A stretch of DNA of 64,000 nt, taken from IMG/VR virus record IMGVR_UViG_3300007513_000003; one strand, written 5' to 3'. The position numbers were made by a program, and so were the translations under genes. Under the pieces are notes generated by a model. That model had not been told where the DNA came from, searched no databases, and was given only the letters and a program-made list of their open reading frames with translations. Positions 1 to 64,000 of the stretch are shown in pieces. Each line of letters starts with the position of its first letter. Position 1 is the first letter of the stretch. This DNA comes from a virus. Its lineage: Duplodnaviria; Caudoviricetes.

Positions 1-108
1 CTGAATCGCAGCATAGTGTTGAGTAGCATCGACCCATGTCTGTCTCATGCTACCCGCAATGTTACGATAGATGATATGGTATCGCTTGTTAGTGGCTTTC
101 AATTTCAT
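1..108 (-). CDS. hypothetical protein, truncated by window edge (MKLKATNKRYHIIYRNIAG...)
   Basis: Hand translation: ATG at 108 overlaps the TAA of the upstream ORF (TAATG coupling); frame stays open to position 1. Confidence 0.6.
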   Translation of the reverse strand, partial: MKLKATNKRYHIIYRNIAGSMRQTWVDATQHYAAIQ

Positions 109-416
109 TATACGGCTCCCTGGACAACACGGTCCCAGTAGGTGTCATGTAAAACATTCTCACGGAGTCCACGCTCGAGCATCTCGTCCTCGTCCATGTC
201 CAACTCATATCGGACTACCTCATAACGGGGCTCTTCCCCACCGTTTAAGTCACGGTCGAAGCGGGCCATCCGTTCAGCGTGGGTAGCGCCGGCATCGCAG
301 TCAATAATACGAAAGTATGACTGGCTACTGTGGATGTCTTTAAAATCCACAAGGTAGAAGTAGTAACCTTTGGGGTGGTCCTCTGTGGACTGGTTGAACG
401 TGTTGAGAGTTTTCAT
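108..416 (-). CDS. acidic hypothetical protein, probable early gene
   Basis: 102-aa ORF preceded by a sigma70-like promoter; locally higher GC. Confidence 0.75.
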   Translation of the reverse strand: MKTLNTFNQSTEDHPKGYYFYLVDFKDIHSSQSYFRIIDCDAGATHAERMARFDRDLNGGEEPRYEVVRYELDMDEDEMLERGLRENVLHDTYWDRVVQGAV

Positions 417-447
417 CTGTTTCCCTGTTTCTTTAACCTATATATAC

Positions 448-476
448 ATTATATAGGATTATGGGAAAAATGTCAC
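448..476 (-). promoter_or_regulatory. sigma70-type early promoter
   Basis: Minus strand GTGACA-N17-TATAAT. Confidence 0.7.
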
Positions 477-490
477 GAAGAAAGTGTATC

Positions 491-585
491 TAAGTGCTTG
501 AAAAATAAGGGGAATTAAAAAAGTTGAAATTTTGAGAAAATCCTTTAAAATCAAGCATTTAAAAAGTCAATGATTTCAATGACTT
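491..585. repeat. two imperfect inverted repeats in an intergenic region
   Basis: TAAGTGCTTGA (491-501) / TCAAGCATTTA (551-561); AAGTCAATGA-TT-TCAATGACTT (564-585). Confidence 0.6.
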
Positions 586-603
586 AGGGAAAATGGGGGA
601 TTT

Positions 604-1062
604 TTACCCAGAAACGGCTTTTTCAACTGCATCATCTATGTCTTTAGGACGATCTTTTAGTTTTTGAAAGATATTCTTTTTCTTTGCGGCTAGTGGCGTT
701 TCTTCGTCATCTTTGCCTGTTAGTTTTTTATAACCAGCATATCCAGCACCTGCAAGCGCCGCAAGACTCCGAGCGGCGCCCGCGGCGTCCACGCGGGCAA
801 GCGCCGCAAGACCCGCCACTAGTGGCCAGCCTTCGTATAATGAGCCTTCTTGAATTTGACGCCTAATAGTAGCAGGGTCTTTGCCTGCCAATAACATGCC
901 TTCTTTGCCTTTCATATCTAAAGCATTGTCAGTAGGCTTCCACTTTTTAGTTGGTTTTTTGTTATTGTGTGCTACGTGCGGATTAGCAACGGTAGCGATA
1001 TTACCACTACTAGTGGCTCTTGGTGTTGCGGCTTCAAAGATTTCAAATTCTTTAAGTCTCAT
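604..1062 (-). CDS. probable virion internal protein with M-R-L-x-E-F leader and Ala/Gly-rich hydrophobic segment
   Basis: MRLKEFEIFEA start; TAAATA 5 nt upstream of ATG. Confidence 0.65.
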   Translation of the reverse strand: MRLKEFEIFEAATPRATSSGNIATVANPHVAHNNKKPTKKWKPTDNALDMKGKEGMLLAGKDPATIRRQIQEGSLYEGWPLVAGLAALARVDAAGAARSLAALAGAGYAGYKKLTGKDDEETPLAAKKKNIFQKLKDRPKDIDDAVEKAVSG

Positions 1063-1077
1063 ACTATTATTTATACT

Positions 1078-1416
1078 TTATAGGCGTTTATATAACCACT
1101 GTGAAATAGGAATATACGGATAGTCGTCCCAATCTGAGTACGGTGCGTCCTTTAGTTTCTCGTCTTTAGTTTCTTTTTTATCGTGTGTTTCTTTGTCTTT
1201 TTGTTGAGGAATATGTTGAGAATTACTAATCATTTCCCATTCCTCTTCTGTGTAAGGCATATGTGCTACTTCTTTTTTCTCTTGTGCCTCTGTACTTAAA
1301 TCACGAGTAAACCCACACTTTTTACAAACATAAATGCGATGGTCTATGATGTAACTACTATTTCCCTCACATTGCGAACATTGTATAAGTGTAGATTTTT
1401 TTTCGTTTTTAGCCAT
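1078..1416 (-). CDS. zinc-ribbon hypothetical protein
   Basis: CSQC...CKKC. Confidence 0.6.
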   Translation of the reverse strand: MAKNEKKSTLIQCSQCEGNSSYIIDHRIYVCKKCGFTRDLSTEAQEKKEVAHMPYTEEEWEMISNSQHIPQQKDKETHDKKETKDEKLKDAPYSDWDDYPYIPISQWLYKRL

Positions 1417-1846
1417 TGTTTAAGACATGATGGTCAGGTAACTCATCTTGTGAGTCGCTCCACTTTCCAACATGTTCCGTTTTAAACTCATGCTCTCTGT
1501 CTAAATATTTCCATTCAAGTTTTACTAAACCGAATTCTTGCAATTTCTCAAAAACTTGAATAGGTTTAAATGGCCCGCAAGTATAAACATCTAATTGAAG
1601 CAATGCTGGGTTTGGTTCGTCCCAAATATGCATTGCAATATGGCTTGTTTCAATGATTGAAACAACTGTGATGCCTGCGTTTCCTTCTACTTTCACATAC
1701 TCACAATGTGGACCTGAAAGTAATTTCATATCGATAGTTTTAATTAAATCTATCATCCATTGTTTTGTTTTTTCTACATCGTTCTCATCAGGAGGATTTG
1801 ATACTTCCGCTCTAATGATTAAATGTTTATGAATTGGCAATGCCAT
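1409..1846 (-). CDS. speD: S-adenosylmethionine decarboxylase proenzyme (class 1B)
   Basis: HKHLII, GIT..SIIETSHIAMHIW (E/S self-cleavage site), DVYTCG. Confidence 0.85.
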   Translation of the reverse strand: MALPIHKHLIIRAEVSNPPDENDVEKTKQWMIDLIKTIDMKLLSGPHCEYVKVEGNAGITVVSIIETSHIAMHIWDEPNPALLQLDVYTCGPFKPIQVFEKLQEFGLVKLEWKYLDREHEFKTEHVGKWSDSQDELPDHHVLNNG

Positions 1847-1857
1847 TATAATAATTC

Positions 1858-2049
1858 CTATATTTTTGCTAATATTGCAATTAATAAGATAATAATTAAA
1901 AACAACTCAGCCGCTAGAATAGTATGATACCAAACCCAACGTGCTTTGTATACTTTCTTTTTGTTAAACGTTTCTTTAATTTCAGTAACAAAGCTAGTGT
2001 CTTTGGCTGGTTCTTTTTTGTTATTATCTTTTGCAAAAAATTGCTTCAT
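1858..2049 (-). CDS. small membrane protein
   Basis: C-terminal hydrophobic helix; TAAATA upstream. Confidence 0.65.
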   Translation of the reverse strand: MKQFFAKDNNKKEPAKDTSFVTEIKETFNKKKVYKARWVWYHTILAAELFLIIILLIAILAKI

Positions 2050-2079
2050 ATATGGTATTTATATAAAACAGTTTTTAGG

Positions 2080-3114
2080 TTAAGAATAGTCTTCTAATTC
2101 ACCGTTACGTTCTATTTCATTTGTAGCACAATGAACACCTGTATCCCAAAAGGTTGTTGCTTTCATGTCTACTGGAACACACGTTATGCCTTTTTTCTCT
2201 AATTTGTCGAATAAAGTAGGATATGTTCCTGTAAACAAAATTGTTTTTTCGTTAATACTTAAACTATTTAAATTAAAATAAGTTTCTTCTGTACATGTCT
2301 CTAAAAACTTATAAAACCATTGAGCAATTATTGGGTGGAATTTTTTATGGCGATGTTCATTCACTTTATGCCATGCTTCTTTTACATCGCCGAAGCCTTC
2401 TACATGAATCCTTTCCCATTTTGCAAAAAACGTAGGTAAACATTCAGAAGGTAAACTTGTTATTAATAGTCCTGGTCGAACAAGGAATAGTTGAGAATCT
2501 ATATGGCCATCTGTATCTAATAAATGAAACTTTGCTTTAGGATTAATAGATTTAATCCACTCCATATATAATTGCTTACCTAACTCATTACCCTCATTAG
2601 CAGAATCTTTAGATAATATGATATCATTGCCACATTTTAGTGAAAGTGTGGGTTCATATAAGGGTCTGCCTAAATCTATTTCTGGATCAAACTTATCATA
2701 GTCACCATCAAAAAATATATCATTAGTAGGTAATTCATATATATTATCAAAACTATATTGATTTAGAACATGATCACATGAATTTATACTAAAGCGGTCC
2801 CAGTCCATTGCATAATTTCCTTTATAAAGACTGTTTCCATATATAGTATACATATCTCTAACAGCTAACGGCGGTGTAGTAATTGATGTGCCGTTGTGAA
2901 ATGGATAATCTTGCACACTTCGATGTGTTTGAATATCATAACTAATGAGTACTTTTTCTAACTCATCTAACTCTTGTCTTGACTTGTTGATTATTTCAGT
3001 AAAATACTTTTCATATCTGTTTTTTAATTTTGTATAAGGAATAATACTTTCAGGATTTGGCAATGTGCCAATGATACAAGATTTTAATGGATTAAATTCC
3101 GCCCAAACACTCAT
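2080..3114 (-). CDS. amidinotransferase family protein (glycine/inosamine amidinotransferase fold)
   Basis: WAEFNPLKSCIIG, PLAVRD, GHID (catalytic His), GVHC (catalytic Cys). Confidence 0.8.
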   Translation of the reverse strand: MSVWAEFNPLKSCIIGTLPNPESIIPYTKLKNRYEKYFTEIINKSRQELDELEKVLISYDIQTHRSVQDYPFHNGTSITTPPLAVRDMYTIYGNSLYKGNYAMDWDRFSINSCDHVLNQYSFDNIYELPTNDIFFDGDYDKFDPEIDLGRPLYEPTLSLKCGNDIILSKDSANEGNELGKQLYMEWIKSINPKAKFHLLDTDGHIDSQLFLVRPGLLITSLPSECLPTFFAKWERIHVEGFGDVKEAWHKVNEHRHKKFHPIIAQWFYKFLETCTEETYFNLNSLSINEKTILFTGTYPTLFDKLEKKGITCVPVDMKATTFWDTGVHCATNEIERNGELEDYS

Positions 3115-3130
3115 CAAATTTCCTAAATCT

Positions 3131-3559
3131 TTAATATATAAAAATAGATATTATAGTATAAAATACTATAAACAACATTACATAATTCAATAAACGACTT
3201 GATGAGTGTCGCTTTTGAGGATGTAGAAGACCTTGTCTTTCTTCCCACGTTGTGTTTGCTTCTAATACTTGTGTAAAGTGTTCTACTTTAAGTCTACCTT
3301 CTAATATAAATTTACCAATTGCTTCTTGCAACTCTATACGCACAGGAAAAGGAAGTTGCAACTTATTAGTTGGCATTAGTGAAAAATTACGTGACCACTT
3401 ATCCCAAGGATCACCTTGTACACCTACTTGACTGTGTGCATACATATAGGTTTGTTCGTCAGTATAATTTTGGACACTACTAACAACATTAATAAGTTGG
3501 CAATCTGTTAAACCTTGTACTATGACTTCTTGAGCATTGTCTGAGTATGTTGTTTTCAA
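3131..3559 (-). CDS. hypothetical protein with C-terminal TM helix
   Basis: 142-aa ORF in a coupled gene run. Confidence 0.65.
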   Translation of the reverse strand: MKTTYSDNAQEVIVQGLTDCQLINVVSSVQNYTDEQTYMYAHSQVGVQGDPWDKWSRNFSLMPTNKLQLPFPVRIELQEAIGKFILEGRLKVEHFTQVLEANTTWEERQGLLHPQKRHSSSRLLNYVMLFIVFYTIISIFIY

Positions 3560-3957
3560 TGGAATGCACCTTTAATTTTAAGTTCTTCAAGTTTTTCAGC
3601 GAACATTTCTTTATCTTCTATACTCATATCTTCCATGAGTTGCTTTTCTGTCATAAACTTTTTTATTACTTTGGTTCTTTCAGTGTTTTCATCAAAAGTT
3701 ATTTCTGCTTCACCAAAGTCTAACTCTTCCTTAGGAATACGTGGCATTATTTTTAAGAACAAAATATATAACTGCAAATAAGTTTTGGCATAGACATAAG
3801 ATTGCTTCATAGCCTGCTCTTCAATTGAGTCATCAGGATTTATTTTCATATCTTCTTTGTTGCCGGGGTTTTCATGTAACCAATCTTCAAACACCTCTGC
3901 TACATCTGCATAGAGGTCAAGTTCTTCAGCAGTTATTTTAATTTTATCACCCATCAT
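3556..3957 (-). CDS. acidic hypothetical protein
   Basis: 133-aa ORF overlapping the next gene by ATGA-type coupling. Confidence 0.7.
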   Translation of the reverse strand: MMGDKIKITAEELDLYADVAEVFEDWLHENPGNKEDMKINPDDSIEEQAMKQSYVYAKTYLQLYILFLKIMPRIPKEELDFGEAEITFDENTERTKVIKKFMTEKQLMEDMSIEDKEMFAEKLEELKIKGAFH

Positions 3958-3970
3958 AGTATTTACCCTT

Positions 3971-4588
3971 TTATTCCCATGGCGTGATTATATCAAAGTC
4001 CAGTGACTTACCATCCGTGCTCATGTCTTGATTATCGATATATTCGCCATCGTAGTATATACCAGTGACGAGAATATCATCGTTAATTTCACATATATCA
4101 AAGTTAACTTTTGATGGATCAAACTTGCCTTCAATATCAATAGTGCCTTCGTAGAATGTACCTTTCTCAGTATGGATACCAGCAAGTGTATATTCTTTAG
4201 GCTTTGGCATGATTTCTTCTTCTTGTAGCATGTTTCCTTCTTCATCATAGTCTTCTACAAATTCGACAAGGCCCCCGTAATAGATATTGTCTAGTTCTTT
4301 GGCTTCCCAACCAATGCCATCCATTTCAACAATCTCAAGTTGGGCATGATCTCGAGACACGCCATATTCATGGCCGCGGTCATCATGCTCATACCAATTG
4401 CTTAATGTTGCGTATTTTGGAATTTTGATGTCAGGGTTTTCTTCAGCAAACCAGTCCGGACTACCTACATACTCGTAAAAGTAATCACTCATTTCGTCTG
4501 ATTGCCAAAACTCGGCGCACTTTTTGGTAATTTTACCAAGTACCACTTCGCCGCCGTAACCGGTTAATATAAATTTAATGTGTGCCAT
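3971..4588 (-). CDS. acidic hypothetical protein
   Basis: 205-aa ORF with SD (AAAGGA) and a sigma70 promoter. Confidence 0.75.
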   Translation of the reverse strand: MAHIKFILTGYGGEVVLGKITKKCAEFWQSDEMSDYFYEYVGSPDWFAEENPDIKIPKYATLSNWYEHDDRGHEYGVSRDHAQLEIVEMDGIGWEAKELDNIYYGGLVEFVEDYDEEGNMLQEEEIMPKPKEYTLAGIHTEKGTFYEGTIDIEGKFDPSKVNFDICEINDDILVTGIYYDGEYIDNQDMSTDGKSLDFDIITPWE

Positions 4589-4623
4589 AACTAATTTCCT
4601 TTAAGGTGATTAAAAGTACTATT

Positions 4624-4652
4624 AGTATAACATTATTTTGAGATCACGTCAA
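4624..4652 (-). promoter_or_regulatory. sigma70-type promoter
   Basis: TTGACG-N17-TATACT. Confidence 0.7.
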
Positions 4653-4677
4653 GATTAACGAGATTTTTTAAGAAGGG

Positions 4678-5016
4678 TTATTTTTCGCTTGGTTTGTGGG
4701 TCTTATAAGAATTTTCGTCTTTCACCAACGCCAAAATTAATTGATATTTTTCCCAGGCTTCTTGTAATGCTGGGTGTTTATCACGCAATCGTTGTTCATC
4801 AAAGTGTTGTTTACCTATATTCAATAAATCATCGTGAGATAGCCAACGTCCATGCTCTTTTGTTATTGGTGGTTCGTCGTCTGTTGGGACAAGTACTTCA
4901 GTAGTAGATCCCATGGGCACTCTTCTGGTGATAGTTCTCCCATTATCGGGAGTTTCATAGATATATTTTTCTTGTGTTTCTGATCGACGAAAGAGTGCCA
5001 CATGGAGCCCTACCAA
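4678..5016 (-). CDS. hypothetical protein
   Basis: 112-aa ORF co-oriented with neighbours. Confidence 0.6.
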   Translation of the reverse strand: MVGLHVALFRRSETQEKYIYETPDNGRTITRRVPMGSTTEVLVPTDDEPPITKEHGRWLSHDDLLNIGKQHFDEQRLRDKHPALQEAWEKYQLILALVKDENSYKTHKPSEK

Positions 5017-5022
5017 TTCTAA

Positions 5023-5619
5023 TTAGAATGAGACGTTTACATTAACGCCTGCTACAGACTCACTAGTTTCCCAATCACTGTCTAATGGCATTTCCCAGTA
5101 AGGTCTAATAGCAAAAGTTGGGGTCATAGCAATACTCCAGCCTACGCCTATAGTGGATCCTAGGAATGCGTCGGCCTCTTCCCAATCCCACCATAATCTT
5201 CCATATGCATCAATATCATATAAAGCAATGCGGGCCAAAACATCTGTATCCAATGCACTTTCATCAATGTTCCAATTTACTCTTGGAACAATGTTTAAAA
5301 TACTTAATTGCATACCTAAACCAGCACCAACTACATAATCTTTATCATCCGCATATTCGGCCCATGAACTCGCACTTAACGTGCCATTACCAATTCCGGC
5401 CGTAACTGAAAAACCAATATCAGTGTCACTATCAGAATAAGCAGAAAGCCTGTCATTACCGATTCTAAATTCATCCTTATCTGAATAGTTAGCACCTGAT
5501 TGGTCATAACTAACAAACCAGTCTGTTGCGCTAATACGAACGCTACTTTTTGATTCGGCTGCATTTGCTGTACTAAATGCAAAAAACGTTGCCATAATGG
5601 CGTACATCATATTTCTCAT
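5023..5619 (-). CDS. exported protein, probable outer-membrane beta-barrel
   Basis: Signal peptide ending TANA-A; amphipathic aromatic-rich strands; C-terminal VNVSF; SD GGAG. Confidence 0.55.
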   Translation of the reverse strand: MRNMMYAIMATFFAFSTANAAESKSSVRISATDWFVSYDQSGANYSDKDEFRIGNDRLSAYSDSDTDIGFSVTAGIGNGTLSASSWAEYADDKDYVVGAGLGMQLSILNIVPRVNWNIDESALDTDVLARIALYDIDAYGRLWWDWEEADAFLGSTIGVGWSIAMTPTFAIRPYWEMPLDSDWETSESVAGVNVNVSF

Positions 5620-5710
5620 TAATATCTCCTTGTGTGAAATTTACATCTGGGCCTACTAATATATAGTCAAACATTAATATGTTAACCTAGAAACTGATTT
5701 AAGAAAAATA

Positions 5711-7780
5711 TTAACCAGTGCGTTTTGTGATCATTTCAGTGATATTAGCAGGGCACGGTGCGTAGTGACTAAACTCCATACTAAACTGACCACGGCCGCT
5801 CGTCATACCACGCAAGTCGCCAATATAGCCAAACATTTCACCAATTGGTGCTTCTGCCCAAATGCGTACCTTTTGTCCACTAACTTCTTGATTGCTAATC
5901 ATGCCGCGGCGTCTGTTAATGTCGCCAATAACGTCACCAACTTTATCCTCTGGAGCAATTACGTCAAGTTTCATGACAGGCTCTAGTAATTGTGGTCCTG
6001 CTTTAGGCATGGTTTGTCTAAAGCCACCTCGAGCCGCTAATTCAAACGCAATAGCACTTGAGTCAACTGCGTGTGAAGAACCGTCTGTTAATGTCACTTT
6101 AAAGTCTAACAACGGATAACCTGCTACAATGCCGTTATTAGCAGACTCTCTAAAACCTTTTTCAACAGCAGGCCAAAACTCTCTTGGCACATTACCACCG
6201 ACAACTTTTGATTCAAACTCAAAGCCGCCGCCTGATGGCAATGGCTCTATAGTATATTCAATATCACCAAATTGGCCAGAACCACCTGATTGCTTTTTAT
6301 GAACAAATTTGTCTTCCACTGTTTGTGTAATAGTTTCTCTGTATGCTACTTGTGGTTTACCAATACTTACTTCAATGCCATGGGTTCTTTTAAGAATGTC
6401 GCACTTAATGTCTAAGTGTAGTTCGCCCATACCCTTAAGAATAGTTTGCCCACTTTCTTGATCTGTTTCAACATGGAAGGACGGATCTTCAGCGACCATT
6501 TTACCAATAGCAGTTCCTAACTTATCCATGTCACCTTGTGTCTTTGGTTCAACAGCAATACTAATAACCGGGGCAGGGAATACCATTGGCTCTAGTACGG
6601 CGGGTTTATTTTTATCACACAGTGTATGACCTGTTTGTACAGTTTTCATACCAAGCAATGCAATAATATCGCCTGCTTGTGCAGAGTCCTTTTCTTCTCT
6701 ATTGTCGGCATGCATTTCTACAATACGGCCAACACGTTCGGACTTGCCTGTGCTACTGTTATAAATTGTATCACCTTTGTTAAGTTTGCCAGAGTAAATG
6801 CGTGTAAATGTCAATGCACCATACTTGTCGTCCATAATCTTAAACGCAAGTGCTCTTAGTGGTCTGTCATCATCAACAATAGCATGTTCACCTGTTTCAT
6901 TGCCTTCTAAGTCTACTTCTGGCTGTGGATCAACCTCAGTAGGATTAGGCAAATAATCAACCACGGCACTCAATACATTTTGTACGCCTTTATTTTTAAA
7001 TGAACTACCACAGAATGTTGGGAAGAAATCACAATTAATTGTACCCTTGCGAATACACTTTTTAAGATCTTCTTCGCTAATGCTGTCAGGATCCTCCATC
7101 CACTGCATCATTACATCGTCGTCTTGCTCTACAACTTGCTCTACCATTAGATCATAATATTCTTTGGCCTTGTCTGCCAAGTCTGCAGGAATGTCGCTAA
7201 TAGTGTAAGAAGTAGGATCTGCTGAATTTGACCAGGCCCATGCTTTTTGCGTAAGAATGTCTACAATGCCTACAAAATCATCTTCAGCACCAATTGGAAT
7301 AGCCATAATAACTGGTACTGCGTTTAAGCGATCTTTAATTTGCTCTACTACACGATAGAAATCTGCACCAACTCTATCCATTTTGTTAACGTAAATAACA
7401 CGGGCAACTTCACTGTCATTAGCATAACGCCAGTTTGTTTCGGATTGTGGTTCTACGCCTCCTACCGCGCAAAAAACACCAACGCCACCGTCTAATACTT
7501 TCAATGAGCGGTATACTTCAATTGTAAAGTCAACGTGTCCTGGTGTGTCAATAATGTTAAACTGGTGGTCATCCCAAAAGCATGTTGTAGCGGCTGACTG
7601 AATAGTAATACCGCGTTCCTGCTCTTGCTCCATAAAATCTGTAGTAGCGGCGCCGTCATGTACTTCGCCTATCTTATGGATTTTACCTGTTAGTTTTAAA
7701 ATGCGCTCTGTTGTTGTAGTTTTACCTGCATCAACGTGAGCGAAAATTCCTATGTTTCTATACTTTTGTAGATCTGACAT
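5711..7780 (-). CDS. fusA: translation elongation factor G, full length (689 aa)
   Basis: [15 protein letters not shown] (G1), RGITI (G2), DTPGHVDF (G3), NKMD (G4), [30 protein letters not shown]. Confidence 0.97.
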
Positions 7781-7807
7781 TCTTATTGCTCCAGCAAAAA
7801 TTTCTTA

Positions 7808-7854
7808 TATTTATAAGCAATAAGTATTGTACACTATTATTATGGTAATGTCAA
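7808..7854 (-). promoter_or_regulatory. tandem sigma70 promoter and T4-type late promoter for fusA
   Basis: TTGACA-N17-TACAAT (7826-7854) and TATAAATA (7808-7815). Confidence 0.7.
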
Positions 7855-7858
7855 ATAA

Positions 7859-9493
7859 TTAGAAACCCCACCAATCACGTACTCCGGGATTAAATGACCC
7901 GCTGGTTGTTCCTGTTATTTTCTCAACTTGCCCATCGCTGTTAGGCACGGGAGTAGAACTGAAATATTTATACTTTATCCATTCTTTACATTTATGACCT
8001 CCAACAAAAATTTCTTGTTCATTATAAGCATCTAATTCTACTTTATATCCCCAGATATAAGCAATATAGTTTAGCACGTCTACAGTAGATTCGTTTGCTA
8101 ATTCTCTACCGCTTTTACCTCTGTATAAATGTAACAATAATGTTCTTTTATCATCATGATCAAAGTCTCTTACTTGTATATCTGGAATGCGATAGTTATA
8201 GTCATATTGTCTTGCTAATTCTTTGCGTATGCTCTTGTAACCAGCGTTGTTATGGATTGCTTTTACTTGATAATGTGGATCTTGCTTGCGGTCGCCAAGT
8301 TGGAACAATCTAAAATCACGTATAACTTTTGGAGATAAAAACTGTAGTATAAAACTCTCGTCCCTATAATTAGCAACGATGTCTAATGTAATCTCTTTCC
8401 AATTACCGCCAGCAACATCAGGAAACCATTCTTTATCTTCTTTTGTTGGCTCATCGCACATACGTTTAATGTCTTGAAAAATAGCAAAACCTAATGCATA
8501 TGGATTTATGCCACCATAATATGGTTTATCAAATGTAAGTTGGTTTAAAACGTTTGTGTGTAGTTTTAAAAACTCTAGCATACTTGCGTCACAAATCAAA
8601 CCTTTTTCATGTAAACGATTCATTGTATAATAATGCACAAAGCAAGCATATCCTTCGTTCATCACTTTTGTTTGTCCTTGCGGATAAAAATATTGTGCTA
8701 TCTTACGCACAATACGACATAATTCGCGTTGCCAATCTGTTAAATTAGGCGCGTTTTTTTCAAGGAAATATATAATGTTTTCTTCTGGTTTATCCAAATA
8801 AACATATTTTCTGTCTGTTTTCTTCTTTTCTTCCTTTTTACGTTTAATTACTGTTGTGTCCCATAACTCATTAACATGTTTGCGTAAGTATTCTGCCCTT
8901 TCACCCGCTTTCTCTGCCTCTGCATACGAATTAAGTTTTACTGGACGCTTATATTTGTTAATACCGTAATTACGAATAGAGTGTAATGCATCTAAAAATA
9001 GTTCTACTTCGTCTAATCCATATTTTTCTTCACACTTCTTAACAAAGTTTTTAGCAAATACAAGATAATCAATAATTGCTTCTGCGTTTGTCCATGTTTT
9101 AAACAAGTAGTTATTTTTAAAGAAATGGTTGTGGCCAAACGCGGCGTGAGCAATAACTAATGCTTGCGTGGTCATTGTATTCTCTTCCATGAGATAGTTT
9201 ATGCATGGATTACTATTAATAACGAGTTCGTATGCTAAACTAGTTCTACCTTTTCTGTATTGATTTTCATAATGTGACCATGCCTTACCATTGCTCCAAT
9301 GGTTATATGATAAGGGCATACCAATACTTGCATATGCATCTAACATTTGCTCAAACGTTACAACTTCAAGTTGGTTCGTGTAAGTATCGCAACCAAGTTC
9401 ATTAACTGCAATATCTTCGCAAGCATCGTAGATGTTACTTACAAGTTCAAAACTCCAATCATCTTGTTGTGTGAATAATAGTTTAGTCATCAC
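7859..9493 (-). CDS. spoVR: SpoVR/YcgB family protein
   Basis: MPLSYNHWSNG, LAYELVINSNPC, HAAFGHNHFFKNN, TKVMNEGYA, YRDESFI.QFLSP. Confidence 0.93.
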   Translation of the reverse strand: MMTKLLFTQQDDWSFELVSNIYDACEDIAVNELGCDTYTNQLEVVTFEQMLDAYASIGMPLSYNHWSNGKAWSHYENQYRKGRTSLAYELVINSNPCINYLMEENTMTTQALVIAHAAFGHNHFFKNNYLFKTWTNAEAIIDYLVFAKNFVKKCEEKYGLDEVELFLDALHSIRNYGINKYKRPVKLNSYAEAEKAGERAEYLRKHVNELWDTTVIKRKKEEKKKTDRKYVYLDKPEENIIYFLEKNAPNLTDWQRELCRIVRKIAQYFYPQGQTKVMNEGYACFVHYYTMNRLHEKGLICDASMLEFLKLHTNVLNQLTFDKPYYGGINPYALGFAIFQDIKRMCDEPTKEDKEWFPDVAGGNWKEITLDIVANYRDESFILQFLSPKVIRDFRLFQLGDRKQDPHYQVKAIHNNAGYKSIRKELARQYDYNYRIPDIQVRDFDHDDKRTLLLHLYRGKSGRELANESTVDVLNYIAYIWGYKVELDAYNEQEIFVGGHKCKEWIKYKYFSSTPVPNSDGQVEKITGTTSGSFNPGVRDWWGF

Positions 9494-10829
9494 TTTTATC
9501 CTTTGGTGTAAAAAACCTTCTAAAAACTGGATATATATCTTTGCTTTGATGAACTCTACCTAATTGTATATTCGACCATTCTTGTGATAACATATAATAT
9601 CTCTTTTCCATACCAGCGCCTGCTACATATTTCAAATCAGCATGTGTCTGACCTGCATTAGGAACAATGCATAAGAATGTAAAATATTGGCAAATAGGTA
9701 AAAGATCGTTGCGTAAAACTTCTGCTACTTTATCATTGTCTGTTGTAAAATTATCACCATCACTTGCCTGGCTAATATAAATGTTCCAGTGTTCTAAATC
9801 ATATCGCTTCTTAATAATTTCATGTGTTAATTCTAATGCTGAACTTACTACTGTGCCGCCACTTTCTTTGCTATTAAAGAATTCATCTTCTGTACATTCC
9901 TTAGCAACAGTATGGTGGCGTATAAACACAATGTCTACCAAGTCATACTTCATATTTAAAAACATATGTAGTAAAATAAAAAAGCGTTTTGCTAAATTCT
10001 TTTCACGTTCTTGCATTGATATTGATACATCTAAAATACAAAACATTACAGCCGCATTTTTAGGCTTTGGTACTTTAGAGAAGTTGTTAAACTTTAGATC
10101 AATTGGATCAATAAACGAGATAGCATTGTATCTTGCTCGTATGCGTTTTATCTCTTCCTCAATCTCTTGCAAACGTAGCCATTCTTGTGTTCTATGATCT
10201 TTGCCTGGTGGCAATGTAGCAAAAAACTCAAGTATTTTATCACGCTCTTCTAGTAGTTCGCGTAATTTTCTTCCCTTAGGCTTTTTAAGAGCCAAACGTC
10301 TGCCAATACTGCGTATCATGCTCTGTTCTAAATTTAGATTGTTTGGTGAGCCTTCATTTACATAACCTGCTCTTTCAACACTAAACTCTTCAATACTTTT
10401 CTTTTGTTTCTCTATTAAATCAGGAAGTTCTAAGTCTTCAAATAATATATCTAAAAATTCATCTTTGTTTATAGAGAATACAAAATCGTCTTCGCCATAT
10501 GCATCATCTGAACCTTCAGATCCGCCGCCGCCTCCTTGGCCACCCTGGGGTGGTTTGCGTATTTTATCGCCAGGAACATATTCTTTATTGCCGGGTAAGA
10601 CATAATCTTTTTCACCTGATTTAGGATCGTATTGGAATTGTGGTTCTTTAATACTTTTAGCAGGAACTTTGACGCGGCTGCCAGACTTTAGATCCTTGAT
10701 AGATCTGTTTTTAATAGTTTCGTCTAAGCTTTCCTTAATATACTTCTTTGACCGCTCAATGAAGCGTTGTCTATTGGAAAGATTCTTTCCCTTAGGATTT
10801 GAACGCCTGTCAATAATATGCTTGGCCAT
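9483..10829 (-). CDS. yeaH: YeaH/YhbH family vWA-like protein
   Basis: IIDRR.NPKGKNLSNRQRF, Gly-rich linker, DVSISM (MIDAS-like), ESGGTVVSSAL, SDGDN. Confidence 0.93.
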   Translation of the reverse strand: MAKHIIDRRSNPKGKNLSNRQRFIERSKKYIKESLDETIKNRSIKDLKSGSRVKVPAKSIKEPQFQYDPKSGEKDYVLPGNKEYVPGDKIRKPPQGGQGGGGGSEGSDDAYGEDDFVFSINKDEFLDILFEDLELPDLIEKQKKSIEEFSVERAGYVNEGSPNNLNLEQSMIRSIGRRLALKKPKGRKLRELLEERDKILEFFATLPPGKDHRTQEWLRLQEIEEEIKRIRARYNAISFIDPIDLKFNNFSKVPKPKNAAVMFCILDVSISMQEREKNLAKRFFILLHMFLNMKYDLVDIVFIRHHTVAKECTEDEFFNSKESGGTVVSSALELTHEIIKKRYDLEHWNIYISQASDGDNFTTDNDKVAEVLRNDLLPICQYFTFLCIVPNAGQTHADLKYVAGAGMEKRYYMLSQEWSNIQLGRVHQSKDIYPVFRRFFTPKDKSDD

Positions 10830-10838
10830 GGTAAACCC

Positions 10839-12779
10839 TTAACTTGACTTCTGGGTTCTCATGTACCATTCAACAAGTCTACGAACTTGCCTATCAGTAT
10901 AACCTTTCTCTTCCATACGAGCAACAAAGTCATTGTGCTTTTGTTGGTCATCTTTGTTTTGCTTATTACCAAAGGAAATAATAGGTAGTAGTTCTTCTGT
11001 GGACGCAAACATTTTCTTTTCAATAATCTCGCGTAGTTTTTCATAACTCGACCACTTTGGATTCTTACCTTTGTTTTTTGCTTTTGCTCTCAATACAAAG
11101 TTGACTACTTCGCTACGGAAGTCTTTTGGATTAGCGATACCGGCTGGTTTCTCAATCTTCTCTAACTCCTCGTTTAGTACTTCGCGGCTAAACAAGTTGC
11201 CTGTGTCAGGATCTTTAAAGTCAATCTCTTGAATCCAGTGATCAGCGTATTCAATATAACGATCAAACAAGTTTTGTCCATAATCACTATAACTTTCTAA
11301 ATATGCTTTTTGTATTTCATTACCAATAAAGTCAGCATACTTTGGAGCCAACCATTCTTTAATAAAGTTTGTGAGCGTTTTTTCATTTTCCTCACCAAAC
11401 TGATCGCGTCTAATTGCTTGCTCTAGTACAAACATCAAATGTACTGGATCAGCCGCAATCTCGTTTGTGTCAAAGTTAAACACTTGTGACAGTATCTTAA
11501 ACGCAAAACGTGTTGATGAGCCAGACATGCCTTCGTCTACTCCCGCAACGTCTTTATATTCTTGTAGTGACTTTGCTTGTGGATCAGTGTCTTTTAAATT
11601 CTTGCCGTTATACACTTGCATTTTGGAAAACAAATTACTGTTTTCATGCTCACGCAGTCTACTTAAAATACTATACTGCGATAACATTTCAAGTGTTTGC
11701 GGGGCACATGGATGCTGTGCTAGTCCACTTGAGTCTAGCATCTTTTCGTAAATACTAATCTCTTCATCAATACGTAAGCAGTAAGGAACCTTAACAACAT
11801 ACACACGATCTAGGAACGCTTCGTTGTTTTTGTTGTTCTTAAATGACTGCCATTCTGATTCGTTACTATGTGCTAAAATTGTTCCACTAAACGGAATAGC
11901 ACTAATACCTTCTGTACCCATATAGTTGCCTTCCTGCGTAGCAGTTAGCAATGGGTGTAATACTTTGATTGGTGCTTTAAACATTTCAACAAATTCCATA
12001 AGGCCTTGGTTGCCTTTACATAATGCACCACTAAATGCGTATGAGTCTGGATCGTGTTGTGAGAAGTACTCAAGTTGACGAATATCTGTCTTACCAACCA
12101 ATGAACTAATGTCTTGGTTGTTTTCGTCACCTGGCTCTGTTTTTACTACAGCAATCTGTTTTAGTTTACTTGGCTGTAATTTTACTACTGTAAATTTAGT
12201 AATGTCACCATCAAATTCATCCAAGCGTTTAATTGCCCATGGGCTTAGTAAGCCAGTTAGGTAACGCTTTGATATTTTATATTCTTTCTCAATTTGCTCA
12301 CCATATTTCTCAGGAGAGAACAGAGACAACGGACTTTCAAAAACAGGGCTAATTACATCGCCTGCTTTTAGTACATAAATTGGATGTATTTCCATTAATT
12401 CTTTTAAACGTTCAGCAAGACTCGACTTGCCGCCGCCCACTGGGCCCAACAAATATAATATTTGTTTACGTTCTTCTAAGCCTTGTGCGGCATGTTTAAA
12501 AAATCCAACAATTCTTTCTACGGTATCTTCTAGTCCGTAAAAGTCTTTAAATGCTGGATATACTCGTAATGTTCTGTTCAGGAAGATGCGTGACAACCGT
12601 GGATCTTCCGAAGTATCTATATGCTCTGGGTCCCCAATGGCAGCTAACATTCGTTCTGCTGATGTAGCATATGCGAGTGGGTCCTTCTTACATAGATTTA
12701 GATACTCTTCAAGTGTGAACTCTTGCTCTTTATATGATTGGTAATCTGCAGAGAACTCCTTTAATAGTTTGCTTGCCAT
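10839..12779 (-). CDS. prkA: PrkA/YeaG family AAA+ Ser/Thr kinase
   Basis: Walker A LLGPVGGGKSS, EPGDENNQDIS, EFVEMFKAPIKVLHPLLTATQE, HSNESEW. Confidence 0.95.
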   Translation of the reverse strand: MASKLLKEFSADYQSYKEQEFTLEEYLNLCKKDPLAYATSAERMLAAIGDPEHIDTSEDPRLSRIFLNRTLRVYPAFKDFYGLEDTVERIVGFFKHAAQGLEERKQILYLLGPVGGGKSSLAERLKELMEIHPIYVLKAGDVISPVFESPLSLFSPEKYGEQIEKEYKISKRYLTGLLSPWAIKRLDEFDGDITKFTVVKLQPSKLKQIAVVKTEPGDENNQDISSLVGKTDIRQLEYFSQHDPDSYAFSGALCKGNQGLMEFVEMFKAPIKVLHPLLTATQEGNYMGTEGISAIPFSGTILAHSNESEWQSFKNNKNNEAFLDRVYVVKVPYCLRIDEEISIYEKMLDSSGLAQHPCAPQTLEMLSQYSILSRLREHENSNLFSKMQVYNGKNLKDTDPQAKSLQEYKDVAGVDEGMSGSSTRFAFKILSQVFNFDTNEIAADPVHLMFVLEQAIRRDQFGEENEKTLTNFIKEWLAPKYADFIGNEIQKAYLESYSDYGQNLFDRYIEYADHWIQEIDFKDPDTGNLFSREVLNEELEKIEKPAGIANPKDFRSEVVNFVLRAKAKNKGKNPKWSSYEKLREIIEKKMFASTEELLPIISFGNKQNKDDQQKHNDFVARMEEKGYTDRQVRRLVEWYMRTQKSS

Positions 12780-12884
12780 AATCTTTGCTCCTGTGCTTTA
12801 TGGTTCTTTACTATATTTAGCGTTTTTTATTACGGTAATAAACGCATAATAAATACAAGTACACGTTCGTGATATATCATTGCA

Positions 12885-14333
12885 ATGATTACATTTATAT
12901 TTGAGCCAGATATTCCTTCAAACCAGAAAGAAGAAAAAGAGGTTAAAGCAGGTGGCGCTCCGATTATTTCAAACGGAGCGGGGATAGATAAACATTCATC
13001 GTTACCGTACAGTATTATTTCTAATGCTGTTAGACCCGCCACCTTTAAAGATGCTATCAATAACACTGAAGGTATGCAAGCAAAGTCTCTTAAAGAAGTT
13101 GATTTATCAGCTGACGATATCTATATATACCCCATTTTTACAACAGAATTCTTAAGCGTATTTGGTTATACACATGAATATGAATCAAAATATAAATTTT
13201 TAGATCCTGTAAGAGTAATAATACCATCTATTTTCGAGTTTTTGCCAGATTCTATTATTGACAAAGCAAGAAAAAAGGAATTGTATATTGCTGTTATGTC
13301 AATTTGTGAAGGGAAGTCTTATTATTCTGGCTGGGATTATGTTAAGTTTTCTTGTAACATGCACGGAATTTCTGAATCGCAAATTATACCTGTGTTGTGT
13401 GGTGAGCATAGTGAATATAAAGATGATGTCTTAAATTTTCGCAAAGACTATATACATTTAAATTATTATGCATTGGAGCTCAGTTATAAAATAAAAAAAG
13501 GCTATGAAACTATATTAAACACATTATCAAATGAAAAAAAGAAGCATTTTATTTGTCTTAATTCACAAATAAAACCACATAGATATCACTTAGTGTCAAA
13601 TATTTTTAATAACGATTTAATAAATTATGGATATATATCTTGCCAAAATTATGAAAGTCATGTAAACAATTTTTCACAAATTGAAGGAATCTATCAAATG
13701 AGAGAAGTATTAAGACAAGATGGCGCTAATATTTCTGAATTTTTACAATTTTATTCCACCTTACCTTACACTGTAGATAGTATCAATCAAAACAATTACA
13801 CTAATGCATTGCATTCTTCATGGAATCATGATTCAAAATTATATGACCTTAATATTAACAAGGCCTGTGATATTACTAGTAATCAAATTGATGCTTATTA
13901 TAAAGCTGCTGTAATTGATGTTATAACAGAAACAGCATTAATAGATCACGATATTAAATTTTTAACTGAAAAAACATTTAAAGCAATTATGTATAAAATG
14001 CCTTTTATTATATCCGGAGATAAAGGAAACAATAAAGAACTATTACGACATGGTTTTAAGTTATATGACATGCTCTTTGATTATACATTTGACGATTATG
14101 ATTCATACGTTGATAGAAACAATGCTATCACGAAACAACTTAAAAAGTATTGTGATATGCCACTTAAAGACTTCGTCAATAGAGTACAACAAGATGATGT
14201 TCAGAAAGTAATAGAACATAATTTTACAATGCTAAAAAATAATAATGTGTGGCAGAACTTTGCTAACGACTTGGTGCGACAGCTACTGGGGCATAATAAT
14301 GTATGGCTAAACTTTGATAATGATTTATACTGA
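12885..14333 (+). CDS. hypothetical protein, possibly glycosyltransferase-related
   Basis: 482-aa ORF; FICLNSQIKPHR, VITET, FLTEKTFKAI..PFII pattern recalled from large marine phage proteins. Confidence 0.55.
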   Translation: MITFIFEPDIPSNQKEEKEVKAGGAPIISNGAGIDKHSSLPYSIISNAVRPATFKDAINNTEGMQAKSLKEVDLSADDIYIYPIFTTEFLSVFGYTHEYESKYKFLDPVRVIIPSIFEFLPDSIIDKARKKELYIAVMSICEGKSYYSGWDYVKFSCNMHGISESQIIPVLCGEHSEYKDDVLNFRKDYIHLNYYALELSYKIKKGYETILNTLSNEKKKHFICLNSQIKPHRYHLVSNIFNNDLINYGYISCQNYESHVNNFSQIEGIYQMREVLRQDGANISEFLQFYSTLPYTVDSINQNNYTNALHSSWNHDSKLYDLNINKACDITSNQIDAYYKAAVIDVITETALIDHDIKFLTEKTFKAIMYKMPFIISGDKGNNKELLRHGFKLYDMLFDYTFDDYDSYVDRNNAITKQLKKYCDMPLKDFVNRVQQDDVQKVIEHNFTMLKNNNVWQNFANDLVRQLLGHNNVWLNFDNDLY

Positions 14334-14344
14334 ACTCTAACCAG

Positions 14345-15688
14345 TTAGTAATAGATTTTATATATTTCTCTTACGTCATATTCAGGGTGATGTTTTTGTA
14401 GTATTTCTAGAGCGTTTCGAATTCTACTATAATCATTTTCTTTATTGAATGTAAAGTTTTTCAAAGATTCAATTAGATTTTTTATTTGTTCAATATCATC
14501 GCTGTAAAAACAACTACTTTTCTTCAGTGTGTGTTCAATTTTCTCTCTGCAATTTTGGACGACATCATAGGGAACTAATCGCAAGTTAAAATCACTGCTA
14601 TCTACCATTTGAACAAGCCCTGCTATACGCACTCTCTTATGCATAGGTATTTTTTTATTTTTTAGATCCATAAAAGAAAGTAGTTCATCTAAATATGGCA
14701 ACGTTAACGCTGTTATAACTATATTAAACGAAACTGGAGTATGATCGCATTCTAGGCCAATCTGTAAATATTGATCAATATTTTTTTCTAGTTTTGTCCA
14801 TTTTACAGGATATCTCTGTAATTCAATCGCCGGGCCTACACTATCAATACTTAATACTAACATAACAAGTTTAAAATGCTTGATGATTTCAATGAATCTA
14901 GGATGAATCATTGTCGTATTTGTAGTTATTACTAATTCTATATTTTTACTGTGATCGCATTCTATCAAATATTCTAAAAATTTTAAATTTTCTAATATTA
15001 TAGTGGGTTCGCCGCCACTTAAATACAATCGAGTAATATTGCTTATTCTTTTTTCTCCAATAATATTTTTTAATCCTATTTTTGAAGGCCAATTATATTT
15101 TTTAAGTTTTTTAGAAGTTCTACTCGCACCCGCGTATTCATTGTCAGGCCTGCCTGTTTCAGAAAGATCATATTTAAATTGGCTTAAATCATCAACGCCT
15201 AGTCTATTAAAAAATCTTCCATAGGTAATACTATAATCACTATTACAAATTTTACATGCCAAGTTACATGTATTTCCAGACTGTATTTGATAAAAATAAG
15301 GATAGCTATCGTCTAATATAAAATTATTTTTAACACTTTTATCAACAACGTCTTGTATGTGAGGATAGCTATCCTCCGCACCAAGCGCCGCCTGGCGAAC
15401 ACTCCACATGCCACGTTCTTCAGAGTCCCAGCAATTCTGACATTCAGGTGCCTTAACTCCATTATATAGATTTTCTCGAAGTTTAAGCATCCTTTTGGAA
15501 TTCCACGCATCATTTAAAGTATGTGTGTTTATGTTATAGTGATTTCCGTTCTCATCCAAGTGGGCATACTCTTTATCGTTACTCGAGGCACAACAAAATT
15601 TTATATCACCATTGGTTTCTATTTCTTGATGGGCCCAGGGATAAGTGCAAAGTGGTTTATTCATTATCTTGTATTTTAGATTGGACAA
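14345..15688 (-). CDS. radical SAM protein with N-terminal SPASM/twitch-like Cys cluster
   Basis: CNLACKIC, SGGEP, N-terminal CTYPW...CC...CQNC. Confidence 0.88.
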   Translation of the reverse strand: MSNLKYKIMNKPLCTYPWAHQEIETNGDIKFCCASSNDKEYAHLDENGNHYNINTHTLNDAWNSKRMLKLRENLYNGVKAPECQNCWDSEERGMWSVRQAALGAEDSYPHIQDVVDKSVKNNFILDDSYPYFYQIQSGNTCNLACKICNSDYSITYGRFFNRLGVDDLSQFKYDLSETGRPDNEYAGASRTSKKLKKYNWPSKIGLKNIIGEKRISNITRLYLSGGEPTIILENLKFLEYLIECDHSKNIELVITTNTTMIHPRFIEIIKHFKLVMLVLSIDSVGPAIELQRYPVKWTKLEKNIDQYLQIGLECDHTPVSFNIVITALTLPYLDELLSFMDLKNKKIPMHKRVRIAGLVQMVDSSDFNLRLVPYDVVQNCREKIEHTLKKSSCFYSDDIEQIKNLIESLKNFTFNKENDYSRIRNALEILQKHHPEYDVREIYKIYY

Positions 15689-16301
15689 ATCTATCTAACC
15701 CTTCGTATGTGTCGTACAGCACATAACGCCACGAATCAAACTCTGCCGGATGTGGATATTCTTCTGGCTTTATAAAAATAAAAGTAATATTATAAAAATG
15801 TTTAAACAATAACTCAAACTGTTTTATCCATTTTTCTGGATTACGTGGTCCTTGCTTTTCGTTTCTATAATGTTCTGTATTTAGATATATGTTATTAGCA
15901 TACTTTTGGTTTTTTCCCTTGCCATAAAAGTCGTAACCCAACAACATAATAACATCTGCTTCTTCTTTTATAGCAGTATAAACAGCATACAATCCACTGC
16001 TCCAATTAATAGGTTGTTGGTATGTTTCTAAACCAAAATAAGGAAGATCGGGCAACACTCTTACTTTATCTTTTGCTAAGTAGTGCGCCCAATCCTTACG
16101 GGTGTAAAAGTTAGAGCGTAAGTGAACGCCATTACTGACTGCTTCTCTTGCCCTAAACTTATTACAGCATATCAAATTGTCAACGTGATTGTCTCGCCAA
16201 ATCGCGCCGCATCCGTATAACGGTCCTATGTCGCGCAACTTTTGTAAATCATAACTTTTGCGTGTCTCACCATTGCCAATACAATATGCTATTTTTTTCA
16301 T
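15657..16301 (-). CDS. GNG.SR/MptE(DUF115)-like nucleotide-sugar-related protein
   Basis: AYCIGNGETR, YGCGA, WSSG, LLGYDF. Confidence 0.55.
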   Translation of the reverse strand: MKKIAYCIGNGETRKSYDLQKLRDIGPLYGCGAIWRDNHVDNLICCNKFRAREAVSNGVHLRSNFYTRKDWAHYLAKDKVRVLPDLPYFGLETYQQPINWSSGLYAVYTAIKEEADVIMLLGYDFYGKGKNQKYANNIYLNTEHYRNEKQGPRNPEKWIKQFELLFKHFYNITFIFIKPEEYPHPAEFDSWRYVLYDTYEGLDRFVQSKIQDNE

Positions 16302-16326
16302 CTGGTAATTACCTTTAAATATTTAT

Positions 16327-16707
16327 ATGAGCGAAGTAACATCCCCAGAAGAAGCAGTAGAAAAAGCAGAAAAAACAGCAACAAGTATCGAAGAACTACT
16401 TCTGAATACTAGTTTAGATGCTACTGAATTTTTATTACCTTGGATTGCAATCCTAGTCAGCGTAATTGCGGCATTAATGGTCAAGGACTGGACTGTTGCT
16501 ATTGTTCGTGGTATACGTTTTAAAATGAGTCCTACTTTTAATCCGGGCGACTTGGTATTACTAGAAGGTGAAGAAGCAGTTATTATATCTATAGGACTTA
16601 TTAGAACTATATTTGAACGAACTGAAAATGGCGCCACTGTTTGGCGTTATGTTCCGAACGAAAGACTTGCGTTTTTAAAACTAGAGAAAGTAGTTAGACC
16701 TGCCTAA
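16327..16707 (+). CDS. small MscS-like membrane protein
   Basis: TM helix then FNPGDLVLLEG..AVIISIG...VPNERL, as in the MscS beta domain. Confidence 0.6.
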   Translation: MSEVTSPEEAVEKAEKTATSIEELLLNTSLDATEFLLPWIAILVSVIAALMVKDWTVAIVRGIRFKMSPTFNPGDLVLLEGEEAVIISIGLIRTIFERTENGATVWRYVPNERLAFLKLEKVVRPA

Positions 16708-16931
16708 GGCTTTATATAATCAAAATAAGAAGAACGTTCTTCTTCTAATTGTCTATTTTTATTATAATGACTATAAACATTATCTAACACACTTTTATGG
16801 CCCAGGCAAGTGACACCATCAATTGGTAAATCACCGCAACTCATCTTAAAGAATTTAATTGCATCTGCATGAGTTTTTGCTGATGTCACATATAGCGTAG
16901 TACCAGATTTTACTTCAAATTGATATTCCAT
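16704..16931 (-). CDS. hypothetical protein
   Basis: 75-aa ORF; TAAATA-N5-ATG. Confidence 0.55.
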   Translation of the reverse strand: MEYQFEVKSGTTLYVTSAKTHADAIKFFKMSCGDLPIDGVTCLGHKSVLDNVYSHYNKNRQLEEERSSYFDYIKP

Positions 16932-16949
16932 AGAAGTATTTAAGTATGG

Positions 16950-18032
16950 CTAGTCAAAAGTACCAACAAATCCGAAAAAGATTCTATTTTGATAAAAATC
17001 ATCAGTTGTGGTATAGGTATAGTCCATTACAAAGTCTAATGAATTATTATTAGTTTCACTTTCAAGTAAATTAAATGTTCTTCTTGTACCATACATTTGA
17101 TAATTGTCTGTCAAATCCATTCTCAATTCAAAATCATAATTGGTATGTAGATAGTAGGCACCAAATGCAATCAAAGCAACACCTACAACTGCCATGGCAG
17201 TTTCAGCATCTTTGTTTTTCTTCTCAGGCACTTCTTCTGCACCACAAAACGTAATACTTCTGCCGTTACCTGTGCCTATTGCGCCCGCCGCACATGCCGC
17301 ATCACCTAATGCTCTAGCGTTCGCTGATCTACTTTCAAATGAATACTCGGACGCAACAACTGGTTTACCAGTTACTGCAATTGCATGAGCCACCATGGCC
17401 TTTACTTGTTCTGCTGTCTTACCGAAACCTGTCTGTAGAAATACATAGTCTGCATTTGCAAAGTATGCCGGTTTAACGCCCGGCGTTAAATGCACACCAA
17501 CAGGTTTATTTGTTTTACTTTTTAGATGTGCGACTAGTGCCTGTACTTGCGCGGCACTCCAATACTCATCACATTCTAGGCAAGTAACATATCCTGTGAC
17601 TTTGTCATCAAATCTAGCAACCATATTACTAAAGTGTGCCTTCTGGGCCTCCATGGATTGATTTGTGATAGAAGGACTATCATCAGGTGTCAACCATAGA
17701 ACTGGTTTAAGTCCCATGTTATTAAGTTCATCTAGTCTTGTTTCCCAATCGGGTCGAGGACTGATGGCATTGAGATTATAACCACCGCCATTGTCTCCAC
17801 CGTTTCTGGTGTAGAGATAGATGTGAGTATCGCCGTTTGCTTTGGCGGCATTTCGCATACCAGCCTTATTGGCATTGGGGTGAAGATAATTAAGTGTCAT
17901 CCACTTACTATCTAACATCAAAAAACTGGCACTGTGGCCATGTAGTGAATATGCAGGGTCGTATGCATATGTATTGGAAACGCCTAATACCACTAGTATA
18001 AACGCAACCAATGTTGCAATATACTTTTTCAT
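16950..18032 (-). CDS. exported protein with glycoside-hydrolase-like barrel and membrane segment
   Basis: Signal peptide; LECDEYW and VASEY acidic motifs; hydrophobic AVVGVALIAFGAYYL segment. Confidence 0.45.
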   Translation of the reverse strand: MKKYIATLVAFILVVLGVSNTYAYDPAYSLHGHSASFLMLDSKWMTLNYLHPNANKAGMRNAAKANGDTHIYLYTRNGGDNGGGYNLNAISPRPDWETRLDELNNMGLKPVLWLTPDDSPSITNQSMEAQKAHFSNMVARFDDKVTGYVTCLECDEYWSAAQVQALVAHLKSKTNKPVGVHLTPGVKPAYFANADYVFLQTGFGKTAEQVKAMVAHAIAVTGKPVVASEYSFESRSANARALGDAACAAGAIGTGNGRSITFCGAEEVPEKKNKDAETAMAVVGVALIAFGAYYLHTNYDFELRMDLTDNYQMYGTRRTFNLLESETNNNSLDFVMDYTYTTTDDFYQNRIFFGFVGTFD

Positions 18033-18155
18033 ATAAGAATCCTTGTCGATATTATTATGACTTAATTGAGATTCTTAATAATTGATAAAGTCTGTATAAT
18101 TTATAATAGTATGTTATTATTTAAGTAAAATTTCACAAAGAATAATATACGCATA

Positions 18156-19088
18156 TTATCCTTTAAATTTTGGACATGGATGTATCGTGCCAAACTCACC
18201 CCAAATACCTGGCTCGCCTGTGCCAATGCAAACCCAACCTATAGGTTTGCCCTGTCTTGGCTCAAGGTTCCAAACAATTTCGCCACGTACATGATAACCA
18301 GAGTCTGGTTGAATTTTAGAGGATGACATCGTAGTTTGTGCAAATTTAATATCACCGCGCACTTCTAATTTAGTGCTAGGATCAATAGTGCCAATGCCTA
18401 CATTGCCGTCAGGTGTGATAGTTAGATGGGATTGTTTTTCGGTAGTCATAGCATCTGTGCCCAGATGCATTTTTTCTTTTCTTGCAGTACCTATGTAGCC
18501 TTCACCTTTTTTGCCGTCAATAAAAAGTTCTGCGCCACCTTGTGTAATAACATGTAAAGTAGCGGCGGGCTCTGATGTATTAATACCAATTCTTTGGTCT
18601 GTTGCATTTACCATGAACGTACCATAACCAGCAGAAAGATTGCCCATTACACCAAGTTTTTCCAAATTACCTACACTTCTTAAATTACTATATACAATAC
18701 TTGGTCCCAATTCATTGCGAGATAAGACCTTATCTGCACCCATGTGAATAAAGTTGCCTTTGCCTAAGTGTAAGTCAGTTTCAAATTCGTTTGATGAAAA
18801 AACATAATGTAAATTTTGTACAGTAAGTTTATTACTGACCGTCATCGTTCGTACATTAATATCTGATGCATCAATGTCTGTTACATAAATGCTGTCTACA
18901 CTTAAACCGTCGTTATCTAAATGTAAAACTTGCTGTGTTGCTTCATCTCTAATACCAGTACTAGAAAAATCGGTAATTGTTCCGCCTTTAATATAATCAC
19001 CTGATAAATCATCTTCAGAAAATTTTAAATAATTTACTGTAATTAAATCCGGATGTATTAATGTTTCTAAAGATGCAATGCTTCCCAT
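18156..19088 (-). CDS. virion structural protein, tail-fibre-like
   Basis: RIGINTSEP and GNVGIGTIDPSTKLEVRG repeats typical of phage fibres. Confidence 0.65.
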   Translation of the reverse strand: MGSIASLETLIHPDLITVNYLKFSEDDLSGDYIKGGTITDFSSTGIRDEATQQVLHLDNDGLSVDSIYVTDIDASDINVRTMTVSNKLTVQNLHYVFSSNEFETDLHLGKGNFIHMGADKVLSRNELGPSIVYSNLRSVGNLEKLGVMGNLSAGYGTFMVNATDQRIGINTSEPAATLHVITQGGAELFIDGKKGEGYIGTARKEKMHLGTDAMTTEKQSHLTITPDGNVGIGTIDPSTKLEVRGDIKFAQTTMSSSKIQPDSGYHVRGEIVWNLEPRQGKPIGWVCIGTGEPGIWGEFGTIHPCPKFKG

Positions 19089-19098
19089 AATTTATTCC

Positions 19099-19869
19099 TC
19101 ATCGAGTTATAGATATAATATATTGATTCTCACTACTATACATTGGCTTGTAAATAAGTTTTTTATGTACAACAAAATTGTTCCAGCCCAGTGATGCTGT
19201 ATGATAAGCAAGTTGCTTAAAGAACATTGCTTGGCGATCTACTGGTTCAAATGAATTTAATTCATTCGTAGTTTGATTAATAACGTATGCATAATGACGC
19301 CATTTCTTTCTATCTTCTTGATTCCATTTTCTATTGTTAATAAAGATAAATTCGGAATCATCATTTCTTAGATAAAATGGATCTGCGAATAATTTACTGT
19401 TAAATTTGATATTTTTATAATCCATTAGCGTAGTTAACAATATTCCATCATCATTAAGTAACGTTAGTGAGTCTTGTAGTTGTGAATGTTGGTCGTCTTC
19501 ACTAGTAGAAAATGTATAATACTGATCTAGTGCTAATACACAATCATATTTTTCAATATCTTCATCCATATGGAACTTCATACTAAATGTGTCTAATGGT
19601 GCATTATGGTTGGTAATAGTAACATCATATGCTTCACACAATGCGTTAGCATAATCTATGGCATCAGGATCATCTGAAATATAGCTGACATCGTAACCAC
19701 TGGTGGCGAAATCGACCAAGGAACAATGCCAATTCAAACTAATAATTTTTTTAGGACTAACATTACTTTCTTCAAATGCTTTAAGAATAGTTTCTGTTTT
19801 ACGATTAATTATTTTTTGAATCTTGTCTTTATTAATTAACGTTTTCGCTAAATTATAGAAATCTTTCAA
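19099..19869 (-). CDS. class I SAM-dependent methyltransferase-like protein
   Basis: TTG start with GGAG SD; KYDCVLALD and LNDDGILL strands; motif I degenerate. Confidence 0.45.
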   Translation of the reverse strand: MKDFYNLAKTLINKDKIQKIINRKTETILKAFEESNVSPKKIISLNWHCSLVDFATSGYDVSYISDDPDAIDYANALCEAYDVTITNHNAPLDTFSMKFHMDEDIEKYDCVLALDQYYTFSTSEDDQHSQLQDSLTLLNDDGILLTTLMDYKNIKFNSKLFADPFYLRNDDSEFIFINNRKWNQEDRKKWRHYAYVINQTTNELNSFEPVDRQAMFFKQLAYHTASLGWNNFVVHKKLIYKPMYSSENQYIISITR

Positions 19870-20029
19870 AAGTGTCTCCGGTAAATCTTAATAATAGTTA
19901 AAGTAATTTCTTTATGGTATTTATACAAAATTCCGCAGAAATACGCTATAAGTTTAGCCGTTAAAATACTTTTAGGTTATGAAGTCGTGCAGAAACCCAT
20001 ATAACAAATTGTTATATAGTGTAATTAAT

Positions 20030-20230
20030 TTAGGATTGTTCGCCAGTAGAGATGAATTCTAAACCGGCATATCTACCAACGTATGTTTTATCAACAGGAG
20101 TTTTTCTATATAGCTTAATAGGAACGTCTGTTCCATGAATAGCCACCTCAAGTATTTTATCGCTTTTACGTAAAATATCTGCTGGAACCTTTTGATTGTT
20201 GTCAGTACAAGTTAATTCAGTTGTTTTCAT
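20030..20230 (-). CDS. small hypothetical protein
   Basis: 66-aa ORF coupled to the upstream gene. Confidence 0.6.
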   Translation of the reverse strand: MKTTELTCTDNNQKVPADILRKSDKILEVAIHGTDVPIKLYRKTPVDKTYVGRYAGLEFISTGEQS

Positions 20231-20988
20231 TTAAGTAATTTATTTATAAACTCCTGTTCTATATAGTTTGCATAATCTTTATGTGCTTCGGGACCAAAAT
20301 GTTGCCATTTGTCCGATTTATGACCTAAGGCCACTGACTTACGAGTGAAAGCAATGGATGGATCATAGGGATCATTAAACAACCATGCGTCATTATTCCA
20401 GTTATTTTTAAAGAATTCGTTTACATTAAAAACCTCGTGTAAATGTAAAAACATGTGCTTAAAGTTTCTTTTAGTTAACCAATCACTAAATTCTTTAAAG
20501 TAGTATTGAAACTCTAGAGTTCTAGATTGAAATATTATGTTGCCTGTTTCCTTATGGTCATTTAATAGTCTATTTGTATAGTTAGACCACATCATGCTAA
20601 GTGTAATCCATTCAGCACTTTTGTCATGCCAGCGTATTTTATCAAAATTGGGAGGAAGCACACTTTCGCGAAAATTATACTGGTATAACGGTTCGCCACA
20701 TATTTGATGCCATACTCCATCTGCATACCATTCGGTACGTTCAACTGTTGACCACCCTATTAGAACTATAGTATTTTCAGGGTCTTTATCTCTTAGAAAT
20801 TCTTTACTAGTGCGAATAATTCTGTTGTTACTACATCCAGCAACGGATTCATTTATATAGTCTAGATTATGTTTTTTTGCTAGTAATCCAGCAAATGATA
20901 CTTCAGGCTGAAACATTATAGATTCTTCACTGTTTGGATGTTGGTAAGTTGCCGCAAGATGGCTGTCGCCGTTAGTGTATAAAAGCAT
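20227..20988 (-). CDS. SGNH/GDSL hydrolase-like protein
   Basis: LYTNGDSH block I, VAGCSNNRI, QHFGPEAH. Confidence 0.7.
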   Translation of the reverse strand: MLLYTNGDSHLAATYQHPNSEESIMFQPEVSFAGLLAKKHNLDYINESVAGCSNNRIIRTSKEFLRDKDPENTIVLIGWSTVERTEWYADGVWHQICGEPLYQYNFRESVLPPNFDKIRWHDKSAEWITLSMMWSNYTNRLLNDHKETGNIIFQSRTLEFQYYFKEFSDWLTKRNFKHMFLHLHEVFNVNEFFKNNWNNDAWLFNDPYDPSIAFTRKSVALGHKSDKWQHFGPEAHKDYANYIEQEFINKLLK

Positions 20989-21006
20989 TATTTACAAGTC
21001 AATATG

Positions 21007-21465
21007 TTAATTAACATAATCATCAAATAAACCATGTATTACATCAACAGCATTTTGAAAATCGTTAAACACCCAATTTGCCTTCGCTTTAATAAGTGGA
21101 TGGTTAGCGAGATATTCATCATCTGTGACGACAATAAGAGGTTTTCTTAAGCCAATTGCCCAACCAATTTCAATAATTGTGCCATATGACGGTCTACGGT
21201 TATTTAGTTCTTTTGGCAAAAATGCTAATACTAAGTCACATGTTTCTGTGTCATACCAATTTTTAGCGGCAATTGCTCCGGGAGCATTAAATCTTGGGTC
21301 ATTTCCAGGACCATATGTTTCTCCTTGCATTGGCTCACAACGCAACGGAGAAATTCCAATAATATTAGGATTTAGTTTTTCACTAACTTCATTTCGCCAG
21401 TCGTTCGCTTCGCCGTAAGTGCATTCCGCAATCGGGCCTGCGAGATAGATGTATTTTTTAGTCAT
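21007..21465 (-). CDS. nucleoside 2-deoxyribosyltransferase / nucleotide N-glycosidase family
   Basis: IYLAGPI, CDLVLA, SYGTIIEIGWA. Confidence 0.85.
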   Translation of the reverse strand: MTKKYIYLAGPIAECTYGEANDWRNEVSEKLNPNIIGISPLRCEPMQGETYGPGNDPRFNAPGAIAAKNWYDTETCDLVLAFLPKELNNRRPSYGTIIEIGWAIGLRKPLIVVTDDEYLANHPLIKAKANWVFNDFQNAVDVIHGLFDDYVN

Positions 21466-21471
21466 AACACA

Positions 21472-21500
21472 ATTTTATACTATGTTACTAAGAAAGTCAA
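21472..21500 (-). promoter_or_regulatory. sigma70-type promoter
   Basis: TTGACT-N17-TAAAAT. Confidence 0.6.
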
Positions 21501-21510
21501 GTATATTGTT

Positions 21511-22143
21511 CTAGTCTGCTAAACCTGCGGCCTTAAGGAATAACTCGTCGTTAAAACGTGGGTTGTCTTGTCTAAACAAGGTTACCAAACGATCAGCAAA
21601 GTCCATTCTTGCATTAAGGTCTGTAATTTCTTGCAACATACTTGCAAATAGTTCATAATGCTTGCGTGAAAATGCTTCGTCTAGTTGTTGATCAGAAGTT
21701 TCATCAACTTCTTCAACACTTTCTGATGTTGCTAACATAGCACGTTGAACGGCTGGGTGCTCTGATAAGCCTGGAGCAATACCTTCAATTGCTTCTATTG
21801 CGTCTGTTAAGTTGCCACCTTTATAACGTGGATCATTTAAAATACCAAAAGCCATTCTAATTTGTTTTTCTGTGAACTCGCCATCTTCTCTTTCATACTT
21901 GGATTTATGGAGTGTTCCATGGTCTGTGTCTTCTTCTTCACTGCTTACAAGTTTATATTCACTCGCTGGGCGATCATCAAAGTCATCAACACTTACCCAT
22001 GCTTCTTCTAACTCGTCATCTTCTTCTAATGCTTCAAGTTCTTCTAGAGTAAGTTCTTCTTCAACCTCGTCCTCTGCAATAACATCTGCAGGCTTTGGTT
22101 GGTTAATTAAGTCTAGTGTTGTTAAAATGCTTCTCATATCCAT
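21511..22143 (-). CDS. acidic probable virion/head protein
   Basis: MDMRSIL leader, several L-x-E sites, late box upstream. Confidence 0.55.
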   Translation of the reverse strand: MDMRSILTTLDLINQPKPADVIAEDEVEEELTLEELEALEEDDELEEAWVSVDDFDDRPASEYKLVSSEEEDTDHGTLHKSKYEREDGEFTEKQIRMAFGILNDPRYKGGNLTDAIEAIEGIAPGLSEHPAVQRAMLATSESVEEVDETSDQQLDEAFSRKHYELFASMLQEITDLNARMDFADRLVTLFRQDNPRFNDELFLKAAGLAD

Positions 22144-22200
22144 AGTAATGTTTCCATCGTAAAGTTAATAAAGTACTATTGTATTTATGTAAATATTAAT

Positions 22201-23088
22201 ATGAACGATGATTTAAAAAAAGTCCGTAAAATGGATTTAGATGTACTAGACAAATTTCTACTAGAAAAAACAGATTATTCTAATGTAAAACCATTAAATT
22301 TAAAGTTTGATGTTATTTTTATGAGTTATTATGAAAAAGATGCTGATAAAAACTTTGAAACTTTAAAAAAACTAGTACCAAATGCAAAAAGAGTAAATGG
22401 CGTTACGGGCATACTCAATGCTTATAACGCATGTAGGGAATTGTCCGAAACAAAATTTTATTATATTGTCGAAGGAGACAATATTATATGTAATGATTTT
22501 GACTTTAAACTTCCTATTCAATGGTATAAAAACGTTTTGTACCATAATATTCGTGATCAAAAAGAAAATTCTATTCCGGTTGACATAGAAACAATTTATC
22601 CAAATTTATCAGTTATGTGGGATACAGTAAATCCTATTAACGGAGAAATTTTACCACACAGTCCAATAGGCTTTACATATAAATCTAATAAACCATATAT
22701 ATATTATCCAAAAGCTACCGCAGCTGATACATTTAAAGCGTCCGGAGTTCCTGTACGACGAATCGGAAGTATTGATGCATTTAATTCTTCTCCTTACGAT
22801 GCATGGAAGGCAGGCTTTAGAATAGGAAATAGACTTACTTATCAAATACTAAATATGAAGACACCCAAGCACGATACACTTTACCAAGAAGAAAGATTGC
22901 ACCATTGGGAAAGCGTAGGTTATGATCGTTATAACGGTAAATATTGCATAGAAGGTGTTAAGTTAGGAATGTCGTTAGCCTTGAAGGACGATAATTGGTG
23001 GCTAAAATATAGAGAGACGTCACAAAATTTTAATAATTTAAAAAATATTTTTAAAAAAGAGTATGGAACAGAGTATCACAATAACTGA
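22201..23088 (+). CDS. glycosyltransferase-like phage protein
   Basis: FDVIFMSYYE, RVNGVTGI, YIVEGDN, AWKAGFR. Confidence 0.55.
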   Translation: MNDDLKKVRKMDLDVLDKFLLEKTDYSNVKPLNLKFDVIFMSYYEKDADKNFETLKKLVPNAKRVNGVTGILNAYNACRELSETKFYYIVEGDNIICNDFDFKLPIQWYKNVLYHNIRDQKENSIPVDIETIYPNLSVMWDTVNPINGEILPHSPIGFTYKSNKPYIYYPKATAADTFKASGVPVRRIGSIDAFNSSPYDAWKAGFRIGNRLTYQILNMKTPKHDTLYQEERLHHWESVGYDRYNGKYCIEGVKLGMSLALKDDNWWLKYRETSQNFNNLKNIFKKEYGTEYHNN

Positions 23089-23395
23089 ATCAGCACTAGC
23101 ACAACTACTAGTGATTGCAAACAAAAACGAAGTATCCGACGTTAGATACTTTTTAGATGGCGGCGGATGTTCCGGGTTGCTTGGTAAATGGGCAATTGGA
23201 ACAGGTAAAGAGGAAAGCGATATTACTTTTGATCTAGGCGAAAGTAAAGAACTTCTAATAGATAGTTTAACAGCATCATATATGAAAGATGCTACTATAG
23301 ATTATACTGGTGATTTTATGCCTGCTTTTAAAGTAACAATACCAGACACTAATTCATGCGGTTGTGGCGAATCTTTTCAGATGCCTAATAATTAG
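23063..23395 (+). CDS. HesB/IscA family Fe-S cluster carrier
   Basis: ITITESA, GGGCSG, SCGCGESF. Confidence 0.9.
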   Translation: MEQSITITESALAQLLVIANKNEVSDVRYFLDGGGCSGLLGKWAIGTGKEESDITFDLGESKELLIDSLTASYMKDATIDYTGDFMPAFKVTIPDTNSCGCGESFQMPNN

Positions 23396-24051
23396 ACTGT
23401 AAATCTTTCCACACTTTTATTAATAATTAAATTATAAATTTCTTCCCAATTTTTTGCTAAGGGAATGTCACCTTCATAGTCCATATTATGCCCGTGTTCG
23501 AATATAACGCTGTTAAGTCCTAAACGTTTTCCTACTTCTGCATTTTTTACTTTATCTTCGATCCACCAGCATTGTGTATTTCTGTACGGCGATAGTGCTT
23601 CATCTTTGTCGGCACCAGTATCTAGACAAATAACTTTCTCAAATGCTGTTTCACCAAACAGTTTTGCCAAGTTTCTCTCACGTAGTTTACCTGCGTATGG
23701 ATCTGTGCTTAGTGATGTAATAGCATGGAAAACATAACCGTGCTGTTCATGTAATTTCTTAACATAGTGAACAGAGTCACGCGAGGGCGGCAAAAATCCA
23801 ATTGACGCACTTTCATTAAAACTTGATGTGAGTCGTTTGCCTTGTTCTGGTGTAATGCTAAAACGTTTAGCAATACCATATATTTGTTTGTGTTCTTTTA
23901 TAGGAGTGTGTCCGTGTTTTTCCATCCATACGTGAAAAGCAAACTCCCAATCTAGTAAAACGCCATCTACGTCTGTTAGTATTATTTTGTCTTTTATCAT
24001 GTCTTTGTATTGTTCATAAGTTTTTATATTATATGTGGATATTGTAGTCAC
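23392..24051 (-). CDS. HAD-superfamily 5'(3')-deoxyribonucleotidase-like hydrolase
   Basis: ILTDVDGVLLDW (DxD motif), WWIEDK. Confidence 0.8.
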   Translation of the reverse strand: MTTISTYNIKTYEQYKDMIKDKIILTDVDGVLLDWEFAFHVWMEKHGHTPIKEHKQIYGIAKRFSITPEQGKRLTSSFNESASIGFLPPSRDSVHYVKKLHEQHGYVFHAITSLSTDPYAGKLRERNLAKLFGETAFEKVICLDTGADKDEALSPYRNTQCWWIEDKVKNAEVGKRLGLNSVIFEHGHNMDYEGDIPLAKNWEEIYNLIINKSVERFTV

Positions 24052-24248
24052 TATTCACTAGAAGGCTTTGCTGTGGTTTTAAACCAGCCAGTCCCTTTAA
24101 GAACAAAGTTAGATTGTGATATTATTTTTTTAAGTGTTTCTTGAGAGCAATGTGGGCAAAACTTTAATGGCTCATCATTTATTTTTTGCATGACTTCTAC
24201 CATCATTTCACATACTTCATTTGTGCATTTATATTCGTATATTGGCAT
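24051..24248 (-). CDS. FmdB family zinc-ribbon protein
   Basis: MPIYEYKC...CPHC...FVLKGTGWFKT. Confidence 0.88.
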   Translation of the reverse strand: MPIYEYKCTNEVCEMMVEVMQKINDEPLKFCPHCSQETLKKIISQSNFVLKGTGWFKTTAKPSSE

Positions 24249-24250
24249 AT

Positions 24251-24547
24251 TTAAATATCCAAATCTTGATCATCCAATATTGATTCAATATGTGGTGATA
24301 CTGTTTTATAATCAGCGATTTCCATTAAAAGCGCATCATCTTTAACCATATATATATAGGCTATACTATTTGGATTTCTCTTTCGCATAACTTTTTCAAG
24401 CCACACTATTTTATTTGATTCTGCAACCTTTCTTTCTTCGCCTTTTGAAATGATATGCCAAAGTCTTACTGGCTTCCAAGCAAACCAAATATGCCATTCT
24501 TGTAATCTTATACGCTTTTCATCCCTGGTTTCTTTTGTCCAATGCAT
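24251..24547 (-). CDS. hypothetical protein
   Basis: 98-aa ORF with WHIWFAWKPV motif. Confidence 0.65.
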   Translation of the reverse strand: MHWTKETRDEKRIRLQEWHIWFAWKPVRLWHIISKGEERKVAESNKIVWLEKVMRKRNPNSIAYIYMVKDDALLMEIADYKTVSPHIESILDDQDLDI

Positions 24548-24559
24548 TGTTGAGATTTC

Positions 24560-25351
24560 CTATGCAAACTGTTCTCCATATTCATCAATTGATTCAAAAT
24601 CATGCTCATTTGCTAACATCGCATTTCCATATTCAATAACCATTAACTTACATGCTTTGCGTTTGTTTTCATTACGCAATGCATGGAATTGACCCAATGG
24701 AATATAAAAATGTTGATGAGCGTCTAAATCACGTGATTTAATATTTCCTAATGTTTCTTCCCATGCATAGTCTACTATACATTGACCACCCATAACAAAC
24801 CAAAATTCACTTTTTCTCATATGGCGCCCAAAAGTCATTTGATGTTTGGGTTCCAAACTTACTTCTTTTACTCTACAATTACTATCTTGATATACAACAT
24901 TATAATAACCATAATCCGTATAACACATACCAAATTTATAATTACGAATCAATTGACTAGATGAAGTCTTCTTTTCAAAACCACCAACGCCAAAAATAAA
25001 CTCAACGTCTGCTATTGCTTGTTCAGGAACATTGGTGGTGTCTCTGTCACCCCCGTTGGCAAAAACAATTGTATCATTTGGATAATGTTCCTTTATTTTT
25101 TCTAATGCATGGATGGCAGTATTGTCTTTGTCATTAAATCCAACTACATCGTCTACTACTGAAAGACTATTAAGAATAAGTGCCCTCTCTTCAAAAAGCA
25201 TAAATGATCTACCTTTTTTACGAGAAAGCCACTTGTCACTGTTTAAAGCCACGATAAGTTTGTCGCCAAGTTTTTTGGCCTCATTAAATAATGCAATGTG
25301 CCCTTTATGAATCGGATCAAATCCGCCTGAGACTACTACTATCGTCGCCAT
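24560..25351 (-). CDS. cytidylyltransferase-like (HIGH) domain fused to a cupin (sugar isomerase-like) domain
   Basis: SGGFDPIHKGHI, ALNSD, FANGGDR; C-terminal RHMRKSEFW...FHAL. Confidence 0.85.
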   Translation of the reverse strand: MATIVVVSGGFDPIHKGHIALFNEAKKLGDKLIVALNSDKWLSRKKGRSFMLFEERALILNSLSVVDDVVGFNDKDNTAIHALEKIKEHYPNDTIVFANGGDRDTTNVPEQAIADVEFIFGVGGFEKKTSSSQLIRNYKFGMCYTDYGYYNVVYQDSNCRVKEVSLEPKHQMTFGRHMRKSEFWFVMGGQCIVDYAWEETLGNIKSRDLDAHQHFYIPLGQFHALRNENKRKACKLMVIEYGNAMLANEHDFESIDEYGEQFA

Positions 25352-25388
25352 ATTAATATTTATTCGTAATCTATTTTACTGTACTATA

Positions 25389-25417
25389 ATTATATATTAC
25401 ATTACGGTCATTGTCAA
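25389..25417 (-). promoter_or_regulatory. sigma70-type promoter
   Basis: TTGACA-N17-TATAAT. Confidence 0.8.
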
Positions 25418-26436
25418 GAAATAGCGTATTTGTTTAGATTGCGCTCGAATTCGCTCAAACGTTTATATATTGAACGCAATTCTGTAATTGTTGTCCAGTT
25501 ATGCAAGAATAATGCAAACCCACCATGTACTTTCTGGAACGCATTTGACACTTGCACTACTACACCTAATAATACAGCACCAGTAAACAAACTTGGACCT
25601 ACGATTAAGTAAGGCACAATAACCATTGCTTGATCATACATAATCATCCATGTGTCAAAATATCCATAGTGTAAGTACAAACGTTGATAGTTGAAACGTA
25701 TGCCTGTGAATAAACTTGCTAATGTTTCTGGTTGTGCATAGTTTACTTTGTCATCTTCACCAAACACTAAATCCTTTCTAAATGCGGCTTCGACACGTTG
25801 ATTGTTATATTCAAGTCCGGGCAGTTTAATACCTACAAACCATGAAATAACCAACCCGCCTATAGATACAAATAATGCTACCCATACAAGTGAGCCAGGA
25901 ATGTCGCTAAAGAATGGAATAGTAACTGAAGAACTTAACCCCCACAGCACTGGAATAAACGCAACGAGTGTCATTAACGCCCGCACAACTTGCAATCCCA
26001 AACTTTCTACAATTCTAGCAAACCGATTGCAGTCCTCTTGAATACGCTGTGATGCACCTTCAATTTCTTCTTCAACATTGCGCCAACGCGGAATGTAGTC
26101 AAAGGTCATTGCCTCTCGCCAACGGAGTCCGTATATGCGTGTAAACCACCCAGTGAGCACCGCTAACAGCACATATGGAAATGCTAATACAGCAAATGAG
26201 GGATCACCATCACTAAAATATTGTAAGCCTAGTAATTTTTCATAAAATAAAGAAATGCCTTCACTGGCATTATTTTTATATTCACCAGACTTTTGTAGTA
26301 AGTCATAAAATCCACCATACCATGTGTTTATCGCTACTGTTAATTGAACTTGTAACCATAACGATATAACTAATAGAGAGCCACCGCCATAAGCCCATAG
26401 TGCCCATTTCTTAGTTTTATAAAATGCTTTTATCAT
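25414..26436 (-). CDS. sbmA: SbmA/BacA-like peptide transporter
   Basis: QVQLTVAINTWYGGFYDLLQ, EGASQRIQED, NNQRVEAAFRKDLV, multiple TM helices. Confidence 0.8.
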   Translation of the reverse strand: MIKAFYKTKKWALWAYGGGSLLVISLWLQVQLTVAINTWYGGFYDLLQKSGEYKNNASEGISLFYEKLLGLQYFSDGDPSFAVLAFPYVLLAVLTGWFTRIYGLRWREAMTFDYIPRWRNVEEEIEGASQRIQEDCNRFARIVESLGLQVVRALMTLVAFIPVLWGLSSSVTIPFFSDIPGSLVWVALFVSIGGLVISWFVGIKLPGLEYNNQRVEAAFRKDLVFGEDDKVNYAQPETLASLFTGIRFNYQRLYLHYGYFDTWMIMYDQAMVIVPYLIVGPSLFTGAVLLGVVVQVSNAFQKVHGGFALFLHNWTTITELRSIYKRLSEFERNLNKYAIS

Positions 26437-26678
26437 TTATTTTTGTGCCGATAAATTAAAGTGTCCATTAATTGAACTATGATTGATAGATCATGATTAA
26501 AATCTTCATTATCAGTATCAATACCGCTTTCTGCTAAAACATCGAGTGTCTTAATTAACCAACGATCAGATACTGTTTTAGTAAATTCATCATCGAAAAT
26601 TTTATGTAGGAAATTTCCGTCAATATTGGTTTCGTCTATTTTCTTTCCTTTAATATCAACGACGTTGTCATCACTCAT
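26433..26678 (-). CDS. hypothetical protein
   Basis: Likely start MSDDNVVDI at 26678. Confidence 0.6.
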   Translation of the reverse strand: MSDDNVVDIKGKKIDETNIDGNFLHKIFDDEFTKTVSDRWLIKTLDVLAESGIDTDNEDFNHDLSIIVQLMDTLIYRHKNK

Positions 26679-27024
26679 CTGGCCAGTCCCTGTATAATGC
26701 GTGTTGGATATCATCTGCTACAAATTGATTGAACGACTTATGTTTTTCATCAACCTTGCCTTCCACTTCATCTAAAACATAGCGATCAGGCCTGGCAACG
26801 CGATGGAAAGCTGACTCCAATTGCGACATGTCTGTTGTTTCAATCATAATATGCCATTCTGGCAAATCTTGTATACTGCGAAATCCTAACTTACAACGTG
26901 TAATACGATATGATTCGATTTTATTTTCTTCTTTGAGTTGATTAAGGAAACTTTTAATATTGTCGACAAATTCTTCGTCGGTAATATCACCTTCAATATT
27001 TGCCCAGACGTGATAGATATCCAT
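26671..27024 (-). CDS. conserved hypothetical protein (dimeric alpha/beta-barrel-like, DUF6614-like)
   Basis: YHVW, RITRCKLGF, EWHIMIE. Confidence 0.55.
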   Translation of the reverse strand: MDIYHVWANIEGDITDEEFVDNIKSFLNQLKEENKIESYRITRCKLGFRSIQDLPEWHIMIETTDMSQLESAFHRVARPDRYVLDEVEGKVDEKHKSFNQFVADDIQHALYRDWPDE

Positions 27025-27053
27025 AATAATACTTATGCATAAAGAATTTATGT

Positions 27054-27473
27054 TTAATTTAAATTGAAATTGTTACATACATTATGTTCTTCACAATCTT
27101 TAATAGAATTTTTAGCAACGTCTATTGCTTTTTCTAGCATTGCGAACCAATGTTCAGCGTCGATATAACCAACCCATCTTACAATTTCTCGCTTTTTTTC
27201 TTCGTCCCATATAAAGAACGTAGGAGTGGCATAAAGTTTTTTTATTTTGCCGTCACGATAGTATTGAATATAATCTAAGTTTTCAATAATACCATGTGTA
27301 ATGTTAATTTCTATCAAAGGAAGATACGAATCTAATTCTGGAGTATAGAGTGGCTGTACTTGTGCCTGCCATGCGCGACACGACGGACACCAATCTGCTT
27401 CTACAACAAATAGTTGTAAACTATACGCTGTTGTTGGTATTAATAATAACAAGAATAATAATAATTTTCTCAT
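27054..27473 (-). CDS. exported thioredoxin-fold protein (SoxS-like)
   Basis: Signal peptide, WCPSC, TPTF, RWVGY. Confidence 0.75.
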   Translation of the reverse strand: MRKLLLFLLLLIPTTAYSLQLFVVEADWCPSCRAWQAQVQPLYTPELDSYLPLIEINITHGIIENLDYIQYYRDGKIKKLYATPTFFIWDEEKKREIVRWVGYIDAEHWFAMLEKAIDVAKNSIKDCEEHNVCNNFNLN

Positions 27474-27503
27474 ACTGTATTTATTATTTAATAAATATTG
27501 ATT

Positions 27504-27737
27504 ATGGACGATGGCATAATAGACTTTGACAAAATATTGAAGTTAAAGAAGAAAAAACAACAAGAAATTGAAGAACTTCGTACAAGAATTAAAGAATTAA
27601 ACAACAACAAATTTTGGATTGAAAAGGAAATTCAAATAGCCGAGTTTCTCATTTTTTCTATAGAAAAAGAAATTGCGCCCGGGGCAGTTGTAGCTGCATT
27701 AATCGAAAATGAGTTGAGAGATCTTGATGAAGAATAA
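27504..27737 (+). CDS. small coiled-coil protein
   Basis: ATG 6 nt after TAAATA. Confidence 0.6.
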   Translation: MDDGIIDFDKILKLKKKKQQEIEELRTRIKELNNNKFWIEKEIQIAEFLIFSIEKEIAPGAVVAALIENELRDLDEE

Positions 27738-28311
27738 TATAGCATTTGTACTAGGGAATGGCACAAGTAGACAAGCGATATCTTTAGACAGTTTAAAAGA
27801 AAATGGAATAGTCTATGGATGTAATGCATTGTATAGAGAGTTCACTCCACATCATCTTGTCGCCGTTAATCCTGAAATGATATTTGAAATTAATAAGGCA
27901 AAATATAAAGGAGCAACCTACTTTGAAAATCCACACGGCTGGAGTTCTGGACCTACAGCATTGTGGTTAGCAAGTAACATTGGACATACCACCATCTACA
28001 TATTAGGATTTGACTTTACTGGTTTAAACGGAAAAATTAATAATATATATGCCGGCACACCAAACTATCTAGACACTGATTCTGAAGAAGTGTATTATGG
28101 TAACTGGTTAAAACATACTGCTGAAGTTATAGAAGAGTTCCCACAAATAGATTATATTAGAATTAAAAACAACAATTATAATCCTGAAAAATTATCTATA
28201 CTTAGTAATTACAATGAAGAGGAAATAAGTATGTTTGCAAAAAGAATAAACTTAGCAAATGATATCGGCCAAATTCATCAGGTATTACGAACTAAAAAAG
28301 TTTTTAATTAG
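27727..28311 (+). CDS. GNG.SR/MptE(DUF115)-like protein, paralogue of 15657..16301
   Basis: AFVLGNGTSR, YGCNA, WSSGP, ILGFDF. Confidence 0.6.
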   Translation: MKNNIAFVLGNGTSRQAISLDSLKENGIVYGCNALYREFTPHHLVAVNPEMIFEINKAKYKGATYFENPHGWSSGPTALWLASNIGHTTIYILGFDFTGLNGKINNIYAGTPNYLDTDSEEVYYGNWLKHTAEVIEEFPQIDYIRIKNNNYNPEKLSILSNYNEEEISMFAKRINLANDIGQIHQVLRTKKVFN

Positions 28312-28795
28312 CGGGGTTTGAAAGGAAACGATCTTTTTCTAGGCCATACTTGTCTAATATATAGTAATATAAATCTACATATTTTTCATAATGCAGTATT
28401 TCGTAATCTCTGCCGCGCCCATCTTGCGATCGTTCTAGCCATGTTTCTGGATTTGCTGATCCTTTTGACCTGTTAATAGAAGAACATGCCGGAACATGAT
28501 TTTCCGAATCATTAGCAAACTCTACCCAAAGTTCTTTTGGTAATCCTAACTCACATGCTTCTTTTAAACTTACAACATGGTCAATGTCAATACCGTCGCA
28601 TAGTGGATGAACACCTCGTTCATAGCCTGTATACCAACCATGTGTTGCATCACTTGAGTAGGATCGAAAGTTAAATTGTTCTCTAACGTTAGTACAACCT
28701 TCAACACACGCAACCGCATTAATGCTTGCGTATGTTAGTAAGCCTAATAACCCTAATACTAATATAACATTTTTAATAATATTTCTTGTTATCAT
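28304..28795 (-). CDS. exported HNH nuclease (DUF1524/GmrSD-C-like)
   Basis: Signal peptide; IDIDHVVSL...ANDSENHVPAC..INRSKG. Confidence 0.75.
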   Translation of the reverse strand: MITRNIIKNVILVLGLLGLLTYASINAVACVEGCTNVREQFNFRSYSSDATHGWYTGYERGVHPLCDGIDIDHVVSLKEACELGLPKELWVEFANDSENHVPACSSINRSKGSANPETWLERSQDGRGRDYEILHYEKYVDLYYYILDKYGLEKDRFLSNPAN

Positions 28796-29577
28796 GAATA
28801 CATACTTCCATATAAATCTAAATAAGGTACTAACACATTTTTACACCAGTCACAATGACCTTCATAACTCGGATGCATCCCGTCTTCATAGAGGGTAATA
28901 TTTTTATCTATAGACCATTGCAGTATGCTTTTTTCTAGAGGTATTACTTTAATATTAGAATATCTATGTAAAAAATCCAATGTTTGTGGGTACATCTCGT
29001 CTTTGTATTCTCCATACCAATCCCAACCAAAATATAATATTATTTCTTTGACCGTATTAGACCATAAGCCTATATTAACAAGCGTTTCTTGCAAATGATA
29101 AATTGTTCGGGTAAGGCAGCCAAATTTCATTTCATAATGAAATCTTTGATTGTTTGCTCTAATACTTATTGCTTTCCTGTTAAAAATACTCCATTCTTCT
29201 TCAGTATAACTTTTTAGTTTATTGTGATAGAACCACATCCAATCCCAGTCAGGTTTCTTCTCAACGTCGTCTTCCCCATATTTAAGACCATGAAACTCTA
29301 CATCTTGATCGTCATTCAATAGATAAAAAAGTCTATCTGGCGCTGTTAACTGCCAAAGTAGTGTGGTATCTTTATTAATTAAATTTTTTGCATAAAGATT
29401 AGATAATCTATGGTGTTGTAAATAATTGTCTCCACCGCCTTGTGAAATATGTTTAATATCTAAACTATAGGTACCATTTAAATAGTGCACATAGCCGTGC
29501 TGTTGAGTTAAACTACATCCTGTTAAACTACATCCTAAAGCAACATATTTGTAAGGCGTTTCTTCTTTCGTTTCCAT
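28792..29577 (-). CDS. SGNH hydrolase-like protein
   Basis: ALGCSLT, GGDN, DGMHPSYEGH; start inferred from TAAATA-N5-ATG. Confidence 0.6.
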   Translation of the reverse strand: METKEETPYKYVALGCSLTGCSLTQQHGYVHYLNGTYSLDIKHISQGGGDNYLQHHRLSNLYAKNLINKDTTLLWQLTAPDRLFYLLNDDQDVEFHGLKYGEDDVEKKPDWDWMWFYHNKLKSYTEEEWSIFNRKAISIRANNQRFHYEMKFGCLTRTIYHLQETLVNIGLWSNTVKEIILYFGWDWYGEYKDEMYPQTLDFLHRYSNIKVIPLEKSILQWSIDKNITLYEDGMHPSYEGHCDWCKNVLVPYLDLYGSMYS

Positions 29578-29589
29578 ACACATATTTAG

Positions 29590-29847
29590 TGGGGGCGACT
29601 TTGTTAAGAAGGTGTCGCCCCCGAAACCCCCTACGCGACCGCTAATTAGGCGGCTAATGCGTAATCGTAATAATCGTCATTTGCAATTATATAGTTTGCT
29701 GTTTTTTAATATGGAACTGCTCCCATATGTCGTCCATTTATCCTCTTCACCCTGTCGAAACTGTGTCACCCCCGTAAAAAATTTGGTGGAGGTGCCGGGC
29801 ACTGCCCCCGGGTCCAGAATGCGTACTTTCAACTTCATACGACAATC
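29590..29847 (-). ncRNA. ssrA: two-piece (circularly permuted) tmRNA; tag ANDDYYDYALAA
   Basis: Minus strand: acceptor piece ...GGACCCGGGGGCAGTGCCCGGCACCTCCACCA (ends 29784), 10-nt intervening segment, coding piece GGGGGTGACACAGTTTCGAC (starts 29773); 7-bp acceptor stem with G3:U70; tag ORF 29646-29684; late box 29853-29860. Confidence 0.93.
29591..29622 (-). terminator. GC-rich hairpin at the 3' end of the tmRNA coding piece
   Basis: GGGGGCGAC...GTCGCCCCC. Confidence 0.65.
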
Positions 29848-29872
29848 AAAATTATTTATATAGGTGTAGAAG

Positions 29873-29902
29873 AATAAAGGAATACCTGAGCATTCCTTTA
29901 TT
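29873..29902. terminator. 11-bp perfect hairpin between rpmG and ssrA
   Basis: AATAAAGGAAT-N8-ATTCCTTTATT. Confidence 0.65.
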
Positions 29903-30071
29903 TAATTTTCTTTTCTTCAAACCAGACGTGTTTTCTTAAAACTGGATCGTATTTCTTTTTACGTAGTTTTTCAGGATTGCGTCCGTTTTTAGTAGTAGTA
30001 TAATAGTAGCCAGTGCCTTCTGTTGACACTAGTTTAACTATTCTAATTGATTTACTAGTAGGATAAGACAT
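29898..30071 (-). CDS. rpmG: 50S ribosomal protein bL33 (57 aa, non-zinc type), absent from the ORF track
   Basis: Hand translation [57 protein letters not shown]; TAATG coupling to the upstream ORF. Confidence 0.93.
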
Positions 30072-30397
30072 TAGTATTGATTTTTTGTTGTGTTGTCGGC
30101 AAACGCATGATTGTCAATAACATGTTCTTTTGCTTTTTCATTTGTCATTTCATCAGATGTTTCCGGAATAAAAGGAACATCAAGATTTGTGTAAATGTTA
30201 TACCAACGTGATGATGGGCCCCATGTTGCGGGCCCGCAATCGAAATATGGTGTTTCAGTGTACCTATGTGTTTCTTTGAGTATTTGTTTTGAATTTGATT
30301 CTTGCAGATCTTTACAAAATGCGTAAAAAGTTTCTGCTTTTTCAACATCGCCTTCTGCAAGTTTGAGACACTCTAATTTTAAAGTTGAGTCATCCAT
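30071..30397 (-). CDS. hypothetical protein
   Basis: [10 protein letters not shown]-terminus; SD-like AGGA. Confidence 0.65.
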
Positions 30398-30411
30398 AAT
30401 CAAATCCTATA

Positions 30412-30579
30412 TTAGTCTTGCCAAATTCTCCATGCACCGTAAATAATAGCGGCCCATGCAATCCAAGTAACTAGTGGTGAAAATAATAGTGCAAGAACAC
30501 CAACACCTACTAGTACTGTGCCATCCCAAGTTGATCTTTCTGACCATTTTGCTTTGGCCCAATCAATTAAATTAAACAT
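30412..30579 (-). CDS. 55-aa membrane protein, absent from the ORF track
   Basis: Hand translation MFNLIDWAKAKWSERSTWDGTVLVGVGVLALLFSPLVTWIAWAAIIYGAWRIWQD; SD AGGAG. Confidence 0.7.
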   Translation of the reverse strand: MFNLIDWAKAKWSERSTWDGTVLVGVGVLALLFSPLVTWIAWAAIIYGAWRIWQD

Positions 30580-30602
30580 AATAAGCTCCTTTAAAATATA
30601 AG

Positions 30603-30902
30603 TTATTTATCCGCTTCTACTTTAACTTGTAGCGGATAATTATTATTTCGTGCCAAAAGTGTCACTTCAATACCGTGTTGTTCAGCAATTTCATATGGCA
30701 AAATAGCAACAATAGCAGAACCTTCTGCATCTACTTTATATGTTAGTTCTTGTGCTTCTTCTAATGTGTGGCTAAACACAGTCATAAGAACATTAACAAC
30801 AAAGTCCATTGGTGTTACATCATCATTGATGAATATAACTTTATACAATGATGGCTCTTTTAAATCTAATTGCTTTTTAATCTTGGTTGCAGTATCAGAC
30901 AT
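30603..30902 (-). CDS. clpS: ATP-dependent Clp protease adaptor ClpS
   Basis: EPSLYKVIFINDDVTPMDFVV.VL..VF, V..EGSAIV, YEIAE, YPLQVKVE. Confidence 0.92.
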   Translation of the reverse strand: MSDTATKIKKQLDLKEPSLYKVIFINDDVTPMDFVVNVLMTVFSHTLEEAQELTYKVDAEGSAIVAILPYEIAEQHGIEVTLLARNNNYPLQVKVEADK

Positions 30903-31465
30903 TAATTATCCTTTTCGTAATCTTTCTTAATATTTTTATCTACAAAGTCTTTTAGTCTATATATTTTATATCTTGCGCCTTCTCGAGTTTGTCCACTTTG
31001 CCCTCGCTCCAGCATACCCTCTAAAAATTCAATAACTAGTGGGTTTCCTTTTTTCTTTGCTTCTCTTCCACGTTTAAGTTCTTCTTGCATTTCTCGTGAG
31101 AAAGGTATTTTATATAAACGAGTATTTCTCTCTCCTAAATGTTGCACCCATATTTCTATTACATGCCCTTGTCGTTGTCCATCAAGTAGCACAACTTTTC
31201 CTGAAGGGTATGTAGGAAGTGCATATCCTAGAAAATTATTTAACTTCACTATTGTACTATAGAATAAGAAAAAAATCAATGGAATTGTTAAAAACTTTAT
31301 ATAAAACTTAGCTGGTGTTTTTAGTAATGCGTATAATACTAATATTGCTAATACTAGCATGGCACCCAATTGTAAACCAAACTCGTATATAATATTATAC
31401 CAGTCTGATAAAACGATTTCATCCGTAGTATAATCAGTAAAATCTATTATTTCTTTCTCTGACAT
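30902..31465 (-). CDS. membrane protein, third gene of the ExbB/MotA-type module
   Basis: Two N-terminal TM helices; coupled gene order. Confidence 0.65.
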   Translation of the reverse strand: MSEKEIIDFTDYTTDEIVLSDWYNIIYEFGLQLGAMLVLAILVLYALLKTPAKFYIKFLTIPLIFFLFYSTIVKLNNFLGYALPTYPSGKVVLLDGQRQGHVIEIWVQHLGERNTRLYKIPFSREMQEELKRGREAKKKGNPLVIEFLEGMLERGQSGQTREGARYKIYRLKDFVDKNIKKDYEKDN

Positions 31466-31467
31466 AA

Positions 31468-32298
31468 CTAATTAGTTCCCTCTTGTTGCCATTTTCTCAA
31501 TTGAGTTGTCATTCCATCCCATAGACTAGGATCATATGTATCACCAATTGCCATAGGATGATTGCCATTATCGTCTTCAAAGTGTGTTAACCCATCTGTA
31601 TATACAAATGGTGTCGGATGATTATTAACGTATTCTATAGAATATGTATAACTTTGGGTACCGTCTGGGGTTGCGATTCCATTCTCTCTTTGTACAACTG
31701 TAAAGTTAAATGCAGTAACTTCTTCGCCAGTTTCTGTCATTTCAAATTTGGCAGTAGTAATTTCTTTAAACGGATTTACTCTTACTAATTCAACTGTTAC
31801 AGGTATTGGATATTTGGGAGGATTTGGAGATATGTCCTCAGGATTATCTGCTCCCGTGTATCCGGAAAGTCTTGACCGATGTGCATAATAGTGTACATTA
31901 ACTGTCCATTCACCTGGAATCCAGCCACGTATAGTAGCAACTTCAACATTTTCATCTACTGCTACTATAGTGCCGTCTGCTAACATAAGTGTATCGTTTG
32001 CCGCGCCCAAATCATCTCTATCTAAATGCATTAAGCCTGATGTGCGCGATTTAAAACTAACAACATTACCTTCAGGATCTTTTACCCACAAGTCAATATC
32101 ACTGTAATTGCCAACTTCCCAAGTCAATGTAATAATTAGTTCAGACTTAGGGTCTATTTTTTTATTCGTAGGTATAGGAGGTTGTATTAGCAAAAAAGAG
32201 ATAACAAACAGAAATACGAAACCTACTAATGTATTAAAAAGTAGATCAGTAAATCCTAGTCCTGAAAATTTTGATCGCTCACGCTTTCCTGTGGTCAT
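31468..32298 (-). CDS. single-TM partner of the MotA/ExbB-like protein
   Basis: GFTDLLFNTL (conserved TM Asp as in ExbD/TolR/MotB), then DIDLWVKDP periplasmic domain. Confidence 0.65.
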   Translation of the reverse strand: MTTGKRERSKFSGLGFTDLLFNTLVGFVFLFVISFLLIQPPIPTNKKIDPKSELIITLTWEVGNYSDIDLWVKDPEGNVVSFKSRTSGLMHLDRDDLGAANDTLMLADGTIVAVDENVEVATIRGWIPGEWTVNVHYYAHRSRLSGYTGADNPEDISPNPPKYPIPVTVELVRVNPFKEITTAKFEMTETGEEVTAFNFTVVQRENGIATPDGTQSYTYSIEYVNNHPTPFVYTDGLTHFEDDNGNHPMAIGDTYDPSLWDGMTTQLRKWQQEGTN

Positions 32299-32749
32299 AT
32301 TCTAAGTTTATCAATTGAAGTTTTGAAAGTAACGAACACGTTAAACCCACCAATGTAGTAGTTAATGCTGTACTCATACCAGCAGCCATGTCGCGAATGA
32401 CTTCTTTTGCCTGTCCGATGTTTGATAAATCTAGATCGTTAAACGAGCCACCAAGCATTATAATAAATCCAGTTACTGTTCCAATTAGTCCTAGTGATAC
32501 CATCGACTCGGCGAAGAACCAAGATACTTCTATAGATCTAAAGTTTAATGGTTTGCGTTTAGAAACTTTGTATGTTTGTAACCCTATATTGGCTGTTACG
32601 CCTGTAAACAATGCTATAATAAAGAAACTAATTTTTGTTTGGTCTAAATACCAAAGAGTACGCCACATATCAAAATAATATAATACTGCGGCACTACATG
32701 CTATTACGCAGGTCAATAACCACCACTTTAAGAAACTATTAGACTTCAT
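32279..32749 (-). CDS. MotA/TolQ/ExbB proton channel family protein
   Basis: SLGLIGTVTGFI, GMSTALTTTLVGL; start inferred from TAAATA-N5-ATG. Confidence 0.85.
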   Translation of the reverse strand: MKSNSFLKWWLLTCVIACSAAVLYYFDMWRTLWYLDQTKISFFIIALFTGVTANIGLQTYKVSKRKPLNFRSIEVSWFFAESMVSLGLIGTVTGFIIMLGGSFNDLDLSNIGQAKEVIRDMAAGMSTALTTTLVGLTCSLLSKLQLINLEYDHRKA

Positions 32750-32792
32750 TAATATATTTATGTAAAAGAATATTATTATAAATATTTGTACC

Positions 32793-33860
32793 ATGCACGA
32801 CAAAAAGTTCTTTTGTATAGAGCCTTTCGTAAGTCTTTCTATAGTTAAAGAAGATCATATTTTTCCTTGTTGTCTTAATGAAGGGCAAAAAAGCACTCAA
32901 AAAGATGACCTATGGAACGATCCTTATCTTGAAAATATACGAAAACAAATTCTAAACAACGAAGTTCCTGAAGAATGTCGCGCCTGTGTTGAACAAGAAA
33001 AGTTTGGTCGATATAGCAGACGATTACATTCTAATGATGTTTGGTTAGAACAACACGGCAATTTTGAAGATGCTCTTGAAAATGATGCTCCGTATAAGTT
33101 AGATTTTTGGACTGGAAACTTGTGTAATTTGGCTTGTAGTACTTGTACATATACAAATAGTTCATCATGGTTTACACTTCTTAAAAAAGCAGATAAAGCA
33201 GGAAAAACTGATTTACGTTATAAAGGAAACTATGTAAGTAATTTAGATTACTCTTATGAATTTAAAAAAGAAGATATTCCGAATATTGACTTTAAAAATA
33301 TGGAAAATATACACTTCAACGGCGGTGAACCCTTGCTAACAGATTCACACTTTAAAATTTTAAATTTAATTCCGCCAGAACAAAGAAAGGATGTTTATGT
33401 CATTTATAACACAAACGGTACCGTCAGAATAGATTTAGAAGATGAAAAATGGAGTATTTTCAAAGAATACAAAAGTGTCGATATGTGTTTTAGTATAGAT
33501 GGCATTGAAGAAACATTTAATTATGTTAGATGGCCTGCTAAATGGGAAGAAGTACAAAGCAACATTGATCTATGGGCTGAATATTGTTATGGAAAATATG
33601 ATGACTGCCACTTTGAAATGAGTGTAAACATGGTAAAAACTCCGCACAATTATACAACGTTTGATAATGCCGTTAAATATGTCACTGATCGTTGGTTTAC
33701 CAAACTTATTGCGATTCGAAACGCAAGCATTGATGAATATGTGTTTACTACTAATGATCATTCTTTTATGGATTGGTCAGACGCACAATTTGAAGAATAC
33801 ACAAAGACAGAAGAATTTTTCTTGCAAACAAAAAATTTAGAAACACTACGAAATCTTTGA
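32793..33860 (+). CDS. radical SAM protein with N-terminal SPASM/twitch-like Cys cluster
   Basis: CNLACSTC, FNGGEPL, FSIDG; N-terminal FCIEPF..PCC..CRAC. Confidence 0.88.
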   Translation: MHDKKFFCIEPFVSLSIVKEDHIFPCCLNEGQKSTQKDDLWNDPYLENIRKQILNNEVPEECRACVEQEKFGRYSRRLHSNDVWLEQHGNFEDALENDAPYKLDFWTGNLCNLACSTCTYTNSSSWFTLLKKADKAGKTDLRYKGNYVSNLDYSYEFKKEDIPNIDFKNMENIHFNGGEPLLTDSHFKILNLIPPEQRKDVYVIYNTNGTVRIDLEDEKWSIFKEYKSVDMCFSIDGIEETFNYVRWPAKWEEVQSNIDLWAEYCYGKYDDCHFEMSVNMVKTPHNYTTFDNAVKYVTDRWFTKLIAIRNASIDEYVFTTNDHSFMDWSDAQFEEYTKTEEFFLQTKNLETLRNL

Positions 33861-33869
33861 TAAATATTA

Positions 33870-33898
33870 TTGACATATTAAAGCAAAGATGCTATAAT
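33870..33898 (+). promoter_or_regulatory. sigma70-type promoter of hsp20
   Basis: TTGACA-N17-TATAAT. Confidence 0.8.
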
Positions 33899-33904
33899 AT
33901 GTAA

Positions 33905-33960
33905 TATAAGTGCTCAATTGGGAGGCTTATAACTTTACTCGCTTAATATAAGGAGGAACT
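33905..33960 (+). promoter_or_regulatory. ROSE-like RNA thermometer in the hsp20 5'UTR
   Basis: CUCGCUU (33938-33944) pairs with AAGGAG (33950-33955) with a bulged G. Confidence 0.6.
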
Positions 33961-33964
33961 TAAA

Positions 33965-34399
33965 ATGACAGAGTATAGAATCACATCTGGGAATCTAATC
34001 CCAACACTTAACCGACACATGGTAGGCTTCGATCGTCTCTTTGGCGATATGGACAGATTGTTTACAAGGGGCCAAGCACCATCTTACCCACCTTACAACA
34101 TCGAAAAACTTAGCGATACAGAATATGTTATCACTATCGCTGTCGCTGGTTTTGATCAAGGTGATCTTTCAGTAACCGTTGACAACGGCGTTCTTAATGT
34201 CTCAGGACACAAAGAAGATTCAGATAAGCAAACATGGTTACACAAGGGCATCGCTACACGCGACTTCCAACGCTCTTGGAACCTTGCTGAATTTGTTAAG
34301 GTTGTCTCAGCAGAGTGTAAAAACGGTATGCTTGAAGTTCGTTTGGTTCAAGAAGTTCCTGAAACCGCTAAACCCAAGGAAATTGAGATTAAATTTTAA
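33965..34399 (+). CDS. ibpA: small heat shock protein Hsp20 (IbpA-like)
   Basis: VGFDRLF, YPPYNI, IAVAGF, LHKGIA.RDF.R, NGMLEV.L...VPE. Confidence 0.92.
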   Translation: MTEYRITSGNLIPTLNRHMVGFDRLFGDMDRLFTRGQAPSYPPYNIEKLSDTEYVITIAVAGFDQGDLSVTVDNGVLNVSGHKEDSDKQTWLHKGIATRDFQRSWNLAEFVKVVSAECKNGMLEVRLVQEVPETAKPKEIEIKF

Positions 34400-34422
34400 T
34401 CTTTTTAGGGAGGAGATGGAAG

Positions 34423-34441
34423 TGGGGGCAGTTTGCCCCCA
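34423..34441. terminator. hairpin terminator between convergent hsp20 and rpsU
   Basis: TGGGGGCA-GTT-TGCCCCCA. Confidence 0.7.
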
Positions 34442-34470
34442 TTTTCATAGCAAATTTTGTATCTTAGTCG

Positions 34471-34782
34471 TTAGTATAATCTATTTTTACTAGGTATTCT
34501 TTCTGCTTGCTCTTTAAGATGCCGCTTGCGGGCAACGTCTCTTGCTCTTTTTCTTTTAATACTTGGCTTTTCATAATGTTCGCGGGCTTTTAGTTCTTGC
34601 AATTTGCCGTCGTTGTCTATTTTCTTCTTAAGTTTACGTATTGCCTTTTCAACATTTCCGTCATTAACCCAAACTCTGAGTCCTGTAATTTTTACTGGAG
34701 CCCGTTTATCTTTTTGTTTGAATGGCGCTCTTCTATTATTATTCCATTTTGTATTTCTATTATTCCAAGTTTGTGCCATCAT
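34471..34782 (-). CDS. rpsU: 30S ribosomal protein bS21 with basic N-terminal extension
   Basis: V.VNDGNVEKAIRKLKKKI, REHYEKPS.KRKR. Confidence 0.88.
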   Translation of the reverse strand: MMAQTWNNRNTKWNNNRRAPFKQKDKRAPVKITGLRVWVNDGNVEKAIRKLKKKIDNDGKLQELKAREHYEKPSIKRKRARDVARKRHLKEQAERIPSKNRLY

Positions 34783-35168
34783 TCCTCCAAGTATTGTAGT
34801 GGCTCTATAATATTTTTTATTCTGTTTTTATTTAATAAACTATATGATTCTGCGATACTATCATCGCAAAAGTAATAGCAGTTATTTTTATTTAACATCC
34901 ATCCAAACACGTGAGCAATAATATGATTGTATCGTAAATCAATTATTATGATATCTGATTGTTGCGTAGTATTAAGCAACCAATCTATATTGTCATTCAT
35001 AACCGGATCATAGATACATAAACTAACATCTAAATCTACATGTTTTAGTGTATTTAAAATTTCTCTTTGATCTTCTAAACCACATGCCGCAATTAATATG
35101 TTTAATGCTGATCCGTAATATTTGTCAGGTGGAGTTATAAGTGTAATTGTGTTATTCGCCGAGGACAT
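34779..35168 (-). CDS. hypothetical protein
   Basis: 129-aa ORF, ITLITPPD motif. Confidence 0.65.
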   Translation of the reverse strand: MSSANNTITLITPPDKYYGSALNILIAACGLEDQREILNTLKHVDLDVSLCIYDPVMNDNIDWLLNTTQQSDIIIIDLRYNHIIAHVFGWMLNKNNCYYFCDDSIAESYSLLNKNRIKNIIEPLQYLEE

Positions 35169-37092
35169 CTTTACGTTTTAAGGTTGTTTGTAAGTATTCT
35201 TGTTCTTCTTCTGTAAACTCTGTAACACTTACACCATTATTTACACGTGACATTAAGTCGTCGATCTGTTTTTGACTTAATTTCTTTTGTTTGTCAGACT
35301 TGTTTAATTCTTTCTTAAGTTTTTCTATTTCTTTTTCTAACTTTTTAACTTTTTTAGTATCTTCTTTATGTACCACAAATGGTTTGCCTTCTAACTGTTC
35401 CTTTTCTACTACTTTCTTTTCTACAATTTTCTCTACAATAACTTCAACAGGAACTTCTTTAATCACTTCCTTTTCAACTATTACCTCTACTGGCACTTCC
35501 TTCTCAACCAGTTTCTCAACCTCTACTATCTTTTCAACTTCAACAGGAACTTCCTTTTCTACTATCTTCTCAACCTCTACTATCTTTTCTACAACCTTCT
35601 CTACTTCAACAGGAACTTCCTTCTCAACTAGTTTCTCAACTTCTACAATTTTCTCTACAACTTTCTCTACTTCGACAGGAACTTCCTTTTCTACTATCTT
35701 CTCAACCTCTACTATTTTCTCTACGACTTTTGGCTGATCAGTCTTTTTTTTACTAGCAGGTGGTTCTGTAGGTGGTGTTGGTTTTCGTGGTTTATCTGTG
35801 CGGAATCTTATTAGTGTCATATTACCAGCAATAACTAACAATACTGCTAATGGATCAAATACAAATATAATAACAATAATAACCCATCTTACAGCATCTT
35901 CCAGTAAGTCAGTCGTAATATCATTGCCATATATTAAACCAGCAATGTACTTAATTGGGCCCACTTCTGCTTCTAATTCTCTTACTTGGCTTGCTAACAC
36001 AAAACGTTCTTCATTTAATGTGTCTATTTGTGTATAATAGTTTTCAATTTCTATCTCTAACTCTTTTACTTTGCCTTCTACTTCGTCTGCTTTAACGCCC
36101 ATTTGCTCTTGTAATGATTTAATTTCATTATTAGCGGCGGTAATTTCTGCTTGTGTTTGCTGTCTTAACTCATCAATCTTTTGCTGATGTGGTTTAACTT
36201 TATTAGTGTAGTCTGCTCTTAATGCTGTTATTTGTTTTTGAACATCATCTGATACATCAATCTCTTTTTGTCGCAGTTCATTAATTTCGTTTTCAATTTC
36301 TCTAATTTGTGCGGCAAGTTCATCTCTGCGTGGTTGCTGTTCTTTTCTTAATTCTCTACCTTTTTCAACCCAATCTGTAATATTACCCCACGCACTTTTT
36401 TCTACACCTTTGTCTGTATATGCTTTAACATCAGTGTCTAATTGTGCTATTGTTTGATTAACACGCTCGATGGCTTGTTGTTTTACTACAACATCTTCTT
36501 GAACACGAGATTGTGCTACTTTAATGCGTTCTTCTTCTACGTCAATATTGTTTTCTAACTGCTCACGTAATGACTGTATCTGTGCTTCTTCTTGTGCTAT
36601 TAAACTGCTGACTCTATTCCAAGCACCATCACGTATTTGCTCTTGCTGTTCTATTGCTCTTGCTATATTTGTATTGTGTTGTCCTGTATCATTACTTTCT
36701 AATCTAGTAATTTTTTCTTTAGTAACATTTACTCTGCCATTATAGCGAGCAATTTTTTCATCAATACGTTCTACTTGTGCTTGTGCTTGTCCTGCGCCAG
36801 TAGTTTGTTCTACGTGGGCCTTGGATAAAAAGCCAAAGATACCCATAGAGGTAATAAACATTAGCACAACAACCGCAAGAGTAAGATAATACTTTAAAAA
36901 TTTAGGTATGTTGAACCAAAACTGGTAGAGCCACGAGGCAGTTACTAACTTACCTACTTCAAGAACCGCCCCCATAATAGCAATGGGTACAGCCGCGGCG
37001 GCAAATATAGCCATTAATCCTATAATGCTATAATATGCGGCAACGGCACTGATAGACAGCGCCGTCAATAGTACAAATAATGCAAAACCCAT
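35152..37092 (-). CDS. membrane-anchored long coiled-coil protein with V/E/K repeats
   Basis: Three N-terminal TMs, coiled coil, EVGPIKYIA, VFDPLAVLL TM, repeat tract. Confidence 0.8.
   Translation of the reverse strand: MGFALFVLLTALSISAVAAYYSIIGLMAIFAAAAVPIAIMGAVLEVGKLVTASWLYQFWFNIPKFLKYYLTLAVVVLMFITSMGIFGFLSKAHVEQTTGAGQAQAQVERIDEKIARYNGRVNVTKEKITRLESNDTGQHNTNIARAIEQQEQIRDGAWNRVSSLIAQEEAQIQSLREQLENNIDVEEERIKVAQSRVQEDVVVKQQAIERVNQTIAQLDTDVKAYTDKGVEKSAWGNITDWVEKGRELRKEQQPRRDELAAQIREIENEINELRQKEIDVSDDVQKQITALRADYTNKVKPHQQKIDELRQQTQAEITAANNEIKSLQEQMGVKADEVEGKVKELEIEIENYYTQIDTLNEERFVLASQVRELEAEVGPIKYIAGLIYGNDITTDLLEDAVRWVIIVIIFVFDPLAVLLVIAGNMTLIRFRTDKPRKPTPPTEPPASKKKTDQPKVVEKIVEVEKIVEKEVPVEVEKVVEKIVEVEKLVEKEVPVEVEKVVEKIVEVEKIVEKEVPVEVEKIVEVEKLVEKEVPVEVIVEKEVIKEVPVEVIVEKIVEKKVVEKEQLEGKPFVVHKEDTKKVKKLEKEIEKLKKELNKSDKQKKLSQKQIDDLMSRVNNGVSVTEFTEEEQEYLQTTLKRKDVLGE
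35399..35730 (-). repeat. coding tandem repeats EKIVEVEK(I/L)VEKEVPVEV
   Basis: Visible in the translation of 35152..37092. Confidence 0.9.
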
Positions 37093-37153
37093 TGTACTAG
37101 TATTTATTGTTATATATAAACTTTATAACCACTAATTTTGCTGTAAATATGGG

Positions 37154-37174
37154 TAACCACACCGAGTGTGGTTA
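37154..37174. promoter_or_regulatory. perfect 9-3-9 palindrome upstream of a small exported protein gene
   Basis: TAACCACAC-CGA-GTGTGGTTA. Confidence 0.55.
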
Positions 37175-37192
37175 TATTATGGAGGTATTATA

Positions 37193-37408
37193 ATGATAAA
37201 GGCTCTTTTAAGCGCAGCTTTATTACTAGGTCTTTCTGGAATCGCATCTGCAGAAGGTCGTGATGTAGCTTGGGAGAATTTCCAAGGAACAGTCGGCACT
37301 CCTGGCCCTTGCGAAGTTCTAGTAAATGATAAAGGTAAACCATATGTTTGTTGGACTATCTTTCCAGGACCTGGTGCAGAAGGCTCCGGAGAAGATTACC
37401 GCAAGTAA
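37193..37408 (+). CDS. small exported protein (71 aa)
   Basis: SD GGAGG; signal peptide MIKALLSAALLLGLSGIASA; two Cys. Confidence 0.7.
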   Translation: MIKALLSAALLLGLSGIASAEGRDVAWENFQGTVGTPGPCEVLVNDKGKPYVCWTIFPGPGAEGSGEDYRK

Positions 37409-37492
37409 ACATTAATTTATTTCTATTATAGGAGAAGGGCGTACGGAATGGTTTTGCTATTAGCAGGATTACCGGCGCCCTTTTTCACTCCA

Positions 37493-38338
37493 TTAATTAT
37501 TATACATTTCCATAGCACGAATAAAACGTGTCATACCAATGCCACCGCCTACTCTTGGAAAGAAGTCCATTGCTAAAAAGTCTTCCAACTCTTTTTCAAC
37601 TCTTTCTCTACCAAACGTATCAAATAGTATATTAGCATAACCGCCGTCACTAATAGTATGGAACATATGTTTCATTTGTTCTTTATCTGTAGCACGTTCT
37701 GCTGATCCAATTGTTTCTTGTCCAGCAATAATAACATCAATCTTTGCCGCAGTTTCGCCATCGTCGTTTTGTTTCATGTTCCAAAATGGACTTGTGTAGT
37801 TTGGAAAGTTTTTAATCATTGCTACACGGCCATTAAAGTTTTGGCACATTTTTTCTTCATGCTCGTGTTCTAATTCTTTAACGCCGTAAATATCACACCA
37901 TTCTAAATAATCTTTAGCAACAATGTTTTCGCCATCGGACCATGTTAAGTAGTCCATAAGTTCGCGTTCCATCTTCTCTAAATCTAAAATAGTTCCTGGA
38001 AACTCAAACTCAAACATTGGAAATATTAGTTCATGTCTACCAGCTACCGGATTTGGCTCTTGCCTATAGGAGGTGGAAATACAAAAAAACCCCGGAACGT
38101 CGGGGCGTGTTAGTAATTCATGTTCGAGCCACATTTGGCCCGTTTGTGGCAGGGGCCATAGTTGCCCTGCGTAATTATAGGTCGCTATTGTTGTTGGATC
38201 TTCGCATGCCGCTAGTATGCTTAATCTATTTTGTGTGTGTACTTCTAAGAATCCTTTAGCCATAAAAAAAGACCTTAATAGGTCTGCGGCTTGTGTAAAG
38301 TGTTGTGGATTGATAAGTTGTGTCATTGTTTTCTCCAT
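37493..38338 (-). CDS. class II aminoacyl-tRNA synthetase catalytic-domain protein (Asn/Asp/Lys-like, no anticodon domain)
   Basis: Motif 2 SYRQEP...RH..IFPMFEFE, ETIGSAER, motif 3 PRVGGGIGMTRF; only 281 aa. Confidence 0.85.
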   Translation of the reverse strand: MEKTMTQLINPQHFTQAADLLRSFFMAKGFLEVHTQNRLSILAACEDPTTIATYNYAGQLWPLPQTGQMWLEHELLTRPDVPGFFCISTSYRQEPNPVAGRHELIFPMFEFEFPGTILDLEKMERELMDYLTWSDGENIVAKDYLEWCDIYGVKELEHEHEEKMCQNFNGRVAMIKNFPNYTSPFWNMKQNDDGETAAKIDVIIAGQETIGSAERATDKEQMKHMFHTISDGGYANILFDTFGRERVEKELEDFLAMDFFPRVGGGIGMTRFIRAMEMYNN

Positions 38339-38373
38339 TCAAAATTTTTTTAGGCCTGTTGCCTAAACTGTTT

Positions 38374-38389
38374 CTATTTATATAAATAG
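38374..38389. promoter_or_regulatory. palindromic bidirectional late promoter
   Basis: CTATTTATATAAATAG between divergent genes; TATAAATA on both strands. Confidence 0.65.
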
Positions 38390-38421
38390 TATAAAATAGA
38401 TACTATATATGGAGTAATAAT

Positions 38422-38682
38422 ATGGCAGCAAACGGAATTTCAACACTAGGAACAAGACAAGCAAGGCAAGATGCAAAACTTAATATTGCTGAAGCCAAGC
38501 GACAAGGTAAGGTTGTGGCAACTGATGGCACAATCACTGGCGCGGCTGATCCATCTAAACCATATTATAGAACTTTAAATACATTAGACAAGAATTTACT
38601 TCCTAATCCATATAACGGAAACAATGTCGCTCCGGATGATGGAGCAAGTGCGCCTTTAACTTCTGGTAGGCCCTGGACTTAA
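38422..38682 (+). CDS. small probable virion protein
   Basis: MAANGISTL...; late box and GGAG SD upstream. Confidence 0.65.
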   Translation: MAANGISTLGTRQARQDAKLNIAEAKRQGKVVATDGTITGAADPSKPYYRTLNTLDKNLLPNPYNGNNVAPDDGASAPLTSGRPWT

Positions 38683-39275
38683 TACTTGTCTCGGAAGTCT
38701 GAAGGATTATTTTTATCATAGTCATATGCGCGACTATGCTTTTCTAATTTACCAACAGTTTTACTAGCATAATCCTTGGCAATGCCAAGTTCTTTAACTC
38801 TATCTGCCACTGCTCTAGCAACGGCTACTTGGTCCGCTGTTGGTGGATTTGCTTTGGAGGATGATAAGAAGCCTGACAGTAGATTAGCAACATCATCATC
38901 AAATTGCCCTACTACGTCTCTTAAAATATGAAGTAATAACGCAGTAGCGCCGGCTTCTTTTGAAATTAATGCAGGACTTTTGCCTGGTTTTAGGTTTGTT
39001 GTTTTAATTCGACTAATCATATCACTAACATCACGGCCTGCTTTGGTCTGTTGTGTTTCATAATCAGGAATAGACATACCAGTTTGTTTAATAAATTTAT
39101 CATTTACTTCAGTGGCTTGGTTGTTTAACTCTTCGGCGTCTGCTACCTTGCCTTTTTCTTCAAGTTCGCCAGCTTTATCAATTAATTTATTAAATAATTT
39201 AACTTGTCGCTTAAGAATTGCCTGTTTTGCTTTTTCGGCTGCTTTGCTTTCTTGTAGTATGTCTGTAATTTTCAT
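38679..39275 (-). CDS. probable head-internal protein (MKITDILQES leader)
   Basis: Leader motif shared with many neighbours. Confidence 0.6.
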   Translation of the reverse strand: MKITDILQESKAAEKAKQAILKRQVKLFNKLIDKAGELEEKGKVADAEELNNQATEVNDKFIKQTGMSIPDYETQQTKAGRDVSDMISRIKTTNLKPGKSPALISKEAGATALLLHILRDVVGQFDDDVANLLSGFLSSSKANPPTADQVAVARAVADRVKELGIAKDYASKTVGKLEKHSRAYDYDKNNPSDFRDKY

Positions 39276-39276
39276 T

Positions 39277-39906
39277 TTACTTTCTAGCGTTTAACATCTC
39301 ATCACTCATATCACCTATTGTACCACTAGGCTTTTTCGTTTTCTTTGCAACAGATTTTGGTTGTCTTTGGTTAAACTTATCTTGGGCAGCTTTGCTTGTT
39401 GCAGTACCTGCTACGCTTGAAGTTGAAGCACGTGGTAGTACGCTTCTTGCTCTTTTTGGTGTGCTTGTTGCAGTACCTGCTACGCTTGAAGTTGAAGCAC
39501 GTGGTAGTACGCTTCTTGCTCTTTTTGGTGTGCTTGTTTTTGCTTTTGCACTACCAAATTCGCCGGCGGCGTCAGCAGTTTGTCCTGCTTTAACATTTTT
39601 GTTAACTATAGCTGATTTCTTTGCTTTTGCTACTGGTGTACCAGCAAACTCACCTGCATCCATTGGTGTTGGTGTTTTATCAGCGCCCGTTCCGCCAAAT
39701 GCGTCTAAGCCAACATTTCTTTCTCTTTGGGCGGCAACATTTGTATCTCTTGCTAGTGAGCCTGCGGCAATTTTACCAATTGTGCCTCCTACTTTTTCAT
39801 CTTGTCCTTTATTTAATTCTGCTTTATTTTTCTGAACATATTGCTTCACTTTAGCAGTTGCGTCTGATGTGTTTTTTTTGCCAAATACGAATTCATCAAT
39901 TCTCAT
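39277..39906 (-). CDS. basic low-complexity probable head-internal protein (MRIDEF leader)
   Basis: K/A/T-rich; 23-aa exact duplication. Confidence 0.65.
   Translation of the reverse strand: MRIDEFVFGKKNTSDATAKVKQYVQKNKAELNKGQDEKVGGTIGKIAAGSLARDTNVAAQRERNVGLDAFGGTGADKTPTPMDAGEFAGTPVAKAKKSAIVNKNVKAGQTADAAGEFGSAKAKTSTPKRARSVLPRASTSSVAGTATSTPKRARSVLPRASTSSVAGTATSKAAQDKFNQRQPKSVAKKTKKPSGTIGDMSDEMLNARK
39393..39538 (-). repeat. exact 69-nt tandem duplication (TSTPKRARSVLPRASTSSVAGTA x2)
   Basis: Units 39393-39461 and 39462-39530. Confidence 0.95.
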
Positions 39907-39918
39907 AATAATTATTCC

Positions 39919-40725
39919 TTATTTTCTATCGTCGTCACTTCGAAAAGCGTTTTGAGATGTTGAAGTATTTGGATTTTTCCAGGATTTCTTACGTTTACCA
40001 TCTCTTACAACAACATCTGAACCTGCTTTACGTGTATCAGGTGATGGTTCAAACAAGTTTCTAAGATCACCGTGTGGGTATTTTAGACGTCTACCATCAG
40101 GTGCCTTATAAGGATATTGTTTATCTAAAGCCATATCTCGCGCCGTTCTCTTAGAACCTTGGGACGTTTTATATTCGCTGTCTTTCATACCGGCATTAGC
40201 CTTGATACGAGCAATAGTATCGTCCAATACACTTGGATCTCGATAGGCTTCTTGATCGCCGGATCCTGCGTCTTGGTGTGCACTTGGATCTCCTCCATAG
40301 GCTTCTTGATCTGTTTTTGCTACTGCTGTTCCAGGTGGAGGAGTATTTGGTAATTTGACCGCTACTGCTGTTCCAGGTGGTGGAGTATTTGGTCCTTTGG
40401 CCGCTACTGCTGTTCCAGGTGGTGGAGTATTTGGTAGTGGTGCTTTCTTTGTTTTTGCTCCTGGTGTACCAGCAAACTCACCTGCATCCATTGGTGTTGA
40501 TGCTTGATCTGTTTTTGCTACAGCACTTGTAGTTGGGTCGCCTTCGCGAGCTCTTCTTGCTCTGTGCCCGTGCCTGATTTTGTCTGCTATTGGGTCTGTA
40601 GTAAACTTCTTTTTAAGCCAGCCCAATAGACCTCCAGACTGCGTTTCGTCCGAGGAACCACTTTTTTGCGGCCATCTTTCCATAATGAGTTCATCATTCT
40701 CTTTAATAATATCTAAAATTTTCAT
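39919..40725 (-). CDS. low-complexity probable head-internal protein (MKILDIIKEN leader)
   Basis: PNTPPPGTAVA repeats; DQEAY..DPS x2. Confidence 0.65.
   Translation of the reverse strand: MKILDIIKENDELIMERWPQKSGSSDETQSGGLLGWLKKKFTTDPIADKIRHGHRARRAREGDPTTSAVAKTDQASTPMDAGEFAGTPGAKTKKAPLPNTPPPGTAVAAKGPNTPPPGTAVAVKLPNTPPPGTAVAKTDQEAYGGDPSAHQDAGSGDQEAYRDPSVLDDTIARIKANAGMKDSEYKTSQGSKRTARDMALDKQYPYKAPDGRRLKYPHGDLRNLFEPSPDTRKAGSDVVVRDGKRKKSWKNPNTSTSQNAFRSDDDRK
40319..40435 (-). repeat. three 42-nt-period coding repeats (PNTPPPGTAVA core)
   Basis: Units start at 40319, 40361, 40403. Confidence 0.9.
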
Positions 40726-40822
40726 AATTATGAAATCCTGTAAATAATGTTTTATATATTTATACGTTAGAGTATTATTTTACATATTCTTTTTTATTAT
40801 TCAGGTGGTGAAGGGAAAGTAA

Positions 40823-42535
40823 TTAGGATGTATGCGGTGATATTTTATTAGTCGACGGCACACCTACAGCATTTTGTAATGCTTCTTCAAACTGGCCTGA
40901 ATCTGCCAAAGCCTTAGCAGAGCCTTGCAATACTCCATTCAACGCAGCTTTTATTTTAGGATCTTGGAATTTTTGCGGAAGCGACTCGACAAAACTAGTC
41001 ATTGATTGAATATTTTCTACTACTTTTGGTCCTTCAGACAACGGCAGACTCAATTTTTCCCAGTTTGCAGTTTCTTTTTCCATTATGCCCTGTAATTTTG
41101 CCGCGGCGCTTGCTACACCACTTGATGATACAGATTCAATAGCATCTGGAAGTAACATGTTCAGTGTAGCATTTAATGACATCTGATTTGCCGCTGTGTT
41201 AGCAATCGTTACACCGGCCGCACCAGGCCCTTCTAAATCCTCTGCGCTGTCGTCTGCAGATGACGTTACTTCAGACCAATCTCCAGTCAGTGCTTGCCCA
41301 ACGTAATCAATTGGTGATCCTGCTCCCAAACCAGTTAACGCATTTTGATATTCTTGCAATGCTTGTTCAAAAGGACTCAACGTAGTAGTGCCGTCTGCGT
41401 TAACAGTTGATCCCATAACTGTTCCCATTACGTCATCAAATTTCATTTCACCATTTGTACCTGAACCACCGCCAAATTGGCTTGCTAATTCAGTCGCCGA
41501 ATCACTTGAAACTTTACTAGTTCCACTCGGAAATCCTGTATTTGCTGGTATATTATCAAATCCTGAAACCACATCTCCTAGATCGGCTATGACTCCGTTA
41601 GATAATGCACCAAAATCTCCAGCAAAATCGCTAACATAATTGCTGAATTCCGAGGTACCAATAGCACCACCTGATGCTTTTTTAAAATCCAAAAACTGCG
41701 AGCCATCAGTAATGCCTGACGCTTTAGTTGTTCCTAAAACTGCTTTCATTTCTGATATGCCTGTCGGTGTGTTAACTTTTTGTAATATACTTGTTGCTTG
41801 GCTGTCTGTTAAAGTATCTAAATCAATACCGCTATCACGAACAGCATTTGAAACTACAGGAGATACCAATGCTGATTCTAACAAAGATGCAGAACTTTGA
41901 TCTAGTGGTAATCCAGCCAATGTGCCAAGTTGTGATGCGGCATTTGCAAATCCAGCGCCTGCTGTTCCAGAACCAGAAGCCATTTGAGCAAATTGCCCTG
42001 CTACTTTACCAAGTTCTGAAGAAACTGTTTCTTTTGCACCTTGCACAGCGTTATGCATTACATCTGCAGATTGTGCTACAGCAGATTCTATCTGTGCAAA
42101 ATTTTCTGTAAATTTTGATAAATCATCTGGTATAAGTTTTTTTACATGATTTTCAACAGATTCTATTAATGTAGAACTACCTAACGATGCCTGCATATTA
42201 TCGGGAACCATTCCACAATCTGCTCCTAATTGATGAATTGCGTTAGCGTGTGTTTGAGCACAACCAAACATTCCTGCTTCTTGCCCAGTTGCTTCAACGT
42301 TAGCCAAATTCCCTATCATTGTAGTAGTAACGGCTATTTTTGATTTAATACCATCAATAAGTGCCTGTGTAGACGCTGGCATTTGTATTGCTCTGTTAGG
42401 ATCGCCGATCGGCTTCAACATTTCCTTTAAGGCTTCTGTTCCTAAACAATTGTCGCCAGTCTGACATCCGCCGGCATCTGCCGCCGCCTTTTCTTTTTCT
42501 CTTTGTTGATTAAAGTCCGGTAGTAAAAAAGACAT
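40823..42535 (-). CDS. Ala/Gly/Ser-rich virion structural protein next to PAAR
   Basis: 570 aa; directly downstream of the PAAR gene. Confidence 0.55.
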   Translation of the reverse strand: MSFLLPDFNQQREKEKAAADAGGCQTGDNCLGTEALKEMLKPIGDPNRAIQMPASTQALIDGIKSKIAVTTTMIGNLANVEATGQEAGMFGCAQTHANAIHQLGADCGMVPDNMQASLGSSTLIESVENHVKKLIPDDLSKFTENFAQIESAVAQSADVMHNAVQGAKETVSSELGKVAGQFAQMASGSGTAGAGFANAASQLGTLAGLPLDQSSASLLESALVSPVVSNAVRDSGIDLDTLTDSQATSILQKVNTPTGISEMKAVLGTTKASGITDGSQFLDFKKASGGAIGTSEFSNYVSDFAGDFGALSNGVIADLGDVVSGFDNIPANTGFPSGTSKVSSDSATELASQFGGGSGTNGEMKFDDVMGTVMGSTVNADGTTTLSPFEQALQEYQNALTGLGAGSPIDYVGQALTGDWSEVTSSADDSAEDLEGPGAAGVTIANTAANQMSLNATLNMLLPDAIESVSSSGVASAAAKLQGIMEKETANWEKLSLPLSEGPKVVENIQSMTSFVESLPQKFQDPKIKAALNGVLQGSAKALADSGQFEEALQNAVGVPSTNKISPHTS

Positions 42536-42536
42536 A

Positions 42537-42827
42537 TTATGAACCTACTATAACATCAGGACTACCTACTGCCCTAGGGTGTCCGCATGTATCTATATCA
42601 ACATCAGTTCTTAATGCTGGTTTACCTTCAATAATAACTGATTCACATGTAGAAACGGTTAACGCACTACAATGCGATCCTGGATTCGGGCACGGAGCGT
42701 GGGGCGTCACTGACATGTCAGGAACACCTGCTTTCCTTCCGTTTATAAGAACAGACTTTGCACCACCAGTCGCAATGCCACCGGCCGTGTTAGGATCTTT
42801 TTCTCTTTGTGCTTTCCAACCTGACAT
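42537..42827 (-). CDS. PAAR-repeat spike tip protein
   Basis: SVLINGRKAG, PHAPCP..SH, VIIEGKPALR, CGHPR..GSPDVIVG. Confidence 0.88.
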   Translation of the reverse strand: MSGWKAQREKDPNTAGGIATGGAKSVLINGRKAGVPDMSVTPHAPCPNPGSHCSALTVSTCESVIIEGKPALRTDVDIDTCGHPRAVGSPDVIVGS

Positions 42828-42861
42828 ATAGTTATTTATAACGTATTATAATAACTATTTA

Positions 42862-43152
42862 TTATCCCACACTAATGCCAGTTGTTCCTTGGATATATTG
42901 ATCTGCCATTGGCTTTACTGTTTTGCCGATAACCATACAATGGGATTTGTCTAGTGTGACAGTAGAATCTAACTCCATAGTAAACATAAACTGAGAAATT
43001 CCGACCCCTTGCGGGCCCATTTGTAGAGACATAGGTTTTTCTATTGTGATATGAGTTTCAGTTTCGTCACTAAATCTACCAATAACTTCTTCACCAGATG
43101 TTAATTTAATTGAGATAACATCATTCTTTTTATAATTGACTTCTAATAACAT
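42862..43152 (-). CDS. conserved phage protein, possible Sm-like fold
   Basis: DVISIKLTSGEEVIGRF...ITIEKP. Confidence 0.55.
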   Translation of the reverse strand: MLLEVNYKKNDVISIKLTSGEEVIGRFSDETETHITIEKPMSLQMGPQGVGISQFMFTMELDSTVTLDKSHCMVIGKTVKPMADQYIQGTTGISVG

Positions 43153-43750
43153 TTGTACTTTCCTTGAATATTTTTATTGCACTAGTGCATATTAATAAAG
43201 CAATACCTCCGCCTATAACGATATCTGGAATATTGCTTTGTGTAAACATTACCAATAATCCTGCTATAATAATACCAACACTTGATAATGCATCATTTCT
43301 ACAACATATATAAGCACTCTTAAGATTAATATCTTTGTTTCTATAATATAACAATATTACTGCTGATATAATATTTCCTATTAATACAAAAATACCTACA
43401 TAAGTTATAGGGTGTGGATCAGGAACATATCCCGTCATAATGTTATTAAGGACATATACTAATGCCATAATACCAAACGCAAACATTATTATTGATTTGA
43501 CTAACGCTAGTTTGGCTTTTGTTTTTACTGCTGATCCTATAACAACTATACTACTTCCTAATATAAGTGCATCGCCTATATTATGAGCACTATCACTTAA
43601 TAAACTTACTGAATGAGACAATATACCATAATATAACTCTAATCCAAACATAAGTGCATTGATTAAAAAGCATATGATTAGTGCGTTGCGTTCACAGGCT
43701 TGGCATTGATCGACTGGCCGGCACGTATCATCGAGACATAAACGAAACAT
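43130..43750 (-). CDS. cation diffusion facilitator (CDF) family transporter, TM domain only
   Basis: SVSLLSDSAHNIGDA, CCRNDA, PDIVIG; six TMs. Confidence 0.8.
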   Translation of the reverse strand: MFRLCLDDTCRPVDQCQACERNALIICFLINALMFGLELYYGILSHSVSLLSDSAHNIGDALILGSSIVVIGSAVKTKAKLALVKSIIMFAFGIMALVYVLNNIMTGYVPDPHPITYVGIFVLIGNIISAVILLYYRNKDINLKSAYICCRNDALSSVGIIIAGLLVMFTQSNIPDIVIGGGIALLICTSAIKIFKESTNVIRSQL

Positions 43751-43983
43751 TATGCAACAAGATCATCAATGGGGTGTGCAATTAATCCGTGAAATCCGCC
43801 TTTAATTAATGTATCGTCTTTATAAATCTGAGGAACAGTTCTAAAACCCTGGCCCAGGATCCATTGCTTTGCTTCTTCGTTTGTATCTAAACTAACTTCT
43901 TTATATTCAATATTGTTTTCTTCTAAATACTTCTTTGCACTAACACAAAAACCACACGTATCTTTACTATATACAGTAATCAT
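43750..43983 (-). CDS. glutaredoxin
   Basis: YSKDTCGFC, RTVPQI, GGF. Confidence 0.9.
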   Translation of the reverse strand: MITVYSKDTCGFCVSAKKYLEENNIEYKEVSLDTNEEAKQWILGQGFRTVPQIYKDDTLIKGGFHGLIAHPIDDLVA

Positions 43984-45107
43984 TTATTTAAATACTCCTT
44001 TAAAATTATTGGTTCTTCTCTATTTGGAAAGTAATCTTGTTTCTCTCCTTCTCTATATAAATCTAACGTTAAGCAATGCAAGCCGCCATCCCAGAAATAA
44101 CAATGTCTCCATGGTACATGTACGGGTTCCATTTTATGCTTTTTTAAAAAATCTAATAGATTTTTATTTGTCATACTACTAACACACACATGGCGCTCAT
44201 CTAATACTAAAACGTTAACGTCAAATACACTTTCCTCAACATACCCTACCCATTCATCTAACCAGGTATTAACATAATTTGCAAATTCTGGATTTGAAAC
44301 CGCTTCAGGATGCCACCATTTACCGTTTGTTTTCTGTTTCCAATTAAAAAAATCTCGAATTTTTTCCCAAGATTCATTTTCTATATAACATACATCCCAA
44401 TTTGGAAAGGTTTCATTATAGTCTTGAAAATCAAATACGCTTATAATAGCACCAGGCTTTATTGGATGAAAACATCCATCACTGTGAGAATATGGATTAT
44501 CTAATACATTTATTCGAGTATCTGCAAACATTCTTTTTAAGCCTGCCCAGGGCATACAGCATGTATAATTTATATAAGCATCTTTTCCTAGTAAAAAGAC
44601 ATTTGCACTTGTAGGAGGGTGTTTTTCTATGGAAAAATTTTCTATTTTTAAATAATCATCCGACTCATTTTGAAAATCAAACATATTATGCAATTTATAT
44701 CCGTTTGACTTGAGTCCATTTGTTATATTTAGATTATCAGCATAATTAGTCCATAGTTTATTTCCTATTACTATTTGATTATCTCTTGGTTGTAATGCAT
44801 TTCTAGGGATTTTTACTTCACCTACTTCATTAATATAATTTTCAATTCTATCGGATTTATCAGATGTAGGACGAATAACTTCGCATCCAAAATCTTTTAA
44901 AATTTTTTCATAATTTGATAAGTCTTCGAGTGTTTCTTCTGCAATTCTTTGCAAAGGGTTTCTAACTTTTGCATCTTTGATATTTTCAAAGAAGTCCGGC
45001 CCCCACACGGTGCCAAGCATTACTTTTTTAAGCGGATCCCATTTATTCCAGATGTTACACTCTTTCATTAATAAGGCGCCTTTAGATTCCACATCCACCC
45101 GCCACAC
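43980..45107 (-). CDS. amidinotransferase family protein (second copy)
   Basis: WNKWDPLKKVMLG, LQPRD, SHSDG, FWDGGLHCLTLDL; the ATG of MKECNIW may be the real start. Confidence 0.85.
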   Translation of the reverse strand: MWRVDVESKGALLMKECNIWNKWDPLKKVMLGTVWGPDFFENIKDAKVRNPLQRIAEETLEDLSNYEKILKDFGCEVIRPTSDKSDRIENYINEVGEVKIPRNALQPRDNQIVIGNKLWTNYADNLNITNGLKSNGYKLHNMFDFQNESDDYLKIENFSIEKHPPTSANVFLLGKDAYINYTCCMPWAGLKRMFADTRINVLDNPYSHSDGCFHPIKPGAIISVFDFQDYNETFPNWDVCYIENESWEKIRDFFNWKQKTNGKWWHPEAVSNPEFANYVNTWLDEWVGYVEESVFDVNVLVLDERHVCVSSMTNKNLLDFLKKHKMEPVHVPWRHCYFWDGGLHCLTLDLYREGEKQDYFPNREEPIILKEYLNK

Positions 45108-46995
45108 ATGCTAGTTCTTGTGAACTGGTGGTCATATCTTGTTCTTCATATTCACTTAGCAATCCCCAATCAACATCTTTGGGCATTTTAGCTAATAACT
45201 CTTTATACTCTTCTTCTGAGCAATCTTGATATGGTGCTTGTCTGTAAGTATGATCGTTAAATGGCAAGAATGAAACTCCTGACATCATATCAAAGTTGTT
45301 ATATACCCATGCACCTACTTCCATCCATTCTGTTTCTTTTACACTAATGGTTACTGATGGTTTGTGTTCGCACCAGTGTTCTTGATATACTTTCCATAAC
45401 TCTAGTTGCTCAATAGCGGTCATGTCTTTACGGTATACACCGTTTTTAGGACCTTTAACTGGGAATGAGAAAACATAAGTATGGTTTGGTTTTGTCACAT
45501 CATCTTCACAAGGAAACCCTGCTTCCTTCATCATCTTAGCAAGTGGATCCTTCTTATCAGCACGAATAGTTCTAATATAATAAGGATTGTGTCTTGCGTG
45601 AATGCCACTTGCACTATCAACTAGTTGACTAACCGTGCCACTTGGTTTTACACAAGTAATAGCGGCTGATTGAGCAATACCTAACTTTGAAGCAATTTCT
45701 TTGTTTGTTGCAACTGCTACTTGTTTAAGTTCTGATAATAATTCCTCAATACCTTTCTTCTTGCCATTCGTAAAAGCATTATCCATAATGCCCGTCAATG
45801 AAACGCCTAATAGTCTTTCTTCTTGGCAGTTATTTTCCCAACGCTTGTTAAGGTATTTAAAGTTAGTAAGTGTTGATTGGAATGTGCCTAAAATTGTAGC
45901 ATTGATAACTTTGTTCTTTAAAGATTCGAGTGTGTCTTCTGGACGAACAACAACTTCAGATAAATTACAAAATTCTTCAGATCTTAAAATAATTTCACTG
46001 CAAGGATTGGTGCCAAAGTTATGCTCTGGATCTCTACGTCCACTTGAAGCGGCAACCTTTTGTGCGGCTTCTCTATTAAAGATACCACGCTCGCCTGATT
46101 TGGAATCATATAATGCTTTCCACTCTTCCATAAAAATACCTACATCTGGTCTTTCTGTATAACAAGCGGAATTGTTTGCTAACGCACGTTGAGTATTGTT
46201 TTCCCACCATTGACCTGCTTTAGCATGTCTCATTCTGTCATCACTTAGGTTGGATAATGAGATAAGTGCTGAGCGGCGAACGCCACCAACTACAACAATT
46301 TCAGCAATCTTACATGTAATGTCGTGACACTCAAGTGATGTTAGTTTACGGCCCGCGGCGTTTTTAAATATATCTATACAAAATCTAAACAAATCTTCCA
46401 ATGGCTCTGGGCCAGAAGCACGACCGCCAAATGTTTTTAATGGTGCGCCTGCTGGGCGAACTCTTGACAAATCCCACTGAGGAATTTGTCCACCATATAG
46501 CAAATGGATAAGTTCTTTAAGTGCCTTTGCCCATCCAAGTTTAGAGTCACTTACCACGATTGTAGTTTCAGTATCATGAAAATCATCTGCAACTCTAGGC
46601 ATCTCGTTAACCATTTGTCTTTCAACACTAAACCCAACGCCTGTTCCATTCATTAAAATATATAAAATCTCATCAAATGCTCTTGGTGTTTCGATAGCAA
46701 CAAATGAACAATTATATCCTGCGATGTTTTCACGTGATAGTGCTTCACCTGCTGTCATAAGACAACGCATTGAAGGCATTATGTCTAAATTTAGAACAGC
46801 ATCTTTTAATTGTGTTTTAAGTCCAGTGGGTAATTTGTATTCACATTGCTGTTTTAAATGTTCTTCGAAAAAGTCGAAGTATCTGCTAACTGTTTCTTCC
46901 CATGTTTCTCTGCGTTTAACATCATATCTGTAACGAGAGTATCTTGATAAGTGAATATACTGCTGATATAGAGTGGGTAATTGATGGGCCGCCAT
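45082..46995 (-). CDS. nrdJ: class II (adenosylcobalamin-dependent) ribonucleotide reductase
   Basis: AGYNCS, GTNPCSEI, FCNLSEV, TCVKPSGTVS, C-terminal LACVAGGC. Confidence 0.92.
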   Translation of the reverse strand: MAAHQLPTLYQQYIHLSRYSRYRYDVKRRETWEETVSRYFDFFEEHLKQQCEYKLPTGLKTQLKDAVLNLDIMPSMRCLMTAGEALSRENIAGYNCSFVAIETPRAFDEILYILMNGTGVGFSVERQMVNEMPRVADDFHDTETTIVVSDSKLGWAKALKELIHLLYGGQIPQWDLSRVRPAGAPLKTFGGRASGPEPLEDLFRFCIDIFKNAAGRKLTSLECHDITCKIAEIVVVGGVRRSALISLSNLSDDRMRHAKAGQWWENNTQRALANNSACYTERPDVGIFMEEWKALYDSKSGERGIFNREAAQKVAASSGRRDPEHNFGTNPCSEIILRSEEFCNLSEVVVRPEDTLESLKNKVINATILGTFQSTLTNFKYLNKRWENNCQEERLLGVSLTGIMDNAFTNGKKKGIEELLSELKQVAVATNKEIASKLGIAQSAAITCVKPSGTVSQLVDSASGIHARHNPYYIRTIRADKKDPLAKMMKEAGFPCEDDVTKPNHTYVFSFPVKGPKNGVYRKDMTAIEQLELWKVYQEHWCEHKPSVTISVKETEWMEVGAWVYNNFDMMSGVSFLPFNDHTYRQAPYQDCSEEEYKELLAKMPKDVDWGLLSEYEEQDMTTSSQELACVAGGCGI

Positions 46996-47022
46996 TTATT
47001 GATTCCTTTATTCTGTTATAAC

Positions 47023-47051
47023 ATTATACAACAAAAGTGCTAAGATGTCAC
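47023..47051 (-). promoter_or_regulatory. sigma70-type promoter of nrdJ
   Basis: GTGACA-N17-TATAAT. Confidence 0.7.
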
Positions 47052-47161
47052 GAATTTTTGTATTAATAATGTATATATCGTAATCACGATATTAAATGTA
47101 TTTAAATGGTCTGTTAGAAAATTATGTAGGTAGTTAAACGTGTTTCTAGGTACACTATAGG

Positions 47162-48994
47162 CTATGAATGTAAATATTCTATATAATATACAAGTGTTGC
47201 GGCCGAACCAGTACTGGTAGTAGTATATCGCATTGTTGCTGTACCAGCACTGTGCGTTACTGTAAATGTAACACCAGTTGCTCCAGTTTGAGTAATAGAA
47301 TCTGTTACAGTAGAAGCACCTGATTTAATTGCTATGCTAAGTTCGCCAACTTGTGATTCAGTACCTCTTGTTATACTATAATACATTTTTACATATTTAA
47401 CTTCCGACTCAAGGAAAGTAATACCAGTAGACGTGGCTGTTTGATTGTCTAGTAATGACAGTTGATTACTAATAGTATGCTCTCTTCTACCAAATAATTC
47501 CTTAGTGTCAGGTATTAATACATATCCGTCAGCGTGATTTAGTTGCACTCTGTCATATGTGCCAACATCACCATCTGTTCTACCAAATTTATCTGATATA
47601 CTTGTGCAATCTGAAACGTTTACGGAGTTAAAATTAATAACATCAGCAACAGCACTAGCAGTAGCATCTGCGTTGCCGTTATTGGCCACGTCAACAAATG
47701 TATTGCCTATAGAATAAATTCCTTGTGCGCGATCAACATCAATTGCTTCATAATCAATATCACGGAATAAAGAACTTGTAATTTTAATACTGTGTGGGCC
47801 TGTGCCTGATGCGGTTGTCTCACCTAACCAAAAACCTTTATACATTGTATCAAAGTTACAGTTATGGAATGATAATCCTTCGATAGCATCATTGGAATAA
47901 ACACCAAGTGGAACACCCTGGAACGAACAAGCATTAAAAACTAAGTTTCTTGTTCTTAGTGCGAGTGTTTCAGATATATTAAAACCGGCCGGTCTGTCAC
48001 TACTATTCAATCCATCAGTACTGTTATATGTGCCAACAAATGCTACATCTTCAAAATAAGAATTTAATGTAGAATCAATTTGAATACAGTCTTGAATTAA
48101 ATGTGTTGAATCAGTAGTTTTAATAGTCATACCTCTAATCACAATATTTTGCGGTTGGGTTGCACTATTATTACCAATATTTGGAGCGGCTTGGCCTTTG
48201 GAGTCAACTGTACGTATAACGCAACTATCATGCCCTGCCGTTTTACTTGACGTAATAGACACGCTGGCAGTTGAATAGCCGGCACCACCACTTACTTGTG
48301 TAAATGATGTAATTGCGCCGTCTGTTATATTTGCTGTAAATGATGCACCAGCACCATCACCTGTAATTGTTACAACAGGGGCAGTAGCATAACCAGCGCC
48401 TGGTGTGGCAACAGTTAATGAACTTACTGCGCCGGCAGTGATAGTCGCTGTGGCTGTTGCATTGGTTTGTGTCTCTTCATATTGTATAATTGTTTTTCCA
48501 GAGCCATCACCGTATAATGTCGCCCAAGTAGGAACTTCTATAGGTGCAGTGACTTTATATACACCTGCAGGGAAATATAAACTTCTGCGGGCCTTTTGTG
48601 TTGTGTCTCTAACAAACAGTTGGTATATTGCTCTTGCAATCGCCGCAGTATCATCTACTGTGCCGTTGCCACTGGCACCAAAGTCCATTATACTTACGTG
48701 GTCATCAAGTCTATCTTGCAATGTTCTAACAATAGGAGCTCCCGCCGTTGCGCCGGTATCTACTGTTGCGCTTGCATTGCCTTCATAAGTAAAATTGATG
48801 AGACCTGCTAAATCACTGTGTTCTGTTAGAATTGCTGTATTGCCAACTACAGGTGCACCAGCACTTAACGGCCCATTACCGATGTATAATTCTCTTGTGT
48901 TGGTTACCCAACCCAATTCAGCATGTGATAACTGTGGAAGATTTTCTGCTAACCCTCTACGATGTTGAATTCTAGAAATTTGTACAATTGCCAT
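47162..48994 (-). CDS. tail fibre/spike-like virion protein with pectate-lyase-like beta-helix
   Basis: MAIVQISRIQHRRG, DFGASGNGTVDDTAAI, LYFPAGVYKV, LYGDG. Confidence 0.75.
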   Translation of the reverse strand: MAIVQISRIQHRRGLAENLPQLSHAELGWVTNTRELYIGNGPLSAGAPVVGNTAILTEHSDLAGLINFTYEGNASATVDTGATAGAPIVRTLQDRLDDHVSIMDFGASGNGTVDDTAAIARAIYQLFVRDTTQKARRSLYFPAGVYKVTAPIEVPTWATLYGDGSGKTIIQYEETQTNATATATITAGAVSSLTVATPGAGYATAPVVTITGDGAGASFTANITDGAITSFTQVSGGAGYSTASVSITSSKTAGHDSCVIRTVDSKGQAAPNIGNNSATQPQNIVIRGMTIKTTDSTHLIQDCIQIDSTLNSYFEDVAFVGTYNSTDGLNSSDRPAGFNISETLALRTRNLVFNACSFQGVPLGVYSNDAIEGLSFHNCNFDTMYKGFWLGETTASGTGPHSIKITSSLFRDIDYEAIDVDRAQGIYSIGNTFVDVANNGNADATASAVADVINFNSVNVSDCTSISDKFGRTDGDVGTYDRVQLNHADGYVLIPDTKELFGRREHTISNQLSLLDNQTATSTGITFLESEVKYVKMYYSITRGTESQVGELSIAIKSGASTVTDSITQTGATGVTFTVTHSAGTATMRYTTTSTGSAATLVYYIEYLHS

Positions 48995-49009
48995 ATGTAT
49001 ATTTATACT

Positions 49010-50449
49010 TTAGGCATTATAATCACAGTTGCTACAAGCAGAGGCACACATATTTAAATTACCACAATCACCGTAGTCGGCATTTAGAGTCTGTAGAAAC
49101 CTATTCTCTGTTGTATTTGGAGTCCATGTATTTGCTATTGTGTCAAAAAATCCTGTTTTGAATACTTCTTCTATACCACCATATTTTAGAGCATTGTTAG
49201 CATCGTTTTTAAAACCAAAAGTTAATAACAATTCTCTCAGATCGTAAGTGTACTCATTTGCAATTCTTGTGTGATTATGACCCATCATACAACACGGATA
49301 AACAAAGCCGTCTGCTGTAATAAAAACTTTAGATTCTGTTACAGCCATGCAATTTATTTTTCTATTACTGTGCTTTTTACTCGATGGTAAACCTCTCAGA
49401 ACTTTATTGACATCAACGTTGTCATATTCTTCAATATTGGTCACTTTCCATAGCGAATCTTTAACCCAAATAAATTTTTCTGCTTCTTCTTCCCATGATT
49501 TATTTTGACTAACATATTTTTCTTGTGCGATTTTTAAAAATGATGTATATTCTTTTATATTAATTTGATCAATTTGGTTATCATCTTCACTAACAAACAT
49601 ATGTGCCTTATATTTTTTTGCAATATTGTATACAGGACCCTTTCCGTGTTTTTGGATAGCCTTTTTAAAAAGATCAGACAATGTTTCATTTACTTCATAA
49701 AGCATTGCATCTAAATATGGATATGATATTTTTATATCTGTTTGTTCTTCATTATTTTTGATGTTTTCTGTTTGATCAGTTAAGTATCTGTCATAATCTT
49801 CTAAGCCTTCCGCACCTTGAAGTTGACCAACATATTCTCCTTTACTGGTATATACTGGAGTATCTTCTGGCCTATCCGTATTGATAATTTCTATTTTTGC
49901 AAAATTATATTCTTTGGCAAGTTCTTTAACATCTTCAAATTGATGTTGATTATGTTTAAAAAGTATAAACTGTAAAATAGCATTTCCACCTGCGTCTATA
50001 AATGCTTTTGCGTTTTCTAAAACTTTTTTAAGATTTGTGTTTTGTCTATAATAAGAATGTACTTCTTGCGTTGTGCCATCTACTGCAAACCATATTTTCA
50101 TATTTTTATACTTTGCAAAATTTGCCCAATAATCAGTACTATGCATTCCGCCGTTGGTATTAATTTCAATTATAATATCATTATTACAGGAATAAAGATA
50201 ATCTACCATTTGAGGTAGATTAGGATTTACTTGGGCGTCTCCAACATTTCCACAAAATATAACACGTTCTAAGTTGGATACCAGTTTTGATGTTAATAAA
50301 AATTTAAACTCATCTAGCGACATGTGTTTTTGATAGGTGCCTGCTAGTTCTCCATATCCATAATATGCTCTACTACAGGCAGGGCATGCCGCGTTACACT
50401 TTTCGGTTATTTCAATTTGTACACTAGTAATATCTTTATATCTATACAT
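49010..50449 (-). CDS. radical SAM protein with C-terminal SPASM-like domain
   Basis: CNAACPAC, FCGNVGD, INTNGG, VYPCC...CASACSNC; start taken as MYRYK at 50449. Confidence 0.85.
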   Translation of the reverse strand: MYRYKDITSVQIEITEKCNAACPACSRAYYGYGELAGTYQKHMSLDEFKFLLTSKLVSNLERVIFCGNVGDAQVNPNLPQMVDYLYSCNNDIIIEINTNGGMHSTDYWANFAKYKNMKIWFAVDGTTQEVHSYYRQNTNLKKVLENAKAFIDAGGNAILQFILFKHNQHQFEDVKELAKEYNFAKIEIINTDRPEDTPVYTSKGEYVGQLQGAEGLEDYDRYLTDQTENIKNNEEQTDIKISYPYLDAMLYEVNETLSDLFKKAIQKHGKGPVYNIAKKYKAHMFVSEDDNQIDQINIKEYTSFLKIAQEKYVSQNKSWEEEAEKFIWVKDSLWKVTNIEEYDNVDVNKVLRGLPSSKKHSNRKINCMAVTESKVFITADGFVYPCCMMGHNHTRIANEYTYDLRELLLTFGFKNDANNALKYGGIEEVFKTGFFDTIANTWTPNTTENRFLQTLNADYGDCGNLNMCASACSNCDYNA

Positions 50450-51128
50450 CCAAATTATAATATTGAGCAACGCGTCTGTTCCATTCGTTAGCTGCGTTCT
50501 CAAACTCCTTGCCTTCGATAACAAACTCTTGATAATTTAAGTCTTTAGAGCACATTAACACAACCCCGGTTTTAATGTCTGTACCAAACATTTCATTGTG
50601 TGCTTGTGCGTATGCGGCTAACTGGCAAAAATAGTTGCTAATCCATTCTTTTTTCTTAGGTTTATTAGTTTGCTTAAAGTCAAGTATTGCTAAGTTACCT
50701 TTCCAAAGTCCTACACAATCTGTTGTGCCTGCGTATAATCCTTCATAGTATAGCGAGACTTCTGTACCATATATTTCGCTAACTTTCCTAAGTCCTTCGG
50801 CAATAATAACATTTGACATGTTGTATGCTTTTTGGTGTATGACATTACTGCCAACTTTGCGTTCATGGCTCTCAATATATAATTCTAAATTTTTATGCAT
50901 TAGTGTGCCGACATTTGCGGCTTCTGTACTAATTTGCTGTGCTTGCGTTTCGCCAACACGCTTTTTCCAGTTTGCTAATGCTTCTCTTTCTTGTTGGGAT
51001 TTAGTCGCGTCTAATATAGTTGTAACGCTAGGAACTGCTGATCCATCAGGTAATTGATACTTGCGTTTTCTATCTATAGTCGTAACACGTTTTAATTCGT
51101 TGTAATCGTATTTTTCCAGTAATATCAT
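50442..51128 (-). CDS. PD-(D/E)XK exonuclease (Cas4/MGME1-like phage recombination nuclease)
   Basis: PSVTTIL, GTLMH, EVSLY, AGTTD, ILDFKQ, QLAAYA. Confidence 0.88.
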   Translation of the reverse strand: MILLEKYDYNELKRVTTIDRKRKYQLPDGSAVPSVTTILDATKSQQEREALANWKKRVGETQAQQISTEAANVGTLMHKNLELYIESHERKVGSNVIHQKAYNMSNVIIAEGLRKVSEIYGTEVSLYYEGLYAGTTDCVGLWKGNLAILDFKQTNKPKKKEWISNYFCQLAAYAQAHNEMFGTDIKTGVVLMCSKDLNYQEFVIEGKEFENAANEWNRRVAQYYNLDV

Positions 51129-51134
51129 GTATAT

Positions 51135-51163
51135 ATTATAATTGATTTAAATTTAGATGTCAA
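51135..51163 (-). promoter_or_regulatory. sigma70-type promoter
   Basis: TTGACA-N17-TATAAT. Confidence 0.8.
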
Positions 51164-51176
51164 GATTTATTCCGCA

Positions 51177-53057
51177 TTAACCTATACGTCTGGCTGGATT
51201 ATTCACCGTAAAAGAAGTATTACCAACTGTGACACTTACTGCTGGCTCATACCCATCACCTGGTTTTGGAAAACGGTAGTGTCCACGATTGCCATTGTTA
51301 AATCCTGTAAATACACCAGTATCTCCGCCCACAATAACAGTTGTTTTGGCATATTTGGAAGGCAACACTACAACAAGCTTATTATCTTTTTCAGATTTTG
51401 GTTTCCAAACTGCTCCAGCTCCCAAAGCACTGAATGAATGAATCCCTATAAAAGTTGTAATAGATCCGCCGTTGCCGCCGTCCTTGTCGCCGACTGAAGC
51501 CCAAGCACTTGCTTTATCATGATTCAAAGTAATATTACCGGCAGTAACTGTCACTGACGATAACTTACTAGTGACTGGCCAACTAGATACATTGTGATGT
51601 AACCAAGATGCACCGACCATACCACTTGATTGTGATGATGTTGTCGATCCGCCCGGTGCAGGCCAAGTAACTTTAATTAAGTTAGATCTTTCGTTAACAT
51701 TTCTTTCGCTTCCCCGCGCTAAACCAGATACCATAAAATAGAGTGTTTCTCCTGTGCTTGGAGACCAAGACGCCAATGGCGGCTGTTTTATATGGTCACC
51801 ATTTACGGCTTTTCGTGATTTAGTTACTTGTCCCGGGCGCATCCATTCCCACGTGGCTGCATACCAATGGCCACTTAAATTAACAAATACCCATGGATTT
51901 GCGGCGACCGGTACACCATTAATAGTGACAGTGCCTCCGACGGGGATCTCGTCTATCAACGAGCCACCAGTTAACAGTTTTCCTGTTGGACTAAATGTTG
52001 TTACGTTAGATACATCTTGGACTGTGCCATCTCCACTGTTTATAATGCCAGGCACTCTTGCGAAATCATTATCTACTTCCGTACGGAATAAACCAATTCC
52101 TGATAATTGTCCCATTGAATTATCAATGTTTCCTGCCATAGTATTGATTAAACCCATTACTGCGTTAAGGGCACCATTCGTATCGCCTGGATCTGCAAAG
52201 TCGTATGATCCGCCGCTTATATCTGTATTTAAATCTTCATACAGGTAATTCTCTGTTCCCATTGCTTGGCCGGCAGGTCTCATTACTACTTGTCCATTTC
52301 CTTTATCACCTAAGCCAAAAAAGTTTATCTTTGTTTGTGGGTGTATTGGCTCAGTTAATCCTTCGACTGGCGCAAGGACTCCACTAGTACTTTGTGTTAA
52401 AGCTTCGCCTGACCTTTCTTTAGGCCCCACTGGCCCCATTTGGTCAGGTTTGCCTATAACTAGTGTATCATCTATTATTGAGATATGATCTAATATCGTA
52501 TTATTCCAATTAATTACCCATTTAATAGGTTCAGTTACTCTTGCATCAAACCAATTTCCAGGATGTATTTGGTATCCTAGTTTTCGAAAATGAGTAAGAA
52601 CAGCATTAATTTGTTTGTGTCTTTGGAAAATCTGTGGTTCTTTTTCTTTTATAGCGGCCATAAGTTCTGGCATTGTCATATCTTGGGCATCAGGAATCTC
52701 CATAATGGAAGTGAAAGGATCACCTGTCCATGCCGCGCCATATTGAAATATTTCTTCAAGTAAAAACCAATGGCCATATGTATACTTGCCAGCCATCACT
52801 GGGCCAGTATCTACTACTGCCCTAACATTTCCTGCTTCTGACGATGTTTTAAGAACTTGATTAATGAACTGTACTTCTTGCTTTACAGATGCATCGCCTA
52901 ATATTGTTCTACTGCGTAACGTAGTCGCAGGCGGTGTTTCAGTATTATCTCCAGTAGTACCTACAGCCGGATCATATGTATACCGTATAGTTGTAGGAGT
53001 TCCATACGCTCCGGTTGAGACTTCATCAGTATCATCAGTATTATTATCGTCAGTCAT
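51177..53057 (-). CDS. large Gly/Thr/Pro-rich virion protein
   Basis: 626 aa, mosaic domain structure, late box upstream. Confidence 0.6.
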   Translation of the reverse strand: MTDDNNTDDTDEVSTGAYGTPTTIRYTYDPAVGTTGDNTETPPATTLRSRTILGDASVKQEVQFINQVLKTSSEAGNVRAVVDTGPVMAGKYTYGHWFLLEEIFQYGAAWTGDPFTSIMEIPDAQDMTMPELMAAIKEKEPQIFQRHKQINAVLTHFRKLGYQIHPGNWFDARVTEPIKWVINWNNTILDHISIIDDTLVIGKPDQMGPVGPKERSGEALTQSTSGVLAPVEGLTEPIHPQTKINFFGLGDKGNGQVVMRPAGQAMGTENYLYEDLNTDISGGSYDFADPGDTNGALNAVMGLINTMAGNIDNSMGQLSGIGLFRTEVDNDFARVPGIINSGDGTVQDVSNVTTFSPTGKLLTGGSLIDEIPVGGTVTINGVPVAANPWVFVNLSGHWYAATWEWMRPGQVTKSRKAVNGDHIKQPPLASWSPSTGETLYFMVSGLARGSERNVNERSNLIKVTWPAPGGSTTSSQSSGMVGASWLHHNVSSWPVTSKLSSVTVTAGNITLNHDKASAWASVGDKDGGNGGSITTFIGIHSFSALGAGAVWKPKSEKDNKLVVVLPSKYAKTTVIVGGDTGVFTGFNNGNRGHYRFPKPGDGYEPAVSVTVGNTSFTVNNPARRIG

Positions 53058-53065
53058 AATAATAT

Positions 53066-53617
53066 TTATAATAGTTTTAGTTTTGTAAGATACAACTGTA
53101 AATCTTTATCATTAACACCTTTAACAGTGCTAGCTGCCTTATGTAAAGCTACTCCAGAATTATCTCCTCGTTTTTTATATTGTATATAATACTTTGCCGC
53201 CAACTTATATGCCTTATTTTTTATTGCTGTCATTAGTTTACCTTCATCAAGTTCCAATTCAGCATATTTGTTATTCATTACCGCAGGCTTTAATTTAAAC
53301 CCTGGGTCTGGTATAATTATTTCATATTTGTCTGTAGTTTTTGTTGATGTTTCTTTAGGCATACCATCTTTTTTTAATTGTTGAAAACTGTTTTTACTTA
53401 ATTGTTTTACCCAATTTTTTTGTTTCTTACCTTTGGGATTAGTCCAAATCAATTGAAATATTTTCTTTTTAGTAGCTCCAGCTCCCAGGCGATACTCTCT
53501 TTCTTCTCCTTCATCAAGTCCATGCCATTCTTTAAATGTTTTAACACCCATTGCGTTTTGCACAGTTCTAAACAGTGTTAAAGCATCTTTACTATTAGCA
53601 AATTCGAAAAGTCTCAT
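53066..53617 (-). CDS. basic probable head-internal protein (MRLFEF leader)
   Basis: TAATG coupling places the start at 53617. Confidence 0.6.
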   Translation of the reverse strand: MRLFEFANSKDALTLFRTVQNAMGVKTFKEWHGLDEGEEREYRLGAGATKKKIFQLIWTNPKGKKQKNWVKQLSKNSFQQLKKDGMPKETSTKTTDKYEIIIPDPGFKLKPAVMNNKYAELELDEGKLMTAIKNKAYKLAAKYYIQYKKRGDNSGVALHKAASTVKGVNDKDLQLYLTKLKLL

Positions 53618-53982
53618 TACCAAGAAATTTCCCAATAAAATGTATCATTTGTTGTGGTGTTTTTCTTTCTAACAATTGTGTACTTTTTATTGGTAAAATG
53701 ACTCATTACTTCTGACATTTGTTCAGATCGTAGTGTGCTTTCTGTATTACCTTTCCATACACTATAAAACGCTTCACCTGTTGCGTCATCATTTGTCATT
53801 GGGCTACCTGTAACTACTGTGCCATTAATAGTAACTGTGGTTGTATCAGTTGCCGTTGTTGACAAAGCGTTACTAGCAACAGCGGCTAATACACGTAATT
53901 CTAGTATTAATATTTCTTGAGCAATTAACTGATTATCTTGTCCGCGATCTCTTGCGTGGGATGCCGTTGGAAAATATGCCAT
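53617..53982 (-). CDS. probable virion structural protein
   Basis: 121-aa ORF in the head gene cluster. Confidence 0.6.
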   Translation of the reverse strand: MAYFPTASHARDRGQDNQLIAQEILILELRVLAAVASNALSTTATDTTTVTINGTVVTGSPMTNDDATGEAFYSVWKGNTESTLRSEQMSEVMSHFTNKKYTIVRKKNTTTNDTFYWEISW

Positions 53983-53985
53983 AAT

Positions 53986-54366
53986 TTATGTTCTCTTCTT
54001 CAATGCTCTTTTAGCCATACTGTCAACTTTGTTTTGACTTGGCTCATCAATATTTGCTTCATCCGAAACATCTACTTCTAATTCTTCTTCTGTGTTTAAT
54101 GTAATGAAATCTTTATCGAAGTTTTTAATTAAATTTTGGACTCCGGGGTCCATATCATAAATTTGTTTAAAACCATCAAAATCTATAACATGCCCTAAGT
54201 TTCTCATAGTATGAACTAATTCTACAAAACTTATTTCATTATCACCTATTTCTGCTGAATTATCTGCACTTTTAAGTTCGTGATTTAATACGGTAATCAA
54301 CGCTTCGACCATGTCGTCGTCTACAGGTCCTTGCTCCGTCAAATTTAAAATTTCAGCAAATCGCAT
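53986..54366 (-). CDS. acidic head-associated protein (MRFAEIL leader)
   Basis: Leader motif; ends VDSMAKRALKKR. Confidence 0.6.
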   Translation of the reverse strand: MRFAEILNLTEQGPVDDDMVEALITVLNHELKSADNSAEIGDNEISFVELVHTMRNLGHVIDFDGFKQIYDMDPGVQNLIKNFDKDFITLNTEEELEVDVSDEANIDEPSQNKVDSMAKRALKKRT

Positions 54367-54367
54367 A

Positions 54368-55516
54368 TTACTCGCGCTCTTCTCTTCCTTCTGGCTCTTC
54401 TGCGCCAGCCGCTACATCAGCAGTTGAAAACTCTTCTTCACCTGGAATTTCTTCACCTGGAATTTCTTCAACATCAGCACCCATTTGCTCTACAGGTTGT
54501 TCTTCACCTGTAATGATTCTGCTTGCTTGTGCTAATGTTTCACGTCCTTGTCCATTTGTATCAACCAAATTGTCTAATGTAGGAAGGGCAATGTTAGCAT
54601 ATGCTTCGCTCATCTCGGAGCCTAATTCATCACGCATTGCATCTAACAATGGTGGTAAATCTTCGTTGCGTAGTTTGCTTAAATCATCAACTGCTTTTTG
54701 TACTCTATCTACAACATCTTTAGATGCTAGTAGTAGTTCTGCTTGGTCTTCTTGACTTTCGTACAATGCGCGTAATCTTTCTGAAATCTCTACCTCTGTT
54801 GATTCTAAGCCAAGTTGTTTCTTTGCTCTTTTATCAATATTTTTTAGTAGTTGCACATTAGCCATGCCTGATCGCATAATGTCATCTAAAATATTAATTA
54901 GAGGAAGGAATGTTTTAACATATATAGCAGGAACAGACTTGCCATTCATAGCCATTTCAATAGCAGTTTTCGCTCGCACCATGTTTTGACCGCCAACTAG
55001 AATACGAAGTGCTTGCATACCTTTAGGATCAAATGTATATCTGTCGTCTTTCTCTTTCTTTTCTGAAATTTCTTCTTCATTTACATCTTCCGGACAAGGT
55101 TTCTTTTTCTTCATCTTACCTGCCGCTTCTTTTACTTTTGCTTTCTTTTTGCCTGGTCTTGCTTTCTTTTTGCCTGGTCCTGCACCAAATCCAGCATCGG
55201 CAGTACTGCCTTGGTTTGGAATTTTTTCTGCATCTGCGGCCTTTTCATTTTCAGGACTAAATTCTAACAACTCTTCAATATGCTTTTCTAAATTTTCTTT
55301 AATAAAGATCTTTGCTAGATATGATTTTGAGTTATGCAAATTGTGCCTATCTTCTGATAAGCGTTGCTTTTTAATCTCTTCATTTACTGTTAGGAGTAAT
55401 TTTTGTGTATGATCTAGGTCCAATTTAGTAATGTCTACCTTTACACCAAAGGCATTTTGGACACTATTGCTTAATTCTCCTGCTGTTTGTGTTGTATTTA
55501 AATCTGTTAAATTCAT
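54368..55516 (-). CDS. probable prohead scaffold/core-like protein
   Basis: Acidic coiled coil with many L-x-E sites. Confidence 0.55.
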   Translation of the reverse strand: MNLTDLNTTQTAGELSNSVQNAFGVKVDITKLDLDHTQKLLLTVNEEIKKQRLSEDRHNLHNSKSYLAKIFIKENLEKHIEELLEFSPENEKAADAEKIPNQGSTADAGFGAGPGKKKARPGKKKAKVKEAAGKMKKKKPCPEDVNEEEISEKKEKDDRYTFDPKGMQALRILVGGQNMVRAKTAIEMAMNGKSVPAIYVKTFLPLINILDDIMRSGMANVQLLKNIDKRAKKQLGLESTEVEISERLRALYESQEDQAELLLASKDVVDRVQKAVDDLSKLRNEDLPPLLDAMRDELGSEMSEAYANIALPTLDNLVDTNGQGRETLAQASRIITGEEQPVEQMGADVEEIPGEEIPGEEEFSTADVAAGAEEPEGREERE

Positions 55517-55561
55517 AATATGTTTCCAAATCTGTAATATAAAATAAGTTATTCGTATTTA

Positions 55562-56041
55562 TTAAAAAACGCAATTATAATATAGTTGCGTTAAGTTGTC
55601 TTTTGCCTCTTGGGCATTCCAAACGTAGGTTTTAACTCTAGATTCTATAAAATCTACTTTAAACCAATCGCTTTCTTCAGCATAATACTTAATTTTTTCT
55701 TTGGATATTAATAATTTTTCAACTGCATTGCCATATTTTATATCGCTCTCGAGTACTTGCTTATATTTTACTTGATCACCATTATTATGAAAAACAGCCA
55801 GCATAATAGCAGCCTTTTTTGTGTATATATTTTTCTCGATAATTGAATAACCTTTGTTATATCCTTTCTTAAGAACATATCCATTTTGTGTTTTTCTAAT
55901 TCGAATATCGCCTACTTTTATGCCTTTATTAAGTTTTTTAATTTTTAAATAATGTAATCTTCCATGCTTTTCTAACTTCTCCATCATGTCGTCATACATG
56001 TCCGAAAAAGTCGCATCGATTTTTTTCTTAGATTGGTTCAT
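55562..56041 (-). CDS. hypothetical protein
   Basis: 159-aa ORF; TAAATA-N5-ATG. Confidence 0.65.
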   Translation of the reverse strand: MNQSKKKIDATFSDMYDDMMEKLEKHGRLHYLKIKKLNKGIKVGDIRIRKTQNGYVLKKGYNKGYSIIEKNIYTKKAAIMLAVFHNNGDQVKYKQVLESDIKYGNAVEKLLISKEKIKYYAEESDWFKVDFIESRVKTYVWNAQEAKDNLTQLYYNCVF

Positions 56042-56077
56042 ACTAATATTTAACCGTATACGGTTGTTTAAAAAATA

Positions 56078-56914
56078 TTATTGGTCAGCAATCATGTTAA
56101 CAATTGTTTTACCACGATTACCAACTTGATTGTACCACTTACTATTTTGTAGTTCTTTTGCGGCAGTTTTCCAATCACCTTTTTCGGCCGCCGCGGAAAA
56201 TTTTGGCCATGTCTTGTGCCAATTTGGACCCATATTATAAGCCAAATCAACCATCGCTTGTTTGCGTCTTTGGTCCGCTAAATTATAACCAGGTGTTGTT
56301 CTTGCACCCTTTACATGATGCTCAAAGTCTTTGTCAAACATTTCGTCTGCTTGTTGGTCTGTAATGCCTTTGGAAAAGTCTTCGCCAGGCTTAACTAAGT
56401 GTCCATAACCAATTGTGTCCTTGCCAACTGTGTCTTTATAAACTTTTAAGCGTTTGCCTTCGTGATGCTTAATCATACTCTTAAGAGCATTTACATCACC
56501 AAATTCTTTGTCATATGGATCTTGTTCGATTGTTTGTGTTATTTGTGTTTTTGTTTGTAGATCAGGCTGTGGTGTATTTTGATCAATTGAATGTATGCCA
56601 CTTGCCGCCAATGCTCCAGCGGCCGCAACACTGGCCGCAGTTTTTTTGAGATCTTCGTTCAATATATCTTTATATAATGACACTTTTATTTGAGACTCAT
56701 CTAGTTTAAAGTTGCGTATATACGCTATCTTACCTTCAACTTTTACACGTTTAAGAATATCCTTCTTAACTAAGCCATCAGCAATCCACTGCTCATGCTC
56801 ATTTAGATCTCTTTTAAATACTCTCTTATCAGTGTATTTTAACAAATAGTCACTCTCTTGTAAATTAACATAAACTAAACTTACGTCAGGATTCTGTATT
56901 TGTGCAAATCTCAT
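56078..56914 (-). CDS. GH24 (T4-type) lysozyme with long N-terminal extension
   Basis: IKHHEGKRLKVYKDTVGKDTIGYGHL, MVDLAYNMG, SKWYNQVGNRG. Confidence 0.88.
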   Translation of the reverse strand: MRFAQIQNPDVSLVYVNLQESDYLLKYTDKRVFKRDLNEHEQWIADGLVKKDILKRVKVEGKIAYIRNFKLDESQIKVSLYKDILNEDLKKTAASVAAAGALAASGIHSIDQNTPQPDLQTKTQITQTIEQDPYDKEFGDVNALKSMIKHHEGKRLKVYKDTVGKDTIGYGHLVKPGEDFSKGITDQQADEMFDKDFEHHVKGARTTPGYNLADQRRKQAMVDLAYNMGPNWHKTWPKFSAAAEKGDWKTAAKELQNSKWYNQVGNRGKTIVNMIADQ

Positions 56915-56923
56915 TTCTTTTTC

Positions 56924-57376
56924 CTAATTTATTTTGTTCAACTCATACTGCACCATGTCGCCTTGGTCTTCAACGTATGCGTTATAGCCTAACTGTCTAG
57001 CAAACTTTTGTACCATTCTAGAATAAAGGTTTGTTCTGCTTGGGTTGTCGCCTATATCTCCTTTTTCACCGGAAAAAAATATCATTTCGGGACTACGTTC
57101 TTTAATAAACTTTTTTATAGCGTGTAAAACTGTAGCAAATATTTTATAAGCATCGCCTTCACCTGATACATCTTGACTATGATTTCTATGAAACTCTACT
57201 TGATATTCCCCGTTCCCTTCATGATTGAACATAATAAGCAGTGGTGTGTCGTCAGGTAAGTTGGCAAATGCTCGCATGCCGCCATGGGGGCCCGGGCCCT
57301 GGAAGCCATCCGTTTCACCTGTCCATGATAGAGGATAAGGTTGGTCAAATGTTTCAAACAGTTCTGCTATTTTCAT
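56924..57376 (-). CDS. probable packaged protein (MKIAELFE leader)
   Basis: Leader motif; GDAYKIFATV, R..LYSRM. Confidence 0.6.
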   Translation of the reverse strand: MKIAELFETFDQPYPLSWTGETDGFQGPGPHGGMRAFANLPDDTPLLIMFNHEGNGEYQVEFHRNHSQDVSGEGDAYKIFATVLHAIKKFIKERSPEMIFFSGEKGDIGDNPSRTNLYSRMVQKFARQLGYNAYVEDQGDMVQYELNKIN

Positions 57377-57906
57377 TTCTTACCGCCTTTCATGTTAAAG
57401 TTCTCGCTTAGGTATTCGTCTAGAGCATCTTCACCAGTTGGACTAATTGCCCAAGCACCATCGCCACCATAAATTAAACCTGAGCCATCTAGTTCATCAT
57501 ATAATCTGCTCATAGCAGGTGTAAGACTGTGTGAATCTTCTTCAAAGTCCATACCTAATTCGTCTGCTGTGGCTATTGCTTTTAACAATAGCATGCCGCC
57601 GTGTCCTTTATTACGAAACTCTGGGAATATTTCTGCAAAGTTACGCACATTATCTTCGTTGCGTGTATGTGTATATTGTCCTGCGTGTTTACCGTCTACG
57701 TATAAATCTACAGTAAAACCATTTTTTTGTTTGGTTACGCGAAACTGCTTACCGTCAACAAAGCTTTCGTTTGTAAGTAATTTTGGCTTTCCGCTACCAA
57801 GTCCTAACTTTTTAACATTAGCATATTCGCTTCCAATTGGAGCGTCTTTTGTGGCATTTTGTTTTGTAATAATGCCTACTGCTTCAGTTAATTCTGCAAT
57901 TTTCAT
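57373..57906 (-). CDS. GNAT-like acetyltransferase with MKIAELTE leader
   Basis: IFPEFRNKGHGGMLL resembles acetyl-CoA binding motif A; AMSRLY. Confidence 0.55.
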   Translation of the reverse strand: MKIAELTEAVGIITKQNATKDAPIGSEYANVKKLGLGSGKPKLLTNESFVDGKQFRVTKQKNGFTVDLYVDGKHAGQYTHTRNEDNVRNFAEIFPEFRNKGHGGMLLLKAIATADELGMDFEEDSHSLTPAMSRLYDELDGSGLIYGGDGAWAISPTGEDALDEYLSENFNMKGGKK

Positions 57907-57913
57907 ACTGTAT

Positions 57914-58504
57914 TTATAGGTTATTGTTAGCTAACCAAGCAGTATATATACTCCGATAATAACTTTCTATCTCAATAACATCTAACAACTTTCCATTAAC
58001 TATATCTTCTAGTTTAATAATATTATCAGTGTGCTGTTTAATTAGGTGAGAGAAATGTATATACATTTCTGCATATTGTTTTATAGTTGTAGCGTCACAT
58101 ACTTGGGTCATTTCTTCCCACGTGTGGGGGCGATGTAACTGTTTAAATCGCTCTGCGGCCCACATTGCTATGTCAAAGTCATCGACAGTAATACCTATGA
58201 AGTCGTGTTTTCGTTCAATATGGTAGGCCAAATCATGACTTGGAATACTACCATAATATTTTGCAATTTCTATTAGGTAATGATCTTTCTCACTATTATT
58301 TTTAAATAAATGGGGTTTTTTAAGTCTACTACGATCTTTTGATAACCTGATTCTATTAGAATCAGACCTGATTCTATTAGAATCAGACCTGATATCAGAC
58401 CTGATTCTATTCTTATTAATTTTGCCATTGCATGAATCATATAGCATAGTAATAAGATCACCGCATGATCCGCCCATGTAAACTATAAGGAATAAGTCTT
58501 TCAT
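57914..58504 (-). CDS. hypothetical protein (P-loop/sulfotransferase-like N-terminus) containing an in-frame palindromic repeat expansion
   Basis: MKDLFLIVYMGGSCGDLI; IKLEDIV. Confidence 0.5.
   Translation of the reverse strand: MKDLFLIVYMGGSCGDLITMLYDSCNGKINKNRIRSDIRSDSNRIRSDSNRIRLSKDRSRLKKPHLFKNNSEKDHYLIEIAKYYGSIPSHDLAYHIERKHDFIGITVDDFDIAMWAAERFKQLHRPHTWEEMTQVCDATTIKQYAEMYIHFSHLIKQHTDNIIKLEDIVNGKLLDVIEIESYYRSIYTAWLANNNL
58345..58411. repeat. palindromic 21-nt tandem repeat array
   Basis: ACCTGATTCTATTAGAATCAG x2, then ACCTGATATCAG and ACCTGATTCTATT. Confidence 0.9.
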
Positions 58505-58640
58505 TAATTGATTTATGATTGGGTGTGGCGTTTTGTTTTGTAACGAGTTCTGCTTTACCTTTACTATACTGCTCGTCATACCATTTACGTAAATTTTCTA
58601 GAATACGTAAATCTTCTGTAAGTAATTCGTTTATTAACAT
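58458..58640 (-). CDS. short leader-bearing ORF, possibly a truncated remnant
   Basis: MLINELLTED start; TKQNAT motif shared with 57373..57906; overlaps the downstream gene. Confidence 0.4.
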   Translation of the reverse strand: MLINELLTEDLRILENLRKWYDEQYSKGKAELVTKQNATPNHKSINERLIPYSLHGRIMR

Positions 58641-58649
58641 TATTTTTTC

Positions 58650-59156
58650 TTATTTATTGGTCAGACTAACACTTTCTACATTTAATGGAATATCACGTCT
58701 ATCTAATTTATTAATTTCTCTAGACTTTTCTCCGATTCCTCTTTCTTGTGCAAAACTAATCTTGGGCGTGCCATCTTGGTTGACGTCATCAATATAATAA
58801 TTTGCTATGAGAAACTCCTTGGTACTGGGATTGTCCGCACTAGGATCTTGTGTCGCGACTACGCGAGAAGGACTTTTAGATACTACAAACCAAAGCTCTG
58901 CCACGTCTGTTAATTTTGGTATTACCGTAAACTGTTGGCCCGGCACCATACCGCGCACTATTTGTTTTTGTTCCGCTTCCGACTTTTTCTTCATTAAAGT
59001 GGGGCCATTGGGATTATCTAGATCAATACGTTTATCTCTAAGATCTATACTAGTCTCTGTACTATCACCCGCATTAGAAGCCAGCGGCAAGGTTGTGCCT
59101 CGAACAGGTCCAGAAATTTGATATACTGCTTCTGTAAATAATTCTTCTAGCTTCAT
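58650..59156 (-). CDS. probable head-internal protein (MKLEELFTE leader)
   Basis: Leader motif. Confidence 0.6.
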   Translation of the reverse strand: MKLEELFTEAVYQISGPVRGTTLPLASNAGDSTETSIDLRDKRIDLDNPNGPTLMKKKSEAEQKQIVRGMVPGQQFTVIPKLTDVAELWFVVSKSPSRVVATQDPSADNPSTKEFLIANYYIDDVNQDGTPKISFAQERGIGEKSREINKLDRRDIPLNVESVSLTNK

Positions 59157-59434
59157 TTGGAGGCCTTATTTAACCGTTGTTTCATAATGCTTGCCGGATT
59201 AGTTCTTTTTGTTCTAGCAGATTTTCTCGCAATTCTTGCTCCTAACTTTGCTTTAGTCATACGTAATTTAAAACGCTTTTTGATATCTGGAGCCGCAAAA
59301 CATTGGGCAGGTTTGGACACAATGCGTCCTTTTCTTCTGCCGCCGGTGCAACGATACTTTCGAACTAATTTATTTCCTTGGCGTTGCCATGCCATTTTTG
59401 TTTCGTTTATGCCAAAGAGTTCTTCTAAATACAT
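59153..59434 (-). CDS. highly basic probable head-internal protein (MYLEELF leader)
   Basis: K/R-rich; KYRCTGGRRKGRIV. Confidence 0.65.
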   Translation of the reverse strand: MYLEELFGINETKMAWQRQGNKLVRKYRCTGGRRKGRIVSKPAQCFAAPDIKKRFKLRMTKAKLGARIARKSARTKRTNPASIMKQRLNKASK

Positions 59435-60663
59435 TATAATGTATTTAGTAATTTTGCTACGTCTTTTTCAATTACACTGTAAGATACGTTAGCAAGAACA
59501 AAACTAAAAAAATCACCATTATGGGCGCTGTCTCTTGCAAGAAGTTTAAGATGCATATTTGGAAGTTTGCAGTTAGAGTCAACGCCTTCAAAATAATCGT
59601 CGTATAATCCGCTAGTTATACCTTTATATATTTTCACCATTGCTTTTTTTAAATTTCTAGAATCATACCCAATAACATTTTTTTGTGTTTTAATTACTAA
59701 GTAATCCATCATAGCCTCTTCTTGGGCAATGACATTTATAAACGATCTGTTGTCTTTGTCTAAAACATATTCTCGTGTATTAATAAATTTAAGGTAATAC
59801 ATTAAATTCCGTATACCAGACGAACAGGTATACGCCTTGCATAATTCAGTAAATAACCCATTAAACTGTTGAAAATTAGCAAAGGAATAAAATATTATAT
59901 TGTTATATTCACACAAATCACGAACTATCGAAAAATTCTTACAAAAGTTTTGATATCGTGTTTGTATATCAAGACTACCGGTGTTTGCGTAATCTATAAC
60001 AGCCCTGTTGTAAATTGCTAAAAATTCTTCACCCGGCACCAATGTGTATGTGCCGTGTTCAATTACATTTTCAAATAAATCAATAAATTCAGAATTTATT
60101 GATAGTAACGAATTGATTCCTATATCATACCTTCTCCAGGCCGGAGGTACCCACAGCACAATATTTGGTTTTATAATATCAATTAATTGATATAATTGTA
60201 CTGTATTTAAATCTGAACTAGCACCAGGTGTACCAAGGTTAAAAACTTCAACGTCATTGGTATTAAATTGAGCAGATATTAATTTTTTGAGTTGTTCTGC
60301 CCAAGTGCTACTATCGTCTATTCCTAAACCAAATGCGTGACTGCATCCAATGGTTACTATTTTTAATTTTGCATCTGAATTAAAGCTAGGACCGCGATAT
60401 CCGTGTGCATTTAAGGTATACTTGACTGTTTTGCCTTTCCAATACGGATTTATTATTTTTTTATCGTACTCAAAAAAATCAAACTCATAAGTTCGTGAAG
60501 GATTTAATATATAATTATTATAAATCTCATAACCGTATATATTATTTGGACCTGAAAAGTCTTCACCTTCTGGAAATAACGGCGGTTTAGATAAAGCTGA
60601 TAATTCAGGATCCCAAAATCCCTTCGTCCACTTTGAAGTGCTACGATATTCTTCGTAATTCAT
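59434..60663 (-). CDS. SGNH hydrolase-like protein
   Basis: LNAHGYRG, TIGCSHAFG, NLGTPGAS, ARDSAHNG. Confidence 0.65.
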   Translation of the reverse strand: MNYEEYRSTSKWTKGFWDPELSALSKPPLFPEGEDFSGPNNIYGYEIYNNYILNPSRTYEFDFFEYDKKIINPYWKGKTVKYTLNAHGYRGPSFNSDAKLKIVTIGCSHAFGLGIDDSSTWAEQLKKLISAQFNTNDVEVFNLGTPGASSDLNTVQLYQLIDIIKPNIVLWVPPAWRRYDIGINSLLSINSEFIDLFENVIEHGTYTLVPGEEFLAIYNRAVIDYANTGSLDIQTRYQNFCKNFSIVRDLCEYNNIIFYSFANFQQFNGLFTELCKAYTCSSGIRNLMYYLKFINTREYVLDKDNRSFINVIAQEEAMMDYLVIKTQKNVIGYDSRNLKKAMVKIYKGITSGLYDDYFEGVDSNCKLPNMHLKLLARDSAHNGDFFSFVLANVSYSVIEKDVAKLLNTL

Positions 60664-60675
60664 ATACGATACTTA

Positions 60676-60924
60676 TTATTGAATGGTTAATAGATAGATC
60701 AATGCTGAAAATAGTGCGGTGATAATGGAGCCACTAAGGACCCACATAGATTTGTATTTGTTTTTTTCTTGGACTAGCAAGTTATGCCTAATCTCATCGA
60801 GTTGCTGTTCAATGACAGTCAAACGACTTTCGATTCGTTCCATATTCTCCTCCAGGTACCCGTATCTCTCTGAGCAAATCTCAACGTGTGCCTCAAGGCT
60901 CTGCCTTTCAATTTCTGATGGCAT
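60676..60924 (-). CDS. small coiled-coil protein with C-terminal TM
   Basis: IERQSLEAHVEICSERY. Confidence 0.65.
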   Translation of the reverse strand: MPSEIERQSLEAHVEICSERYGYLEENMERIESRLTVIEQQLDEIRHNLLVQEKNKYKSMWVLSGSIITALFSALIYLLTIQ

Positions 60925-61051
60925 AACAACTCCTAAAATGTGTAATAATGCCTACCGCCCGCCCTGTATTATATGTGCCTTTTATATGCCTCTTCATTTC
61001 GCCTAAAATGAGCCTAAGTCTTTGCCTAGTACTGTATTTACTCAAAAATTT

Positions 61052-61603
61052 CTAGAAATTAACTAATAGTTTATCGGAGGAAGTAATATAAATGTTTTTA
61101 ATTTTAGGGTTTAAAGCATTCCAAACGGGGGTTTTTATTTTAGCAGTTTCTGTTAAATTTAAAATAACTGGAACGTTTGTTAGATCTTTCATTAATCCAG
61201 ATGCAGGTATGGCTTCTTCGCCTCGCTCTAGATATAATCCAGGTTGTTCAACAGTAAAGGAAGTAGTCCAAAAAACATGTTTTCCTTTAAATGAAGATCC
61301 AAAATTTAAAGCTTTGATGTCGTCTACTGAATATTTTTGGGGTTTTTCGATATACATAGGATTGCCGCGTAAACTAATAGTTTGAATTAAAGTTTCTAAA
61401 TTACTTTGTTGTCCTCTACTTTTATTCCAAGACTTTTCATTATTAACCAATTGATTAATGTCATCTACAAAAGCAGGGGCGTCAGGTCTGTATTGTGCTA
61501 CAAGGCCAGTTTGTGATATATCAATTAAAGTATGTATTGTCAAAAACTCACCAACACCTGAACCAAATCTGCCGCCGGCGGCTAATCCTTTTTCTCTTGC
61601 CAT
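61052..61603 (-). CDS. hypothetical protein, probably virion-associated
   Basis: 183-aa ORF; late box upstream. Confidence 0.6.
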   Translation of the reverse strand: MAREKGLAAGGRFGSGVGEFLTIHTLIDISQTGLVAQYRPDAPAFVDDINQLVNNEKSWNKSRGQQSNLETLIQTISLRGNPMYIEKPQKYSVDDIKALNFGSSFKGKHVFWTTSFTVEQPGLYLERGEEAIPASGLMKDLTNVPVILNLTETAKIKTPVWNALNPKIKNIYITSSDKLLVNF

Positions 61604-61661
61604 TTGTATACCTATAATATGCTACTATTATATTTAGTATAGATTATTTAGCCAAATAAAA

Positions 61662-61683
61662 AGCGGAATGTTACCATTCCGCT
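61662..61683. terminator. intrinsic terminator
   Basis: AGCGGAATG-TTAC-CATTCCGCT flanked by A and T tracts. Confidence 0.75.
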
Positions 61684-61706
61684 GTTTTATTATATAATAT
61701 ATTAAA

Positions 61707-62078
61707 TTATAGAACGTATGTTTTTGCTGTTACTGTTGCTGATGCAAAGTTTACAGAATCAACTGTACCCAAAGCAATTAAAACATCTTCTAAGTGAGCG
61801 GCCAATGTTTCACTGGCTGAGCCATCATATGTGTCTGTACCGTATTCACCCTCGACACAAACTGAAATATTGTTGTCTGCACTATGTAGTGCGCCAATAA
61901 TTACAATGTTAAAGCCTGCGCCTTGAATTGCATCCATGGCGGCTGCTACTGCTGATGTTGGGCCTAGCTTTCCTGAAACATCTGCGCCAAAATCAATATC
62001 TAAGTGTGCTAATGTTTTACCTAGAAAATTGGTGCTAAGACCAAATGATGCAGGTACTGTTCTTGTTACTGAAGCCAT
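61707..62078 (-). CDS. probable capsid decoration/structural protein
   Basis: Own late box, AGGAG SD and terminator; Ala/Gly/Thr-rich. Confidence 0.55.
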   Translation of the reverse strand: MASVTRTVPASFGLSTNFLGKTLAHLDIDFGADVSGKLGPTSAVAAAMDAIQGAGFNIVIIGALHSADNNISVCVEGEYGTDTYDGSASETLAAHLEDVLIALGTVDSVNFASATVTAKTYVL

Positions 62079-62135
62079 TTTAAATCTCCTAATCTAGCGT
62101 TGTTATCTTTATTTATATACAAAAATACAAAATAA

Positions 62136-62163
62136 AAAAGCGGGATATTTCTATCCCGCTTTT
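62136..62163. terminator. bidirectional intrinsic terminator
   Basis: AAAAGCGGGATA-TTTC-TATCCCGCTTTT. Confidence 0.85.
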
Positions 62164-62216
62164 CTTGGAATCATTTGTTTCTAGCAATGCTAAAAACTGT
62201 GATTTTACGCTAATAA

Positions 62217-62546
62217 TTAAGCTAAGCTAACACCTGTGATTGTTTTGACACTTAGTGTTTGTGCGGCAATTGCGTCTAGACGTGCTTCTAGTGCTGTCCA
62301 TACTGCGCCTGAACCGGCTGCAATGTGAGCGTGTGCGCCTGAAAGACCTACTACGAAGCCAGCGGCTGTAACTGTGCCTACGAACTCAACTGTACCGTGC
62401 TGTGCAATTGCTTCTAGTGCTAGTTGTGCATCTGTATCTGTTGTAAAGTCGCCACCTGTTGAACATACCCATGTAATGTCACGAACACCTGCGTACTCTG
62501 AATTATCTTGTGCTGTTGAATAAGCTGGATTTGTATAACCTGCCAT
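62217..62546 (-). CDS. probable capsid decoration/structural protein
   Basis: Same cassette layout as 61707..62078 (late box, AGGAG SD, terminator). Confidence 0.55.
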   Translation of the reverse strand: MAGYTNPAYSTAQDNSEYAGVRDITWVCSTGGDFTTDTDAQLALEAIAQHGTVEFVGTVTAAGFVVGLSGAHAHIAAGSGAVWTALEARLDAIAAQTLSVKTITGVSLA

Positions 62547-62646
62547 TTTTCTAATCTCCTATATCTTGTAATGTATAGATTTCTCTATACCGTTAATATT
62601 ATTTATATCTAATTAGAAAAAATAAACTACGCTATTTCATTGCATA

Positions 62647-63345
62647 TTATTTATTGGCTAGCCACTTTCCTATTCCTTTGCCTACCACATAACCACCGGC
62701 TGTCGCTAGTGCAATTTTTGCTGGTGTACTAATGCCTGTTTTTTCTGGATCTTTAGCACTTTTATCTTCATATCCACCCTTACGCATAAATCCTTCATAT
62801 GGGCCGCGTAAATCACTTTTAGGTGTTTTGGCCCTCAATGCCTGTAACAATCTAGTAGTACCTTGCTTGCGCTCAGTACCATATAATCTATTCCAATCAC
62901 TTAACAATCTTCTTACAGCACTATACTGCCCATTTCTAATACCTAAATTACGCTCTAAACTCATTAAAAATTGTTTGTCGAAGTTCGGATTAGCCTTACC
63001 TTGTGCCACATCTCTGAGATACCTTTTAAATTGTAATAAAGGCATACTTGCCCTACCAACTGGGCCAATTTGATTTGCGTATCTTTCTGGATTACTAAAA
63101 ACAGCTACCCAGTTGTGTAAATCTGTTGCTGTTGATCTAATATTACTGAAATCTTGATATTGCAAAGTTTTTCTAGCATATTCTGATGCCTGCGCGGCTG
63201 TGCTGGGATCAAATCGCATTGCCTGCAATGATAATACCGTCAAGTAAATACTTTCTGCCACTTGTTCAGCACTAAGATTCAAACCACGCTGGGTGCGTAG
63301 TGCTCGTGCTTCTGTTAAATCTTTAATAAAACCCATCAACCCCAC
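62647..63345 (-). CDS. probable virion protein with FIKDLTEA leader and C-terminal Gly/Ala hydrophobic tail
   Basis: Leader motif; IALATAGGYVVGKGIG. Confidence 0.55.
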   Translation of the reverse strand: MGLMGFIKDLTEARALRTQRGLNLSAEQVAESIYLTVLSLQAMRFDPSTAAQASEYARKTLQYQDFSNIRSTATDLHNWVAVFSNPERYANQIGPVGRASMPLLQFKRYLRDVAQGKANPNFDKQFLMSLERNLGIRNGQYSAVRRLLSDWNRLYGTERKQGTTRLLQALRAKTPKSDLRGPYEGFMRKGGYEDKSAKDPEKTGISTPAKIALATAGGYVVGKGIGKWLANK

Positions 63346-64000
63346 TCCTTTTGACTTAAAAAGTTTCTTCTTGAAAACTCCATTCTATCTACTAATTTTA
63401 CGGCATTACCTATTCTATCAATTGCTACAAAACCCTCGGGGTCTGCTACCTCGTAGCCGCCATCTGTTTTATAAAATGTTCCAATACCTTCTACTTTGTT
63501 TAATTTGTTTACTAAGATCATTTTAATCTGTACGATTTGTTTATATATGCCAAGTATTGCTAATAATGTATTACTGTTATCTTCGATAAACTGTTTGTTT
63601 GCTTCTATTTTTTGTACACGCGCCTGTCCTGCAGGCCCTTCAATACCAGTTTTTAGTTTATCAATTTCGGCTTGCATACGATCATCATAATAGTTAATAA
63701 AGTCTTGCAAGAAATTTGTAGCATTGGATACTTGTCCTTCTCCTTGGCGAATCTTTTCGTTAATAAAGATGGGAATATATTTCATAAACTCTTCATTTTT
63801 CAACATTGTGTTGAATTTTGAGGCATTTGTTTTAGATAAAATATCACTCATCTTCTCAACACCGCGCCTTACAGAATCTGTTTCTCTTGCAGTTAATGTA
63901 GCAACGCCTGTTAAATCTTTATACGTAGCATCATCCATCCAAACTTTTTTGTTACCTTCTGGTGCTATTACACCATATTGTGTTTGCATGTCACTAATCT
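63336..64000 (-). CDS. conserved large-phage protein (DUF6267-like C-terminus), probably truncated at the window edge
   Basis: PEGFVAID...VKLVDRMEFSRRNF; frame is open to the window end. Confidence 0.55.
   Translation of the reverse strand, partial: ISDMQTQYGVIAPEGNKKVWMDDATYKDLTGVATLTARETDSVRRGVEKMSDILSKTNASKFNTMLKNEEFMKYIPIFINEKIRQGEGQVSNATNFLQDFINYYDDRMQAEIDKLKTGIEGPAGQARVQKIEANKQFIEDNSNTLLAILGIYKQIVQIKMILVNKLNKVEGIGTFYKTDGGYEVADPEGFVAIDRIGNAVKLVDRMEFSRRNFLSQKEWG

Follow-up and report, generated by a model that had tools for sequence, protein, structure and literature searches.

Ribosomal proteins encoded by viruses have already been described, and bL33 is among them. Mizuno et al. (2019, Nat Commun 10:752; PMC6375957) found bL33 on 12 viral contigs, all of them environmental and none of them temperate, which belong to several independent viral lineages and for some of which the predicted hosts are Alphaproteobacteria; the pN/pS of these genes was 0.09. 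The same survey found bS21 on 1310 viral contigs, so the claim made in a preliminary description of the DNA considered here, that bL33 is much rarer than bS21 in phages, holds. It is also reported there that E. coli 70S ribosomes take up viral bS21 and bL12 (the experiments were on bS21, bL12 and HPF only), that bL33 belongs to a small set of loosely bound ribosomal proteins exchangeable between ribosomes in vivo, and that bL33 contacts the E-site tRNA (PMC6375957). Another related system is the jumbo cyanophage PhiMa05 (ISME J 2026, PMC13157829), in which bL33 is adjoined by a tRNA-Trp gene and accompanied by the ribosomal proteins bS1, bL21, bL27, uL11 and uL1. A third is that of the Methylophilales phage Melnitz and the pelagimyophages, marine T4-like phages of streamlined bacteria in which a permuted tmRNA was described by Buchholz et al. 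(2022, PMC9004378).

The gene that concerns us here lies on the minus strand of a 64,000-nt stretch of the IMG/VR virus record IMGVR_UViG_3300007513_000003 (Duplodnaviria; Caudoviricetes), hereafter the window, at positions 29898–30071. It resembles the viral bL33 genes of Mizuno et al. in its family, in its aquatic and non-temperate setting and in being under strong purifying selection (dN/dS 0.065–0.147 here, pN/pS 0.09 there), but for those genes no tmRNA or ClpS neighbour is mentioned, the word tmRNA having no occurrence in the text and supplements searched (PMC6375957). As in PhiMa05, which also has a tRNA gene next to bL33, bL33 is accompanied in a giant phage by other ribosomal proteins; however, the phage group and the host are different, the partners here are bS21, EF-G and tmRNA (with bL31 in one relative), and PhiMa05 was absent among the protein matches to the phage bL33 in the phage collection searched. 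The permuted tmRNA is shared with Melnitz and the pelagimyophages, but L33 and ClpS have no occurrence in the report on those phages (PMC9004378), whereas here bL33 directly precedes the tmRNA gene.

The open reading frame, taken from the ORF list, has 57 codons and an ATG start. According to the preliminary description, it matches bL33 throughout and has no CxxC pairs, and an HMM search was proposed there as a check. Three profiles scored above their cut-offs: Pfam PF00471 (Ribosomal_L33) at 57.1 bits (E = 2.3e-15, cut-off 25), over positions 2–47 of its 47, and, from NCBIfam, TIGR01023 (rpmG_bact) at 64.1 bits (cut-off 23.95) and NF001860 at 67.3 bits (cut-off 50). The motifs quoted in that description are present, there is no cysteine among the 57 residues, and the four zinc-ligand cysteines are therefore absent along with any CxxC pair, so that both statements are borne out. 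A sequence search of the PDB returned only bL33 chains of solved ribosomes (E around 1e-14), those of Psychrobacter, Deinococcus, E. coli, Pseudomonas and Acinetobacter, at 58–64% identity. An AlphaFold2 model of the phage protein (pLDDT 81.3) predicts four strands, and Foldseek superimposed this model on its best PDB matches with an rmsd of 0.6–0.9 Å, a TM of 0.88–0.93 and an identity of 55–64%; the top 50 PDB matches listed were chains of ribosome entries. The small four-strand ribbon of ribosome-bound bL33 is reproduced in the predicted phage model.

The sequence core of the family is likewise kept in the phage protein (KLVS, TG-aromatic-YTT-KN, KYDP, the H and the C-terminal E-K). In an alignment of nine bL33 sequences, the invariant positions are K13, L14, V15, S16, T25, K35, K40, Y41, D42, P43, V44, H48, E53 and K55, and in a comparison of 25 sequences they are Y24, K35, D42 and H48. 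Two features set the phage protein apart from the cellular ones: a conserved extension at its N terminus, MSYPTSKSI, and a loop that is one residue shorter. A scan of PHROGs v4 gave no family for it, nor for five of the neighbouring genes. That the frame is open merely by chance, in DNA that is AT-rich, was considered and is ruled out by the E-values of the HMM searches and by the conservation of bL33. On the evidence of its sequence and of its predicted fold, the frame is a genuine bL33.

bL33 is the final cistron of a tightly packed run of seven genes on the minus strand, which encode, from 5' to 3', a MotA/ExbB-like protein, proteins of 276 and 187 aa, ClpS, a 55-aa membrane protein, a 110-aa protein and bL33. 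The first three, given by the ORF list at 30902–32803 (minus strand; PF01618 25.9 bits for the MotA/ExbB-like protein), have the same order in L002, L088–L094 and L103; the likely start of the MotA/ExbB-like gene is at 32749, and TAAATA, 5 nt before the ATG, is a phage late-type box at the start of the operon. Next come a ClpS-like Clp protease adaptor of 99 aa (30603–30902, minus strand; PF02617 94.6 bits; phrog_27368), which is 84% identical to that of L002 and 73% identical to those of L103–L107, and a predicted membrane protein of 55 aa (30412–30579, minus strand, from the ORF lists), which has 59 and 53 aa in relatives and no Pfam or PHROG match. Directly upstream of bL33 lies the gene of a conserved protein of 108–110 aa with no assigned function (30071–30403, minus strand, with a likely ATG start at 30397), for which no Pfam or PHROG family was found and for which the Atlas search gave no usable neighbour. 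Four homologues of this protein align at 34–79% identity, with conserved N- and C-terminal ends and a variable middle. RNA-library contigs from three studies carry 250 unlike letters in place of the 259 at 30143–30401, in the middle of this frame, between flanks that are 95–99% identical. The middle of the protein is thus a hypervariable cassette, whereas its ends and bL33 are conserved.

The stop codon of the 110-aa frame and the start codon of bL33 share one base in a TAATG junction (30069–30073, minus strand, from the sequence and the ORF coordinates), which is an overlap of the coupling type. The overlap into bL33 is also 1 nt in L001 and L002, and it is 7 nt in L103; no Shine-Dalgarno-like sequence was found upstream of the bL33 ATG. 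The earlier proposal that bL33 is translationally coupled in the clpS run agrees with this overlap with the upstream gene, clpS itself lying 530 nt upstream on the same strand.

At the other end of the gene, the bL33 stop codon lies within a 13-bp hairpin, followed by UUCUUCU, at 29873–29902 (minus strand). The hairpin is present in the window and in L001, in both with −14.9 kcal/mol and z −6.3, and missing from the L103 lineage, and it may be a terminator or an element for RNA stability or processing. Between the hairpin and the body of the tmRNA, a TATAAATA box that has the T4 late-promoter consensus was read from the sequence at 29853–29860 (minus strand); its function is putative, and its counterpart is CATAAATA in L001, with none in L002 or L088. 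The tmRNA gene itself, which is circularly permuted, is in two pieces and has the tag ANDDYYDYALAA, lies at 29555–29882 (minus strand; ARAGORN 29555–29876; Rfam RF04321 121.8 bits, RF01849 83.7 bits) and begins 15–21 nt past the bL33 stop in the window. The two-piece tmRNA is conserved in the relatives with compensatory changes in the T arm. By the Rfam models, the tmRNAs of L102, L088, L101 and L103 pass the threshold of beta_tmRNA (87–100 bits), and 29588–29882 of the window is an alpha_tmRNA with 83.7 bits. In L001 (around 580–770), about 190 extra nucleotides separate the acceptor piece, with its CCA end, from the coding piece, as against about 10 nt in the window, and ARAGORN misreads the tag of L001 at this segment. 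The distance between bL33 and the tmRNA also varies: the gap from the bL33 stop is 7 nt in L103, where there is no hairpin, and in L002 a gene for a 238-aa protein stands between the two (L002 6184–6900), a remnant of which is found in L088 (6171–6554). The presence of this gene and of its remnant in otherwise near-identical contigs amounts to a recent insertion or deletion within this set of genes.

bL33 is flanked on both sides by syntenic phage genes, and the same block is found on IMG/VR contigs of up to 235 kb; the gene is carried by a viral genome and not by a prophage flank or a mis-binned host contig. Host contamination had been considered as the source of bL33, and this synteny rules it out. 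The PHROGs of the window include virion and baseplate-like proteins, a ribonucleotide reductase (RNR) and phage-only families. A DNA search against deposited phages gave a sole match of 72 nt, at the T-arm region of the tmRNA, and a protein search of deposited phages gave only L33 of the bacterial type (64% identity), either in records that resemble host DNA or in large Campylobacter phages. Beside none of the viral bL33 copies examined is there an L28 (rpmB) gene.

Other genes of the window concern translation. A bS21 of 103 aa is encoded 4.4 kb upstream of bL33 (34471–34782, minus strand; PF01165 58.8 bits, TIGR00030 58 bits), with an N-terminal extension of about 35 residues and its domain at 37–90; it is present in all the bL33-bearing relatives examined, and the lineage therefore has at least two ribosomal proteins. 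A full-length, five-domain EF-G (5711–7780, minus strand; TIGR00484 952.7 bits against a cut-off of 659; phrog_6880) is also found in G204 and G205. The class II aminoacyl-tRNA-synthetase catalytic core of 281 aa at 37493–38338 (minus strand), of the Asp/Asn/Lys type (PF00152 55 bits), is without an anticodon-binding domain and scores far under the asnS and aspS cut-offs, and its role may be that of a modification enzyme or of an amino-acid ligase that does not depend on tRNA. Also encoded, and conserved in relatives, are an HSP20 small heat-shock protein (33965–34399, plus strand) and an SbmA/BacA-like inner-membrane transporter (25414–26436, minus strand; PF05992 408 bits).

The conservation of bL33 extends over three sub-lineages. 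Among the IMG/VR contigs, the bL33 of L001 is 96% identical and that of L002 77% identical to the window's; the L002 type (L002 and L088–L094, 77%) appears in the index for 97 blocks of the assembly collection, those examined being the 24 with the longest contigs, and a third sub-lineage (L103–L107, with contigs of up to 235 kb) has a bL33 that is 67% identical. All three have, in this order, a MotA-like gene, two genes of unassigned function, ClpS, a small ORF, an ORF of 100–114 aa, bL33 and the permuted tmRNA. The pairwise dN/dS of three bL33 alleles is 0.065–0.147 at a dS of 0.6–1.4, and the reading frame is intact in all seven lineage-A loci of IMG/VR and in all seven sequenced P0003 contigs. 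Because bL33 is conserved in these sub-lineages with such dN/dS values, it is old in the phage lineage and under purifying selection. Scans of IMG/VR based on ClpS and on the tmRNA pattern gave no contigs beyond those already found. In the RNA libraries of four studies, there are assembled contigs with a bL33 that is 95–99% identical, and one of these contigs spans the 55-aa ORF, bL33 and the acceptor piece of the tmRNA, ending in ...CCUCCA. These contigs are consistent, as weak evidence, with the expression of bL33 and perhaps with read-through into the tmRNA, given that they are assemblies and not transcripts, that DNA carry-over is possible, and that their gaps in cover and differences in depth between genes are uninterpretable.

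As for the origin of the gene, a word-indexed protein search with the phage bL33 gave 10 candidates, the nearest cellular ones (metagenomic copies) being up to 79% identical, and an exhaustive search of representatives gave 1366 bL33 matches, of which the best was 74% identical and among which no separate viral cluster emerged at the 50% level. In the contexts examined on the nearest cellular contigs (P0005, P0006 and P0010), the gene lies in an rpmB-rpmG pair with typical bacterial neighbours. The best 80 loci, from a scan in which each species was represented by a single genome, comprise 66 from Gammaproteobacteria, 6 from Alphaproteobacteria and 8 from unclassified Pseudomonadota. The phage protein is like the RpmG of Gamma- and Alphaproteobacteria (E. 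coli, Pseudomonas, Psychrobacter; PDB 4ybb, 8rwg, 8rd8) in its length class, in being Cys-free and in its predicted four-strand fold; however, the cellular copies examined are in rpmB-rpmG operons, whereas the phage gene has no L28 neighbour and has the extension and the shorter loop described above. In a tree of 95 bL33 sequences, the lineage of the window groups with other viral copies, weakly supported (SH-aLRT 80), and since this tree is based on 55 columns and has few supported forks, it does not resolve whether the donor class was gamma or alpha. The gene would have been captured long ago from a proteobacterium-like cell.

What, then, does the phage do with this protein? We think it rather likely that the gene is a functional, virus-encoded bL33 of proteobacterium-like origin, kept by uncultured marine T4-like giant phages, the product of which most likely enters host 50S subunits. 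It would be translated as the last cistron, by re-initiation at the TAATG overlap; the protein would then settle in host 50S subunits at the usual place of bL33, close to the E site, either by exchange with the host bL33 or during the assembly of new subunits, and, alongside the phage bS21, EF-G and tmRNA, it would keep or tune translation capacity during infection. The similarity to cellular bL33, the conserved core, the purifying selection and the exchangeable nature of bL33 together make the normal 50S site the best-supported mechanism, against which count the added N-terminal residues and the shorter loop that distinguish the phage protein from cellular bL33. That the phage protein is swapped into host 50S subunits is probably the right reading, being the standard and the most plausible one; we infer the incorporation, and the benefit to the phage, by analogy.

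One alternative is a role off the ribosome, in which bL33, as a small and basic protein, would bind RNA, for instance to chaperone or regulate the tmRNA precursor or phage mRNAs, or would serve as a decoy by which a host factor is titrated. The conserved, phage-specific N-terminal extension, the shortened loop and the coupling to the conserved 110-aa protein without assigned function speak for such a role, but the identity of 58–64% to ribosome-bound bL33 runs along the whole domain, the near-invariant positions of the family are kept in the same predicted fold, and purifying selection acts on the gene no less strongly than on cellular ones, all of which is what a kept rRNA-binding surface would predict; we regard the off-ribosome role as unlikely. 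Another possibility gives weight to the place of the gene: bL33 would be kept beside the tmRNA because the two are functionally joined in rescue and proteolysis, with ClpS redirecting the tagged proteins. In variants of this explanation, the phage bL33 at the E site would make it easier for the phage tmRNA to pass or to be released, or a single transcript would be processed in such a way as to set the ratio of bL33 mRNA to tmRNA. It is in keeping with this that bL33 lies 7–21 nt upstream of the tmRNA in the window, L001 and L103–L107, that ClpS is upstream throughout though bL33 has diverged to 67% identity, that the tmRNA of the L103 lineage follows the bL33 stop at 7 nt with no hairpin, that the RNA-library contig ending in ...CCUCCA runs from the 55-aa ORF through bL33 to the acceptor piece, and that bL33 has been reported to contact the E-site tRNA (PMC6375957). 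Adjacency by itself, however, counts for little; the gap is longer in L002 and L088–L094, where the 238-aa gene or its remnant intervenes; in the window, the strong hairpin and the TATAAATA box part bL33 from the tmRNA, an arrangement suggestive of separate transcripts; in other viral lineages, bL33 adjoins ordinary tRNA genes or none; a search for SmpB (PF01668) did not find it in the records of three relatives, which are 19–67% complete; and the contig is no transcript. A functional joining of bL33 to the tmRNA is therefore, in our opinion, improbable. Its more specific form, in which a single conserved module of bL33, the adjoining two-piece tmRNA and ClpS would reprogram ribosome rescue, with the phage bL33 altering the E-site region of host 50S subunits in favour of the phage tmRNA and its Tyr-rich tag, or being co-dosed from a tmRNA precursor, and with ClpS steering the tagged products, seems to us very unlikely.

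A further explanation, which builds on the preliminary description, starts from the absence of cysteines: the phage protein would be a zinc-sparing substitute, which replaces a zinc-binding host bL33 in zinc-poor seawater and thereby frees zinc or allows ribosome synthesis, with a CDF transporter belonging to the same metal programme. In its lack of CxxC pairs, the phage bL33 does resemble the Zur-regulated C-minus AltRPs of Mycobacterium, Streptomyces and Bacillus, in which C-minus L33 paralogues are induced by zinc limitation (PMC3087516). Those proteins, however, are second copies beside a zinc-binding bL33, whereas the phage gene comes from the proteobacterial type, which is single-copy and Cys-free. 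The L33 domain has no cysteine in 80 of the 80 nearest cellular homologues (the few that were counted sit in over-extended N-terminal ORF calls) or in any of the 31 alphaproteobacterial sequences read; the contexts are the housekeeping ones of rpmB-rpmG; and 197 of the 201 alphaproteobacterial genomes sampled have an L33 match, 196 of them exactly one. Moreover, Table 2 of Chen et al. (2009, PMC3087516) lists L33 in the C-minus form only for the alpha-, beta- and gamma-proteobacteria and the Bacteroidetes, so the likely host groups offer no zinc-binding bL33 to replace. No zinc-binding counterpart that the phage protein could displace in the same cell was thus found in the donor and likely host groups, whose only bL33 is C-minus. 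From the Cys-free homologues, the single copies and this table, it follows that the Cys-free state is an inherited default of the donor group and not an adaptation to zinc limitation, and, as the default form in proteobacteria, a Cys-free bL33 is on its own no signal of zinc limitation. The idea of a zinc-independent replacement is accordingly not supported.

The CDF gene on which that explanation also draws is real and is kept in two relatives, but it is 13 kb away in another block (43130–43750, minus strand; Cation_efflux 75.2 bits, profile 2–198 of 285), it belongs to an exporter family, and it encodes the membrane domain without the C-terminal cytoplasmic domain (TIGR01297 81.6 bits against a cut-off of 82.35); the link to metal status drawn from it does not stand. 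The gene is followed by an overlapping 96-aa ORF without a family match, and its 219-aa frame is conserved in the two relatives. There is no Zur-box-like palindrome near the operon, the single match, at 3148, being at chance level and the consensus used being one that may not be the host's. Also against zinc sparing, the 235-kb relative G203 encodes a bL31 of the zinc-binding form (PF01197 100.6 bits), with a four-Cys motif at Cys16, 18, 37 and 40, where E. coli RpmE has its zinc ligands. This bL31 (L158 1524–1739, or IMGVR_UViG_3300009370_001221 170023–170238) brings the ribosomal proteins of that relative to three (bS21, bL33 and bL31); it was not found in the 64-kb window by tblastn. In the relative, it sits between genes that are glutamine synthetase-like and PurC-like, as named from their translations. 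Altogether, we give the zinc-sparing explanation hardly any credence.

The entry of the phage bL33 into host 50S subunits thus being the preferred reading, there remains the matter of its position next to RNA genes. Independent viral bL33 lineages in IMG/VR (L109–L111, L112–L115 and L126) directly adjoin tRNA genes: in one of them, a tRNA-Ser gene lies 6 nt downstream, and another is flanked by genes for tRNA-Val, tRNA-Met and two tRNA-Leu. bL33 may travel with, or settle in, islands of tRNA and tmRNA genes.

Given that virus-encoded bL33 is already known (PMC6375957), the order ClpS ... bL33 - tmRNA and the co-occurrence with bS21, EF-G and the zinc-type bL31 of a relative are modest additions, and the conserved adjacency of bL33 and the tmRNA is a small new observation. 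Since it combines bL33, bS21, EF-G, tmRNA and ClpS (and bL31 in one relative), the lineage is a good candidate for testing the entry of viral ribosomal proteins into ribosomes, and such proteins bear on the extent to which phages remodel the translation machinery of their hosts.

Follow-up and report, generated by a model that had tools for sequence, protein, structure and literature searches.

The described systems closest to the gene analysed here are AsnRS and several aaRS paralogues that have taken on other roles. AsnRS carries an N-terminal OB anticodon-binding domain. AS-AR (P. abyssi, 3P8T/3REU) is a core of ~290 aa with no anticodon domain, equal in size and architecture to the protein described below, and is an earlier case of an AsnRS-derived core put to use in tRNA-free metabolism. 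EpmA/GenX/PoxA, the EF-P lysine aminoacylase, is likewise a stand-alone class IIb core lacking an anticodon domain, but derives from LysRS. HisZ, a HisRS paralogue without an anticodon domain, acts as the regulatory subunit of ATP phosphoribosyltransferase. It offers an analogy for an aaRS paralogue working with an enzyme of a nucleotide pathway, as in the link to PyrE/UMPS reported below; HisZ, however, is of another subclass and no longer has its catalytic residues, all of which are kept in the present family. No link between AS-AR and either pyrimidine genes or a dedicated tRNA is known (PMC2330236, PMC3532385). A 'tRNA ligase' (T4-GC194) and a 'tRNA-Asn' were tabulated, without analysis, by Sullivan et al. 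2010 (PMC3037559), the single paper located in which the gene appears, and our literature search found no paper describing a pairing of this ligase with the tRNA or a bypass of ATCase.

The window, by which we mean the whole 64-kb stretch of DNA analysed, comes from a large marine phage, and the majority of the neighbours of the gene have no Pfam family. The gene encodes a 281-aa protein (Table 1) in which Pfam PF00152 (tRNA-synt_2) spans residues 15-276 (E 7.3e-15; 55.3 bits against a cut-off of 25), and its AF2 model is a confident single domain (pLDDT 95.1, pTM 0.92). The PF00152 gathering score, the presence of motifs 1-3 and the antiparallel-sheet fold assign it to subclass IIb of the class II aaRS. 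The OB domain PF01336 was absent from the protein in the Pfam search; ORF, Pfam and AF2 thus agree with the original prediction of a stand-alone class II aaRS catalytic core without an OB domain, and its statement that motifs 2 and 3 are intact holds as well (R92...E112 and G264-G-G-I-G-x-x-R271). The block from D201 to R215, which comprises the class IIb metal/ATP-binding acidic residues and the side-chain-binding Arg, is also intact, and Q65, Q68, L71 and E72 of the amino-acid-binding motif are near-invariant across the family.

Table 1. Features of the ligase gene and its flanks, with positions given for the whole window
Feature	Position	Strand	Evidence
281-aa AsnRS-like stand-alone class IIb catalytic core (P0001), PHROG 29758	37493..38338	-	ORF, ATG start
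Amino-acid-binding motif Q65-T-G-Q68-M-W-L71-E72, AsnRS form (QxxQLxxE)	38123..38146	-	HMMER and hhalign alignments
Motif 2, R92-Q-E94 ... G100-R101-H102 ... F106 ... E110-F-E112	38003..38065	-	Invariant columns
Block D201 ... E208-T-I-G-S-A-E-R215	37694..37738	-	Alignments, family conservation
Motif 3, R262-V-G-G-G-I-G-M-T-R271	37526..37555	-	Intact; family conservation
T4-type late-promoter motif TATAAATA, 37 nt upstream of the start codon	38375..38382	-	Motif scan against ORF list
Hairpin directly 3' of the stop codon, where relatives have tRNA(GUU)	37431..37491	-	Fold z = -2.05

The protein gave a full-length match to PHROG 29758, annotated as 'unknown function' (E 1.2e-124, 416 bits, residues 5-277 on positions 1-266/267). 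This family includes the 'tRNA ligase' of Prochlorococcus phages P-SSM2, P-SSM5 and P-SSM7, which is 64% identical to the window protein, and is present in huge uncultured phages too. Scoring of metagenomes covered more than 8,000 near-length relatives, and 698 clusters (50% identity level) were obtained at E <= 1e-3.

Class IIb enzymes were ranked by HMM, hhalign and structure scores, and every measure (NCBIfam, PDB profile, structure and hhalign) puts AsnRS first for the window protein. The NCBIfam E-values were 9e-10 for asnS, 3e-9 for AspRS(ND), 8e-5 for archaeal asparagine synthetase A and 0.02 for EpmA, all far under the cut-offs. Against the PDB, the family profile matched AsnRS (3e-16), archaeal/eukaryal AspRS (6e-14), AS-AR (1e-7; 1.3e-7 for 3P8T) and LysRS (2e-5), with no match to GenX or E. 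coli AsnA. In structural comparison the VIA-align Z was 28 for AsnRS, 26.8 for AspRS, 24.6 for AS-AR, 24.0 for LysRS and 23.8 for GenX, the best matches being the AsnRS of human (8H53), Brugia (2XTI) and P. horikoshii (1X54), with Z 27-28 over 253-256 residues at 21-22% identity. Among the E. coli paralogues, hhalign gave 96.9% for AsnRS, 94% for LysRS, 88.8% for EpmA, 84% for AspRS and 4% for AsnA (E 0.01), the last falling short of core-wide profile homology. The equivalog cut-off was reached neither for canonical AsnRS (TIGR00457, 37.9 bits vs 342.6; NF003037, 37 vs 414), nor for AS-AR/archaeal asparagine synthetase A (NF005055 and NF005052; 21.9 bits vs 389), nor for EpmA/GenX (TIGR00462, 14.2 bits vs 286.9; NF006828, 12.9 vs 264).

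The residues that confer specificity are also of the Asn type. Alignments with Brugia and E. coli AsnRS revealed QxxQLxxE, the E-x-E that closes motif 2 and GxxxR, all invariant in the family, and motifs 1-3, QxxQLxxE and E-x-E are common to the window protein and AsnRS, E. coli AsnS included. AspRS, in contrast, reads QSPQLYKQ where the window protein reads QTGQMWLE, with K-Q instead of L71-E72 at the last two specific positions of the amino-acid-binding motif, and has D-x-E in place of E-F-E. To judge from these motifs and profiles, the family most likely descends from an AsnRS catalytic core that lost its anticodon-binding domain, as a lineage separate from AS-AR and more AsnRS-like. A separate OB domain that would complete a split AsnRS, the outcome that the original prediction had set against itself, was sought in five phage genomes or contigs and not found: PF01336 was absent from the complete genomes of P-SSM2, P-SSM7 and the 328-kb phage G005 and from the partial contigs G001 and G002, in a search that detected it in 14/14 control genomes. 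A split AsnRS with the OB domain in trans was accordingly rejected, there being no conserved protein neighbour either. The OB domain of AsnRS is lacking in cis and, across these five genomes and contigs, in trans.

The same comparisons bear on two functions that had been suggested for the gene. The first is an EpmA/GenX-like aminoacylase that would modify EF-P, the phage EF-G or another translation factor. Its stand-alone class IIb core resembles the window protein (Z 23.4-23.8 to GenX), and the window does encode EF-G (5711-7780), which was described as nearby but lies ~30 kb from the gene. The gene has no EF-P context, its motifs are of the Asn and not the Lys type, no protein neighbour is common to more than 18 of 113 ligase loci, and both hhalign and structure rank EpmA below AsnRS and LysRS, in line with the low TIGR00462 score; a function of this kind is highly improbable. 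The second is an AS-AR-like enzyme that would adenylate the beta-carboxylate of aspartate and add ammonia, releasing free asparagine independently of tRNA. Here the architecture matches, 3REX, 3REU and 3P8T align at Z 24-24.6, the family profile detects 3P8T, and a weak NCBIfam match to archaeal asparagine synthetase A exists; yet true AsnRS is closer by every measure, the AS-AR scores being well below those of AsnRS, and E. coli AsnA is essentially unrelated at the profile level. The suggestion that the gene 'supplies Asn' is thus weakly indicated at best, and it has to be set against the genomic context of the relatives.

That context is most informative in cellular genomes. A scan of one genome per prokaryotic species, for which alignment A5 was used because A3 was too diverse, placed the family at 401 cellular loci, whose products are 57-73% identical to the window protein; many of these loci are on Mb-size contigs or closed chromosomes. 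Carriers include Saccharibacteria and other Patescibacteria, Dependentiae, Rickettsiales (Bandiella, Midichloriaceae), Pasteurellaceae (a Phocoenobacter isolate) and Aureispira/Chitinophagales, among others. Unlike canonical AsnRS, these cellular relatives are linked to PyrD/E/F and not to translation genes: a pyrF-pyrE|pyrD-ligase cluster recurs in Bacteroidota (Aureispira/Chitinophagales), and the ligase is flanked by PyrD or PyrF in Phocoenobacter, Bandiella and others.

Gene fusions indicate the same association. Thirteen longer homologues were found, of which nine join PyrD (a class 1A-type DHODH) to the ligase and one joins the ligase to PyrF, and the fusion P0126 was seen on 7 contigs. 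A further one, P0280, is a run-on with a GIY-YIG homing endonuclease; it is silent on function and was rejected as a functional fusion. P0282 spans only part of the ligase and was left out as a firm independent fusion. A P0149 scan of viral contigs gave no match, and a single-sequence UMPS scan found itself only. On contigs from giant-virus bins, where genes for PCNA and a class I RNR are close by, the ligase adjoins PyrD and a PyrE-PyrF fusion (UMPS), and neither ATCase nor DHOase lies within 8 kb of it. Pyrimidine genes are nearby at only ~5% of viral loci, PyrD is absent in five large or complete ligase-carrying phage genomes and PyrF in the four that were searched. Phage PyrE loci have a ligase nearby in 6/80 cases, about what accessory-gene clustering would be expected to produce, and this adjacency was discarded as evidence. 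In the viral data alone, the pyrimidine link is real but restricted to a minority.

Whole-genome profiles show which pyrimidine enzymes accompany the ligase. Among 23 carrier genomes, ATCase (PyrB) was over the cut-off in none, CarB in 2, PyrC in 1, PyrD in 16 and PyrF in 16; given that many carriers are MAGs or reduced genomes and that some losses are lineage-wide, part of the 0/23 for ATCase is lineage background or incompleteness. Six further carriers, including large Bacteroidota genomes, had sub-cut-off matches to PyrC, and all the early pyrimidine enzymes were found in 14/14 control genomes. Within the order of Aureispira (G009; Bacteroidota), ATCase was present in 0/3 ligase-positive vs 52/58 ligase-negative genomes (Fisher one-sided p = 0.0023, the three positives being possibly related). 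Pasteurellaceae were rejected as a profile test: ATCase was absent in all 61 genomes searched, and only 2 of them have the ligase, so that the enzyme is missing family-wide irrespective of it. At least 13 of the 23 carrier genomes also encode a full-length canonical AsnRS, indicating that the ligase is not the housekeeping AsnRS.

The de novo pyrimidine pathway has six steps and is regarded as universal. The reading that we prefer, at about even confidence, is that members of the family are ATP-dependent enzymes that bind Asn and supply PyrD, circumventing ATCase. Such an enzyme would bind ATP and an asparagine-like substrate and yield the substrate of dihydroorotate dehydrogenase (PyrD) without aspartate carbamoyltransferase. 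The simplest chemistry that fits would be L-asparagine + CO2/bicarbonate + ATP -> dihydroorotate: asparagine already holds the N1, C6, C5, C4 and N3 atoms of dihydroorotate, so that one carbonyl from CO2 or bicarbonate would close the ring. Reaction, substrate and product are all conjectural here.

A point of chemistry should be recorded next to this proposal. In a pocket of the AsnRS type, activation takes place at the alpha-carboxylate; closing the dihydroorotate ring does not call for this, and the proposed reaction therefore requires a different binding pose.

The gene neighbourhoods and the ATCase profile also weigh on the alternatives. An AS-AR-like asparagine synthetase would leave the PyrD and PyrF fusions, the pyr clusters and the complementarity with ATCase unexplained. 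A narrower role in the pathway would be that of an ATP-driven substitute for dihydroorotase, which would adenylate the beta-carboxylate of N-carbamoyl-L-aspartate to give dihydroorotate and so replace PyrC only. Such chemistry would be directly analogous to that of AsnA and AS-AR, the ligase would make up an unbroken series with the PyrD, PyrE and PyrF of the clusters and fusions, and PyrC itself is over the cut-off in a single carrier. Carbamoyl-aspartate, however, still has to come from ATCase, which is over the cut-off in none of the 23 carriers and is complementary to the ligase in Bacteroidota, and the motifs that set specificity point to Asn (a carboxamide) and not to Asp; we consider replacement of PyrC alone very unlikely.

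The active site is shared across genomic contexts. Of 133 columns conserved at >=90% in the tRNA-linked ligases described below, 110 are identical in the pyr-linked group, and the remaining 23 show conservative changes, none of them in catalytic or specificity motifs. The window protein is 52-57% identical to the ligase domain of the PyrD-fused members. Given these shared columns, the members from phages, giant viruses and bacteria most likely share one function, and we infer that what holds for the cellular and giant-virus members carries over to the window copy. An ATCase-bypassing enzyme in the phage of the window would then feed the PyrD, PyrE and PyrF of the host and raise the supply of UMP.

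If the ATCase bypass is true, one enzyme skips the first three pyrimidine steps. Metabolic reconstructions would have to be revised for Patescibacteria, Rickettsiales, Dependentiae, some Bacteroidota and Pasteurellaceae, since PyrD-F are kept without ATCase in those lineages. It would also explain the very abundant 'tRNA ligase' gene of ocean phages and giant viruses, and would add a new chemistry to those of the aaRS paralogues AsnA, AS-AR, HisZ and EpmA.

In most phage relatives the ligase has a second partner, a tRNA. P-SSM2 and P-SSM7 encode a tRNA of 87-88 nt with a GUU anticodon immediately 3' of the ligase gene, and a covariance model located this tRNA(GUU) directly 3' on the same strand at 71/82 ligase loci. 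The reverse test, in which loci were picked by the tRNA alone and had sufficient upstream sequence (n=51), placed the ligase directly upstream at 49 of them, with a median gap of ~16 nt. The tRNA is supported by covariation (98.8% of cells paired, 20/24 pairs compensatory, the observed score reached in 0/500 shuffles) and its body is of type II, the D-arm being Leu-like. No variation is seen at U1 or G34-U35-U36, and 46/50 unique sequences have A72-G73-CCA. Position 33 is other than U in 34% of the unique sequences and position 37 is U in 82%, and to judge from the sequence these two positions look poorly suited to ribosomal decoding. Neighbouring genes vary between loci, which suggests that the ligase and the tRNA move as a module, and the dedicated tRNA appears to serve the enzyme. 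The arrangement fits an asparagine carrier and a private aaRS/tRNA pair equally well; it would represent a naturally orthogonal aaRS/tRNA pair or else a tRNA used in a new way outside translation.

GUU, G73 and U1-A72, all conserved in this tRNA, are elements read by AsnRS or ND-AspRS and by bacterial GatCAB (PMC2330236). A tRNA-dependent form of the bypass can be envisaged for marine phages, in which a dedicated non-decoding tRNA(GUU) would be loaded through these elements by the host AsnRS or by ND-AspRS/GatCAB and would deliver asparagine to the enzyme, a single AsnRS-derived protein replacing carbamoyl-phosphate synthetase, ATCase and dihydroorotase. We put this forward as a tentative possibility, on the doubtful side; if true, nucleotide synthesis would include a step that depends on a tRNA.

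Alternatively, the protein could be a minimal AsnRS, its core charging the tRNA at the acceptor end with the anticodon left unread. The target would be the private type-II tRNA(GUU) or, for orphans such as the window copy, the host tRNA-Asn (U1-A72, G73), and Asn decoding in late infection would thereby be enhanced or insulated. This explanation gains from the linkage seen in both directions, from a tRNA that is real and retains its Asn identity elements, from the pair travelling as a module among varying neighbours, and from the AsnRS-type specificity motifs. The late-promoter motif of the gene and the EF-G, S21 and tmRNA of the window point the same way. It is weakened by the identical active site of pyr-cluster cellular members whose genomes also encode a full AsnRS, by the PyrD and PyrF fusions, for which it has no explanation, by the state of positions 33 and 37, by the lack of an anticodon-binding domain in complete phage genomes, and by the absence of tRNA(GUU) around the window copy and its closest relative, described below. 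On balance we judge a minimal AsnRS unlikely. For an AS-AR-like synthetase, the linked tRNA(GUU) could reflect a common theme of asparagine supply, but the near-obligate presence of the enzyme with the tRNA would go unexplained; taken with the profile scores and the pyrimidine genes, this makes free asparagine synthesis quite improbable.

The window copy differs in this respect from its relatives in P-SSM2, P-SSM5 and P-SSM7, which carry the type-II tRNA(GUU) directly 3'. ARAGORN, Rfam and the covariance model (R1, with filters off) found no tRNA(GUU) in the 64-kb window. A degenerate tRNA 3' of the gene was rejected, the best R1 match having E ~4 and the hairpin at that place being unlike the tRNA; the hairpin is probably a terminator or stability element. 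The closest relative (L003/G001; 92% identical), on a 62-kb contig estimated to be 19% complete, which implies a genome of ~330 kb, likewise has no tRNA(GUU) on that contig, where only tRNA-Tyr, Met and Glu were found. In a quick ML tree both fall inside a clade in which the majority is tRNA-linked, so the adjacent tRNA of the window copy was probably lost or relocated. Of 102 columns with >=95% conservation among the tRNA-linked members, the window protein departs at only 2, which indicates that it is not decaying.

The remaining content of the window tempers the preferred reading of an ATCase bypass. Its translation genes comprise EF-G, ribosomal protein S21 and a permuted tmRNA; the window further encodes PrkA/DUF444/SpoVR, radical-SAM proteins and a class II RNR, as well as a tail-fibre-like gene, and tblastn found no PyrD, PyrE, PyrF or other pyr gene in its 64 kb. 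The translation genes, the lack of a pyr gene and the late-promoter motif are the reasons why our confidence in the bypass is held at about even, and the tight linkage to tRNA(GUU) together with a probable late promoter fits a translation role better. The late-promoter motif of the ligase gene belongs to a larger set of T4-type motifs in the window: of 18 matches, 16 are on the coding strand, 12 of them placed 5-54 nt upstream of ORF starts.

Only 2 of the 51 copies of the type-II tRNA(GUU), the odd tRNA that lies directly 3' of the ligase gene in most phage relatives, had no ligase upstream or elsewhere in the fetched locus. In the complete 328-kb phage G005, the slot 3' of the ligase is filled by an ordinary tRNA-Leu(UAA), and a normal tRNA-Asn of 76 nt lies 208 kb from that slot. 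A tRNA-Leu origin for the body of the odd tRNA(GUU) fits with the tRNA-Leu(UAA) in this position. In three other relatives (loci L009, L023 and L068), a tmRNA gene immediately follows the ligase or its tRNA.

The window phage also encodes a tmRNA, which matched RF04321 with 122 bits and alpha_tmRNA with 84 bits; these sequence matches suggest an alphaproteobacterial host, possibly SAR11-like. Among the translation-related proteins, the S21 gene is located 2.7 kb downstream of the ligase, and a TATAAATA motif lies 28 nt 5' of the EF-G gene. This motif is only mildly over-represented in the window (18 sites observed versus 12 expected). The coding strand carries 16 of the 18 sites, and 12 of these 16 lie 5–54 nt 5' of ORF starts; T4-type late promoters are therefore probably used by the phage.

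Features of the window and of other viral loci.
Feature	Location	Strand	Details
TATAAATA sites (examples)	window 1068, 7808, 16320, 38375, 40757, 42833, 49000, 53063, 57911		
EF-G homologue	window 5711-7780	-	full-length, all five domains
SpoVR, DUF444 (YeaH-like), PrkA	window 7859-12779	-	consecutive genes
Radical-SAM protein 1	window 14345-15688	-	
tmRNA	window 29555-29882	-	two-piece (permuted); tag ANDDYYDYALAA
Radical-SAM protein 2	window 32793-33860	+	
Ribosomal protein S21 homologue	window 34471-34782	-	PF01165, E 4e-16
80-aa ORF	window 37166-37408	+	convergent with ligase, between it and 646-aa gene
tRNA-Leu(UAA)	L025 (G005) 4858-4944		
Type-II tRNA(GUU) without ligase	L170 2051-2146; L197 1705-1789		
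Phage PyrE-like gene	L148 5612-6166; L297 2659-3195; also L326, L370, L377, L383		

Stand-alone PyrE-like phosphoribosyltransferases of 179–185 aa are abundant in viral contigs (>530 loci), and their genes occasionally adjoin the ligase-tRNA cassette. In cells, 61 Pasteurellaceae genomes (G013, G014 and G032-G090) were searched, and 2 of them contained a PyrF-like/ligase/PyrD island. An ATCase above the curated cut-off was absent from all 61, the only hits being OTC-like (114–133 bits).

Elsewhere in the window, SpoVR, DUF444 and PrkA form a conserved stress-kinase triad, here phage-borne, and all three strongly matched PHROGs of unknown function. The first radical-SAM protein has an unusual domain order, with an N-terminal SPASM domain. 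The 80-aa ORF matched no family, and its start reads as hydrophobic and putatively signal-like.
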